Assembly (NCBI RefSeq): GCF_026571515.1
Contig: NW_026860638.1
Location: 62,001-126,000, forward strand
Origin: Ruditapes philippinarum
Lineage: Eukaryota
DNA length: 64,000 bases
Direction: 5' to 3'
The translations under genes and the position numbers were made by a program. Below the pieces are notes generated by a model. The model was not told the DNA's origin and did no database searches. It saw nothing but the letters and a program-made list of their open reading frames with translations. The first letter of the stretch is position 1; the number at the start of each line of letters is the position of its first letter. Positions 1-64,000 of the stretch are shown here, piece by piece.

Positions 1-369
1 AACTAATGAAAGAACGTTCGACTTTTGGTGTGAATGAGTCTCAGGTCAATATTGCCAAACAATACACTATGCAATAACCATCTCTCTCAAACCATAACAA
101 AAAAATGAAAAACACAATAAACATTTAACAGACACTACCGGTATCACAGCAGTTTCTGTTAAAACCAAATGAGATTATTTCAGAATATCTGGAAAAAAAA
201 GAACCGAACAAAAGAACATCCGACAGTGGGGGTCCTGCCTTATTTTTGTGAATAAAAAAAATTATACCATTGTCACACGTTTTATTTCTTATGATCACTA
301 GCATTATTTACTATTATCAAACGCATTATTTACTATATTATCACACGCATTATTTACTATTGATACCTA

Positions 370-850
370 TGTTACTATTTATAGTAACAAAATCTAGGGT
401 ATTTCAAGGCAATTATGGCAAGATCTAGGTCAAAATGCAATTTTGGCCGCCTTGCTACTCGGCATTATTTTTGCAAAATGACGTCATCAACTCTCAGTGA
501 CTTTCAAGATGGCTGCTGACGTTGAATGAATTGTAGTCACTTGCACACAAAATCATATAGATCTAATTAATTGCAATTAACAAAGCATAACAGTGAAGAT
601 TTATAAACTCAAGACCTCAGGCCATTATGCAAATCATCGGGCCATTATCGCATAATGGCGAACAGCATCCAAGTATTAATATCTAATTATCACACGCATT
701 ATTTACTATCGTCACGCACTATACGCATCACAGGGATTATTCAAGTATTAACAATAGTCACGTACAGTATTATCGTCGGATACGCACGGTTGATTAACAT
801 GCAACACAACATCTTATGTAAATGGTTCGGCCGTGGGTATCCGACGTGGC
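370..850. repeat. Dispersed repeat (unclassified non-autonomous element), copy 1
   Basis: Colinear similarity to 61330-61930 (tatagtaacaaaatc...attatggcaagatctaggtca...tttcaagatggctgctgacgttgaatga...ggccattatcgcataatggcg). Confidence 0.7.
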
Positions 851-1549
851 AAAATATATACTTTTGCCACGCTCCTAAAATTTCCATTTTACATGTATAT
901 CAGTTTTATGTGAATTACTATTTTAACAACCATTGGGACTTTATAAAAAGAGGAAACAATACCGAAAATGAGTTTATTTTAATCATCCGAATATAGTTGG
1001 TCACGTTGTCGTGCTTTTTGGTGGTTTTATTTATTTATTTATATATTTTTTTTTGCTCTTTGTTTTTGTTTGTTTTTACTGATGTTTTTGTTGTTGTTTT
1101 TTTTGTTTGTTTTTTTTCTTGTTGATTTTTCGTCTCCTTGATTTCTGACCAAAATGTTATTCATCTTCATTTGCGGATAACATATGATTTTTAAGAACAA
1201 TTGCCCATATGGTTATAGGAGCGCCGTGGTTAGAAATAGGAAATGAGTTTCATCCTATCTTTAGATTATAAATTTCCATTACTTCACAATCATTCAAATA
1301 AAACACCAGACGAATCCAGAGGCAATGTTGTGGTAAATGTTTGCCCACCAGATTCTATTTTAAGGTAATGGGAAAGCGAAAATAATTTACCACGTTGAAA
1401 AAAACTAAGATTAAATATGTACCCAGGAGCGAGTTTATTTTTAAAAAATGAATGATTAAGTTTTATTATTTTTTGTGATTTTTTTTTTCTCCCTTAGTTC
1501 TGTCTGTTTGGTTTTTTTTGTGAATTTATTTTCTGTTTGTACGCCGATT

Positions 1550-1815
1550 TAATAAATTTTATGCCATATCTCGGATCCAACTAACAGGCCTTCCTGGACA
1601 ACTATCAAGGCGGTAGTATACACAAATTGCCCCTAAAAGTGACCGAGTCTTAGTTCCACGTAAACTCTGAACATCGGTTAGAGACAAATGACCATAAGAA
1701 CTTATTTCCTAGATCAATGTAATATGTATGTCATGGAGTAATTTCGCCTCTCCGGAGGATCGCACTAGCAACCCTGAGTCCGATGCTCTCCATAATTAAC
1801 AAAGCCGACGAGCTC
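1550..1815 (-). mobile_element. Degenerate tRNA-derived SINE
   Basis: The reverse complement (tggagagcatcggac...cctccggagaggcgaaatt) resembles the SINE head at ~40100-40180. Confidence 0.4.
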
Positions 1816-1897
1816 TCACTAGATAACAAAGCCCACAACGTGAGCTATTGTAACAGCTCACCGTCCGATGCCCGTATGCATAACGACATGATTTTAA

Positions 1898-2237
1898 AGG
1901 AACTCCACTGAGGTTTATAAGCCTAAAACATAAAATTTGAATTTCTTACATAAATGATCTGGGGCACTTCAAACAGAAACCTATGCAAAGACAGTTAAGA
2001 AATATACTTTGAAATAAATTGAAAATCGTAAGTTTATGCTTTTCTTAGCCGATTTGTGTGAAAAGCGTTTAAATGCTTTTCATTTTGGGTCTTTCTTTTT
2101 ACAATTTGAATAATTATTCTGGAAAAACGAATTGCGCAAATGATCTGAAATTTTGCATAAACCTACATCAAATGGCACATTTATCTGGAAAAAATACTTT
2201 CAGCCCCATCATGTCAAAACACCTCAGTGGAGTCCCT
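1898..2237. mobile_element. Kolobok-like MITE
   Basis: TTAA on both sides (1894-1897, 2238-2241); TIR AGGAACTCCACTGAGG...CCTCAGTGGAGTCCCT; near-identical family member at 40264-40623. TTAA TSD with RR...YY termini is the Kolobok signature. Confidence 0.8.
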
Positions 2238-2261
2238 TTAATAAAATATAACCTAGAAATG

Positions 2262-2506
2262 TACAAGAAATACATTGAAAACCATATGTTTGTGTTATTC
2301 TCAGTCCGATTTGAGTGAAAAGCGTTTAAACGCTTTTCAATTTTGGGTCATTTTTCACTTTTATAATAATTCTTCTGGAAAAACGGAACAAGCTAATGAT
2401 CTGAAAATCTGCACATAAGTTATTAGCATAGACCTACATCAAATGGAGTAATAATCTCAAAAAAATATTTCCAGTCCCGTCATGTCAAAAAACCTCAGTG
2501 AAGTCT
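2262..2506. mobile_element. 5'-truncated second copy of the Kolobok-like MITE
   Basis: Repeats the 3' two-thirds of 1898-2237, ending aaaacctcagtgaagtc. Confidence 0.7.
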
Positions 2507-3259
2507 CATCGTGCAACGGTCGGATAAATTTCATCCAGATTTTGATATTATTGTAAAGAAATAATCCCGGGGTGACCATTTATCAAGATGACTCATAATT
2601 TTGTTTCGTCGGAATGATTTGTCGGGGATGTCTTTTATTTTTTCCAAAAATGTATGAAAAGAATTATTTAAGAATTGTTTTTTAATGTTTGTCCGGTTAT
2701 TGTATGTGAAATGGTCCTTTTCTTTTCGGGGGAGAGAATGGGGGTGTAGGTGGAGAGGGTAGCGGAGCCCCAGAGTTCTTACTACTTCATACACAATATC
2801 GGACAACGAGCTCGACACTTTCAATTTATCATTTTAATAAGATGTGTGAACCAAAATGTTAGAATATTACACTGAAAACGAGCATGACACCAATTTGGTA
2901 ACAAGTTCAAAAGTTTACGTGGATTTACAAGGGTAAATTACCTTGACTGAAGTTTGAATGAAAATTGGCAACCAATGCTATGACAATGAAAATATGCTCA
3001 GGGCATCTCGTTTAAGCGTTTAATGTAAAATGTCAGTACATGAGACAAATTTACCCTTGAAGGTGTGAAGAAATTAGTCATAAAGCTATATCCTAAACTC
3101 TTCAAACTTATGAGAGGCCTTCATCATACGGCCTGATGTAATTTCTAGGCTTAATCATACCACACCATCCCATATATTCACATATATTCAAATTTGATTT
3201 TTCATCATTAAGAACTTGTTCAAAATTTTATTGTTTTTTTTTCTATATGAACTGCTAGG

Positions 3260-3493
3260 AGTCGATGTGATTAAAGCCCTATTAGAAAGTCGTCGCGTGA
3301 ACATCTCAATGTCGATGTGATTAAAACCCTTATACAAGGGCCCCGTAAGAACCTCTCAATGTTGATGCAATTTAAACACTTATAGAAAGGCGTCTCGTGA
3401 ACCTCTTAATGTCGCTGCGATTAAAACCCTAAAAGAAAGGCGCCGCGTGAACCTCTCAATGTCGATGCAATTAAAGCACTAATAGAAAGGCGC
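3260..3493. repeat. 50-bp tandem repeat, left part (split by a transposon)
   Basis: Unit aacctctcaatgtcgatgtgattaaaacccttatagaaaggcgccgcgtg, about 5 copies; continues at 5879. Confidence 0.9.
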
Positions 3494-5878
3494 TGTAACA
3501 CCGCACTTTGGGGTCAAACGCACTTTGGGGTCCGACCCCAAAGTGCGTTACACTTCGCACCGCACTTTGGGGTCCAACGCACTTTGGGGTCAAAATCGAG
3601 AAATTGACCCCAAAGTGCGTAATTATGCTACATATTAACGCACTTTGGGTTCAAAAGTTCTGAAGGTGTCAATTGAGTTCTACTCAAATACTGAGTTCTG
3701 ACTTATTTTCGATCTGCGACATTGAAATATTTGAGGTGGAGTTCAAGATGGCGGTTTGATGCTTAAGTGATAAAAGTTTCATTAATTTTATCACTTGAAA
3801 TATCTAAAATTGTGTCAATATAACAAAGTACTCTAGTACATAAATTGTTAATGTATCCTAAAATTAAAAGATGCTGCAAAAATATCATGTTCTGTCAGTC
3901 ATTTGGGAAATCTTACATACTTTTTAAGAAATAGGAAGAATGAATTTTTAATGTTTTAATAATAGTATCAGAGAAATTTAATTTAAAGATACTTGTTACC
4001 TGAATAAAGTAGCGATAAATGTGAAAAGAATTGTCATAAAAGTAACAAAATGTAAACAATGTAGTATTTAACTTCCATATAAAATACTAATTCCTTATAA
4101 CTGTACTCACTGCCAAAAAGCAGCAGATGAAAAAGATAAGGTTCAGATAATTGGCGAATTAGTAACTTTTAGTGATACTTTTGAAGTACACCAACATTTT
4201 AAAAAAGCTGAAGAAATACAAATAAAAGCACAATGGGCCTTTAAAACTTTATTTTTATAATATCGGGGGGATCGGGACCCCACCATCCCGTCTGGACCCC
4301 CCCCCCCCCCCCCCCCAGTGAGAACTTTACATTATTGTATTTTCTGATCACAGATCAGGAAATACAATGCTGACATTCAATTTCTGGCACAGCGCTTCAC
4401 GACAAACCTAACAACAAGTAGTTCTCAAAACAGCTTAAAATTAGCGATGTAAATTACAACGCATTCAAAGTTTAAAAGAAGTGTTGGCTTATAGAATTGT
4501 CAATAAATGCACAATCACAAATTACGCGGATGAATATCATTTTAATCAATGAAAATGTTTTTTAAGCGATGTCGATTACCGAATACTTCAGATAAATCTG
4601 ACTGTCGAGTATATATACATGTATACATATATACATGTCAGACTGTTTTGGCGAGAATACTTTTGCTAAATTATTTACATCAGTGTTAAACAACAGGTTT
4701 ATCGTGAACAAAAGACCTCGAAATTAATAAGGATTAGAAACCCTAAAATTCTATAGAATTATTTGAGTTTATTCAGTTTTCTTCGTATAACTTCCCCGTG
4801 GTGCAGGGGTTAACGTGCTCGTTCAAAGTGCGAGAGGTCTGGGGTTCAAATCCCAGTCGAGACAACTATTTTAAGTGTCTTTTTTAAGCCACGATATGCA
4901 AGGATAAAGTGCGAGTGTCAAAAAAAATAACATAACTTATTTTGATGCAACTCTGGTCATGCAAAATTCCGTATGTATCAAACTCAAACTGTTATAGTAA
5001 AAAGTAAAAAATCTAAACGTAGTCGCTGCATCTCGGTGCCCTGCAAGATGAATTATAGTATGCAAAAATAAACTTATACAGGAAAATACATACAGATATA
5101 CAGTACGATTTAGTTGCAAAGATCAGGAAATACCACAGAGCTTGCAGCCCTTGATTATGAATGTGTGACTACTAAAATAGTTTATGATATTTTTGTTTTA
5201 AAACTGCATGTTCGGACTACTACTTAAGGCCGGATCTACACATAGTCAAGTTTCTTAAATGTCAAATTTAGATAAGCTAAATAAATGGCCATTTCAACAT
5301 ATAATCAGGCACAATTTTTACTGAAAGGCCTTATTAAGATTTCCCAGAATATATACCTTTGTCTATGCTTAGACTCTTATATTTCTATAAAATGTATTAA
5401 TAAAAATAAACGGGAAAATGATGCAATTAGCTAAAAAAAATAGAATTAATGAAAGGTGTACATTCTTTTGAAATAATTGGAAAATGTGAGATAAAATATA
5501 TTTTGAGCTTATTAATTGATGCAAATTCTTTATTTGATGAAAGTTGTTCACTCATTTATAATCCCTAATGATTCTATTATAATTCAGGACACACCTTTTG
5601 CTTCTATTCAATACCTTGATTTTTGTTTACCATTGGCTTTGACTGCAATATATTATTTGAAACATCATGAGAATTCATTTTATTGATTAAATTTTTATGA
5701 CCCCAAAGTGCGGTCGCTTGTCTGATGTTCAAAAATGCATATGTACCCGTTTAACGCACTTTGGGGTCAAAATTGGACCCCAAAGTGCGTAACGCACTCT
5801 GGGGTCGGACCCCAAAGTACGTAACGCACTTTGGGGTCGAACCCCAAAGTGCGTTTGACCCCAAAGTGTGGTGTTACA
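3494..5878. mobile_element. Non-autonomous DNA transposon with TGT...ACA termini and 6-bp TSD
   Basis: TIR tgtaacaccgcactttggggtcaaacgcactttggggt / accccaaagtgcgtttgaccccaaagtgtggtgttaca; TSD aggcgc at 3488-3493 and 5879-5884; about 7-8 copies of cgcactttggggtc in both orientations at each end; no transposase ORF. Confidence 0.9.
4791..4864 (+). pseudogene. tRNA-like sequence (pseudo-tRNA / SINE head) inside the transposon
   Basis: A-box-like tggtgcaggggttaa, anticodon-type stem ctcgt/gcgag, T-arm ctggg-gttcaaat-cccag, downstream TTTT. The acceptor stem pairs poorly and the loop lacks U33. Confidence 0.6.
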
Positions 5879-6292
5879 AGGCGCCACGTGACCCCCTCAA
5901 TGTCGATGTGATTAAAACCCTTATAGAAAGGCGCCACGTAAACTTCTCAATGTCGATGCAATTAAAACCCTAATAGAAAGGCATCGCGTGAACCCCTCAG
6001 TGTCGATATGATTAAAACCTTAATACAAATCGCCGGGAAAACCTCTCAATAACGATGTGATTAAAAATCTGATAGATAGGCGCCGCGTGAACCTCTCACT
6101 GTGGATGTAATCAAAACCTTAATAGAAAGTCGCCGCGAAAACCTCTCAATGTCGATGTGATTAAATCCCAAATAGAAAGTTGCCGCGTGAACCTTTAAAT
6201 GTCGATGCAATTAAAACCCTAATAGATAGGCATAGCGTGATCCTCTCAGCGTCGATGTGATTAAATCGCCAATAGAAAATAGCCGCGCGAAC
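5879..6292. repeat. 50-bp tandem repeat, right part
   Basis: About 8 more copies of the same unit as 3260-3493. Confidence 0.9.
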
Positions 6293-6842
6293 CGGTCGCC
6301 CTACTGGTTTTTTAAGTGTCAATTTGACTTCAAGCTACATGACTGCAGGTGAGCTAAAACATTTCAAGAAAATTAAACTGGAGAAAATGTGCTTAGATCT
6401 AAAAAAAAATTAAAATTAAATCATAGTTTACATTTCATGTGTGATTAAGAACAGAATTTGCATTATTTATTACTATATTCCTACTGCGTTACTAACGCAG
6501 TAAGTGCTATTTTTTGCGTTGTTTGACCACATTTTGATAATTTACACGTATTACAATGCATGAAATTTATTAATTGTTTTCATTGTTCAGGTTACAATAT
6601 GTTACTTTTAAATACATTTATTATCAAAAATATCATGGAAATTAGCATCAATCTCGAGGCGTGAATAGCAGATTGCGCTGCACTGTCTTTAAGTAATTGT
6701 GGAATAATTAGTACCTTGTGTTAGCTTCAACAGGCTCCTTGTTTGACTATGTGTCTATCGATAAAACTTTGATTTCACATGAATCGTGCAGATTTGTGTT
6801 TCAAAAAAGAAAATGAAAAGTTAACTCTGAAAAATAAATGTT

Positions 6843-6845
6843 AAT

Positions 6846-6886
<41 letters not shown>

Positions 6887-7027
6887 TGATGATGATAATA
6901 ATAATAATAATAATAATAATAATAGTAATTATAGTTATAATAGTAATTATAGTTATAATAATAATAATTAGAATAATAATAATAATAATAATAATTATAA
7001 TTATTCGATTAATAATAAATAAATAAT
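6843..7027. repeat. (ATA)n microsatellite
   Basis: ataataata... with tga/tag variants; explains the poly-Ile ORF. Confidence 0.95.
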
Positions 7028-7313
7028 CAAAAAAACGCTAAAATGTGCCGTGATTTAGCGCAAAAAACACTTTGGAAGAAACAAAAGTTATCATTAAAAC
7101 TTAAGGACATCTTCAGAGTTATCACAAGAACTCACCTTTTAAAGATGAAAATTACCATTTTTGGCGTGTGTTTTTGTAGTATATACAAATGTTTTCCAAC
7201 GAACTCCGTGACAGTTATTACAAGAACTCCTGACAAGTTGTCATAAGAACACCATCCCTCGTGTAACAGTCTCCCCGTGTTAATGTCAGGATAACTTGAC
7301 TTATGCCGTGTTG

Positions 7314-8002
7314 TACGGAAACGTTAAAGGGCCTCCAATAAGTGTGATCATGATGTGCAAGTCAACTGATTTTAATTCGATTAATTTAGACGTTTTAACA
7401 CAAATCAATTTATTCACAAATATTTTAAACAAACGTTTATTTCACCGAACCGTTCCTTGATATGCTTTTTGACAAAAATTCACCTAGACAAAAAAAACTT
7501 CAAGAAATTTTGAGAAAAGTGACTAAGAATAAAAAAATGGTCTAGTCTTTGTGAAAAATATAAATAGAGGATATTGAATGAGTGTAAGTTCAATACTGAA
7601 TTTATTGCACGAGTTGAATAAAATTATATTATGCGAGCCTCTGGCGAGCATAATATAATTTTATTCAACGAGTGCAATAAATTCAGTAATGAACTTACAC
7701 GAATTTAATATTCTATTTATCACATACCCAAAATATAGACCGTTTAAAGTGAAATAAGAGTCATTTTTCCTTGACGCGCCTATAGTATAACGCTAACATG
7801 TAGCGCGTCTTTACACTATGTTTGTATAACGTTAATGACGTCACGTCAAAATATATGCACGGCCGTGCAATACCATTTTTACGGAGTCGCAAAATCGGCA
7901 CGGGTGTGTGATAAATTTATTTATGTTAAAACATCTAATCAAACCGAACCAAATCGTCTGATCTCTGATCGCAGTAAATGGAGGCCCTTTAACGTTTCCG
8001 TA
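7314..8002. mobile_element. IS3EU-like non-autonomous DNA transposon
   Basis: Perfect 24-bp TIR tacggaaacgttaaagggcctcca, imperfect for ~110 bp; TAYGG...CCRTA termini; 6-bp flanks gtgttg/gtgctg (one mismatch). Confidence 0.7.
7560..7720. repeat. ~160-bp palindrome (long hairpin) nested in the IS3EU-like element
   Basis: Arms ataaatagaggatatt...gagttgaataaaattatattatgc / gcataatataattttattcaacgagtg...aatattctatttat around gagcctctggcga. Confidence 0.85.
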
Positions 8003-10424
8003 GTGCTGACACAAAATCGTTATATAAATGACCTTTCTAGAACATGTCTTGTTGTGCATTAATCATTATTAATCTGTACATAATAAAAGATAAATATTAA
8101 TAAGCCAAATGTTGCATTATTGCAGACTTATATAATTTCGGGATTCTTACATATACGAGTTTGAAAAGCATGCAATTCATGTCATGCATGTAATGGGATT
8201 CTTGCCTTAGGTTATTGTACCAATTTCAAGAATACGAAACCGGCCACTGATGTGCTGAAGAAAGAGACCCCCCCCCCCCCCTGTTGGTGGCCGTCCGATC
8301 CTAATGTGTAGCGTTATTAACATTAGAAGCTGATTTTATTTAGGTTGTCCATAAAGGCCCCTTAATTGTCGTACTAAGGGTTGCTAAAATAATAGAGCAA
8401 CTTAACTTTCCTGCTTTTGGTGTCGCCTAGTGAATGTTCGTATTCTTTGTTCTATAGTAAATCAGTCACATTCGATCCACTGTTCTTGATGAATTATATA
8501 CTGTCTTCAACTTTAAACATCAACACTATCTAAGTTAAATGAGGCCCAAAATATAATGTGTTAGCCATCTATATTTTTCAGAAATCTTCATTCTGTTGTA
8601 ACACTGTTTAAATTCGCCACTTTGAAAACTCCGGACTGCTGGTGGGTAGTACATTTTTAATCCTTCCGCCAACAAATGAGTTCCTGGAGAATACACAAAA
8701 ACAACTTTTAAAGTCATCCTATAACATACAAAAATACACACATGCAATAAATACACTTTAATTATGACCAATCAAACTAGAGAGAACTTAAACTGGGCCA
8801 CTTCAAAAATTAAAAGAACACTTTCCGTACCGGGGTGAGACCTTTTGAACATCTTATAATAGCGTTCTTTGAAAGTGTGTACTTGAAAACTTAAGTGAAT
8901 TCACAGAATATGTGAGTACGAACACCACTTTTGTTTTTTAACTCTACGCTTTTATCTTTATTATATAATCTTTGGAAAATCAACACAACTTTAAAGGGTG
9001 CTTTTTAAAATCTTTTCATTTTTGTTTTCTTTTTAAAATGATGGGGGGGAAAAGTGCACAGGGAAAGCACAGAGCTTTTTTTAATTTTAATTTTCCCCGC
9101 GCGTTCGCACATCAAGCTAACGACGCAGACACCTTTTGTGACAGGTATTCAAGTTAAAGTATGATTAAATACGTAATTAGTGAAGAGACGTGTAAAACTG
9201 GTTGAAATAGCTCTCGACGTTTTTGACCAAGTCCTCCCGACAGTCGCGTGATATTGTCTACTTGTGAAAGCTGAACTGTTCTTCAGTTGTTGCTGCAGTG
9301 GTGCGCGTGCGTGGGACTCTTTCATCTGGAATTAGTGAGCAAGCACTTAGCCGGATGTAAAGCAGTTTGAACGTTGTATATATATCTATATTTTGGAAAT
9401 ATCATCATTTGTGCTTTACTTTGCGTTACGATACGTTTCTTTACGAAAATAAAAAATCACCAAATTAAATAGTATTAAATTAATATACAAAAATATAAGC
9501 AAATATTTGCTTATACATATTTCAGATTTGTATAAATATTTCATTGCGGAAAAAATATTTATTGCTAGATTACCTTCGTAAATCAGGTTGTTTTGGGCAT
9601 CTTCGGCTGTGAATGAGGATTTTCACCGTACTTTTAGGTAAAAACACTTATTTATGGAGCAAGGACTGCGTATATCATATAGAATATGACTTCAAACAAA
9701 CCTTAGCAGGTGAACATTCGCGTTTATTTCTGAAGACAATGACCTTTTTCAAGACCGGAAGTGACGTAAGCGTTTCCATGTCAATATTATCACGGACTAG
9801 TTTAAGATTCTTGTCAGAAAGCTTAAGATTGTATAGGGATTAGTTGCAGATTAAATATATATTGTATATACGATTAGTACAGTGAATAATTAAGAGGAGA
9901 AGTAATCCTTGTTTTGTGACATATTAAAGATGAAAGCATCTGCCACCTCGGTCGATATCAAACAAACATTGCAACAAACTGATATCTGTACCAGCAATTT
10001 ACCATCTTGCCGCTGCGGCAGCACGAAATTCACGTGTAACAGAACAACGAAAGACACTACAACGTGTGACAGCACGACAGTGTATTACTCTGTGAGGTGT
10101 TACAAAGCACGGACGATGTGCAAACATACAAATAGTGCATGTTGTATAATATTATATTTGTTATTTACGTGTTTTAGCCGAGGATTTACTGCCTCGATCA
10201 GAAATCCAGAAGGTTCGTTTATTTATTTATTTATTTATTTACTAGTATTTTGTTGATACATATTTTTTTCTATCTTTCTATAATATCAGCTTCGTTTAGA
10301 ATGTATTCCTTTTTATACTACTACCTATACATAAAACAATAATATAAAAGGGTCCTTTGGCTTATTGCAGTACATTAAATATAAGTTTATACAGACATTA
10401 TTCAAGCTCGATCCTGTAGAAACT

Positions 10425-10555
10425 ATTAGCTTATAAACACACTCTCGAATCCGTTCCTGAAAAAGACCAGTACGATTTGCCCCTAAATGGGGCTTGAACC
10501 AATGTGGATAGTGATCTTAAGATAACTAGACCGGTTCGTTGATTGCTCGTCAAAG
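10425..10555 (-). mobile_element. Internally deleted tRNA-SINE (same family as 22590)
   Basis: acactctcgaatccgttcctg...ccagtac...tgcccct...ttgaacc matches the reverse complement of the 22590 SINE. Confidence 0.55.
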
Positions 10556-13163
10556 CATCCAGTACACATTGCAATACTGCTCAGGTTTTGGCAGTATTAT
10601 ATATAGGCTTCTTCAGTTTGAAATCTGAAAAAAAATGCAGTGGACAAGTTCTTGTTAAGTGAAGGTGTCTGCCTTTTAACCATGGGATTTTGGGTTGAAA
10701 CACAACCGTGTTTCTTTCTACGGCACAAGTACTACACAAGTCCAGTCCGACAGACCCGATTCTTTTTGCGCAACTGGGCTATTTAAGTCGAATAAGATAT
10801 GTTTCAGTTTATACCGATTAACTAAACTCATATAATAGTTGAAATGATAAGCACCCACTATTTCTGTGCTTGTTAAAACATGCAGTTGCGCACTTAAAGA
10901 ACCAGTTAATTGTCTTTATTCACTTTTTGAATAACAAAAGGGTCACGAATAGCACTAATGACGTTAAGGTATTGATAAAGAAATGACGTCAACGTAACGA
11001 TGTATATAGGAATTACGTCAATGAAACGGCAAAGAAATGACGTCATTATAACGGCATAGGAAACATCAATATCGGTTGATTTTACGATCGGTCGGTTTTA
11101 TTGGTTCTGTTGCATTTATCATTTTACGCGACAATAAATTGTATCAGTGAAGTATAATTTTATTGTTATAAAACGATTGTGAAAATTCCCTATTAGGTTA
11201 GTGAATTTTCTATAAGTTTTACGATCGTTCGGAATCGCTTGATCTTTTAGTGAATTATTTTACGTGACGATAAATAAAGCGTATGTATAAGTAATACAGG
11301 GGGCGGATGGTAGAATAAATAAACAATTTTGGATTTAACATCAAATTGTGCAACTTTAAGTCAAAGGTGAAGAGTATGACGTCAGTACATAACAAGTGCA
11401 ATGTCATAGTTTGTTATTAATGACTCGGCACATTCTATAACACCGACAGCAGTACATATTATTTTATCAAATGTCAAAATATATATTTACCTGACAGCCC
11501 AGATATGTCTAACTTCTGTTGTTTGTACCCTGCAATACACGTTTCACACTTACCATATTCAATATCTTAAACGTTCTTTTTCCATCTTTAAATCGGATCA
11601 AAACCATTCATCACATTTAGTGAAAATAAAAGAAATATTCTGAATAGTGAATAGTGCAGACCATGATCAGATTGCAACAAGTATGCACTGGTCGTATATG
11701 TTGATGTTATTATGTTGCTATGATGAAAATCCTTTGTATAAAAGTCAATTTTAAAACCGATTCTTAAACGTTTCTTTATAAAGAAAAGCACTTATCTCAC
11801 ATGATCTAAGATGTTAGACATCGTAGAAGATATAGGAATACGTTGTATAGGTTAAAATACCAATGTGTATCAGGTTTACGCGACAAAATCTATTTTAAAT
11901 TTAGAGTCTAAGGAAGAACCATAGATAAATACGTTTATTTTGCACCTTATAAAATATAACCCATGTACTTGCTGTTCCAATAGAAATCAAAACTTGATCC
12001 AGTTTAGACTGCTTTCAAGAGTCTCAAAAAGTCGGTATTAAATCTATATCGCACCGTATGTAGCCTAATTTTCGTTTCCAGAGACCGAAAAGTTCAAATC
12101 AAACCCATAACGCACCCCACATAGCCTCGTTTTCGTTTCGAGAGTCCGGAATATCTTTATCAAATGCAAATCATGTCCCATCAAGCCTCGTTTTATCTCT
12201 CACTCTGTATGAGTCCAAAAATCGATATTAAAAGCTTTATTGCAATTCAATAGACAAAGTTCTTGGGCAAATGTCGAAAACTGGTGGTATGAAATAAAAG
12301 AAGTTCAAATTATACGTTGTTGAGTTTATTTAGACTTTCTTCCACAGGTTGTAAAACATTATACCCAGACTCGTTTAAAAAGTTTCTAGTCCAAATTTTA
12401 TTCTGACGCGTGTATTTCACCCAATATTTCAAGTTCCCAAGATTGTTATCAACATGAATATGACTCATAATTTTTAAAATTTAAGCTATAATATTTAAAT
12501 ATTGTTTACAAAGAATATCTTATCCTGTGGATACATTTGTTCTATGATCCCGCTTCTTTCGAAGCGTTTATTGATGGGGTTATTAATTATATGCCCATCT
12601 GTTAAAATAAAAAAGCTGTTACACGAACATGCGTTTAATTATAATCTAGAAAATTATATCTTACATTTCTCATTTGTATTTACATTTATTTCCGAGATGA
12701 ACATTTTGATCTAAATAAATGTGATTTTTAAGCACATGTTTAAACAGTAAACCTTTTTTGTGAAAAACTTTTGGACGGGAAAACCCAAATTTGCACGTTT
12801 TTAAAAGGCAATCTGTCTTTTAAAATTTTGGGTTTGTTTTTTCTGTCAAAAATCGTTTGATTTTTTTTGGGGGAAAAAATTTTAAAAAAATTTTAAAAAA
12901 AAATTAAAAATTTTTCTTAAATTAAAAAAATTTAATTTTTAAATTTTAATTTTTAAATTTAAGGTTTTAAAAAATTTTAAAAATAAATAAAAAAATAAAA
13001 AATTGTGTAGGGAATTTTTAAAACCTGTGTGGTAAAAAGACGTGCATTAAAAAATTTTGTTTTTGGTGAAATTTTCTATTTTTGACATTAAAACCCCCTT
13101 GAATATTGAATGGACTTTTTCCAGTTTAAAGCGGCGAACCCAAAAAACAACCCGTAGATTTTT

Positions 13164-13371
13164 GGTAGTAAGCAAGTCTACAAGATATAATAAGCACGCT
13201 TTAATATCAAATATCGTTATTGTTACTGTGTGTATGTTTACTGATGTTTGGGGAGTTTAATGAGTGTATACTTGGATGCAACACATATAATAAAATATAT
13301 AAACCATCCTTCGGGTCTTGTTTAGTTTGTGTGCTAGTAAAGCCATCCAAATAGAAAATATAAATGTTACT
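13164..13371 (+). repeat. 5' LTR (~208 bp)
   Basis: gtagtaagcaagtctacaag...aaatataaatgttac; matches 18144-18352 except for a few single-base indels and the two terminal bases. Confidence 0.93.
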
Positions 13372-13372
13372 T

Positions 13373-13385
13373 TGGCGACGAGGAT
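13373..13385 (+). promoter_or_regulatory. Primer binding site complementary to the tRNA-Ser(GCU) 3' end
   Basis: tggcgacgaggat is the reverse complement of ...ATCCTCGTCG-CCA; typical of Mag-clade elements. Confidence 0.85.
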
Positions 13386-13472
13386 CGGATACTAAAAAAA
13401 AAAAAAAAAAACAAACTGCGGATTAATTTAAACTGACTCTGTGAAAAAAAAAAAAGATTTTTGAAATTTGAA

Positions 13473-16400
13473 AATGGATAATTTACCCCTGCTTTTCCGA
13501 AATTCGATGTTTTTGCTGATGAAAAATTCTCTGGGAAGTACGATGGGAAAAGTATTTGGATAAATTAGAAAACTTATTTGTTGGACTGGTATAAACACCA
13601 TCTAGAAAACGAAGAAGGAAAAAGCACTTTACTTCTTTTTGCGGGAGTGATGTTTACGATATCTAGTTTACATTAAATTTAAAGAGAAGGAAATTTTGAA
13701 ACTACAAAAGAACAAAATTTGGGAAAATTAACAGCATATTTTTAAGCAAGAAAAAACACAAAATTTTAAAAAATTTTCAAAAATTTTAATTTTAAAGAAA
13801 TTGCATGGGGGGAATCTATCGACCATTTTACAACAAAAATTTACCCCCAGAAAGCGGGAATTGGAATTTTGGACATTGACTAGAAATTAAAAGCCAAAAT
13901 TATACAGGGTTTTTACAAAACATGGAATGCAGTTTTTAAAAGGACCCGGGAAATAGTCATTTAAATTTGACTTACTTAAAAAAAATGAAAACCAGGGAAA
14001 AAATTTAAAAAACCTTCAAGCAGCAAATATGTCAAAGGATACCAAGTAGTCAGCAAGTAGTGCGGGTAAAAAGCAATCCTCGATTTAGCCGTCAATCAAA
14101 GGGATTCGCCACCTAAACGTTATTCAGCAACGTTCATATCAAAACTATCCCAGAGAAGCAAGTTTGTCGTCGGGAAGGCGAAACTACCCTCCAGAACGAA
14201 ATAAAAAATGCCGAAATTGTGGAGGAAGGTATTCCCATATGTCACGTTGTCCTGCTATCCGGAGCGGAATGTAATTACTGTCATAAGAAGAATCTTTTAT
14301 ATCGGTCTTGCAGAAAACGTCAAAAAAGTGTGAAGTTAATCGGATGATGAAACAGTCGGATTCACAAAGTTTTATCAGGAGGCAAGCACGTCGAGTGTTA
14401 GTTCAAATGAGTTGCCGATGTTTTATTTGGATTTAAAAATATCAGATGGAAAAAAAGTGCCAAATAAATGCATTAAATTAAATGGATGTAGATGTTTATG
14501 TTTGATAGATAGCGGTTCATCTTTTAAATATTATTAGCGAAATAGGACCTCGAGAAAATGAAAATCCGTCCAGAAAATCAAAAAACGGAAACAAAAGGCA
14601 TTCGCATTCGGGCAGAAATTCCACTTTCCATTCATAGGCAAATGTTCCCTGCTTGTGGAGTCGGACTCAAAAATTTTATGACAAAAGTTTCCATATCGTT
14701 AAAGGTACAAAAAATCATTGATCAGTTATGAATTATCGGTAGAGCTCGGGATTTTTACCGCAATACAATTAGTTCAAAAATCAGTTCAAAGCAAAGACGA
14801 CATATTCAGGACTTATTGAAGAATATTCTCAAGTTTTTCACAGGCTTAGGATGTCTGAAAGACAGAAAAGTTAAGTTTCATATTGATGAAAGTGTTGTAC
14901 CTGTAGCTCAACCGGCTAGGAGAGTTCCATTTTCATGTACGTTCGCAAGTCGAAAAGGAACTGAAAAAAGTTTAGAGGAAATGGATGTTCTTGAAAAGGT
15001 TATAGGTTTACCGACACCATGGGTTTTCGAACTTAGTAGCGGCTCCGAAACCTAATGCTCCGCATGAAGTGAGAGTGTGCGTAGATATGAGAAAAGCTAA
15101 CACCGCAATCAAAACAGAGAAAAATGTTTGCCCGACGGTAGATGATATCATCTTGACGTTAAACGGGCGCAACTGTATTTTCACGTCTAGATCTGTACAA
15201 AGCTTTCCATCAAATTGAATTGGATGAAGCATCACGTGTAATGACAACGTTTCAGACACATATTGGACTGTTTAGGTATAAACGTCTAAATTTCGGGGTG
15301 TCCGCAGCACCGATAATTTTCCAAAATGAGCTTCGTCAAGCACTTCAAGGTCTTAAAGGCATATTGAATATTTGCCGACGACATCGTATGTTTTGGTAAG
15401 ACACATGAGGAACACGACGCAAATCTTCGCGCTTTACTGCAACGTCTACAAGATAGAAAACCTCACACTGAACAGCAAAAAATGTTCATTCGGAAAATCT
15501 AAAATCAAGTTCTACGGATACGTATTTTTTCCGAATCCGGAATTTCACCCGATCCTGACAAAGTAAATGCAGTGAAAAATATGGACAGACCAAAATCAAT
15601 ATCCGAAATCCGTTCATTTCTGGGTCTCGCGAAAACTATTTGTCTAAGTTCATAGATGGCTATTCAAGCTTAACAGAACCATTAAGACGACTTACACATA
15701 AAGGTGTAAAATTTGAATGGACTGCCCGACCAAGAAAAAATCGTTCACATCATTAAAAGATACCTTAATTAGTGATAAGGTCATGACTATTTCGATTCCT
15801 AGAAAGGAAACTGAACTCTGGGTCGACGGAAGTCCAGTTGGAATGCTCAGGAATACTTATTCAAAACGGCAAAATAGTATCATATGGAAGCAAAAGCATA
15901 CAATTCGGTTCAGACGCGATATTCTCAAACAGAAAGAGAAGCTTTGAGTGCTGTCATCATGATTCAGCATTTCCATTTGTATTTATTCGGCAAGAAAATT
16001 TAAACTGATAACAGATCATGCTGCACTTCAATCAATCTTCAACAATATCAAGACAATACAGTCACCAAGATTAGAACGTTTGGCGTTTGAAGTTGACAAC
16101 GTATGATTTTCAGACAGTTTTATAGACCAGGTAAAATGATGATATCAGATTATCTTTCCAGGCATCCACATGCAAGACACGAAACAAATACAGTAGCCGA
16201 GCAGTATATCACTTTATTACTGATAACGCTTTGCCAGATGCATTGAAGCTGTCAGATGTAGCAAAAGCTACCGAAACGGACTGTATATTAAGCTGTGTAA
16301 GAAATGCGTTAGAACAAAATGACTGGAAAACTCAAAAAATGCAAATTAGATGAAAAATTTTCGGTTATTACGAGAATTTGAAATAAAAATCAAGAACTTG

Positions 16401-17516
16401 CAGTTGCATATACGGGAAGATGGATTTGTGCTTTTACGGGGTACAAAACTTTGCATACCAGGAAGTCTGCAAAAACAAACTGTTATGCTTTCGCATGAAG
16501 GTCACCAAGGCCAATCAAAATGCAAAGGATTATTACGTGAGTATTGCTGGTTTCCACATATGGATAGAATGGTAGACGAAATGTGTAGATCATGCATTGT
16601 ATGCCAAGCCTGCATCAAAAAGAATTATTCCAGACCCGATCAAATCACATCACTACCACGAGATGTGTTTTCTGAAGTCAGTTGTGACTTTTTGTGGTCC
16701 TTTTCCAGACGGTTACATGTTACTAGTTGTTATATTTGTGACTACAGTAGATTTCCAGTAGTTGAAAGAATCAAATCGACAGCCGCAGATACAGTCATAC
16801 GCGATTAGAGGCGATATTTTCGATATTCGGATATCCAGAGGTAGTGAAAACGGACAATGGACCTCCGTTTCAAAGTCGCGCATTCAGAGAATTTGCTGAT
16901 AATTCGGGGATTCAAACATAAACGAATCACTCCATTGCACCCACAGGCAAATGGAATAGTTGAGAGATTTATGGCGCCACTGCAAAAAGCAACTTAAAAC
17001 AGCGATAGCGTCTAGACAAGATTATAAAAGAGCGTTAAGTAGATATCTTATGAATTTTCGGAACACACCACAAACAACTACACAAACAGCTCCTAGTGAA
17101 TTAATGTTCAATCGTAAATTAAAGACAAAATTACCAAAGATGACATTTGACAACCAAGACACAAATATTCGAGACAGGGACAGTCTATCAAAAACGAAAA
17201 ACAAAATCTACGCTGATAAGAAACGTCGAGCTCAGCCAAATAATTTTGAAAACTGGGAGATGTGTGTTATTAAAACGGGAACAACGGAAATAAGTTTGAA
17301 ACAGCTTTTGACCCTACCCCCGGGATAATCATCGCTATGAAAGGATCTATGCTTACAATCAAACATAAAGGAAAAGAAATCACACGGGACGTTTCCAAAT
17401 TTAGATATGTTCATGGAAATCAAGAGCCGGTGCAGACGAAACCTGCAGATAATACATCTTTACCTAGAAATAGGCCGCAGAGGAAACGCCGACCGCCGAG
17501 ACGTTATGAAGATTAA
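13473..17516 (+). pseudogene. gag-pol of the Gypsy element (many frameshifts, probably partly sequencing error)
   Basis: Gag CRNCG...H..CPA...CNYCHKKN (~14209-14310); protease LIDSGS (~14500); RT GLFRYKRLNFG and a frameshifted I-A-D-D (~15265-15385); RNaseH WVDGSP, YSQTEREAL; integrase HEGHQG...CIVC, KTDNGPPF, PQANGIVERF; C-terminal RPQRKRRPPRRYED-stop. Confidence 0.9.
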
Positions 17517-18129
17517 AAGAAAAAAAAAAGAAAATGGTTTAATCTATGATACCATTTCTCGTTACAGCTATAAGGGTTAATGACTCAAATGTGTGGGCCA
17601 TAATAATGCCCTAATTATATTCGCTATCATAGCAGTGTATCATTTATATCCGCTTGCTGGATTTATTAATCTTAGGAAAAAATGATAACGTATGTGAGAA
17701 CATTCTGTTATTCGTGAAATTAATACTTTTGGTTTTTATTAAATTACCTTATAATTGGTTTTTGTGTGGTAGAACGGAAAAACAAATCATTCTTTTTGAT
17801 AACAATGCTAGTTGTTTGAACAAATGTTGTGATAATAATGTAATTTGCTTGATATTTTGTGACATTCCGAAAAAATAGAAAAGATATGACAATTAACAAT
17901 AACATTATATTTAACATTACTTCGTTGAAACAGATGCCTAGTACACTGATTAGAAGTAAATCGCATTGGTTAATGAACTCTGCTGAAAAGGAGAAGAGTT
18001 TATAACAATAGACTTGCTATATAGTTTATTTCATACGGAAAAAATATTTCTTATTACAATATGTTTGCACATTTAAATTTTAAATTTTGATGATTTAAGT
18101 TATTGATTTTATTGATGAGTTCTAAACTA

Positions 18130-18143
18130 AAGATAGAGGAGGA
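18130..18143 (+). promoter_or_regulatory. Polypurine tract
   Basis: aagatagaggagga immediately before the 3' LTR. Confidence 0.85.
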
Positions 18144-18352
18144 TGTAGTAAGCAAGTCTACAAGATATAATAAGCCACGCCTTTAATATCAAATATCGTT
18201 ATTGTTACTGTGTGTATGTTTACTTGATGTTTGGGAGTTTAATGAGTGTATACTTGGATGCAACACATATAATAAAATATATAAACCATCCTTCGGGTCT
18301 TGTTTAGTTTGTGTGCTAGTAAGCCATCCAAATAGAAAATATAAATGTTACA
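18144..18352 (+). repeat. 3' LTR
   Basis: TGTAGTA...TGTTACA termini. Confidence 0.95.
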
Positions 18353-20954
18353 ATTAGGTTACTATTATTTCAAAACTGACAATGGACAATTACTCATTCT
18401 TGTATTCAAATAAGAATAAGTGCAATATGCATAAATTCGTGATGTTATAAATAATAGAATAAGCCGATTAATTTAACAAAAATGTATCTGTTACCGAATA
18501 CCATAGCCTCAGCACTGCATAGACAGCTTTAATTTATTGTCTTGTCAAAATGCATGTATTTTTAAGCGGTGACACATCAAATAAATAAAAGTAAAAATAT
18601 AACATTTTAAGGTATATGCTCAGAGGACGAGGTTTGCTTCACGTTTGCAAATTAGAACAATGTCAGATGCTTTTGAGAGAGTGGTTGTGACTTAAAGGTC
18701 CATTATGCTTCAAAAAAATTATTTCATTTTCATTTCTCAAAAGCTTTTCAGTTATGGTGTCCCGTTATAGTTTCCAAAAAGTTACTCATTGGCCGTCCTT
18801 TGTTCCCGTTGCATTTTGACAATTAGTACAGTTATAATGATAAAGTATTTTGTATGGGAGTAAAAATACTAATTCTTTTACATGGTCCTACTTTAATGAC
18901 AAAAATTTTCACATTCAACGCTACTTTCGTCCCGTGTTAAACATCTATTATACATTTAAACGTTATAAAATTCATGTTTACCCTTTATTAAGTAGACAAA
19001 TGTTCGTTTCTGAAGCATAATGTGCCTTTTATCTCCTTAATTGTCGGAAATGTCCGCCACTTTCCGAATCTTTCCCAAGATCTGATGATTATCCATATAA
19101 GCCAGCCTCATCAACATAACATTGTAAACTTACAGCTGTAATAAAGATGCATTTGGTAGTAATACTCCGGAAAATAATGACGTTTTCCAAAACATGTACA
19201 TTAGTAAAACCTTGTCTCAGGAAATCTATTAACTCAGTATACATGTACATGATGTATAATGGTGCAATGAACTACTAAAATTATGAAATTGCAAAAAAGT
19301 AATGAAGTTGGCGTTTTAAAAAATAATAAATAAAGTTTGAGTATTGCATAGCAATAAAGAGATCAGGATGTTGCAAACAAATGATAAAGTCAGGGTACTA
19401 GTATTGCAAGGCAATAGTGTTGTGGTTGTTGTTGTTTTTAACCGTCTATTATCATTTTTAAGGATATAACGAAAAAAGGTTAAAATAAAAACAGTTTAGT
19501 CAGGCAAAGCCAAATATCATGTTCGACTCAAGTAGGTTAAAGGTCACCATAGTTACCACTTTATTCATGAAAATGCAGTAAGCCATTATTTAAAGAATAT
19601 GTATATTTATATATACACTAATATATATAAATATTAACTTACATGGAAATAAATGAGGGGGTTAACCTGGTTTACCGAATGATTAATGCTCTCCCATTAA
19701 GAAGTAATTAAGAAACAATTGTTCTGACACGTTTCATTGATGGTACGAGCATTATTTTGACACGTGAGAAAGTGGCGGGTTAATTAGGGCAACGTGAACA
19801 TATTACGAATGTTAAACATGAGTTTAAGTGTTTCAATTCGTTTATGACGCCGTTTCAATTCGGGAACTTTCGTTACTTTCCGTAAATAAAAATAATTCAT
19901 ACCATAACAGCCTTATTGAATATTTTAAACAATTATCAATCAGTCTCGTTTTTTTTGTTTTTGTTTTTTTTTTTGCATCAGGTATATCATAGGCCAATGA
20001 TGCGAAGAAATGATGGCACTAATGGAGAATCAAATATCAAATTAAGTATCAAATAAAGAATTTATCCTCATATTTCTACAGTCATATCAATTTTTTTTGC
20101 AATGTTTAGCCTCTTTGTAACATAAATCAGGCGCGTGTTGGATAAAAGCATTTCGAAAACTGGAAAACAAGTAAAATGTCAACCCCTATTTGAAATATAC
20201 ATTACCTCTTGTCGAAATTATGCGACCCCCTCCCCGCTCTGGTAAAAAACCTAGATCCGCACCTGTCATCGTTATTAATAGCTTCCTAATAAAAAGTTTG
20301 AGTTGCACAATTGAAATAATGAAAGAAATAGAAGCGTTTTATTATTACAACCATCTTTATCACTGCTAATGAAAATAAAAATACACTTGATCTTCTCACT
20401 GTGAAATATATTTCGATATTTCACAGGGATAGAAAACATATATCATGTATGTCATGTAAGTACATAGAGTGTCATTCTCCTGTTTATTTTGATGTTTTAG
20501 AACATTCATTTAACAAGATCAATAATTCAATCATTCAAACCAAGACACACATGACTAAAAAAACTTAACATGCACAGTTAGATGTATGTCTTGTGGTCAA
20601 ACAACGTTTTTTTGTAGAATGGGAATGACCTCTCCCCAAACCCCTACCTCCACCCCATCACTCTCTTTTTAATTGATTTGAACTGTATTACACATTGTAT
20701 TTCCAAGCCCCTAAAAGCAATATAATTATGAAGTGTTACCTTCTTAAATAATTTTCTTACCTTTAAAATATCATTCATGCTTATCCAGTTCCATTGACTC
20801 TTACAGTTTTCAGACACGATTTCAGCCAATTGCTTGTCGTGTAACAAACAGTACGATAATCTGCCCTTGTATAGTCTCCGTCATGTTGAGTGTGCACTCT
20901 TGATTTTTTGTTAAAAAGATATTCGTCAAAGTATGTGACCTTTTACAAATGAAA

Positions 20955-22585
20955 GGTGATACGTCGTGACATTTGGCCAATATTTGACGACAAATCTTGA
21001 CACCCGGTCATATTTTGGAATTTGGACGTTTTGTCATGATATTTAGTCAGTCATCAACGATACAATGTACGTCGTGTCATTTGGTCAATCATCGACGTTT
21101 TGTCGTGATATTTAGTCAGTTATCAACGATACGTCGTGTCATTTGGTCAATCATCGACGTTTTGTCGTGACAATAAGTCAGTTATCAACGATACGTCGTG
21201 ACATTTGGTCAATCGTCGACGTTTTGTCGTGACAATTAGTCAGTTATCAACGATACGTCGTGTCATTTGGTCAATCGTCGACGTTTTGTCGTGACAATTA
21301 GTCAGTTATCAACGATACGTCGTGACATTTGGTCAATCGTCGACGTTTTGTCGTGACAATTAGTCAGTTATCATCAACGATACGTCGTGACATTTGGTCA
21401 ATCATCGACGTTTTGTCGTGACAATAAGTCAGTTATCAACGATACGTCGTGTCATTTGGTCAATCATCGACGTTTTGTCGTGACAATAGTCAGTTATCAA
21501 CGATACGTCGTGACATTTAGTAAATCATCGACGTTTTGTCGTGACAATAAGTCAGTTATCAACGATACGTCGTGTCATTTGGTCAATCATCGACGTTTTG
21601 TCGTGACAATTAGTCAGTTATCAACGATACGTCGTGACATTTAGTCAATCATCGACGTTTTGTCGTGGCAGTAAGTCAGTTATCAACGATACGTCGTGAC
21701 ATTTAGTCAATCATCGACGTTTTGTCGTGACAATTAGTCAGTTATCAACGATACGTCGTGACATTTGGTCAATCATCGACGTTTTGTCGTGGCAGTAAGT
21801 CAGTTATCAACGATACGTCGTGACATTTAGTCAATCATCGACGTTTTGTCGTGACAATTAGTCAGTTATCAACGATACGTCGTGACATTTGGTCAATCAT
21901 CGACGTTTTGTCGTGGCAGTAAGTCAGTTATCAACGATACGTCGTGACATTTAGTCAATCATCGACGTTTTGTCGTGACAATAAGTCAGTTATCAACGAT
22001 ACGTCGTGTCATTTGGTCAATCATCGACGTTTTGTCGTGGCAATAAGTCAGTTATCAACGATACGTCGTGACATTTAGTCAATCATCGACGTTTTGTCGT
22101 GACAATTAGTCAGTTATCAACGATACGTCGTGACATTTGGTCAATCATCGAGTGACACTTGGTCAATCACCGACGTTTTGTCGTGACAATTAGTCAGTCA
22201 TCAACGATACGTCGTGTCATTTGGTCAATCGTCGACGTGACATCGTTGCCTTTAGCAAATAATCGACTGTACGTCGTGACTTTAAGCCAATATTCGAAAA
22301 TACGTCGTGGCCTTTGACAAATTAACAACAAAACATCGTGACATTTGGTCGATCATCGACGATTCATCGTGACCTTTGGTTAATCGTCGTAACGTCGTGA
22401 CCTTTAGCAAATAAGCGACGATACGTCGTGACCTTTGGCAATATCAGACGATACGTCGTGGCCTTTGGCCAATAGCCGACGATACGTGGTGGCCTTTGGC
22501 AATATTCGACGATACGTGGTGGCCTTTGGTCAAACATCAAAGTTACGTAGTGACATTTGGTAAATCATCGAAGATTCGTCATCGA
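20955..22585. repeat. CpG-rich satellite: 62-bp dimer of 31-bp subunits with degenerate monomeric edges
   Basis: Unit gtcgtgacatttggtcaatcatcgacgtttt + gtcgtgacaattagtcagttatcaacgatac, about 19 homogeneous copies at 21070-22235. Confidence 0.95.
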
Positions 22586-22589
22586 CAAA

Positions 22590-22780
22590 ACGTCGTGGCC
22601 GAGTGGTTAATGCGTCGGTCCAGTAATCTAATGATTGCTGACCGTGTCGGTTCAAACCATGTCAGGGGCAAGCCGTTGTTTCCTTGAGCAAGAAATTTTA
22701 CATATATTGCTTAGTACTGGTTGGTTCCAAGAATTCTCAATTCGAGAGTGTTTTAATAACATCTATAACTATTTATAACT
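22590..22780 (+). mobile_element. tRNA-derived SINE, CORE-domain-like
   Basis: A box tggccgagtgg, B box ggttcaaacc, central tccttgagcaagaaa...attgcttagtactggttggttcc; other copies at 10425 and 47665. Confidence 0.75.
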
Positions 22781-23624
22781 TAAATATGCATGATTTCAGT
22801 GACAAACTTCACTGTTTATATAATATGCAACTGTATTGTCTACAAGTAGGAGTTATAACTTTGACTCACTTTATCTTATAGTATGGTTATCATTTAATAT
22901 ATCAAACCAGTTAGTTGATTTGTCAATAAATCAAATTCAAAGTGCTTAATAAAAGCTAAGGGAACCATTAATATCATTTTTATGTAATGGTCTGTTGAAA
23001 CAACAGGCGGTCGGGGAATACGATCGTACCCACGTCCCCTTAACTCAATCTTTTATGAGACAGACGTACAAATGAACTTTTTTTAAAACCGAAACTATAA
23101 AGACAGTACCTAAGTAAAACATTTATATATGCAAGCGAACATGAATGTGGATTATCATCCATTATCATACTTGTGTCGTAACTGGTGATGTTATTTAAAT
23201 ACCCTGAAGACATGGCACCGCACCAGACATGTGTACTATAAATTACTCGATCTCTCATGCCCGCCCACCCAATGACCTAATTTCGACAGAATGAATTTTC
23301 ATTTTTTAGGTTAAATGAAAAGCAAAGAGAGTATTTTGTCGATTTTGTGTATGTTTTTACTCGATGATTTACTGCAAAACTGCCTAATTTCTTATGTAAT
23401 TTATGTTATCATTGCCGCCAGACAATAAGCGTTCTACTGACCGAGATTACGTCGAGATATTAAGCGCCTAATAACTTATAAAATGTTTTCATTTTTCATG
23501 CGACATAAATTAATTTTATACGCATAAACGATGACAGGAGAATGTAAGCGTTCTTTTTTTTAAATATTTAAAAACTGTAAAATATTCGTATACCTTTGAG
23601 GACATGAAAGATGTCATTAAAACA

Positions 23625-23941
23625 GTGTTTATGTAAATAATGCCCGGATCAACCTCTTATGTCGCAATCGCAATATTTCGTTCCTTTCCGTCAGTCCTCG
23701 GTCGCTCGGTTCAAATCGAAGGATTGGCTTATAAGCCAAGCGACAGGGCCACAGTGCGACAACGAGCCGCACGACAACGCGCCGTTTGGCGTGCTTCGCT
23801 AGAGACTGGACGACAAGACGACAGTGCGACAATGCGCTTTGTCGTGTTGTCGCTAGCGACAACACGACAAGGTGATAACGATATAGGTTGCGTTGTCGCT
23901 ACCGACAACGAAACGCGCAATGTACCAAATCAGCCACCATA
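23625..23941. mobile_element. Partial non-autonomous DNA element with cgaca-rich palindromes (IS3EU-like right end)
   Basis: Ends ...aaatcagccaccata (TATGG terminus on the minus strand); internal palindrome ttgtcgtgttgtcgctagcgacaacacgacaa; left terminus not found. Confidence 0.4.
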
Positions 23942-25814
23942 GACGGGTGGTCTTCTTACCTACGTAAGAAACTTGTTCTTCATTGCTCATCGTACTTCAT
24001 TGCTTTATTGGGCTAGCGCTTTATCGTCTGACCATTGCAATAACCATATTTTCCCAAATGTACAGTTTACTCTATACGTCGTTACCAAGACATCCCGTTG
24101 GAAACCTATGAGTGTCCGTTTCAGCATACGCTTTTGAAAATAGTTCCAATAGACTTACTTATAGAAAATGTATGCGCATGCATGTTAACCTCAATCATTC
24201 TCATTGGTTGCCCATCTTAAACTGAGTTGATCACTTCACCATTGGTAGCGAGTGACTGGTTAATGTCATTTAATAGACTGGCTATCGCGTTGTATCAGTA
24301 TTTTTTTCAATAGGTCATGGTCTGTTCCAGTCTAAAGGCATAGCTGTGAGCTGTTAGTATAAATTGTTGCACATCAATGTCTTCTTAAATTGTAGTCAAC
24401 TTTATGTAACGCAGGAGTTTGTACCAATCTTGTTATTCATGTAACTTTACGTAAAACGTCATATGAAACATAAAGTAACAAATAACCCGTCCATATGTAC
24501 TTCTGTACATAGAGTTTGATTTATAAAACAATCACAGAGTTATCATCATCAAGTGCGCTGTCACATAATTTTATTTGCGGGTTTGTGGAAATGATCTCCC
24601 TTTTTGCAATCAGATCCCTGAATTTTATACGCCAACAAAGGAAATTTAGGTAAGGACAGAGGAACTTGTCAATTGATCGCTCTGTCAGTCTGTTGGGCAT
24701 AAAACCGAGATAAAAGGCAAATAAATTATTTAGAATATGTATCTGATTATTTAACATTGTGCTGCACAGTAAAAAGAAACATATTTGGCAAAGACTAGCC
24801 ACCAGACAGCCAATAATGTAATACATTGTATTTATATCTAACATTCATTGGCAAATATGATTTACATGTAGGACGATCAACGTGGTAAATCACAACCGTT
24901 CTTGTTTAATAACCGTAAAAGTACAACACTCACAACATTGTAAGCTTTTAAATACCAATCAATTGAGGGTCAACATTCAGCAGCTTGTGAAAATTCGGCA
25001 TGATTCGCTACTTTACGTTTTTTATTCGATAAAAGCGTTTTAAGACAATCACAATCGCAAATTTTCGGCGCTTTCCGTCAGTCTTCGGATAAGTATGAAT
25101 AATAGCCGAAGGTGTTCCGATTGAAACAATCAAAATCGGAAAGAAACGTAGTTAAACGAATATTTACGAAGCACATAATAGAGAGGTACATAACGGTTTG
25201 ACATAAAAAGAACACACATAGCATGCAATAGGCGACAGATTGTTCATATCTACATTCCATTGAGTATACTATTTAGTTAATCCAATAGCAAACGCAGATT
25301 TAATAACTGTGTCTGCTGCAACAAGATTTTGCATTGATTATACAAATATGAACGCATTATAGGAAAAAAGGAGCGTTGCTTGCTTCTCCTATTGCGGCAA
25401 GATACCAATTTGAAAACGGGTAACAAACTTGAAAATGATTCAGAAATTGTGTTATTTAATGATTTTAACATTTGAAACAAAGTATTGTTTTGACAAGCGA
25501 CAGGTTCAGTAATGTTTGTGAACATTTTGCACTTAACAATGACAGTTTATAGATCACAAATATAAACTGTGCAACACTTGATGAAACGACTCTGCAAACA
25601 TGTACGCACGCACGTAGATAAAAAAAGAAATTGCTGGTGTTTTCATCTGCTAATTCACCTAGTTTAAACACGGTCTCGTTCATTTTCAAGAAAGAATATA
25701 ATGCCAACAAACGTCCGTTTACTAGACGCTTTCATCATTTCCAAGGACGTCAATTTCAGGCATGTGTTGTTCGTTTGTAGAGGAAGATTTTTAATCTGTT
25801 TTAATATATTTCAG

Positions 25815-26032
25815 ATCTTGATGATATAATAGATCTTGATCACGAGTATCTCACGTACGGAAGTTATCATAATAATGATGACGTCATCGATACTATACAG
25901 TACTACTTCCGGTCTGACAAGGGAGACAATTATAAACCTTTAAGACGTAATACTGCCATTGATCTCAGCTCACCTTTATGTTATGTAGGTAGCACATCAA
26001 CTAACATCATTTGTGAATATGAACATAAACAG
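25815..26032 (+). CDS. ADAMTS/MIG-17-like M12B metalloprotease, prodomain exon (phase 1-0)
   Basis: ttcag|...|gtaaga; open frame LDDIIDLDHEY...KPLRRNTAIDLSSPLCYV...EHKQ; phase-compatible with the next exon. Confidence 0.7.
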
Positions 26033-26309
26033 GTAAGAGATGTATAAAAACGATGGAAATAAGGGGACAGAACTCTTAGATTTTTATTTTCCAAATTAGT
26101 TCATTCATGTACATATGAACATAAAATTAAGAGATATTTACAATTACACCGAAATTAAATAGGCAAAGCTCGTTAAGATATTTTTTATATCAGAAATAAA
26201 GTCATTTTTTAACTTTACTTATGAATTCATATCTTTTATAGAAAGTTCTTTCCCTTGTTCGTTACTTTTTTCCTTTTTTACGGTAAAAAAAACTTTTCCT
26301 GTTTTGCAG

Positions 26310-26384
26310 AATACTAATTTTTATCGGGACGAAGACAATTCGGTTGCTATGGCAATTACAAATGAAAACGGGACTATGAAAATA
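26310..26384 (+). CDS. Metalloprotease prodomain exon (0-0)
   Basis: ttgcag|NTNFYRDEDNSVAMAITNENGTMKI|gtaagt. Confidence 0.75.
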
Positions 26385-26840
26385 GTAAGTACCACTTTCT
26401 TACTGTAACAATAAAAGTATGTCACCAGCTTACATATATTTTTCAAGTATGCCATTAATTTATAACAATTATTCCAACCCGAGATTATTGTGCAATGATT
26501 AATCAAATTTACAATATTTATTATAATATATAATGATTATACAATCTTATAAATTTCAATCATTTTCTCAAATGTTGTGATTTTTAAAAACATTATTTAC
26601 TTATGACCCTTATGACCTTCGTTTAATGAGTAAATGTATCAAATTCGTTTTGGAAATGCAAATGTCCGTATTCATTATAAAGAATGCTATCGGTTTTGCT
26701 GTATTATTTCCCTTGATTACTACGGCACGTGCTTCAAATAAGTTGCCCCCATTTACACCGTGTTGACGTATTATCGGTCAAGGTTGTTTACCGTCAGTAC
26801 TGTCAGTACTTTGATTTTCGTTACTTTATTCTATTAATAG

Positions 26841-26955
26841 AGAGGGATTGTGAACACGATAGACGCAACAACGGAGTATGAACCATTAGAATCCGAGGGC
26901 CTGCCATCTAATAGGTACCACGTGATTAAGAAGAGGTGGACGGCCAATATGGTCC
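26841..26955 (+). CDS. Metalloprotease prodomain exon (0-1)
   Basis: aatag|RGIVNTIDATTEYEPLESEGLPSNRYHVIKKRWTANMV|gtaagt; G...EP...H-V-I pattern of M12B propeptides. Confidence 0.75.
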
Positions 26956-27119
26956 GTAAGTAACGCTGTAGATCTATCTTCTAAAAATACAACTTTACTA
27001 AAATTTATGCTATTACAATACTAACCTCATGTAAAAATAAGCAAATGCCATATAAAGAAATCAGCTAAAAATAATTAACTTTCATACCTCAGATAATATT
27101 TTCATAAAAATCAACTTAC

Positions 27120-27610
27120 ATCATGTAACAGCATATAATTCAGCTTACACCGTATAACAGTTAACTTTCATTATGTAAAATTCAGCTAACTCCATATAAC
27201 AGTTAACTTTCATTATGTAAAATTCAGCGTACTCCATATAGCTATTAACTTTCATTATGTAAATTCAGCTTACGCCATATAACAGTTAATTTACATTATG
27301 TAAAATTCAGCTTACGCCATATAACAGTTACTTTCATAATGTAAAATTCAGCTTACGCCATATAACAGTTAATTTACATTATGTAAAATTCAGCTCCATA
27401 AAACAGTTAACCTTTATTATGTAAAATTCAGCTAAGTCCATATAACAGTTAAGTTTCATTTTGTAAAATTCAGTTTACGCCATATAACTGTTAACTTTCA
27501 TTATGTACAATTCAGTCAACTCCATATTACAGTTAACTTTCATTTTGTAAAATTCAGCCAACGCCGTGTAACAGTTAACTTTTATTGTGTAAAATTCAGC
27601 TAACGTCATA
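27120..27610. repeat. 42-bp intronic minisatellite
   Basis: aaaattcagcttacgccatataacagttaactttcattatgt, about 11-12 copies. Confidence 0.9.
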
Positions 27611-28433
27611 CATGTTTCATCAGCAGGGTAACTTAAAAGAACTGAAACTTTAAAAGATCAATTTGATTTTTTTTAAACAGAACAACTGGGACACTATAAA
27701 CGAATAGTTTTACAAACGAGGATAAAGAAAAATACAATAATTGAATAGAAATTCGTACTTCTTAGCAAGGAAAATTATATAACACGTTGTGGTGTTTCAA
27801 AAGAAGGCATGTGCTGTTACAATGTGCTTTAATATATAATTTTTAAAATTGGTTTATGTTCAAGCTTTTATCATAAAATTACAAATTGAGATATACTGTG
27901 CAAAAGGTTAGTTTTTATAGAGATCAAATAGTCTATACAGACCTTCCAGCCCCATCAGGTTAACAACACTTTAGAGCCTTTAATGTATCTAAAATGATAT
28001 CAATGATTACAATAATGAGCATAATGACATTCACGCCAATGCCTTCCATATAATACGATCCTGTTATTACACATGATGACACTTCAACCTCGGTTGACTC
28101 GAACGACCGATCTCTCAAACAATTTACACAGGCCCTCCGAGTGCGAGCGGAAGAAGTTCGGTTGTATGTAAAAATATGCTTGCTGATTAATTAATGTAGG
28201 TTGCATTCATACTTGTGAATTTATAATGAGTAGGTTTCTAATTGACTGATTCTGAGTATTTTGTAATTTCAAAAGTCCTTAAATTTAATTCCGTATATGA
28301 GCTGTTTAAAACTACAAAACAATGTGTGTTGTGATCCATATGTGAACGATGCCACATTAGAAAGGATGGTAAAACATTAATTAATGATTCATTTAACTTG
28401 TCACCTGACATTTTGTATCAAATGATGTTATAG

Positions 28434-28535
28434 ATAAGCGTTCCAAACGCTCAGCTAGCAGACGAGACAAAACAGGAAAACAAAAGAAAAAATCGAAAAA
28501 TGGCGGGAAAAATAAAGGGTCGTGCAAAACATGCG
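28434..28535 (+). CDS. Metalloprotease exon with furin site RSKR and basic linker (1-1; 3' boundary uncertain)
   Basis: tatag|HKRSKRSASRRDKTGKQKKKSKNGGKNKGSCKTC|gtgttt. Confidence 0.65.
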
Positions 28536-28588
28536 GTGTTTCTGTTGGAATCCAAATTGGAATAGGAATTAACAGTAAAATATGAAAA

Positions 28589-28812
28589 NNNNNNNNNNNN
28601 NNNNNNNNNNNNNNNNNNNNNNNNNNNNNNNNNNNNNNNNNNNNNNNNNNNNNNNNNNNNNNNNNNNNNNNNNNNNNNNNNNNNNNNNNNNNNNNNNNNN
28701 NNNNNNNNNNNNNNNNNNNNNNNNNNNNNNNNNNNNNNNNNNNNNNNNNNNNNNNNNNNNNNNNNNNNNNNNNNNNNNNNNNNNNNNNNNNNNNNNNNNN
28801 NNNNNNNNNNNN
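28589..28812. other. Assembly gap (N run)
   Basis: Ns. Confidence 1.
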
Positions 28813-28929
28813 TTCACACACTCCCTTACAAATTATTTTCGTTTTGTCGTTTTGCCTGCATCGTTAATATTCCAGAGTTATTTACATTTTTCCCGCTAAT
28901 TACATAGATAAAATACATCTTAACTAACT

Positions 28930-29290
28930 GTTCTTTTATGTTTCATTTGTTTCAGGTAACATAAAATGATCTCCCTTGAGTAAATTATTTTTATTACTGT
29001 CGTTTTATGTCTCACATGAAATTGTCTCCCTTGATTAAAGTACCTTGTTACTGTCTTTTTATGTCTCATTTATTTCAAATAACCTGAAATTATCTCCCTT
29101 GTTTAAGTATCTTGCTTCTGTTCTTTAGTTTGAAATAACATGAAATTATCTCTCTTGTTTTAATTTTCTTGTTACTGTCTCATTCATTTCAAATCACATG
29201 TAATTATCTCCCTTGTTTAAAGTACTTTGTTACCGTCGTTTAATGTCTCATTAATTTCAAATTAACATGAAATTATCTCCCTTGTTTAAA
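28930..29290. repeat. Degenerate ~60-65-bp minisatellite
   Basis: Recurring atgaaattatctcccttgtttaaagta...gttactgtc. Confidence 0.75.
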
Positions 29291-30159
29291 CGTTGTAATC
29301 TCCCGTGTATCTTTTATATCCACATATATAAGTACGTTTATATTGCTTTTGAAAATGGAATCAAAGAGGAGGCTTCTATTGATTCCCAAGAAATAATCAA
29401 CCTTTAGCTTGCCTTTTTGTATGTTTGTGTTTTCCTTTTCATTTTGGGCAATTCTTTGCAAGTATTATGTTTTGGTGCCAGTGATTTCACTCAAGTTAAT
29501 AATGTTGTTGTTGTAAGTGTTATTGTTTTTTCATGTTCTAAATAGTGACTGTTCATTGTGACAAAATGAATTTTACTTTCGTAAACCTTAATATTTTAGG
29601 AACAGTCGCAAAATAACTGATTTTTCATTGAATTCTTAGTAGAAGACGATAGTAATTATGCAGCAGACGATACTAATTATGCAAAGATAAAATATTGCGC
29701 ATGCTTGTTTTAAAGAAAATTTCTGTAAGTTATGATGTTTTGATATTAACCGGTGACAATGCAAGACTAGGTAAAGGTGAAAGACCATTTTATGTGAGGT
29801 TGATATATGAGTACATGTAGTTACCCTGGACTCCATTATCGTAGTATAAAATAGCGGATATACCTTACAAGCATTTTGATAAAGACTATAAAGTTTCCGA
29901 TTTTCTTTAGCTAATATCATTTCTCCAACAGATTGATTTTTTTATATCACACCTCTGAAGAATGAGGAATAATTTTGCCACAGAATGCATACGAGATAGC
30001 GCGAACTAAAATTATTTTACCTGTTGAATTCTTGTTCATGATTTGACCTGCTTTTAAATTTGAAAACCCCATTTAAATGTTAAAAGATCTCAATATGAAA
30101 ATACAAAACGTAAGCTACCAACAATATAGAGCTTGGTTAGAATGACAGGATGTGTATAC

Positions 30160-30233
30160 TAGCCCGGTGTCGTGTAATAATCACACGGGCGTAATATTAC
30201 CACGCGTGCGATAATTACGCGACACCGGCTCTA
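30160..30233. mobile_element. 74-bp mini-MITE (Academ-like termini)
   Basis: TAGcccggtgtcgtgtaat...attacgcgacaccggctCTA flanked by a tac/tac 3-bp TSD. Confidence 0.5.
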
Positions 30234-30301
30234 TACTAGTATCGAAGATTAATCATTTTCAGTTGCAGGAGGTTAAGAGCTAATGTTGTTATCATTTTCA
30301 G

Positions 30302-30437
30302 GCAAGACGGCAAAGCCGTACCAGCCATATCCGACCGGGTCTAAAACACCATACAAAAAGCTACCAGACTGGGTGTCGGATGATGGGGCGTCGTGTATTG
30401 ACGTGCTATGTGTAGTAGACTATAGTATTTATAGAAA
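30302..30437 (+). CDS. Metalloprotease catalytic domain, first exon (1-2)
   Basis: ttcag|GKTAKPYQ...SCIDVLCVVDYSIYRK|gtaag; reprolysin strand-1 motif. Confidence 0.85.
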
Positions 30438-30995
30438 GTAAGACATGAATAGTCTCGTCTTTTGTGTATCATAATCTATAATGCCCAAAAAAACTATTAA
30501 TTCTCATTCTTAACATTGTGTATATGTAATAATGATTATTTTTTGAAATCAGTGTTAATTATTGTATAAATATACACCCAATATACAATTTCACAATTGT
30601 ACAAACATAATCAAGTGTGCATACAAAAGGGTTGGGTCAGAAGTTCTAACAACATTATCGTGAGCCCTTCCAGTAAGAGCATGTTAGGTGCTTATTACCT
30701 GAAGAAAAGCATTGCTAAATTTGAAATTATTTGTCAAAAAATAAGCAAAATGTAAACAAAGTTGTAAGTTTTGACTTCCAAACAAAATACTAAATCATTA
30801 CCATTATTCTAATTGATAAAAAGCAACCGAAGCAAAAAAAACGATTCAGGGGATTGGCTAGTAAGTTTTTGGAAACTATAATTTGGCCGCAGAAATAAAA
30901 AGTTTAAATTGAGAAATCATCTTTATTAATGTCCATCACACGATTTAAACAAGTTCAACATCTCAGAGTGTTTTATTCTTCTTTTTTTTTTACAG

Positions 30996-31071
30996 ATTTA
31001 AAGCTTCAGAGAAGTCCGACAAGAAAGCCATGCAGAAGATACGATATTATTACGCACACGTTATAAATGGG
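30996..31071 (+). CDS. Metalloprotease exon (2-0)
   Basis: tacag|FKASEKSDKKAMQKIRYYYAHVING|gtatgg. Confidence 0.88.
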
Positions 31072-31785
31072 GTATGGTCTGGTTTTTTTTATTAATAATT
31101 GTGGTTGGCTAACAGTATTTTAAAGTATACTGCACATATTTTACGCCTCTTTTCATTAGATTACACTTTTATATAAACTATTTACACGGCTGCTGTAATT
31201 GTTTTCTCTGGCGTAGGAAGTTTGCTGTATTATAACTTCGTTATAAAGATTCTTCTATTATATTGTCATATATGAACGGTTGTTTATAATATAGCTTAGT
31301 GGCTGGAATGATATATGCAATGTTTAATTATGTAGGGCCATATACCTTGTCAAAAATATTTAAAACTAATGAAATATAAAACATGCTAGAATGTGTACAA
31401 ATTGAAGTTTTAAACACAAAGAAATATATATGTATAGGGATAATTTCAAAATCGTTCATTTACTTATATTGAAGATTTTGACACGTTAAAAGGCAAAAAA
31501 TATACGTTTAGAAGGTTGACCCCTCCTCCCGCTCCCCGGGTACGCACATGCAGTTCTTTTTACACGGACATAGAACCTGTCAAAATGCTTTGAAACGGAT
31601 CTTAAATATCCCACAAATATCCATTTATTTAAGTAAAAGAAATGAAAGTTACATCAGGAGTGTCACATTTATATTTTTGATTATATTATATTATGGGACA
31701 TTCTCAGATTTCTGTTATATAATTCTATGTGACATTTACATATCAGATACTTTATGTATTTATATGTAATAACTTTTATTTTCAG

Positions 31786-31863
31786 ATGAATATGAGATAT
31801 TCAACAATTGCTCAAAAAGATTTAAAGATAAATGTGCGTCTAGCCGGTTATTTCATTGCAAAA
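31786..31863 (+). CDS. Metalloprotease exon (0-0)
   Basis: ttcag|MNMRYSTIAQKDLKINVRLAGYFIAK|gtaagt. Confidence 0.88.
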
Positions 31864-31954
31864 GTAAGTAACATATATTTCAACAATGTTTTATCTAAAA
31901 TTGAAACATGTGATCGTATACATGTGTAGTGTGTGTATGCTGGATAGGGCGGTT

Positions 31955-32210
31955 TGGGTTTCGGATGTGGTTTTATAGTTTTAATAGAGCTATATGTTTT
32001 GGATGGGTGTTGTTTCGGATGGGGTTATATTTTTTCAGATGGGACTTATATTTTTCGGATGGGGGTTATATGTTTTGATGGGGTATATATTTCGGGTAGG
32101 AGTGGATTCAGATGGGAGTTATATATTTCGGATGGTGCTTTTGTTCGGATGGGGATTATATGTTTTGGATGCTGGTTATTTTGTATGGGGGTTAATGTGT
32201 CGGGATATTA
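31955..32210. repeat. ~20-bp degenerate minisatellite
   Basis: ttcggatggggttatatat variants. Confidence 0.75.
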
Positions 32211-32615
32211 AAACTAAATCTGTTCTTCGTCTTCATCATCCCCCTCTCAAAAAAGTCTTGTGAAACTGAGTATCTTCAACACTACGTATTATAATATTGC
32301 ACGTTTTTAACCTCGCTTTTCATTGGATAATTGTCACGTTTATACACACTATATACAATACACAACTACTGTCAGTTTATGAAGTTATTTCTTTTAAAGC
32401 TTTTACTGTAGCATATATAAGTTCATTATAAAGATGCTTTACAGATTATATAAACGTACGTAAAGTTTAAACGAGTGTTTGCAATATAAATCTATATAAC
32501 TGATAATATACATAACTGACTTGATATTTTTCATTGCCTTAATTGCTTTCACCTGTTTCTTTCTATGCTCAACCAGATAAAACATATTGATAAATAGAAA
32601 ACACATTTTTTTCAG

Positions 32616-32782
32616 AGGCCAAACGATTTATCTTTCATAGATGCTAATAAGATGGCGAAAGATGCCGGATATCGAGTGAACAGTAATTATACTCTAACAG
32701 AATTAGATTCCTTTTTAAAAAGAATGCAGAAAAGAAAAAAGAACGTGTTACCGGATTTTAATCATGCCATGTTATTTTTAGA
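32616..32782 (+). CDS. Metalloprotease exon (0-2)
   Basis: ttcag|RPNDLSFID...VLPDFNHAMLFL|gtaagt; DHAMLF-type motif. Confidence 0.88.
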
Positions 32783-32837
32783 GTAAGTTGAATTCTTGAT
32801 AGCCTTTCATAACAAGGCTTTTATCATAATCAACATC

Positions 32838-33045
32838 ATTCGTTCATTTGTTCGTTCGTTCGTTCGTTCATTTATTCATTCATTCATTCATTCATTCATT
32901 CATTCATCCATTCATTCATTCGTGCATTTATTCATTCATTATACATTCATTCATTGACAGATTCGTTCGTTCATTCGTGCATTTATTCATTCATTATTCA
33001 TTTATTCATTCATTCATTCATTATTCATCCTTTCATTTATTCATA
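32838..33045. repeat. (TTCA/TTCG)n microsatellite
   Basis: attcattcattc... Confidence 0.95.
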
Positions 33046-34075
33046 TTTTTATTTTAACTTTGCCCAACCCTTTTAAACCAAACGAACATGATACAGCACC
33101 CGCGAAACAGCAGCAGCAGCAGAGTAAACCCGTATTTAAAATCGAAATTTATAGCTATATTTAAAGAGTTTAATTGGAAAAACACCACACTAAATACCCG
33201 TATTCCGGTATATACCGGGCAAGGCGCTTGGGTCAAAAAGCCCAAAAATCTTGGGCCCTTTTCACCCAAAAGGAAAGGAAAATTTAATTTGGTCTAATTC
33301 ATCTTTTCACAACCCATTTAATTGATGAATGAATGAAAAATGAAAAAAAACGGGCGAAAAAAAAAGATATTTTTCTATTTTGTTTACAAAATTTCTGCAA
33401 ACGTCAAAAAGTACTGCCCCAACCTGGTTTTAGTTAAATCCATATTTTAAAACGATTGATAGAAACGTAAAATCAATGCAATAGATCGATTTTATTAAAA
33501 TTTTATTTTAAACTGTCCCGATGTCCAAAATTTTAAAAAATTTTTCCCAAATTTGTTTTGATTGTTGAACCCCTTTTTTTTTATTATTATGCTTTTTTCT
33601 CATCAAAAACGTTTTTTTTCTTTTCAGATAGCACTACAATAGGAGGTTCTTTTTTTAGGTGATTAAATTATAACCTGAAATTTTAAAAACGGAATTTCAC
33701 AAAATACGATTTTAAAATATTTCGAGTATTTTTTAATTACTTTTGGTGTCTTTCCGTTTTTAATTTTAAAAAAAACTTTTTTAGGAAAATTCAAACTTTA
33801 TGGGGTTTTTTGTTCAAGACCTCCGTGAGTCTTAACTCATCGGGTGAAATTTTTAGAAGTTAAAAGCTGAAAGAAAGTTTTATTTTGAAGGCATGTAGAA
33901 ACACATTGCGATTTTATATTGTTCATGATTAACTTTATGCAAGGCTGAATAATGCTTGATATTTATTGCATGATTAACTTTAATTTCAAAATATTTGTAT
34001 GATTTAGAATTGCATGATTCACGTTAAGCAAGATCAATTTGTATGATTTTTGTATTGCATGTCACGCATGATTAG

Positions 34076-34165
34076 AATCATCTGATCACCATATTGATGA
34101 GTCGGTGTATCAATACGCATTCCAGCATGGTGAACCGAAGGACGGTGTAGCTGGTGATGACGGAG
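34076..34165 (+). CDS. Probable metalloprotease exon (1-1)
   Basis: attag|SSDHHIDESVYQYAFQHGEPKDGVAGDDG|gtaata; in phase with the HELGH exon but needs an extra 2-1 exon upstream. Confidence 0.5.
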
Positions 34166-35016
34166 GTAATACTACGCCTAGAAAATAGTTCTTTAAATTC
34201 TAGTCTACGTATCTTTTCCTTCTTTGCATTTCAAACGGTACTGGTTAGATTTGCGAGCAGTCATAAAAACAATGTAACCTTGTACAGGACTTAAACAATC
34301 GCTTTGATAATTTAAATAAATACAAAAGAACAATTTTTGGCGTGACCCAAAAGAATACTTTTATGAAAGTACGCATGCTTACGTGAGATGGTTTGTTCGG
34401 GTATTGAGTTTGTAAAAATTTGCATGCAAGTTATGTTCAAATAAAATATAAGTTGTAAGAATGATTTTGTGATGGAATGGGAATGATATAGGATGGTGGC
34501 TTGTATATTGGACTTTAAAATATAACACATAAATAACAAACAATTACACAAGATATAAACATGTACAAATACGAGAACAAATACAAAAAGAGATATTTGT
34601 ACAAGACTAAAGACTATCAAAAGCATGAAATTTCCTTAATCGTGTAAGATGCAAAGTAAATAAGAAATGTCAATAAAGACACATAGATTTTACCAGTCTT
34701 GCACAGACCCCCCCCCCCCCCCCCCCCCTCCTACCATCCTTCGGTAGAAGGGCATAGCACTTTCTGACAATCAAATGGCACACTATGCTTCCTCCGTTGT
34801 TATTGCTCTATCCCCGTCTACGTTTGATGCCGTATTAATCCGGCAGTGTGAAGCAGACAAGATGGGTAAAATACGGCCCAGTTATTCTTCACACTCTTAA
34901 ATTATTGCATTTACATCATTGGAGCATAAAACATTTAAGATTTCCAAAGAACTAAGCTACCATAATACAATTTCAGTGCACTATGATGATGGTATTTTAT
35001 TTCCGGTCTTTTGCAG

Positions 35017-35125
35017 GAACAAGTTTTGTAAGCGGTATATGTTCGGATTCAAAGAGTACATCATTAGTGGTAGATCACGGAGCTTACACATCATCTGGCA
35101 TAGGCACGCATGAACTTGGACATAA
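35017..35125 (+). CDS. Metalloprotease active-site exon (1-2)
   Basis: ttgcag|GTSFVSGICSDSKSTSLVVDHGAYTSSGIGTHELGHN|gtacgt; HExxH. Confidence 0.93.
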
Positions 35126-35438
35126 GTACGTAGATTTCGTGCAATATTCAATCCGCGAATACCGATGACGTCATTGTTACTATAAATAAGTTGTTTCTTT
35201 ATTATGTCAAAATATACAATATAAGCTCGGAAAAATAGACTTTGCTGGCGGTCAGAATGGGATGAAATATTCTTCGAAGAGCCTAAAAACATAAAATTTG
35301 AAATTCGTACATAGATCATGCGTAGCACTTAAATATGAAAATGTGCAAAGGATAATAAATATACATACTCAAATTAAATTGAATATTGATTTTTTGTGTG
35401 CGGTTCTTAACCCGATTTAAGTGAAACTAAAACATAAT

Positions 35439-35590
35439 TGAGCCGTGTCATGACAAAACCAACATAATGGGTTTGCGACCAGCATGGATCAAGACCAGCC
35501 TGCGCATCCGCGTAGTCTGATCAGGATCCATGCTGTTCCCTTACAAACCCTATAACAAGTAGAGAAACTGATAGCGAACAGCATGGCTCA
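35439..35590. mobile_element. Short MITE
   Basis: tgagccgtg...catggctca termini; internal palindrome cagcatggatc...gatccatgctg. Confidence 0.6.
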
Positions 35591-35799
35591 ATTATTCTGG
35601 GGAAAATGGGATGAAAGAATTATGTGAAAAATAATGCAAAGTTATAAGGACAGACCGAAATCAAATGGTACAAAAATACAGAAAACTATTTCCACTCCAG
35701 TCCTGTCAAAAAAAAACTCAGTGGAGTTCTTAAATTTTACTAATTAAAACAAGGTCTAACATATCTATATTGCGTTTTTTATTCTCATTCTATTTTTAG

Positions 35800-35982
35800 T
35801 TTAGGCGTTTACTGGCACGATGGAGAGGGAACTGCAAGGGGGTCCAGATGCAACGCTTCTCTGAATTATATCATGGCCCCCGCTTCGTACCTCATTGATG
35901 AGAAAAATCTTCGATACAGTTTCACGTTTTCCACATGTTCCACACAGCAAATTAAAACTCACCTGGACACCTTGATAAAGTT
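35800..35982 (+). CDS. Metalloprotease exon with third Zn ligand and Met-turn (2-2)
   Basis: tttag|LGVYWHDGEG...C...YIMAP...FTFSTCS...|gtaagt. Confidence 0.93.
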
Positions 35983-36740
35983 GTAAGTTTATTCATACAT
36001 TAGCATATAATTTTGTTGATGCAAGGAGATAAGTGTGTTTGAATGAAAGTGTTTAATGGTTAATTAGTATGACAACGAATTATTGCAATAAACGAATCAA
36101 TGGGCATGTACCAAAGCATCTAACAAGTAATAGAAAGAGCATCGAAACACGAGTGCAAGGGGTCGTAGCCCCCGAGTATAACTGAGATCACCGATTGTTT
36201 TATTGTTCTTCCTCTTTTGTATCATAGGCAGAAATAATAATAAAAAACACGTTCCCTGTTGTCACAATATGAAACCCCAGAAAAAAGTAAGCAATGAACG
36301 GCCATCTGAAAAAGATATTTCTATCGCTTTCCCTTTCTCTGCCATCACAATAAGTAAGCCCCAGCAAAAATGGACCGGATTAAACGATACGATTTAACTG
36401 CGACACATTTTTAACAGAAAGGTCCCCAAACTATGATACAATATTACCATACCCATGTTTATTGTGCTGTAGTTAAAATGAAACAAAACTATTCCAACTC
36501 AATATACTTGTATTACTGAAACTAAATCTGCAAACAATATAATCCAAATATTTTAAATCAAACAAATACGGTGAACTTGTTTTGATCAAAAACTCTGACC
36601 GAAACACTGCAACGATTATTCAGATTAAAAACTCCTTATCCGAAGTTTGACGGAGTTGGCCGAGAAGAAGCGATTGCGAAAAAGTCCTTGCAAACTAAGC
36701 TAACAATTTCAAATCATCCCAAAGGTTATATTTATTGTAG

Positions 36741-36900
36741 GAACCGAAACTGCTTGCAGTGTAACCAGCGAGACAGGAAGTCTAAGTCAGACACAAAAAT
36801 AGATAAAGAAGTTGAAAATCATTTGAAAATTTTACCCGGAGAAACGGACAATGTACATACACAATGTCGACAGTTATATGGACAGGGATCCTTTATGTGT
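36741..36900 (+). CDS. End of catalytic domain and start of ADAMTS disintegrin-like domain (2-0)
   Basis: tgtag|NRNCL...LPGETDNVHTQCRQLYGQGSFMC|gtaagt. Confidence 0.92.
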
Positions 36901-37067
36901 GTAAGTTTTCTTCTTTTTTTTTCTTCTTTTTTAATGCCCCAATCGCTTTGACCAGTTGCTTTTGTTGCTGTTCAATTTACATTGGAGATTATGTCAAAAA
37001 GAAAAAAAACTGCATGTAGTTTTATCATTGAAACTAACGTATTTGTTTCTTATTTGATATATTGTAG

Positions 37068-37187
37068 CCGCCAAATAGCCCTGACGAAATGTGTTATAGA
37101 ATGTATTGCTACGACCCGAAGCGTAGTGCATGCGCAATCATCAGTGAACAAATGGCGGCCACCGGAACACCATGTGGTAGATACAAG
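37068..37187 (+). CDS. ADAMTS disintegrin-like exon (0-0)
   Basis: tgtag|PPNSPDEMCYRMYCYDPKRSAC...AATGTPCGRYK|gtaccg. Confidence 0.92.
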
Positions 37188-37422
37188 GTACCGTAATTTA
37201 GGTTTAATTAAGATTTTTTGAAATTTGTATTTTTGCTAGATATTTTGCATAAAAAAGGGAGCTGATAATTGATGGTTAAATTAATGTAAATTTCCGAAAC
37301 ATATTACTAAAACACTAGATAATGTATAGTCTTGCTACAACACTAAAGAAATCAAATAAATTTATCAGAAGAGATAAAAACAGTGACTGGCATATTGACA
37401 ATAAGATGTGTTATAATTTCAG

Positions 37423-37474
37423 GTGTGCAACATGGGCAAATGTGTGAGCGATTCCAAAGGAAAAGATGTTCCAG
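37423..37474 (+). CDS. Cys-rich exon (0-1)
   Basis: ttcag|VCNMGKCVSDSKGKDVP|gtaaac. Confidence 0.9.
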
Positions 37475-38092
37475 GTAAACTTAACTTCTTTCTTTCTAAA
37501 TGTGTAGGCGTGACCCATTGATGACTCGAATTATTTGCAGCTGTTTGATGTCCGTAGACCATATCTTGGCTTACTGTTCATAAATGTAAATAATCGTTTT
37601 CCCATTTGTGAAGACATGCATGTTTCGAAAACAAATCAATGCATTACAGTCAATTGTCATTGATTTTAGTAAATAGGAATAGAGAAAATGAAACAAGCAT
37701 TCTTTAAGCCAGATTGGGAAGAAATAGTTCAGCTTTTTACGGATCACTTTCGAGTCTGCTTCCGGGAACTATCCAGTATTGGCCTCAAGGTTTTAAAACA
37801 TTTTCCCAAGCTATGTCTCGAATGTCAGGACTTAATTGTTCAGTATACATTCTGTGTCTGTTTCTGACTATTCAAATATCTAAAAACTCCTTGATAGCCT
37901 CGAACCCTTGTGTCATATGGAAAAACATGGACGTTACGTTACTCATACACGATTAATATAATGTAGCCTTTAAGTTGTACAATTGCAAGAACATTTAAGT
38001 TCAAGTGCTCAAAAAGTATCCTGAGTTAAATCCATCGGATCTCCGTTAGCTAGTTAAACATCTTCCACACTTTGAAGAATAAAAAGTGATTA

Positions 38093-38310
38093 TCGGGACA
38101 ATGGTGAAGGACCTTGTCGGGATTTGAATCCATAGGGGCAAAGGTTGGCTTTGTCGGGATTTGAACCCACAGGATCAACGGTGAAAGTCGTTGTCGATAT
38201 TTGAACCCACAGGCTCAACGGTATAGGGGCTTGTTGGGTTTTGAACCCGCAGGAACAACACTGAAGGACCTTGTCAAGATTTAAACCAACAAGAACAACG
38301 GTGAAAAGCC
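38093..38310. repeat. ~40-bp minisatellite with B-box-like core
   Basis: caacggtgaaggaccttgtcgggatttgaacccacagg, about 5 copies. Confidence 0.75.
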
Positions 38311-38396
38311 AGTCACTCGATGTCGGAAACCTTAAACACTCTGCTGTGTTGGCTTCCATTTTACGTATATGACAATTGTTTATTTTATTTATACAG

Positions 38397-38510
38397 ATGA
38401 TTGTCCATATCCAGATATACCGTCATATGGAGCCCACTGTGAGGACGCCACACCATTTATGTGTAAAAATGACAAGTTTAGGCAAAAATGCTGTAACTCT
38501 TGCAGTAAAC
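38397..38510 (+). CDS. PLAC-like Cys-rich C-terminal exon (1-1)
   Basis: tacag|DDCPYPD...HCEDATPFMCKNDKFRQKCCNSCSK|gtaagt; CCxSC. Confidence 0.88.
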
Positions 38511-38567
38511 GTAAGTATGATTTATATTATTTTTTAATGATTTAAATCTTATTCTTGAGAGAGTCAT

Positions 38568-38806
38568 NNNNNNNNNNNNNNNNNNNNNNNNNNNNNNNNN
38601 NNNNNNNNNNNNNNNNNNNNNNNNNNNNNNNNNNNNNNNNNNNNNNNNNNNNNNNNNNNNNNNNNNNNNNNNNNNNNNNNNNNNNNNNNNNNNNNNNNNN
38701 NNNNNNNNNNNNNNNNNNNNNNNNNNNNNNNNNNNNNNNNNNNNNNNNNNNNNNNNNNNNNNNNNNNNNNNNNNNNNNNNNNNNNNNNNNNNNNNNNNNN
38801 NNNNNN
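38568..38806. other. Assembly gap (N run)
   Basis: Ns. Confidence 1.
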
Positions 38807-40099
38807 TTTCAATTCAATTTATTTCATTCATTCATTCTCTCTGATTTATTAATTAATTTATTCTTTATTCGTATATTTCATTTATTTGTCCATCGTGATA
38901 GAGTAGGATACCACAACTTATCATAAGCTCCGTGGACATATCCAATGCACGTGTAGTCTGAGACAATATTACAACTCTCGTGACGTGTACGGGTTATTCC
39001 TTTCTTATAAAACTAATAGTGAAAAACATTTTAGATATAAAAAATCACGTGATTGTCTACTCGTACCAAAACAAAAACCCTCAAATAAACGAGACTCTAT
39101 ATCTTAACCTGCTTTAGCATTTGCCCAACCGTATAGGGCAGGTATACTGTTGGCTGACCATCTTCAAATTTGCATCCTAATTTCCCTAAATTTGAAAATC
39201 GACAGTTTCGGAAATAAACAACTGTGCAAGTACATTAAAATTTTTACGACATTCAGCATGTTAGAGGCTAAAACACCATAAATGTTCACCATATATGCTT
39301 GCCGATGAACTCAAATCATCTAGTACCAAAGTATGACCATTCGACCTAGTAAACGGACACTCTCCACATTATAGTAAGATAAATTAGGTTCACGAACTTG
39401 CAAATATTAAATAATTTAGAGCGAATATATTTCACTTTGCCTGTAAGCATTATTGTATTATAATACCGTCGTCATTAGACGTTGTGTACCGTGTACAGGT
39501 TTCAGTGTGTCTAGTCGAAAAAGACGGAATGTCGGAACACACAGAATCACCTGTTATTTAACCCAAATTAAAAAAAACGACAACCGGTGATTCCGCATAA
39601 TAGCTTACATGGTAAAATAAAGGTACCGTTAATCAAGAATTTAAATAAGACAGCATGAACTAAACAAATGAAGTATTGGTCACGGGACTTAATTTTGACA
39701 AAGCCTTTCTTTTGTAAATTTTTTTCTGCAACATCCGGAGAAAAAAATCGAGGGAGCATAACTGGTTTCTAAGTTGTCCGTCCTTGGTCACTCTTGCTGA
39801 TAGTTGTTGTTTTCTTTTTAGATTATTCGTTATTGTTGTCATTATATGTATATCTATGACGCCTACCCTTATGTCCAGGGATAAAGAAAATGTCATCTCC
39901 GTCAGTTGTCCGATATCTTTAATATTTGGTGTCTAGCATCTATCAATTTGAATTCGACGGAATTTCAACACTTTTCACCCAAATCTATGATGTCTGATTT
40001 GTAACGCTTATGTGCGTCGTGTTGTCGCTAACTTTCATATATTGCGAATACTTTAAATTACATTTGTGTCTAAACAGTATACAATATGCCAGATTATTT

Positions 40100-40705
40100 G
40101 CGCTCGCTTAGCTTTATATGGAGAACATCGGATAAGAAATCCTGGTTGCATTGGTTCAAGCCTCGGATGAGGCGTAATTTTTCCGTGACAATTGATATTC
40201 AACATTGTGTGTAATGGCCATTTTGTGTCTCATTGCTGATTCAGACATCATGTTGGAGATTAAAGGGACTCCACTGAGGTTTAAAAGCCTAAAAACATAA
40301 CATTTGAATTTCTTACATAAATGAGCTGATACACTTTAAACAGAAATATATGCAAAGATAGTTAAGAAATATACTTTGAAATATATTGAAAATCGTGTTT
40401 TTATGTTTTTCTTATCCCGATTTGAGTGAATAGCGTTTAAACGCTTTTCATTTTGGGTCATTCTTTTACAATTTGAATAATTATTCTGGAAAAACGAAGT
40501 GCGCGATTGATCTGAAATTTTGCACAAAGATTAGTGGCCTTAACATTCATCAATTGGTGCATTTATCTGGAAAAAAATATTTTCAGTCCCATCATGTAAA
40601 AAAAAAACCTCAGTGGAGTCCCTTTAATAGTCGGTCACTTGTTTGTTATCTAGGAAAGCCGGTTAGTTGGATCAATCGCCGAGATATGACCAAAACATAT
40701 GTTAA
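40100..40705 (+). mobile_element. Degenerate tRNA-SINE interrupted by the Kolobok-like MITE
   Basis: Head with ggttcaagcc, body ggccatttt...ctgattcag, tail cgccgagatatgacc...gttaa resumes after the MITE. Confidence 0.45.
40264..40623. mobile_element. Kolobok-like MITE
   Basis: TTAA-AGGGACTCCACTGAGG...CCTCAGTGGAGTCCCT-TTAA. Confidence 0.85.
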
Positions 40706-41005
40706 AGGAACTCCACTGCGGTCCAAAAATCTCAAATCAAGAGATCAACTGGTGCACTTGAGAGAAAGATTTGCAAAAGATAATTAAGAAATATACTCAG
40801 AAATAAATTTAAAATCGTATCTTTTTCCCCTTTCACCAGTTTAAAATGACTTTTGAAATTCCTTTAAATTTTGGGCATTTTGTACAATTGAATTACATTC
40901 TTGAACAACGGTTTCGCTAACCCCAAAATTGTGCACGTCAGACCTTAAAAATTTAAAAAAAAAAAAAAATTTCCCTTTTGTCAGAAATTGTCAATGGACC
41001 CCTTA
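40706..41005. mobile_element. Degraded Kolobok-like MITE copy
   Basis: ttaa-aggaactccactgcgg...; right half lies in low-quality sequence. Confidence 0.55.
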
Positions 41006-42550
41006 CAACCAAAAAAAGTTAACAAAAAATTTTAACTTTTTTCCCCAAACTGGCGCGGGAGAAAAGAATTTTCTTAAAAAATAGGGTTCGAGTGGGGGCC
41101 TTCGTTTTACAATTTGTTCATGCACACAAAAGTCACTTTTCGGCATCCCCAAAAAATTTTGGGAATTAAAATTTTAATTTTCTAACATTTCTAACTTTTT
41201 TCATTTTTTAATTTTTTCGGAGGAGGATTTGAAAAGAAGCCAATCCCATCAATGGAATCCCTGTGACAGTAATGAAATCCTTTTTCGGTCGACAGGTTGC
41301 CAGGTTTTACAATTTAAAAATATGTTTCCTGGGGAAAAAGTAAGTCATTAAGTTGTTTGGGGGTTATTCCCCAACCCCCCAAATTTTTTAATATACCCCC
41401 CATTTGGGGGGGGGGGGGGGTACTTTAGATTTGCCTTTACTTTTGTCGTGGTGCGGGGGTTCCCATATTTGTCACTTTTTTATTAGCTTAAAATTCTCGA
41501 GCTAAGTCAAAAAACTTAAAGGAATTTTTGATCGCATGTAAATGTGCAATGGGGTTTCCGTGGGGGATTGACCATTTGTTTGGGGGTTTTGCCCTTGTTT
41601 AGTAAAAATTGCAATTTCCAATTTGTCCCTTGCGTACTAAACAAGTACATAAGAAAAAAATCAGAAACTTACAGAAATGATTTAAACAGTGTTTTTTGTA
41701 TTTTTTTCCTTTAAAGGTACTTTAGGAAAAGGGAGACTTGAAATTTGTAACTAATTTTTGGGAAAACTTTCCAAAATGGTTTTGGAAAATACTGTTATCA
41801 AAATGTAAATACGTGTATATCGAATAAAATATAGTTTTAACCAATTTTGGGAAAATTCAAGATGATTACAATGGAAAAATTGGGCGTCATTGTTATACTC
41901 TCCCAATTAAGGGTAGGGGAATCATGTAGATTTTTAATTGTCTTTCCGTTGGCATTCTGTCTTACTATACGTTTAGACTCAGTGGAATTTGGGGAATGCC
42001 TGACCTGTGGACAATTTTATGTTTTTCTTCTCTTTTTATTTTTTCATATTTTTTATGCCCCCTTCTCAATGAACGTTTTCTGTTTTCAAGGTTATTCTCC
42101 TTTTCACTTTTCAAATTTGTTGTTGCTGTTTGTCTTAGCGCTATTTTTTTTTGTTATTTTTCTGTCATTTTCCCGCTGCCGTGATACTTCAAACTTTCCC
42201 GTTGCCTTTTAAATTTTTCTTTTTTTATATTTTCTTCCTTCTTGAGATTTTTGCCTTTTTGACTTCCCGTTTTCCCTTTATCATTGCGTGTTGCCTCGGG
42301 ATTTAGAGGCACATACCGTATATATTGATTCGTTTTCTGTCTCCTGGTATTTTTCAATACTTGTCGGAGTCGGTGACAGTTCGTCCACATCCAACTCACT
42401 GTTCTCATTATTTGAAAAAAAAAGATGTAAATAATCAAGGAGCAATTGAATTTATCATTATGACGTCATGAGAATGTATGTAGATGTCTTTACTTTTCAA
42501 GAATATTTTATGTTTGCATACAATATCTATATAAATTATCTATATTGCAG

Positions 42551-42711
42551 AATTGATACAGACCGGAAATTCCGGAGTCATGATACACATTGGTGTTGGT
42601 TCCCGACTAGGACCGCAGGCACCATCTATCAGAAACCAGTTCGGAACCAGCGGTGGTCTTCTATCAAACATAATAAATAGGCAAGTACTATATTATAATT
42701 ATATAAAATGA
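42551..42711 (+). CDS. Possible terminal exon of the metalloprotease
   Basis: ttgcag acceptor; open phase-1 frame LIQTGNSGVMIHIGVGSRLGPQAPSIRNQFGTSGGLL... to TGA; no domain recognised. Confidence 0.3.
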
Positions 42712-43029
42712 TCCAATGGCAACACTTTCTGAATTGAAATCTAAGCGTTAAAATTGAACAAAAATCCTAACAATGACGTAACTTCCGGTGAATAACAATA
42801 TTTCGAATGCAAAACTAAAACCAAAAGTCATGGCTATTGTGCTTACAACTTGTTCGATGAGTTATCAGTGGTTACCTCTGTTATTAATGATTAAAAGTCA
42901 CAATATCTACATTTACTTTTGTTAACTCAAAAGTCTTATAAATGATTTTACTTGGGGGGAGCAGAGTAACAACCGGTAAATTTTCTAATTTGTATTAAAT
43001 ATTTCTACGAAAAAAGGATATCTTTGAAT

Positions 43030-43125
43030 AATCGTATGTGATGAAGCTATCCAGCTAGCTTACAGAACGTCGGCGTTCTTACTGAGGTTCTTCCACCACC
43101 ATAACTAGGAGGTCGCATAATATGA
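43030..43125 (+). mobile_element. SINE fragment (Meta/MESC-like body)
   Basis: gaagctatccagctagcttacagaacgtcgg...ttccacca matches the reverse complement of 50480-50660. Confidence 0.6.
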
Positions 43126-43179
43126 TTTCATTCAACGCGTTCAATAAATTTCATTAACTTGACCTTAACTCCAATCGAA

Positions 43180-43822
43180 CGTTGCGTAACACTACTTAAA
43201 ACGTCGTATTTCTTCTCGTCACTTTGAGGCCACAATCCATATCAAAATCTGCAGGGAGTAAAACATCAAACAGAAATCACCGTTAAGAAAATCGTCATAG
43301 ACCACCCACCACCGCGCAAGACTATCAAAGAAAAAATCCAGAGGCTGTACAGATACCAATAACGTAACGTCAATCAGTGACTGTGAAAAATAAAAAAGAA
43401 TTCCCCGTCTTGGTGCAGAATTGTATTGGTTGAAAAAAAACTTCTGGCTGCATTTCTTGTATAGAATACAGAGATGACATCGTGTAGTTTAATAAAATGT
43501 GTTTTTTTATTTTTAAACATCACCATATTTGTCAAAAATATGTAATAACGTTAGATGGCCCCCCTGGTGGGAGTTTTTAGTCCGCTTTTCGAATCAAATT
43601 GCAGCAAATTCAATGTAAGAAGAGGGACCAGTTGTCTTTTCAAACTGTACCCGCTCCTGCGTGAATTAATCAATAACATGGAGTTTGAGTAAAAATTAAG
43701 TGGCAGGACGAGTTTAAATCCTGTATTGACAGATGACGCAGACATCTGTCACGACATACCTTTCTGATAACAACTTTTTTTTCCGTAGAGACTGGTTACG
43801 TTCCTTATAACAACGCTAACAC
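43180..43822. repeat. Dispersed repeat, copy 1
   Basis: Colinear with 60904-61316. Confidence 0.8.
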
Positions 43823-43837
43823 AAGGTATAAAGTATA

Positions 43838-44320
43838 CTTAGTCGTGTGGCCACGAGTTCTATGTCGTGGGCCCGAGATAGGTTAAGTTGTGGCCACGAG
43901 TTACTAAGGTCGTGGCCAACGAGATAAATTAAGTCGTGGGAACGAGATACTATGTTGTAACCACTAGTTACTAAGTGGTAGCCACGACATAGTTAAGTTG
44001 TGCGAACGAGATACTGTGTCGTGGCCACGGGTTCCTAAGTCGTGGCCTTTAGATACATTTATTTAAGTCGTGGCCACGAGATACCATGTCGTGGCCACGA
44101 GATACTATGTCGTGGCCACGAGTAACTAAGTCGTGGCCACGAGATAATTAAGTCATGGGACGAGGTACTTAGTCGTGGGAACGAGATTCTATGTCATGGC
44201 TACGAGTTACTTAGTCGTGACCACGAGATAATTTAGTGGTGCGCACGAGATACTATGTCGTTGCCACGAGTTACTTAGTCGTCTGAACGAGATAACTAAG
44301 TCGTGGTCACGAGATAATTA
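43838..44320. repeat. ~21-bp minisatellite with palindromic core tcgtggccacga
   Basis: About 22 copies of gtcgtggccacgagatactat/ttactaa. Confidence 0.9.
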
Positions 44321-44659
44321 ACCAATCAGATTACACTATGATTACACTAACATTTATCTTCTAAAATACTGAAGTGTTCACTTTAAACTTGATACATGTC
44401 TGTAGGATCATACTAGAAAGTCACCTTCTAAGGCCCATCATAAATCACACATTAATTTTGACTAAGTTATAGCCCTTTGTGGGGACAATTTTATGATAGA
44501 ATTGGTCAGTTTGTTAGTACAACGGCCTGTTAACCTTGTTAATACGATAACTTGAAAAGGAATAAGTCACTGGTAGGGACATTGCCCATGGACAGTAGAT
44601 AGCCTATAAGTATGCTTGAGGTCAAGGCTCAAGGTAAATATGACACTTCGTGTAAAATC

Positions 44660-45575
44660 CTTGTCATTTCAACAACAAAATGCCTTTTCTAGAGTTATTC
44701 TGATATAGCAGAAAGCTTAAGCTTAACATCGTTGAAGTTACAAACACAGATCCTTGTATAGTGTTTACATTTTTCCACCTTTTCTTTTCTGGGCTATCAC
44801 TTGATGACAGTCTGGAGTCTCGAAATCCGTTAGTGATATTCGTATTAATGAAACAATCCCCTTTATGGATCTTCTTCTTTGGTTTTGCTGCAAAACTTTC
44901 CGCCGAGTATCACACCACACACGCAACACAATGCTACAAATATGAGAACATAAAATATCCAGTCCATTATTGTCACAGCGAGGGCGAACTTTATCAGGGA
45001 CGTATCACAGCAATCAGTCGATCCACCACAACCATCCATCACATCCGAATAATTTCCGAAAACCCAAACACTTCCTGTAACATCCAGATATACAAAGAAT
45101 AAATGATTTAGTAAAAGTAAAACGGTTTTTTTAAATCTGCATTAAATTTTATTTATTTTTTCAAAATTGTATTGTTTTTATTTTTGTTTGAAAAAAAGTG
45201 TCTATAATTCAAACTTACAAGATATTAACTTTTGCGACTTTCCTAGTTTTCCATTTAAGCTAGGCATTTGCAACAAAAGAAGAAACAGAATGGGAAGAAA
45301 ATATTATAAAGAAAAAGGCTCAGAGTAAAAAAGAAACACTTTCTTCTTGTGCAATTTTAAGCTCCATTTGAGTGCAAAGCGTTGCAAAGCTTCTCATTTT
45401 TCTTCTTTTGTGTCTTTTTGTATAATAAAAATTATGATTCTGAAAACAACAGGATGTTGGTATTGTCTGAAAATTGTCATCAAGTAATTGAGCCAGACAT
45501 ACATCAAATGGTATACAAAACTTGGAAAAATATTCCCTGTCCCGTTTTGTTAAAAAAAACTCTGTTAAGTCCCTT
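44660..45575. mobile_element. Longer Kolobok-related element (right part)
   Basis: High similarity to 63105-64000; the 3' ~250 bp resemble the Kolobok-like MITE and end ...gtcccttt. Confidence 0.65.
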
Positions 45576-45806
45576 TGCTGTGTTACACAAAACAAAATCT
45601 AGGGAACTAGGTTATAATTTTTTAACCAAATTTCAATACTTGCACCAGATTTTAACGATTTCGACTTACATAACTGTATACACCAAATCTTACACGATAT
45701 AAACGTTTTTCACATTTGATTTTGCCACAGAATAGCATCTACCACAATTCAGTGAATTCACTTCTTACAAAAGAGTTTGTTTTTAGAAAAATGACAAAAC
45801 TGTATA

Positions 45807-46232
45807 CAGTAAACTTCACTTATAGCGAACACGGTTATAGCGAACTTCCGGTTATAAGGAACAATTTATTTTGGCCCGAATTTTGCCCTTTTCTTTATTT
45901 AATATAAAAATATATGGTTATAGCGAACACGGTTATAAGGAATTATCACTTATAAGGAACTCATTTCTTAGTCCCAATTTAGTTAAAAGTGCAGAAAATT
46001 ACACTTTTATAGCGAACTCCAAAATATCGGCTATCCATAAATTCATCCCGCATTTTCAACTTTCTTTTTTGTAGGCTCTTCAAAATGGAATAAACAGTTC
46101 GTTATGTGTAAATCTGTTCGCTATTAAAACTCCTGATATAAGGAACTAATCGCTTTATGCTTACAATGAACTCCGGATATAAGGAACAGATTTTGAATGT
46201 CCAAATGAGTTCGTTATATGCGGAGTTTACTG
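45807..46232. mobile_element. Tc1/mariner (pogo/Tigger-like) MITE
   Basis: TA-CAGTAAACTTCACTTATAGCGAAC...GTTCGTTATATGCGGAGTTTACTG-TA. Confidence 0.85.
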
Positions 46233-46903
46233 TACATCAAAGCTTACAGGATATTAACTTTTATTATCAATTCTACCACAGATCTGCATTTACTAAATTT
46301 TAGTACCCGGTTAAAAAGAGTTTTTTAAAATATAATGTCTGCAACGAAGTTTCCCCATATTTCTTTTTTGCCCCATATAAACCCCAAAACTCATTTTCAC
46401 AATTTAATACTACCAAGATAAGCCCCCCGAATTTAACAAAAAAAGCAATAACCCCACGCTGTTAAAATTTCTTTTCTTTATATCGCCCCTTTAACATCCG
46501 GGGATTTTCTTTTTATAAACCGAAAGTCCCCAAAAAAGGGGCGACCCCCAACGATTAGGTTAAAAAGGGATTAGTTTTGTATAGGACAAAGCTAGTATAG
46601 CCCTGAAAAAAGGTGATAGAATATGTACCTCTAAAGTGTATTTAAAATTGGGTGTAAAATTAAGGAAATAAAAAATTACATTTTTTACGGTGTGCACGCG
46701 ATATTTTACGAAGCCACATGCTGGATACCGGTATTTTGTGCGCAGTCGAAAGCTAGTACGTGCGGATGCGATAGTGAAGCATGGCCAAGCAATAGCTATA
46801 ACGTGCACACGTGAAAGCTGTTACATGGCTGCGCGAACGTAATACCTATCGCATGGCCACGTGATACTATCGAGTTCGAACATTTAAGATATCGTGTGCG
46901 CAC

Positions 46904-47468
46904 TGTAGGAGCACATTTGTCTCAGTGCACATTTGTCTTACGTAAGACCGATGCAGTTCCATTTGTTCGACCTCAAATGTCACCCCCCCCCCCCCCCCAC
47001 ACACACACACAAAGAAAAACAACGAAACAAAAACACATTTGTGTGACAAATGTGCTCCGATCAAGTTTTTTAAAGGACAAGAATAATCATTTGTCTCGTG
47101 GTTTTTTAGGGATAAGACCGAAGGTTCAGTGTGAGCTATTAGTATCAAGTGCGATGCTCCGGCGTCCGTCGTTCGTCGTCAAGGGTCTTTTTCTCTTAAA
47201 CTGCTGGGCAGATTTACTTCAAATTTGGTTTGTTGCATCCTTCTGATATGATTTTCTAATTTGTTTAACTTCCGCGGATAACGGTATTTTGATACTTCTT
47301 TTAATGCTTATCTGTAAAAATCGGTTTGATTGCATGGCTAAAAATAGCTTTCTCGGAAATCCAAATTATAATGTAGGTGAAAAATATATGGTGGTCATCA
47401 GATGTACATGGCAGAAAATCAGTAGATCTGCACTTTAGTCAGGTTGGTGAGACAAATGTGCTCCTACA
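46904..47468. mobile_element. Non-autonomous TGT...ACA transposon (Ginger-like termini)
   Basis: TIR tgtaggagcacatttgtctca / tgagacaaatgtgctcctaca; flanks gcgcac / gcacac (exact 4-bp gcac); subterminal cacatttgt repeats. Confidence 0.7.
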
Positions 47469-47664
47469 GCACACTCATTAAAATGGGACATAGGAATAAG
47501 CTTTTGTATACTAGGTAAATTGTTTAGGTAAATAGATGTAAAAGGAGCTAAAGGTATAATATGGAAGAAAAAAATAAAATAGGACAATATAGTAGCATAA
47601 TTCGCAAATCCCTCACTCTTTTATTTGGTTTAAACAGTGTTTATTTTAGGTCAATTGTGTAGGA

Positions 47665-47790
47665 AGCTATAAGCTTATAGACACACTGTCGAATCCGTTC
47701 CTAGAACCAACCAGTACTGAGCAATCATTGTAAAGTTTCTTGCTCAAGGAAACAACGGCTTGCCCCTGATGGGTTTGAACCCATGCGGCC
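47665..47790 (-). mobile_element. tRNA-SINE, 5'-truncated (family of 22590)
   Basis: gaatccgttcctagaaccaaccagtactgagcaat...ttcttgctcaaggaaacaacggcttgcccctga. Confidence 0.75.
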
Positions 47791-47969
47791 ACCGGTTATT
47801 TAAGCACAACTAGAACATAGTCTTCTTCGTCATGTATGAATGATTAAAAATGATTAATTTCTAAAATGTTATATTATATATAGTGTCTTACCAATGACGA
47901 TCTTGGCGATATTTAGGCCGAAAAAGGCGACGACAAGAAGAACTACCACAATTATAAGACCTGGAAAAT

Positions 47970-48649
47970 AACTAGAACTGTGTGACACGGACGCCCCCAC
48001 TGTGCAGATGTGCTCGTAAACAAGAGCATGCATATCTGTATGTAAGATTTTTATGTGGAACTTTTTATTCTGCAGTTGCAAAGGAATTTAGGAGTCCTGT
48101 ATGGTATATAGTGAAAGGCCATAATTCTGTTAAATTTGGTCGCAGCAAAATTCCTTCATTTACTACCATTTACACATTAAGGTCGTTCATCCCTGGAAGT
48201 TTAAGCAAAATCTGCCATCCGGTTTAAGAGGAGTTGCGTTCACAAAATTCTTTATAGTGAAAAAATCAACAAAGGGCCATAATTCTGTTAAATTTGGTTG
48301 CAGCAAAATTCCTTCCTTTACTTCCATCTACACATTAAGGTTGTTCATCCCTGGAAGTTTAAGCAAAATTTGCCATCCGGTTTAAGAGGAGTTGCGTTCA
48401 CAAAATTTCTACATAGTATATAGTGAAAAAAATCAAGAAAGGGCCATAATTCTGTTAAATTTGGTCGCAGCGAAAATTCCTTCCTTTCCTGCCATCTACA
48501 CATTAAGGTTGTTCATCCCTGGAAGTTTAAGCAAAATCTGCCATCCGAGTTGCGTTCACAAGATTTTGGGACGTACGGGACAGACGTACGGACGGATGAA
48601 CGGCCAAGTGCAACGCTATATGCTCCCCATTTTGTGGGGGCATAAAAAA
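47970..48649. mobile_element. Non-autonomous Helentron-type element (HINE/pearl-like) with internal ~160-170-bp tandem repeats
   Basis: aactaga start, about 2.7 tandem units (48114-48570), GACR microsatellite, terminal hairpin ccccattttgtgggg then cataaaaa. Confidence 0.75.
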
Positions 48650-48899
48650 TGTGACCGAGTTAGTGGTTAAAGCGTCTAGATCTATCGTAATGTGAAATAT
48701 AATTATGCTCACTTTTTTATGGAACACTGCTATGCACTTATCTTCCGGACCCATTGCCATACCACCCCCAGACACACACGTATGAACGCACACGTTATAT
48801 ATCCAGCTTAATACATGTAAAACACATCAGTAAAACAATTTTCTGAAATATTTCTTGTATATTTCCCTCTTCAAGTGCGTGCTATGTCTTAGTCAGAAA

Positions 48900-48976
48900 A
48901 CACACACAAGCGCACGCACGAACATACACACACGCACACGCGCGCGCACACACGCACACACACACACACACACACA
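48900..48976. repeat. (CA)n microsatellite
   Basis: cacacaca... Confidence 0.9.
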
Positions 48977-50304
48977 AAGAACAGGGTTTCATTCTTATTT
49001 GGTTTTGAAATTTTTTGGGAAAGAAATATAAACAAAAAAAAAAAAATTTTACCCAAAAAAAAAAAGGAAATTTTTCGTCAAAAAAAGCCCTGACCTTTCT
49101 CCCCTGACCTTGACTTTCCAGGGACCCCTTCACCCCACAGCCCCATACCCCTTCCAAAAACGGAAAAAAAAAATTGTTTAAAATTTTCATGAAACACAAA
49201 AATCTTTAAAAAGACCCTATTTTGTTTTTTTAAATTTTTAAGGGTTTTTAACGGCCATATAACCCGTCAAACTTTTTTTCGAATTATAATGCAGCAAAAA
49301 TATATTTGGGGGAAAAAGGCAAGCAATTACGATTCAGATTAAAAGGGTAATTTAAATAATCAAATTAAAATTTATTAAAAAACCATTAAAAAATCACAAA
49401 CGTATTTAAACAAATGAAAAGAAAGACGTGAATTTTTCATGTAACCACTTTTTTAAACATTTTTTAAAATAGAATTTATTTTATTAAGCGCTGACAAAAA
49501 GCCAAGAAATCAATAACAACAGTTGGAGGACTTTTAAATTATTAAGTGCGTGTGTTGAAAATTTGATTCTAAAGAAAACGAAGATATGAAAAAAAACTTT
49601 TCAAAAATTTAAATATTAACAGATAAAATATTAAAATTGTCCTTTATAAATTTTTTTTCCAAAATAAAAACGTCGTAGTTTGTTATTTTTAAAAGTTATG
49701 AATTTGAATTTAGAGTTAAATTTAAAATTTTTTTGATGCAAATTACAACAACCATTTTAAAATCTAAATTAAGTCAAAAAAAGTTAAAGCACGATTAAAT
49801 ATTTTTGGAAGGGATTTTTTGCCATTTCACTTACCAAAAAACCAGTGAAAATTTAAAAACTGACTGGTTTTTAAATTTAATATTTTTTAGGATTTTGAGA
49901 CATTGATCAGTTTAACGATAATAACAAAATAATAAACATACCATTATTATCATTTGACATGTGCTGAATTAAAGGGGGTTGTCTGTAGAATGTCAGAGCT
50001 TTTAAAAAATGAATCTTGAAAAATATAACATAAATCTAGAGATGAATGGTATGAATAATTATAATGGTTAAAGAACGATTGGTTAATAATGATAATAGTA
50101 AAAATGGTAATAATATTATAAATTTCGAGATAACGACAACGACGACGATGATGATGATGATGATGATAACTTATTTCTTATTGTTATTTTTGTTTTGTGG
50201 GTGTTGTGGTTGTTAAAAATGATAACGATGATGGTGAATTTCTAATAATGAAAATGATGATTTGATGAAAATGATGAAAAGGAAGAGGTGAAGGGGGGGG
50301 GGGG

Positions 50305-50360
50305 GGGTAGCTCAGTCGGTAGAGAAGCAGAACGGTACACCGAGTGTTCCGGGTTCACGA
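50305..50360 (+). pseudogene. tRNA-head fragment
   Basis: ggggtagctcagtcggtagag A box and a truncated gggttca B box. Confidence 0.45.
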
Positions 50361-50479
50361 TGTATCGCAGCAACGTAAAAATAACTTACGAATTGTGCAG
50401 AAGTAACACATTATCTAATTCTATAGGAACCAATATATTCTATAGTGAATTAAAATGTTGAACTGAATTAGCTCATACG

Positions 50480-50660
50480 TTTGTTTGTTTGTTTGTTAGA
50501 TTAGGTTTTACGTCATACCGACACAGTATAGGTAATATCGCGACGTTCAAGCTTTACTGATGGAGGAAGACCTCAGGTGCTCCTTCGGGCATTTTTTCAG
50601 GCACGAACGGGCACATGAGTAGAACCACCGACGTTCCGTAAGCTAGCTGGATAACGTCCT
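50480..50660 (-). mobile_element. SINE 3' part (Meta/MESC-like body, (AAAC)n tail)
   Basis: (ttgt)n tail, ggaggaagacctcaggtgc...agaaccaccgacgttccgtaagctagctgga. Confidence 0.7.
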
Positions 50661-51419
50661 AGCGCATACGGTTGCTAAACATTATACTTTAAATCTTATT
50701 ATAAGAATCTAGGATAGTGCTTGTATTTTTAGATCATTCGTGAGAACCTGCATGAATAGTGTATTAAGGCGACTGCAATAATTCATATATTGCATTATAG
50801 TTTCTAATGTTCGGTGTTGCTGAGAGTTTTAATGTTCTGTGTACCTACTTGTATCATTTTATGTGTCATATAACATTGAAATTGGCATCTATGAGATATT
50901 AGACCAAGGTAACTCCGATTGCAACGAAGCAACAATGGTTACCCTATAAAACAGTACAATACATGTGCCTGAATCATTCAAGATTGATCTGTTTTCATTT
51001 TAGGTTAAACTGTAGTATTGATTTTCCAATGACTGACATTATGAGAAATGGTTCCTAAAAATCCTAACTTGATATTGAGCTTTCGTGCTACAGAAGTGCT
51101 TTATCTTGGTGAATGAAATGCCTGACAAGTACAATTATTTTATTATGCATGTATAGGAAGCAAACCAAATTATGTAAGTTAAAAGATTTCAAATATACAC
51201 TGCTCATACGAACATGATAAAAATAAAACAAAAACCAACAAAAAACGTATTTGTTATTTCCGTTTAAGTGAGGCACACATTTGCTGTTTGAAAATACATT
51301 GAACCTTTCATGTACACGTATTTCTTTAGAAATGTGTCTCACCATGTGTTTACTTAATCGTGTCTGATGCTTTAATAAGTTTTATTAAGATCCAAATGTC
51401 AATAGAAATACAAAGATTA

Positions 51420-51621
51420 TACCAGTTTCGTACAGACACCCATCTCCTTAAATCCTGGCCTCCTCTTACCACCCTTTGATGGAAGGGCAGTGGCTTTTGT
51501 GGCAATCAAATATGTCACAGTCCATCCTATTTCTTAACATTTCTTTATGTTTATGTCGTCCGGCAGTATGAAGCAGGAAGAAGATTAAAATACGGCTCAT
51601 TTACCCCATTTATTCTCAACA
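51420..51621 (+). pseudogene. Duplicated intron segment of the metalloprotease gene
   Basis: Diverged match to 34690-34900 (accagt...cagacaccc...gaagggca...caatcaaat...ccggcagtatgaagcag...aaaatacggc). Confidence 0.6.
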
Positions 51622-52056
51622 CCCTTATATCGAGCTCGAAGGACAGGTCCTCAGGGCACAGCAACTGTTACCCTTATATCGAGATCGAAGGACAGGTTCT
51701 CAGGGCACAACAACTGTTACCCTTATATCGAGATCGAAGGACAGGTCCTCAGGGCACAGCAACTGTTACCCTTATATCGAGATCGAAGGACAGGTTCTCA
51801 GGGCACAACAACTGTTACCCTTATATCGAGATCGAAGGGCAGGTCCTCAGGGCACAGCAACTGTTACCCTTATATCGAGATCGAAGGACAGGTCCTCAGG
51901 GCACAGCAACTGTTACCCTTATATCGAGATCGAAGGACAGGTTCTCAGGGCACAACAACTGTTACCCTTATATCGAGATCGAAGGGCAGGTCCTCAGGGC
52001 ACAACAATTGTTACCCTTATATAGAGATCGAAGGACAGGTCCTCGGGGCACAGCAA
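51622..52056. repeat. Homogeneous 49-bp tandem array (~9 copies)
   Basis: cccttatatcgagatcgaaggacaggtcctcagggcacagcaactgtta. Confidence 0.95.
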
Positions 52057-52314
52057 GTATAACGGTAACTCGAGTATCTCTAAGTGTTGGTTTTGAAAAC
52101 CTTTGCTGGAGATACAGAAAAATTATTGGTAATAAGTTTTGCCTGCTCTTCATCAGGGATTATTTTAGTTCCCTTTCCTACTATATTTGAAGAACGCGCC
52201 AGAAATCAGAACCAACAGGTTACCAGCTCTATTAGTTTTTGATTTGCTGTCTTATTATGGTTCCCACGCTAACTGGCATTCGGAAAACCTTGCTGATTAC
52301 CATCATTCCTAATA

Positions 52315-52600
52315 TGGATTATTTTGTTTTAAAAATAACTTAATTATAAGATTGAATGAAGTTGACCTTTTCAGTGTTTTTTCATTAGTCGATTTTTGTT
52401 TATGGTTTACGTCAGCAATAAACATCTTTTTATTGGTCGCTTCTGTTTTTGGCGGTAGATTTACGTCAGCAATAAACATCTTTTTATTGGTCGCTTCTGT
52501 TTTTGGCGGTAAATATTTTTGACCATTTGTTTCCTGGGCCTTTTTGTCATTCTGTATTTCGTCGACTTAGAGATCACATGTTTTGATAATTAAAAAATTT
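52315..52600 (+). repeat. Split direct repeat A1
   Basis: Near-identical to 58558-58846; contains an internal ~54-bp duplication with cgtca and attgg (CCAAT) motifs. Confidence 0.92.
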
Positions 52601-52650
52601 TTTGATATTTTATACAGAATTTGTTCAACTAAGTTGAGGAATTTTATTTA

Positions 52651-52970
52651 ATTTATAGACTGGTATAATTATCAGTCAGTTAAAAAATTTTTTACTTACT
52701 AGAGAGGATTTTGGAAACATTTTACGTTTTGTGATAAAACAAAACGTGTAAATTATTTTGCACGTGTGAACTTTTTCAAGGACATAAGACAGTGTTAGAG
52801 ATTATGTCAGAACCGGATTTATAGACTGGTATTTTTATCGGTCAGTTGAAAAATATTACTTAACCGGGAGGATTTTGGATACATTTACGTTTTGTGATAA
52901 AACAAACCGTGCACTTAATTTTGCACGTGTGAACTTTTTCAAAGACAGTAGACAGTGTTAGAGGTTATGT
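52651..52970 (+). repeat. ~165-bp tandem duplication in the Ngaro 5' UTR
   Basis: atttatagactggtat...gacagtgttagag(a/g)ttatgtc occurs twice. Confidence 0.85.
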
Positions 52971-54262
52971 CTTCCAATGAGAAAGGGGAACATGTTCAAA
53001 AGAAGTCCTTGCCACAGAGAGGGAAAAGGATCGACTATAAATTGCTCAACGAGGGTGTCGGAGATGAGATAGAAGAATCCTTCTGGACACAAGGGCACGT
53101 AACTGATCTCAAATTATTGGTTGGAGATTCAGCGGAAGCGGAAGTAATAACCAAACATGAAGACGAAGGGAATTCGGATATACAAGATGCGGAGGGTGCA
53201 ATAGGCCCGGATATTCTTGAGATGAAAAAGGAGTTACAAGCTCTGCATGAAGAAGAAAGACAATTGAAAGAACAGATGTCCGAGGCAGAGATGTTAAGGA
53301 GACAAATTGCCCAGAAAAAAGATGATGTTCAGAAATTAAGAGGTGAGGCAATTCAGTCAACAAAATCGCGGAAAAAAAGTAACTTTAGTAAAAAATCATC
53401 TGTTCAAAATGATACAAATGTTGATCAACTTACTATTAATGATTTACGAAAGAACAAAAAATTACGACGTAAGGCTAAATCACAGTTGCACAAGATTGGT
53501 TTAGATATTTTTAGTTCTACTTCCGAGTCAGATTCTGACTCTGATTGCAATGCAAGCTCTGTAATTGATTCAACAAAAGTACTTAAAAGTAGTAAGAAAA
53601 AGATAAATGATTTGAGTTCTGCAGAAGATTCTGAGCAGGAATTTGATTCCAATTATTCCTGTAAAAATAAAACAAAGTCCGGTATTTTGGCTAAAGCTGG
53701 GGATAGGGTTGTAAATAGACAGCATTATCCGCAGTCAAGTCTTAGATTTGAATATGTAACTGGTTCAATCACATTTGATAAATTGGATATAAATTTGTTT
53801 GTTGCGGGGGAATTAGAAGTTATTTCCAATCCCTCTATTCATACTTTAGAGCGTAAAGCTAGAATTGAACTGTTAAAGAAATTGATGTATCTTTGTTCAT
53901 CTTATGACTTTTCTATTGTTAAAAGTTTTTATGCCGCTGTATTAAGGGAGATAGAATTGGGTCATCTCCAGTGGGGAGACTCTTATCAATATGTTGAGTC
54001 AGCAATTTTGACAAGTCATGTTATCAAGAAAGGTGTAAATGTAAAGCACAGAGCTGAAAAAAGCAGATCAGATATTGTTGATAAGATTTGGTTTTGTAGT
54101 CAGTACCAAAGAAATAAATGTAATCATAAATCTCCTCATATGACTGTTATAAAAGGTGTTGCTAGATTGTCTCAGCATGTTTGCGCTTCATGCTGGCTGA
54201 AAGACAAAGTTAAATTAGAGCATCCTGAGTGTTCAAGCTCATGTCCTTATTCGTCAAATTGA
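52967..54262 (+). CDS. Ngaro ORF1 Gag-like protein
   Basis: ATG at 52967; coiled coil (ILEMKKELQALHEEERQLKEQ...QKLR), Ser/acidic linker, C-terminal WFCxxYQxxxC...H and HxCxxC...H...CP zinc fingers. Confidence 0.88.
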   Translation: MSSNEKGEHVQKKSLPQRGKRIDYKLLNEGVGDEIEESFWTQGHVTDLKLLVGDSAEAEVITKHEDEGNSDIQDAEGAIGPDILEMKKELQALHEEERQLKEQMSEAEMLRRQIAQKKDDVQKLRGEAIQSTKSRKKSNFSKKSSVQNDTNVDQLTINDLRKNKKLRRKAKSQLHKIGLDIFSSTSESDSDSDCNASSVIDSTKVLKSSKKKINDLSSAEDSEQEFDSNYSCKNKTKSGILAKAGDRVVNRQHYPQSSLRFEYVTGSITFDKLDINLFVAGELEVISNPSIHTLERKARIELLKKLMYLCSSYDFSIVKSFYAAVLREIELGHLQWGDSYQYVESAILTSHVIKKGVNVKHRAEKSRSDIVDKIWFCSQYQRNKCNHKSPHMTVIKGVARLSQHVCASCWLKDKVKLEHPECSSSCPYSSN

Positions 54263-56146
54263 CTGAAAGATAAGTATGATGATTTAAAGAAAAAAGTAAA
54301 GTGTCATGAAAAAACTGTTGATTTATTTCTTCCGAAATATTGTAAAAAAGATAAGATTGAAAATAGTGTAGAATCTTTGAGAATTAATGCTATTTGCAAT
54401 CATTCAGTAAAATGTAATATTTGTAAAGTCACGAAGAAAAGTCAAAAATCTATTTTAGACAGAGTAGTTATTCATGAAAAAATCCGTCAATCTGGTTTGT
54501 ATAATTATGAGGGTTGTAGAATACAGGTTTACAATAATATCAATACTGATTTCATGAGGCGTATGTTGGGTTCAAACTATAATGATTTAATAGTTTGTGA
54601 TCTTTTAAAATATGGTTTTCCCATTGGTTTATTAGAGAAAGGCTTTCATTTTGATCAACTTGATACATGGAAATATAGGAACCATTCCGGGGCTAATGAT
54701 TATCCAGATGAGATTAATAAATATCTGGGTAAGGAAAGTAATTCTTCTTGCATTTTAGGTCCATTTAAGAGCAATCCCTTTACTTCAGGGTTGAAAATTT
54801 CTCCATTAAATTCTGTTCCCAAAAAAGATACTGATGAAAGAAGGATTATTTTAGACTTAAGTATGCCAAAAGGTAATGCTGTAAATGATTTCATTGATAA
54901 AGATATATATTTAAATGAGCATGTTGATTTGGTATTTCCTAGAATAGATGATTTTGTTCAATTGGTTAAATCTAAAGGTCAAGGATGTCTAATGTTTAAA
55001 AAAGATTTGCGTAAAGCTTACAGACAGATAAGTATTTGTCCAAGTAATTATAATTTAGTTGCCTTTTGTTGGAAAAAGCACATATTTTGTGATACTGTGT
55101 TGAGTATGGGCCTTAGATCTGCGGCTCAAATCTGTCAAAGAGTTACAAATGCTATAGCTTTTATTATGTATAATATTGGTATTTGTATACTTAATTATCT
55201 TGATGATCTAGCTGGAGTTGAAACAAGGCAAAATGCGCCTTTTGCATATAATTGTTTAGGTCAAGTCTTGAGGCATTGTGGTTTTATTGAGTCAGTTGAT
55301 AAAGCTTGTCCACCTTCAGAAATAATGATTTTTTTAGGGGTTCTTTTTAATACAAATTCAATGACTATGGAGGTTACTAAAGAACGTTTATTAGAAATAA
55401 AAAATTTAATTCAGGTATGGTTATACAAAACAGAAGCAACGCTTAGAGAAATACAATCACTTATTGGTAAATTAAATTTTGTGGCTTCATGTGTGCGGTC
55501 AAGCAGGATTTTTATAAGCCGGCTTATTAACTGGCTTAAAGATTTGTATAGTTATCTTCCACATATTTATGTTCCTATTACATCTGAGGTTAAAAAAGAC
55601 ATTCTTTGGTGGCATAAGTGTTTACAAGAATACAATGGAGTTTCTATTATGCTATATGAAAATTGGTCAATTCCAGATGCTATTTTCTCAACGGACGCGT
55701 GTTTAACAGGCTGTGGTGGTTTTTACAATGGAAAATATTTTCATTCTGATTTTCCTGTAAATATTTCTAATCAAAAATTTTCTATAGCCGTGTTAGAATT
55801 GTTCGGCATTATTCTTGCTTTAAGGCTTTGGTCAAAAGAATTTAAAGGTAAAAGGATAGTCGTTTATTGTGATAATGAGGCTGTATGCTTAGTCTTGAAT
55901 TCAGGCCGAGCCAGATGTTCAATGTTACAGGATGGTTTGAGAGAAATTTGTTTTTTAACAGCTAAATCTCAATGTGAGATAAGAGCTGTTCATTTGTCAA
56001 GTACGGAAAATCGAATCTCTGATTGTTTGTCTCGTTGGTCACAGCATGATAAATTCAAAGATGAATTTTTCCAGTTAACAACTGGATTTTATTTAGAGTA
56101 TTGTGAGGTGGTGGATCAAGATTTTGTTTTTATTAATGATTGGTAA
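54263..56146 (+). CDS. Ngaro RT/RNase H (in frame with ORF1, after a single TGA)
   Basis: RRIILDLS, KKDLRKAYRQ, LSMGLRSA, YLDD, FLGV; RNase H STDAC, ELFGI, YCDN, NRISDCLSR; the frame is open from 54263. Confidence 0.95.
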   Translation: MKDKYDDLKKKVKCHEKTVDLFLPKYCKKDKIENSVESLRINAICNHSVKCNICKVTKKSQKSILDRVVIHEKIRQSGLYNYEGCRIQVYNNINTDFMRRMLGSNYNDLIVCDLLKYGFPIGLLEKGFHFDQLDTWKYRNHSGANDYPDEINKYLGKESNSSCILGPFKSNPFTSGLKISPLNSVPKKDTDERRIILDLSMPKGNAVNDFIDKDIYLNEHVDLVFPRIDDFVQLVKSKGQGCLMFKKDLRKAYRQISICPSNYNLVAFCWKKHIFCDTVLSMGLRSAAQICQRVTNAIAFIMYNIGICILNYLDDLAGVETRQNAPFAYNCLGQVLRHCGFIESVDKACPPSEIMIFLGVLFNTNSMTMEVTKERLLEIKNLIQVWLYKTEATLREIQSLIGKLNFVASCVRSSRIFISRLINWLKDLYSYLPHIYVPITSEVKKDILWWHKCLQEYNGVSIMLYENWSIPDAIFSTDACLTGCGGFYNGKYFHSDFPVNISNQKFSIAVLELFGIILALRLWSKEFKGKRIVVYCDNEAVCLVLNSGRARCSMLQDGLREICFLTAKSQCEIRAVHLSSTENRISDCLSRWSQHDKFKDEFFQLTTGFYLEYCEVVDQDFVFINDW

Positions 56147-56172
56147 TTTTTCTTTTTCTGATTATTTTGTAG

Positions 56173-57141
56173 ATCTACAGTTGAAGACTCTCAAGTCTGA
56201 GTTGAAACTGTCAAATATTTCAGCATATGCTGAAGGTAGTAGAAAGAATTTAAAAATTCAGTGGGAATCATTTATTTTATTTTGTATTTATTTCAAATTT
56301 TGTTATTTACCGGCGAGTACAAACACTCTTCAATTATATTTCTCAATTTTTGAGTCGTTCTTTTAAATCAGTATCTAGTATTCGTAATTATTTAAGTGGG
56401 ATCAGAACTGTTCATCAGTTACTGGGATTTGATTTAAATGAAATGAACACTTTTCTGGTTAATTTTACACTTCGTGGCATTTCCAGATTGAAATGTCACT
56501 GTGTCAAACAAGCTGAACCTATAACTCCTTTCATACTTAACAAAATTTTTTTTGGCTTTAGACTTCAAAGACACTGAGAATTTGACTTATTGGTGTCTAT
56601 TTATATTTGCCTTTTTCTTACTTGCTCGCAAATCAAATTTGGTTCCTACCACTAGTAAAGATTTAATTAATCATAAGTGTTTACTTAGATCTGATGTTAC
56701 TCGTTTTCATGGTAATTTATTAGTTACTATGAATTGGTCAAAAACTATCCAGTTTGGCGAACGGCTTTTACAGACCCCTTTATTGAGATTAAGAGGTTCC
56801 CATTTATGTCCGGTTACAGCTTATGATAACATGTTAAAAAGGTACCTGGCGTTTCGTCAGATGCTTTATTTCTTTTACCTAATGGTAAACCTGTAACTTA
56901 TTATTTATTTCAAAATAAGTTACGTAATGTTTTGAATGATATTGGTTTAGATTCTTCCTTGTACTCTTCACATTTATTCAGACGTGGCTTTGCCACTCTT
57001 GCATTTAGGAATAATGTTAGTTCTGATGAAATTCAGATTCTTGGAGATTGGCATTCTGACGTTTATAAACGTTACATTTCACTTTCTATAGAGGATAAGT
57101 GTAAAATAATTAAAGATATTTCACATATATTTTATGTTTAA
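56173..57141 (+). CDS. Ngaro tyrosine recombinase (three frameshifts, at or near homopolymers)
   Basis: SAYAEGSRKNL, SIRNYLSGI, catalytic LLARKSNL, WSKTIQF, HLFRRG, GDW.SD..KRY. Confidence 0.9.
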
Positions 57142-57192
57142 AATTACAGGTGTAGTATGGCATTGTATTTATCAAAGTTTTTATGTTTTCAG

Positions 57193-57729
57193 AACATGTA
57201 AATCAACCACCATTGCGCAAGTGTACAATAGTCTCCGACTCCATAGCGAAAAATGTTTCTTGAATTTGGGATACCAAAATTACAGCTTTTCCAGGGATTA
57301 ATATTTCAAGATTAAGTTATAGAATTTCTCAAGGGTCAGGTAGATTTAAGATCTTCATTCATTATTTTACATGTGGGCACCAATGATGTTACTGGTCCCC
57401 GTTCAGAGGATGAGATTATTTCATCCTTTAATGATTTGATATCTAACATTCGACTTCAATCTACTGGTAGTATTATTGTATCTGCTATTATTCCTCGACC
57501 AATTGATTTTGAGTCCACTGGTGAGAGAGTTAAACATTTAAATAATAAGTTAGGTTTATTATGCAAGTCAAGAAAGGTTTCATTTATGAGAACCTTCAAG
57601 TCGTTTCTTAAATGCGGTTTGCCACGTCGTGAATATTATGCCATTAAGGATGGGGGTTTACATTTAAATCTTGAAGGGACCCGGTGTTTAAAAGAATTCT
57701 TTATAAATACTATTGCGCACTTGAAATAA
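57193..57729 (+). CDS. Ngaro SGNH/GDSL hydrolase (one in-frame TGA at 57261 and one frameshift near 57333)
   Basis: Block I IVSDSIAK, block II AFPG, block III LHVGTND, SAIIPRP, block V DGGLHLN..G. Confidence 0.88.
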
Positions 57730-57947
57730 TAAGTGTTGGGTCATATGGGGGTTGCGTTCATTGAACGCCGCCTTTCCTTGTTGATCTTGTTTTTCATATA
57801 TTATATTGGATGATACATGAATTGGGATAAAAGATTATAAAGAGCAATATTATAAATAATCTTTAAGATAAATTGTCATTAGCATTATTATAAATAATCT
57901 TTAAGATAAATTGTCAAAATGTAGTATTAGAAATATGCTGACTTTAT

Positions 57948-58284
57948 GCTTTTGTTTGAGACACATTGTTTCTCATGAAAGGCTTAATCTTACAATCCGG
58001 TATTGGCCGGCATTGAAGGTTATTACTGCTAAGGAGATAATTATGTAAATCTCTTAGTGGGTTATTTAATACTGCTCATTTGTATTGATGATTTGTTAAT
58101 TTGTTTCTGATTTAGTTGTTGTATTGAATCTATAATGATTTGAATTCTTAACTATTAAATTATGTTCTTTGTCTTTGCCTGAGATACACTGTTTCTCAGG
58201 AAAGACTCTATCATGCAAGCTGGCGACGGCTAGTCTTTAAGGTTATACTATAAGGAGGTATTAAGAAAGCCTCTAAGTAGGTTT
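57948..58284 (+). ncRNA. Putative duplicated structured RNA motif in the Ngaro 3' UTR (57948-58063 and 58171-58284)
   Basis: Two diverged copies, each with three hairpins showing compensatory substitutions. Confidence 0.5.
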
Positions 58285-58354
58285 TGTTCATAGTTTGTTA
58301 AGTGTATTTATATGCTCTTGCTTATTTGTTTGTTATTTTTGACCGTGGGTATGG

Positions 58355-58557
58355 CTTTATGGTAAATATTACTCTTGTAGTAATCATTATGATCACAATT
58401 AGACGTTCAAACAAGTTATGATGTGAGTTATAATGTCTTATATATGTGAATGTTATGTATTAATTTGATTCATGTGATCTCTTCAATTGCCTAAAAAATA
58501 TATATTCATATGAACAGAAATTTTCTTTGTTATTTTTCTGATTGAAAACTGATAATT
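58355..58557 (+). repeat. Split direct repeat B1
   Basis: ctttatggtaaatattactc...gattgaaaactgataattt; matches 58942-59228 apart from an ~80-bp indel. Confidence 0.9.
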
Positions 58558-58846
58558 TGGATTATTTTTGTTTTTAAAAAATAACTTATTATAAGATTGA
58601 ATGAATTGACCTTTTCAGTGTTTTTTTCATTAGTCGATTTTTGTTTATGGTTTACGTCAGCAATAAACATTTTTTTATTGGTCGCTTCTTTTTTTGGGGT
58701 AGATTTACGTCAGCAATAAACATCTTTTTATTGGTCGCTTCTGTTTTTGGCGGTAAATATTTTTTGACCATTTGTTTCCTGGGCCTTTTTGTCATTCTGT
58801 ATTTCGTCGACTTAGAGATCACATTTTTTGATAATTAAAAAATTTT
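58558..58846 (+). repeat. Split direct repeat A2
   Basis: Copy of A1 directly abutting B1. Confidence 0.92.
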
Positions 58847-58941
58847 CCCACCCTTCCCTCCCAATTAATATGTTGATGGTTAATATTATATTATATATTA
58901 TATTGCTTAATATATGTATTTTATTAAAATTTAGATATTGC

Positions 58942-59228
58942 CTTTATGGTAAATATTACTCTTGTAGTAATCATTATGCTCACAAATAGACATTCAAACA
59001 AGTTATGATGTGAGTTATAAATGTTTTAAATGCATAATATAAGTGTGTTCTCATACAATGTTTGTATGAATTTGTCTTTGATCACTTGTATATGAAATAG
59101 ATGACTTATATATGTGGTGAATGTTATGTATTAATTTGATTCATGTGATCTCTCAATTGCCTAAAAATATATATTCATATGACAGAAATTTTCTTTTGTT
59201 ATTTTTTCTGATTGAAAACTGATAATTT
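58942..59228 (+). repeat. Split direct repeat B2
   Basis: Copy of B1 forming the element's right end. Confidence 0.9.
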
Positions 59229-59439
59229 CAAGTTTCGCGAAAGTAAATTTTCCAAAATGGGAATCTAAGCGCGTTCAAGATGGTTTTATGAAAACGATCA
59301 TAATAATTATGCATAGTCTATGGAAGAACTTAAGATAAAGTACTGGTAAAATAATAACCTTTGTAACGCAACGCCGGGTCAATATCAACTTCCGGAAGAA
59401 TACCGTTTCACGATATCCTTTTCCCAAAATGTAATTATT

Positions 59440-60224
59440 TCATTTTCTGTCTTTTTCTTGGAACACGTTTTTGTAAGTGGTATATGTTCGGATTCAAAGA
59501 GTACATCAGTAGTGGTAGAGCACGGAGCTTACACATCATCTGGCATAGGCACGCATGAACTTGGACATATTCCATGCAAAATTCAATCCGCGAGCAAAAA
59601 CAAGATTGTTATACCAAAAACGTCATTGTTACTATAAATAACTTTGTATTCTTCATGATTTTAACAATAATAATAATACTTTCTTTAACGAGTGAACTCA
59701 TTTAAGCAATATATCAAATTTCCAACGAGACCGTCAAAATGAATTATATAAATTTAACATATTCAAGCTATTAGATAACATTAATGTACATTAGTATACA
59801 CGAATTTTGGTTTCAAAATGATTTAAGATATAGCAGTCTTGATATAATCAGGAAGGCCATTCGAAACAAAATACTAACGAAATTGTTCAGTACTTGTTTT
59901 AGGGATGTAAAGTTGATAGCATGAACAGTGATATACAATATTAGCTGGGTAGCATTGACTTTGCACGAGATCCGGGATAGGCAAAATATTCTTTTTATGA
60001 TATAACGAATGTTTATCACTTAAATTGTGCTTAAAATAAGGTCTAACATAATTATATTGTGTTTTTATTCTCAATCTATATTTAGTTTCGGCGTATACTG
60101 GCACGATTGAGAGGGAACTGCAAAATTAAGGGGTTCGACATGCAACGCTTCTCTGAATTATATTATGATCTCCGCTTCGTACTTCATTGAGATACAGTTT
60201 CACGTTTTCCGCATGTTCCACACT
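59440..60224 (+). pseudogene. Decayed duplicate of the metalloprotease active-site exons
   Basis: 59461-59568 is a near copy of the HELGH exon but has lost its acceptor AG and donor; 60086-60224 is a copy of the VYWHD exon with a cac-gat-TGA stop and a deletion. Confidence 0.88.
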
Positions 60225-60903
60225 ACTCTCTTATGCATTGGTCGAATGTTTCACTATCCCTCACCTCAGACCGATATTTCTATTTTTAGAAAGGGAAATC
60301 CATGACTTCACTTCATCCAATCAGTGACTAGCTTACAAGGAATAGTCACAAACATACATTTGACGCATCAAAATGTAAACAATGCATGTTCAATTGAAAG
60401 TACCCCTTGTTTCTTACTTTAAATTGTCTGTTTTTAATGATTATGTTAAATGACCCCCCAAAAAACTACAAAAATGGTAAATTCGCGATGATAAATTATT
60501 AACAGATCGTCATTTGTCATATGGAGTCTCCGTAAACGCGTATTTCAAAACGAATAATAGACGGTCATACTAAACACTGCTAAGGACTGCTAACGAGGAC
60601 AAAGGACTGCTAAGGATTGCTAAGGAGGCACATAGGACCTTAGAATACCAACTAGACCTTCTTATTGATAGATATGTTAATTTAAATCCCTACCAAAAAT
60701 ATCTTGAAATAAATGGCATTTTAGTGCTAAAATGGTGTATGGTGTATTCGGTGAGTGAAATGGTAACACAAAGGCACAAAGGACTGAGCACTATCAAGGT
60801 TTTGGGTCTCTGTAGAAAGTGCTAAGGTACATGATATTGCTAGTATAATATATATTTAAGTATAATTGAACCTCCACTCATTATATATACCCGGTCTATT
60901 TTA

Positions 60904-61316
60904 ACGTTGCGTAACACTACTTAAACGTCGTTTTCTTCCTCGTCACTTTCATGCCACAATCAAGATCAAAATCTGCAGGACGTAATACATCAAACAGTCA
61001 ATCATCTGTTAAGAAAATCGTCACTAGACCACCACGGCCATAAATGTCAAAGTTGAAATATGTAATAACGTTAGTGGCTCCTGGCGGAGAGTTTAAGTCC
61101 GCTGTTTCGAATCATTTGCCGCTGCTTTCTAGCTGTATCCGCTCCTGCGTGAAATAATTAATAACATGGAAAATTGAGTAAAGATTAATTGACAGGGACG
61201 GATTTCGGAATCTGTATTTATAGCAGACGCAGACAATCTGTCACGACGTACCGTTTGATACGGCGTTCCTTTTATTTCCGGTAGACTGGTTACGTTCCTT
61301 ATTTCAAGGCTAAACA
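60904..61316. repeat. Dispersed repeat, copy 2 (internally deleted)
   Basis: Matches 43180-43822. Confidence 0.8.
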
Positions 61317-61329
61317 CTCTTTAATACCT

Positions 61330-61930
61330 ATATTACTATATATAGTAACAAAATCCAGGATATTTTACGGCTATTATGGCAAGATCTAGGTCATTATGCA
61401 ATTTCGGCCACCTTGCTCCTCGGCATTATTTTTCCAGAATGGGCGAGTGAATGAGCGCTGGTGCAAAATGACGTAATCAACTGTGAGTGACTTTCAAGAT
61501 GGCTGCTGACGTTGAATGAGCACACTCAATTTTAAGTTTAAATGACAAAGTTAATCGTAATTAACAAAGCTTAATAATGATGATTAATAAACTCAAGAAA
61601 AGTATATAATAACTCTACAACAGACAAAAATGACCCTCAGAAATTTCCAAAAATGATTTCGGTTTGAGGGTAGAAAAAGGATCGGATCGGTGAAAGCACA
61701 AAAGTTTATAAAACAAACTGGCACTAAATGTGATTCTCCCTCAGGCCATTATGCACATTTTAGGGCCATTATCGCATAATGGCGAGCAGCAACCAAATAG
61801 CAACCTCTATATAAGTATATATCTGTAGCCGTGGGTCGCCGGCATGGCCTTCGCTTTGGGGTCGTGTGGGGAATTGAACTCGCTGGCGTAGTAAGCGCCG
61901 TACGCGGAAACCCTCGGTTAGTTTTGTGCG
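61330..61930. repeat. Dispersed repeat, copy 2 of 370-850
   Basis: Colinear similarity. Confidence 0.7.
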
Positions 61931-63104
61931 ATACTGGTGTATTATTATTTAAGTTCTCTTAACCATGAAATCCAGTATCCTCTTTGTTAAATTATATGAT
62001 GCATAAATGACAAAACACAAGATGTCATGTTCTAGTTAATTCTTTTTAATGTTTCACTGTGGTGGAAAGCGTTTATCAAATGTATAGTATTATTTATGAT
62101 AATGTCCACAAATATCACAATACAGCTAACACCGGAATTTTCTTAAGTTACTGTTAAGTTGTAAGTTTTAAATACTATAGATGTTGTTAGTTCCGAATTC
62201 AAAATAAGACGATTAGATTTTGATTGTTCTAAATTCAAAATTAGACTAATTTAAAATATAAAAATCAACAATATAAAATGAGAAAGAGTTGTCATAGTGA
62301 TTAAGCCTTAATTAATGTCAGAGGATAATCAAGTATGGCTTGTGTGATAAAAGACAAGGAAATTGATAATTAAGCCACAGTTAAAGTATTTAAATCAAAA
62401 GGTGATAATATTTCCTTATTGACCACTATGACATGTTTATATATTACTAGAGTTGTAAAATTTATCAGTTGAGAATCTAAAAGTAATTTTTATTTAAATA
62501 TTTATGCAACATTAAATTCTTTTATTGGTTGTTTAAAATATAAAAGTTAATTTATGAATAATATTGAAAATATTAATGTTTTCACAATTAATACTCTAAA
62601 AGCATTTTGACTAGGAAATGCTATGTTACATGTCCCTTACCAGTCTAATTCTAATTATCACATCATTGGATTGCAATACAAATTTCACCACCACATTTTG
62701 TTAACAAAAAGAGCACTTGTCAGTGTTTGTGGTTAAACATTTTGTTATTCGAATTAAAGTTAGGATCTATCAATACTGCAACAAGCATTACAACAAATAA
62801 AACGGCAACGCCTTAGTTTACCTGTAAAAATTACTTAATTAATAGATGTGTTAAACGAATTCGAATGACTTTTGCCAATGAAATTTGATCATAATTAGTA
62901 GATTTACATTCATTTAATATTATAAAACAAAGTACTCCATCTTTTTGCAAAAGCTGCCCAAATGTGATACACTATATTCACTTTATTTGTAAGATTTATA
63001 TAGCAAAATATGAAGATTGTTCAATAAATAATAAATCGGCTGCGCATAAATGGCGATATTGGCGTCACTTCCGGTGAAAAAAACCCATACTTTGATTATT
63101 TCAT

Positions 63105-64000
63105 TTCCATAACAAAATGCCTTTTCTAGACGTTATTCTAATATTACATAAAGCTAAAGCTTAACATCATGGAAGTTGGAAACACAGCTCCTTGTATTGT
63201 TTTAACATTTGTGCCACCTTTTCTTTTCAGGGCTATCACTTGATGACAGTCTGGAGTCTCGAAATCTGTTAGTGCTATTCGTTTTAATGAAACAATTCCC
63301 TTTATGGCTCTACTTCATTGGTTTTGCAGCATAGCAAAAAACAACACACGCAACAACATGCCCCCACGAATAAGAAGGTATAAAATATCCAGTCCATTAT
63401 GGTCACAGCGAGGGCGAACTTTATCAGGGACGTATCACAGCAATCACCCGAACCACCACAACCATCTATAACATCCGAGTAGTTTCCGAAAACCCAAACA
63501 CTTCCTGTAACATCCAGATATATAAAAAATAAATTACTCAGTAAAAGTAAAATGATCTTTTATCTGCATTAAATTTTGTTCTATTTTTTAAATTGTATTG
63601 TTTTTATTTTTGTTTGATAAAGTGTCTATATGTCAAACTTACAATATATTAACTTTTGCAACTTCCCTCTTCTTCCATATAAGCTATGCATTTACAACAA
63701 AAGAAGAAAAATAATGAGAAGAAAAAATAATAAAGAAACAGGCTCAGATTAAAATAGAAACACTTTTTTCTTGTGCATTTTTAAGCTCGATTCGAGTACA
63801 AAGCGTTGCAACGCTTTTCATTTTTTCTTCTTTTTGTGTCATTTTGCATAATAGAAATTATGATTCTGAGAACAACAGGATGTGGGTATTGTCGGAAAAT
63901 TGTCAGACCAGTAATTGGTCCAGACATGCATTAAATGATATTATATACAAAACTTGAAAACTATTTCCTGTTCCGCTTTGTTAAAAGAAACTCTGTAAAG
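63105..64000. mobile_element. Longer Kolobok-related element, copy 2 (runs off the window)
   Basis: Matches 44660-45575. Confidence 0.65.

Follow-up and report, generated by a model that had tools for sequence, protein, structure and literature searches.

A retrotransposon in the genome of the clam Ruditapes philippinarum carries a gag-like ORF and a reverse transcriptase/RNase H (RT/RH) ORF in one reading frame, separated by a single TGA stop followed by C. The shared frame, the UGA, the C that follows it (position +4) and the conservation of this arrangement in relatives all suggest, at the level of the DNA, that the stop is a programmed readthrough site yielding a Gag-RT/RNase H fusion, and a probability of about 0.8 is given to this reading. 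Under such a mechanism, full-length element RNA would be translated from the gag ATG and the majority of ribosomes would terminate at the UGA and release Gag, while in a minority a near-cognate tRNA would insert an amino acid at the UGA, aided by the next C (mostly in the form CU). The product would be a Gag-RT/RNase H fusion of ~1059 residues, and the outcome would be an RT that is scarce relative to Gag and tied to it. The signal would apparently consist of the short context alone.

A hydrolase-bearing Ngaro-type element

The stretch of DNA that was analysed, here called the window, is 64 kb in length, and all coordinates refer to it. The element within it is an Ngaro-type tyrosine-recombinase (YR) retrotransposon of the order DIRS and of the hydrolase-bearing kind, an assignment made by layout and domains. 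Its parts are as follows.

52310..52601, + strand: 5' split direct repeat A1 (96% identity to 58553-58846; repeat families D3 and D5)
52967..54262, + strand: ORF1, Gag-like, 431 aa, ended by TGA (ORF list and translation)
53340..53348, + strand: candidate phase-1 splice donor in gag, exon end 53342 (putative, from the motif GAG/GT[AG], the slash marking the exon end)
54095..54244, + strand: conserved cluster of Cys and His residues in the C-terminal part of Gag (alignment A2, 15 sequences)
54260..54265, + strand: candidate readthrough site, gag stop with its context TGA-CTG (frame and conservation in relatives)
54263..54553, + strand: ATG-less open stretch of 97 codons carrying the conserved motifs F[LF]P, CxHxxxCxxC and H..V..SG..N
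54263..56146, + strand: ORF2, reverse transcriptase and RNase H, 627 codons from stop to stop (Pfam RVT_1, 1e-7; RVT_3 and RT_RNaseH, weak)
56150..56172, + strand: candidate 3' splice acceptor before the recombinase, a pyrimidine tract and TAG in phase 1 (putative)
56172..57141, + strand: tyrosine recombinase in four pieces in differing frames (Pfam Phage_integrase, 2.7e-5; four tblastn matches to the 330-aa ORF of locus L001)
57170..57729, + strand: SGNH hydrolase ORF, interrupted, with a candidate phase-1 acceptor ending at 57192 (Lipase_GDSL_2, 2.6e-9 on 57316-57726)
58352..59228, + strand: 3' split direct repeats B1 (58352-58558), A2 (58553-58846) and B2 (58939-59228) (repeat comparison)

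In the available text of PMC9210276, Ngaro elements are defined by split repeats in the order A1-ORFs-B1-A2-B2 and by gag, RT/RH and YR ORFs with no methyltransferase, and a hydrolase-bearing type is described. The window element has this repeat order and an ORF order of gag-like, RT/RH and tyrosine recombinase, and so resembles the Ngaro-like elements described there (PMC9210276), which likewise possess an SGNH hydrolase and lack a methyltransferase. An SGNH hydrolase ORF after the YR, a feature of some Ngaro members, is present in the window and also at 11/62 related loci. No methyltransferase follows the RNase H, as RT and RH are the sole Pfam matches in this region at E<=0.1 and pol terminates 35 aa past the RH match. 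The predicted structure of ORF2 resembles HIV-1 RT (Z 16.1, rmsd 13.6, 416 aligned) and MMLV RT (Z 16.0, rmsd 4.7, 312 aligned).

ORF1 has no Pfam match, and it is named gag from its position and its Cys/His cluster only. Eight residues of the cluster (C146, C154, H160, H173, C175, C178, H188 and C195) are invariant across the 15 sequences of alignment A2, and the cluster is likely to bind zinc, judging by this pattern. A protease domain was not found in the element by Pfam, so a Gag-RT fusion may stay uncleaved. The window copy is non-autonomous, because its recombinase is in four pieces and its hydrolase is interrupted, with a stop within the 5' part of the hydrolase ORF. Neither a second copy of the element nor a tRNA gene is present within the 64-kb window. 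Named relatives of the element come from Mytilus and Mercenaria, and none were found among viral contigs.

The gag-pol junction

ORF1 begins with an ATG at 52967 and ends in CPYSSN followed by the TGA at 54260-54262. Beyond the TGA its frame runs on as CTG AAA GAT and stays open for 627 codons, to a TAA at 56144-56146. The initial annotation had placed gag and pol in one frame with a single TGA-CTG between them, and the ORF coordinates and translation bear this out. Its count of 38 open codons leading into a 589-aa ORF needs correction: 38 codons lead to the bacterial-type start TTG at 54377, whereas the ATG-free stretch measures 97 codons. The first in-frame ATG after the gag stop is codon 98 (54554), and 7 out-of-frame ATGs lie between the two.

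When the bases of the 97 codons after the gag stop were shuffled 20000 times, every shuffle contained a stop. The encoded residues are conserved as protein: C45, H47, C51, C54, H71 and N81 of ORF2 are invariant or nearly so in the pol profile alignment, and the predicted structure has a mean pLDDT of 83-95 per ten-residue block over residues 41-100.

Conservation of the stop among copies of the same family

TGA-CTG is spanned unchanged by contigs from 4/4 sequencing runs belonging to 4 studies, one of these runs possibly being the source of the window. The junction-spanning contigs carry 2, 0, 1 and 2 other letter differences, at 54293, 54418 and 54530 among the differences listed. A sense codon, which the initial annotation had named as the observation in other copies that would count against it, was not seen in these alignments. 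The gag TGA is thus neither an assembly error nor a private mutation. A second, diverged family is present in 3/4 runs; it stays aligned as far as 54264, differs over 223 nt at equal length and then rejoins. A loose end in run X5 reads TGA CTT.

Conservation of the stop context in distant relatives

Searching with a profile built from 52 pol proteins recovered 57 metagenome loci and 5 genome-bin loci, giving 63 loci with the window. Junction counts cover the 40/63 loci with a gag C-terminus, the 23/63 without a gag C-terminal match being left out. The gag stop is TGA-C in 36/40 loci, C being the next base after every TGA there. In 24 of the 40 an open frame leads from the stop into RT, and all of these have TGA-C (24/24). 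After clustering, TGA-C lies at the gag end in 28/32 clusters and in 21/21 of the open-frame clusters, a set selected for being open. In 20 of these 21 clusters the RTs are 36-66% identical to one another, with a median of 46. An RT tree was built by a quick search on 36/40 rows, with 4 dropped for short coverage, and includes only loci fetched here.

Across the 28 TGA clusters, C is present at +4 in 28/28 and T at +5 in 21/28, and +6 is free; positions further out are not fixed, with the exception of a Pro codon near the gag end. The TGA-CTR context proposed in the initial annotation is therefore upheld in its UGA-C core and is wider than CUR in the remainder. Of the stop triplets at these loci 7.4% are TGA-C, and the binomial tail is 1e-13, a value that overstates the case because the loci share ancestry. 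At the other ORF ends TGA-C occurs in 2/54 cases (pol 0/26, YR 1/18 and hydrolase 1/10), the pol-stop control having a bias to T because the pyrimidine tract of YR follows pol.

Leu, Arg, Gln or Pro follows the gag stop, each from a C-initial codon. The Leu codons at this place are CTN in 16/16 and the Arg codons CGN in 4/4; CTN accounts for 14-73% of pol Leu codons, and the elements mostly use TTR and AGR. Because the Leu and Arg codons after the stop are all CTN or CGN and their neighbours are unconserved, selection, as read from these codons, acts on the nucleotide after the gag stop (+4 C). The gag tail varies from 3 to 20 aa past the last Cys and the spacer to the xGxP motif of RT from 64 to 221 codons, all in frame. 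A difference in gag and pol frames between homologues was the other outcome that the initial annotation had set against readthrough, and one frame across TGA-C is kept in 21/21 open-frame clusters.

As expected of readthrough, the downstream ORF is in frame and conserved as protein without a conserved start. The F[LF]P motif precedes the first in-frame ATG in 7/14 cases and SG..N precedes it in 7/21; at loci L018 and L062 this ATG is within RT (codons 265 and 223). Conserved residues upstream of the first ATG were counted in favour of readthrough.

The exceptions were inspected individually. Among 28 loci with an unbroken pol match, 21 are open from the gag stop and 7 are not. L019 is a circularly permuted contig with the junction at its start, and L022-L024 are set apart from one another by linker indels. 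L014 is frameshifted; the TGA-CAA counted for it is a chance downstream stop, and a TGA-CTA lies upstream in the pol frame. Two of the four non-TGA clusters (L042 and L044) represent copies with frameshifts, where a TGA-CTA or TGA-CTT occurs close by in a different frame. The true exceptions are L015, which has TAG-C and pol in a different frame, and L039, which has 30% identity and overlapping ORFs.

A Gag profile search returned 2854 relatives at E<=0.001. In the best 150 of these, Gag ends at this place, none is longer than 583 aa, and a Gag-Pol fusion through a sense codon occurs in 0/150. No fused Gag-Pol was found among 442 candidates of 756-2155 aa, which is a weak test. The lack of natural fusions fits selection to keep the gag stop, which is not in itself a sign of readthrough.

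A stimulatory structure in the downstream ~100 nt, suggested for folding in the initial annotation, is without support in both the window and 21 loci. Local downstream RNA structure was not found in the window (z 0.42, -1.27 and -0.64), nor was a stem-loop within 120-150 nt at the 21 loci (mean z 0.10 versus -0.17 for the control).

Alternative explanations

The alternative that survives best, although unlikely, is that pol is made separately from an in-frame ATG, by reinitiation, a CUG start, an internal promoter or an internal entry site. An ATG lies within 13 codons of the stop (3-13) in 9/21 clusters, and an in-frame ATG precedes xGxP in 19/21, so that a pol-only protein is compatible with the fold. 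The RT fold of ORF2 begins near residue 90, close to the ATG at codon 98, with the limit that solved RT folds align from about residue 90 only and residues 1-89 are barely tested by the fold search. A minor promoter at the gag-pol junction is also described for Tca2 in the available text of PMC2194720. Against separate initiation, the position of the first ATG is scattered from codon 3 to codon 265, and in the window the 7 out-of-frame ATGs precede it. A CUG start as a general rule was rejected, as CTG follows the stop in only 5/21 clusters; the other codons at this place are CTT, CTA, CGG, CAA, CGT and CTC, none of which are starts. Separate initiation also leaves unexplained the use of TGA over TAA or TAG, the +4 C and the unbroken frame from the stop.

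It is very unlikely that pol is instead translated from a spliced mRNA, with the conserved TGAC serving as a branch point and not as a readthrough signal. The branch-point consensus is yUnAy, the core of which TGAC matches, and splice signals for the recombinase are clear in these elements. The base at -1 is a pyrimidine in only 15/28 clusters, however, and no pyrimidine tract follows TGAC (25% in the window). A conserved pyrimidine tract and YAG were not found ahead of RT: with an acceptor matrix trained on the YR sites, 2/21 pol junctions reach the 10th-percentile score, and these at scattered places, versus 29/38 loci for YR. The best phase-1 acceptor at pol in the window scores -6.4 with the same matrix. 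A branch point need not coincide with the gag stop or share the pol frame, and TGAC as a branch point was rejected on the -1 base, the missing pyrimidine tract and the acceptor scores.

A similarly low probability attaches to other means of bypassing the UGA, namely incorporation of selenocysteine, hopping over the stop or the action of distant RNA elements like those proposed for Tca2, any of which would still produce a Gag-Pol fusion. The stop is always UGA in the open-frame loci and local structure was not seen, observations with which such a bypass would agree. The position of the stop is neither fixed nor aligned with a Cys (gag tails of 3-20 aa), and an Rfam scan of the element returned one chance-level match only (mir-302, E 0.92) and no SECIS. 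The invariant +4 C is a prediction of near-cognate readthrough.

Finally, the idea that a formerly continuous gag-pol ORF is interrupted by a sequencing error or private nonsense mutation, an idea that the damage elsewhere in the window copy (YR in four pieces) might bring to mind, is refuted by the identical stop in 4/4 runs, TGA-C in 36/40 loci and the end of Gag at this place in 150/150 of the best relatives out of 2854, none of which exceeds 583 aa.

Comparison with known readthrough systems

UGA-C is a known readthrough context, and type II sites, as given in the available text of PMC13517186, comprise UGACUA and UGACGG in alphaviruses and a coltivirus. The window and its relatives are alike in having UGA followed by C, and 8/21 clusters have exactly UGACUA or UGACGG. 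They differ in that the window has UGACUG in place of the exact hexanucleotide, +6 being free in this family, and in that the downstream stem-loop was not found here within 120-150 nt. The gammaretrovirus MuLV likewise makes Gag-Pol from one frame across a stop, by gag-UAG-pol readthrough, but with UAG and a pseudoknot (PMC13517186, in the same text).

The closest layout is that of the fission-yeast Ty3/Gypsy elements Tj1, Tcry1 and Tosmo1-3, where gag-TGA-CTA/CTG-pol is in frame and was interpreted in that study as programmed readthrough, with the stop of Tj1 reported as essential (bioRxiv 2022.12.06.519325, in the portions available). Those elements differ in possessing LTRs, a protease and a DDE integrase, and GAA is conserved before their stop, whereas the window has AAT, which is variable in relatives. 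Candida Tca2 also has gag and pol in one frame across UGA, but its local context failed to read through in a yeast reporter (PMC2194720, in the available text). By analogy, the Tca2 result would caution against assuming a mechanism from layout.

No report of gag-pol readthrough in a YR element was found in the literature searched, the founding Ngaro paper (Goodwin and Poulter 2004) lying outside that search. The passages covered describe ORFs only and give no account of the translation of Ngaro pol or of RT in YR elements. There is about a one in three chance that the in-frame stop has already been noted in the founding, Repbase or supplementary Ngaro literature beyond these passages. Most likely, on the evidence of the sequences, readthrough here would be a known mechanism occurring in a retroelement order for which no report was found.

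Probable splicing of the recombinase and hydrolase

Expression of the recombinase probably depends on splicing from a donor within gag. Its RNA would be spliced from the phase-1 donor at 53342, skipping both the gag stop and pol. A phase-1 YAG lies at the aligned place before YR in 29/38 loci and within 6 nt of it in 36/38. The GAG/GT[AG] phase-1 donor occurs at one aligned place in 3/18 gag ORFs (with L001 and L002), and in 8 more of the 18 such a site lies 41-86 codons further on. The donor evidence is weaker than the YR acceptor evidence. The hydrolase, the candidate acceptor of which (ending at 57192) scores 11.2, is probably also made by splicing from the gag-internal donor.

Implications

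A broader proposal, advanced tentatively and with rather less than even confidence, is that a wide animal Ngaro lineage derives its full set of proteins from one transcript: Gag where ribosomes terminate, Gag-RT/RNase H where they read through UGA-C with no RNA structure involved, and fusions of the Gag N-terminus to recombinase and hydrolase by alternative 3' splicing from one gag donor. If readthrough is correct, these elements would constitute a third retroelement group with gag-pol readthrough, after retroviruses and LTR elements. A four-base signal kept at 36-66% RT identity would permit a direct test of the control of the Gag:RT ratio in protease-less retroelements, and the relatives would supply dozens of natural UGA-C contexts for work on recoding. 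In the annotation of such elements, the gag stop should then not be scored as damage, and pol should not be started at an internal ATG.

Candidate splice signals for the recombinase and hydrolase

The recombinase ORF lacks a start of its own, both in the window and in the related loci fetched by pol profile (L001-L062). It is preceded by a predicted phase-1 splice acceptor at window 56172, which is strongly conserved (29/38 loci), and gag carries a matching candidate splice donor at window 53342. A second candidate acceptor, at window 57192, precedes the hydrolase.

Variation in the gag/pol region among relatives

A CxHxxxCxxC motif lies upstream of the RT at window 54395-54424, corresponding to pol codons 45-54. 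The motif is nearly invariant among closer relatives and absent from more distant ones, and possibly forms a small zinc site in the linker between Gag and RT. In two related loci, L015 (near 3167) and L039 (near 1063), pol lies in another frame and overlaps gag, the stop of which is TAG-C or TAA-C; this layout perhaps reflects a different expression route, or damage.

Some of these eukaryotic retrotransposons (loci L058-L062; proteins P0038, P0083, P0092 and P0097) come from genome bins that carry the bacterial names Sedimenticola, Parabeggiatoa and Thiodiazotropha, and are most likely misbinned host DNA.

Repeats and other ORFs in the window

Further features of the window are as follows:

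51523-52110, tandem array of 49-nt units, directly upstream of the element
52651-52971, two copies of a ~165-nt unit, 86% alike, in the leader, with the gag ATG at the end of the second copy
16350-16808 (+), ORF of 152 codons
59350-59637 (+), short HELGH-containing ORF

By eye, the 152-codon ORF looks like a fragment of LTR-retrotransposon pol. The HELGH motif is of the kind found in zinc metalloproteases, and the ORF that carries it is possibly a host exon adjoining the element.
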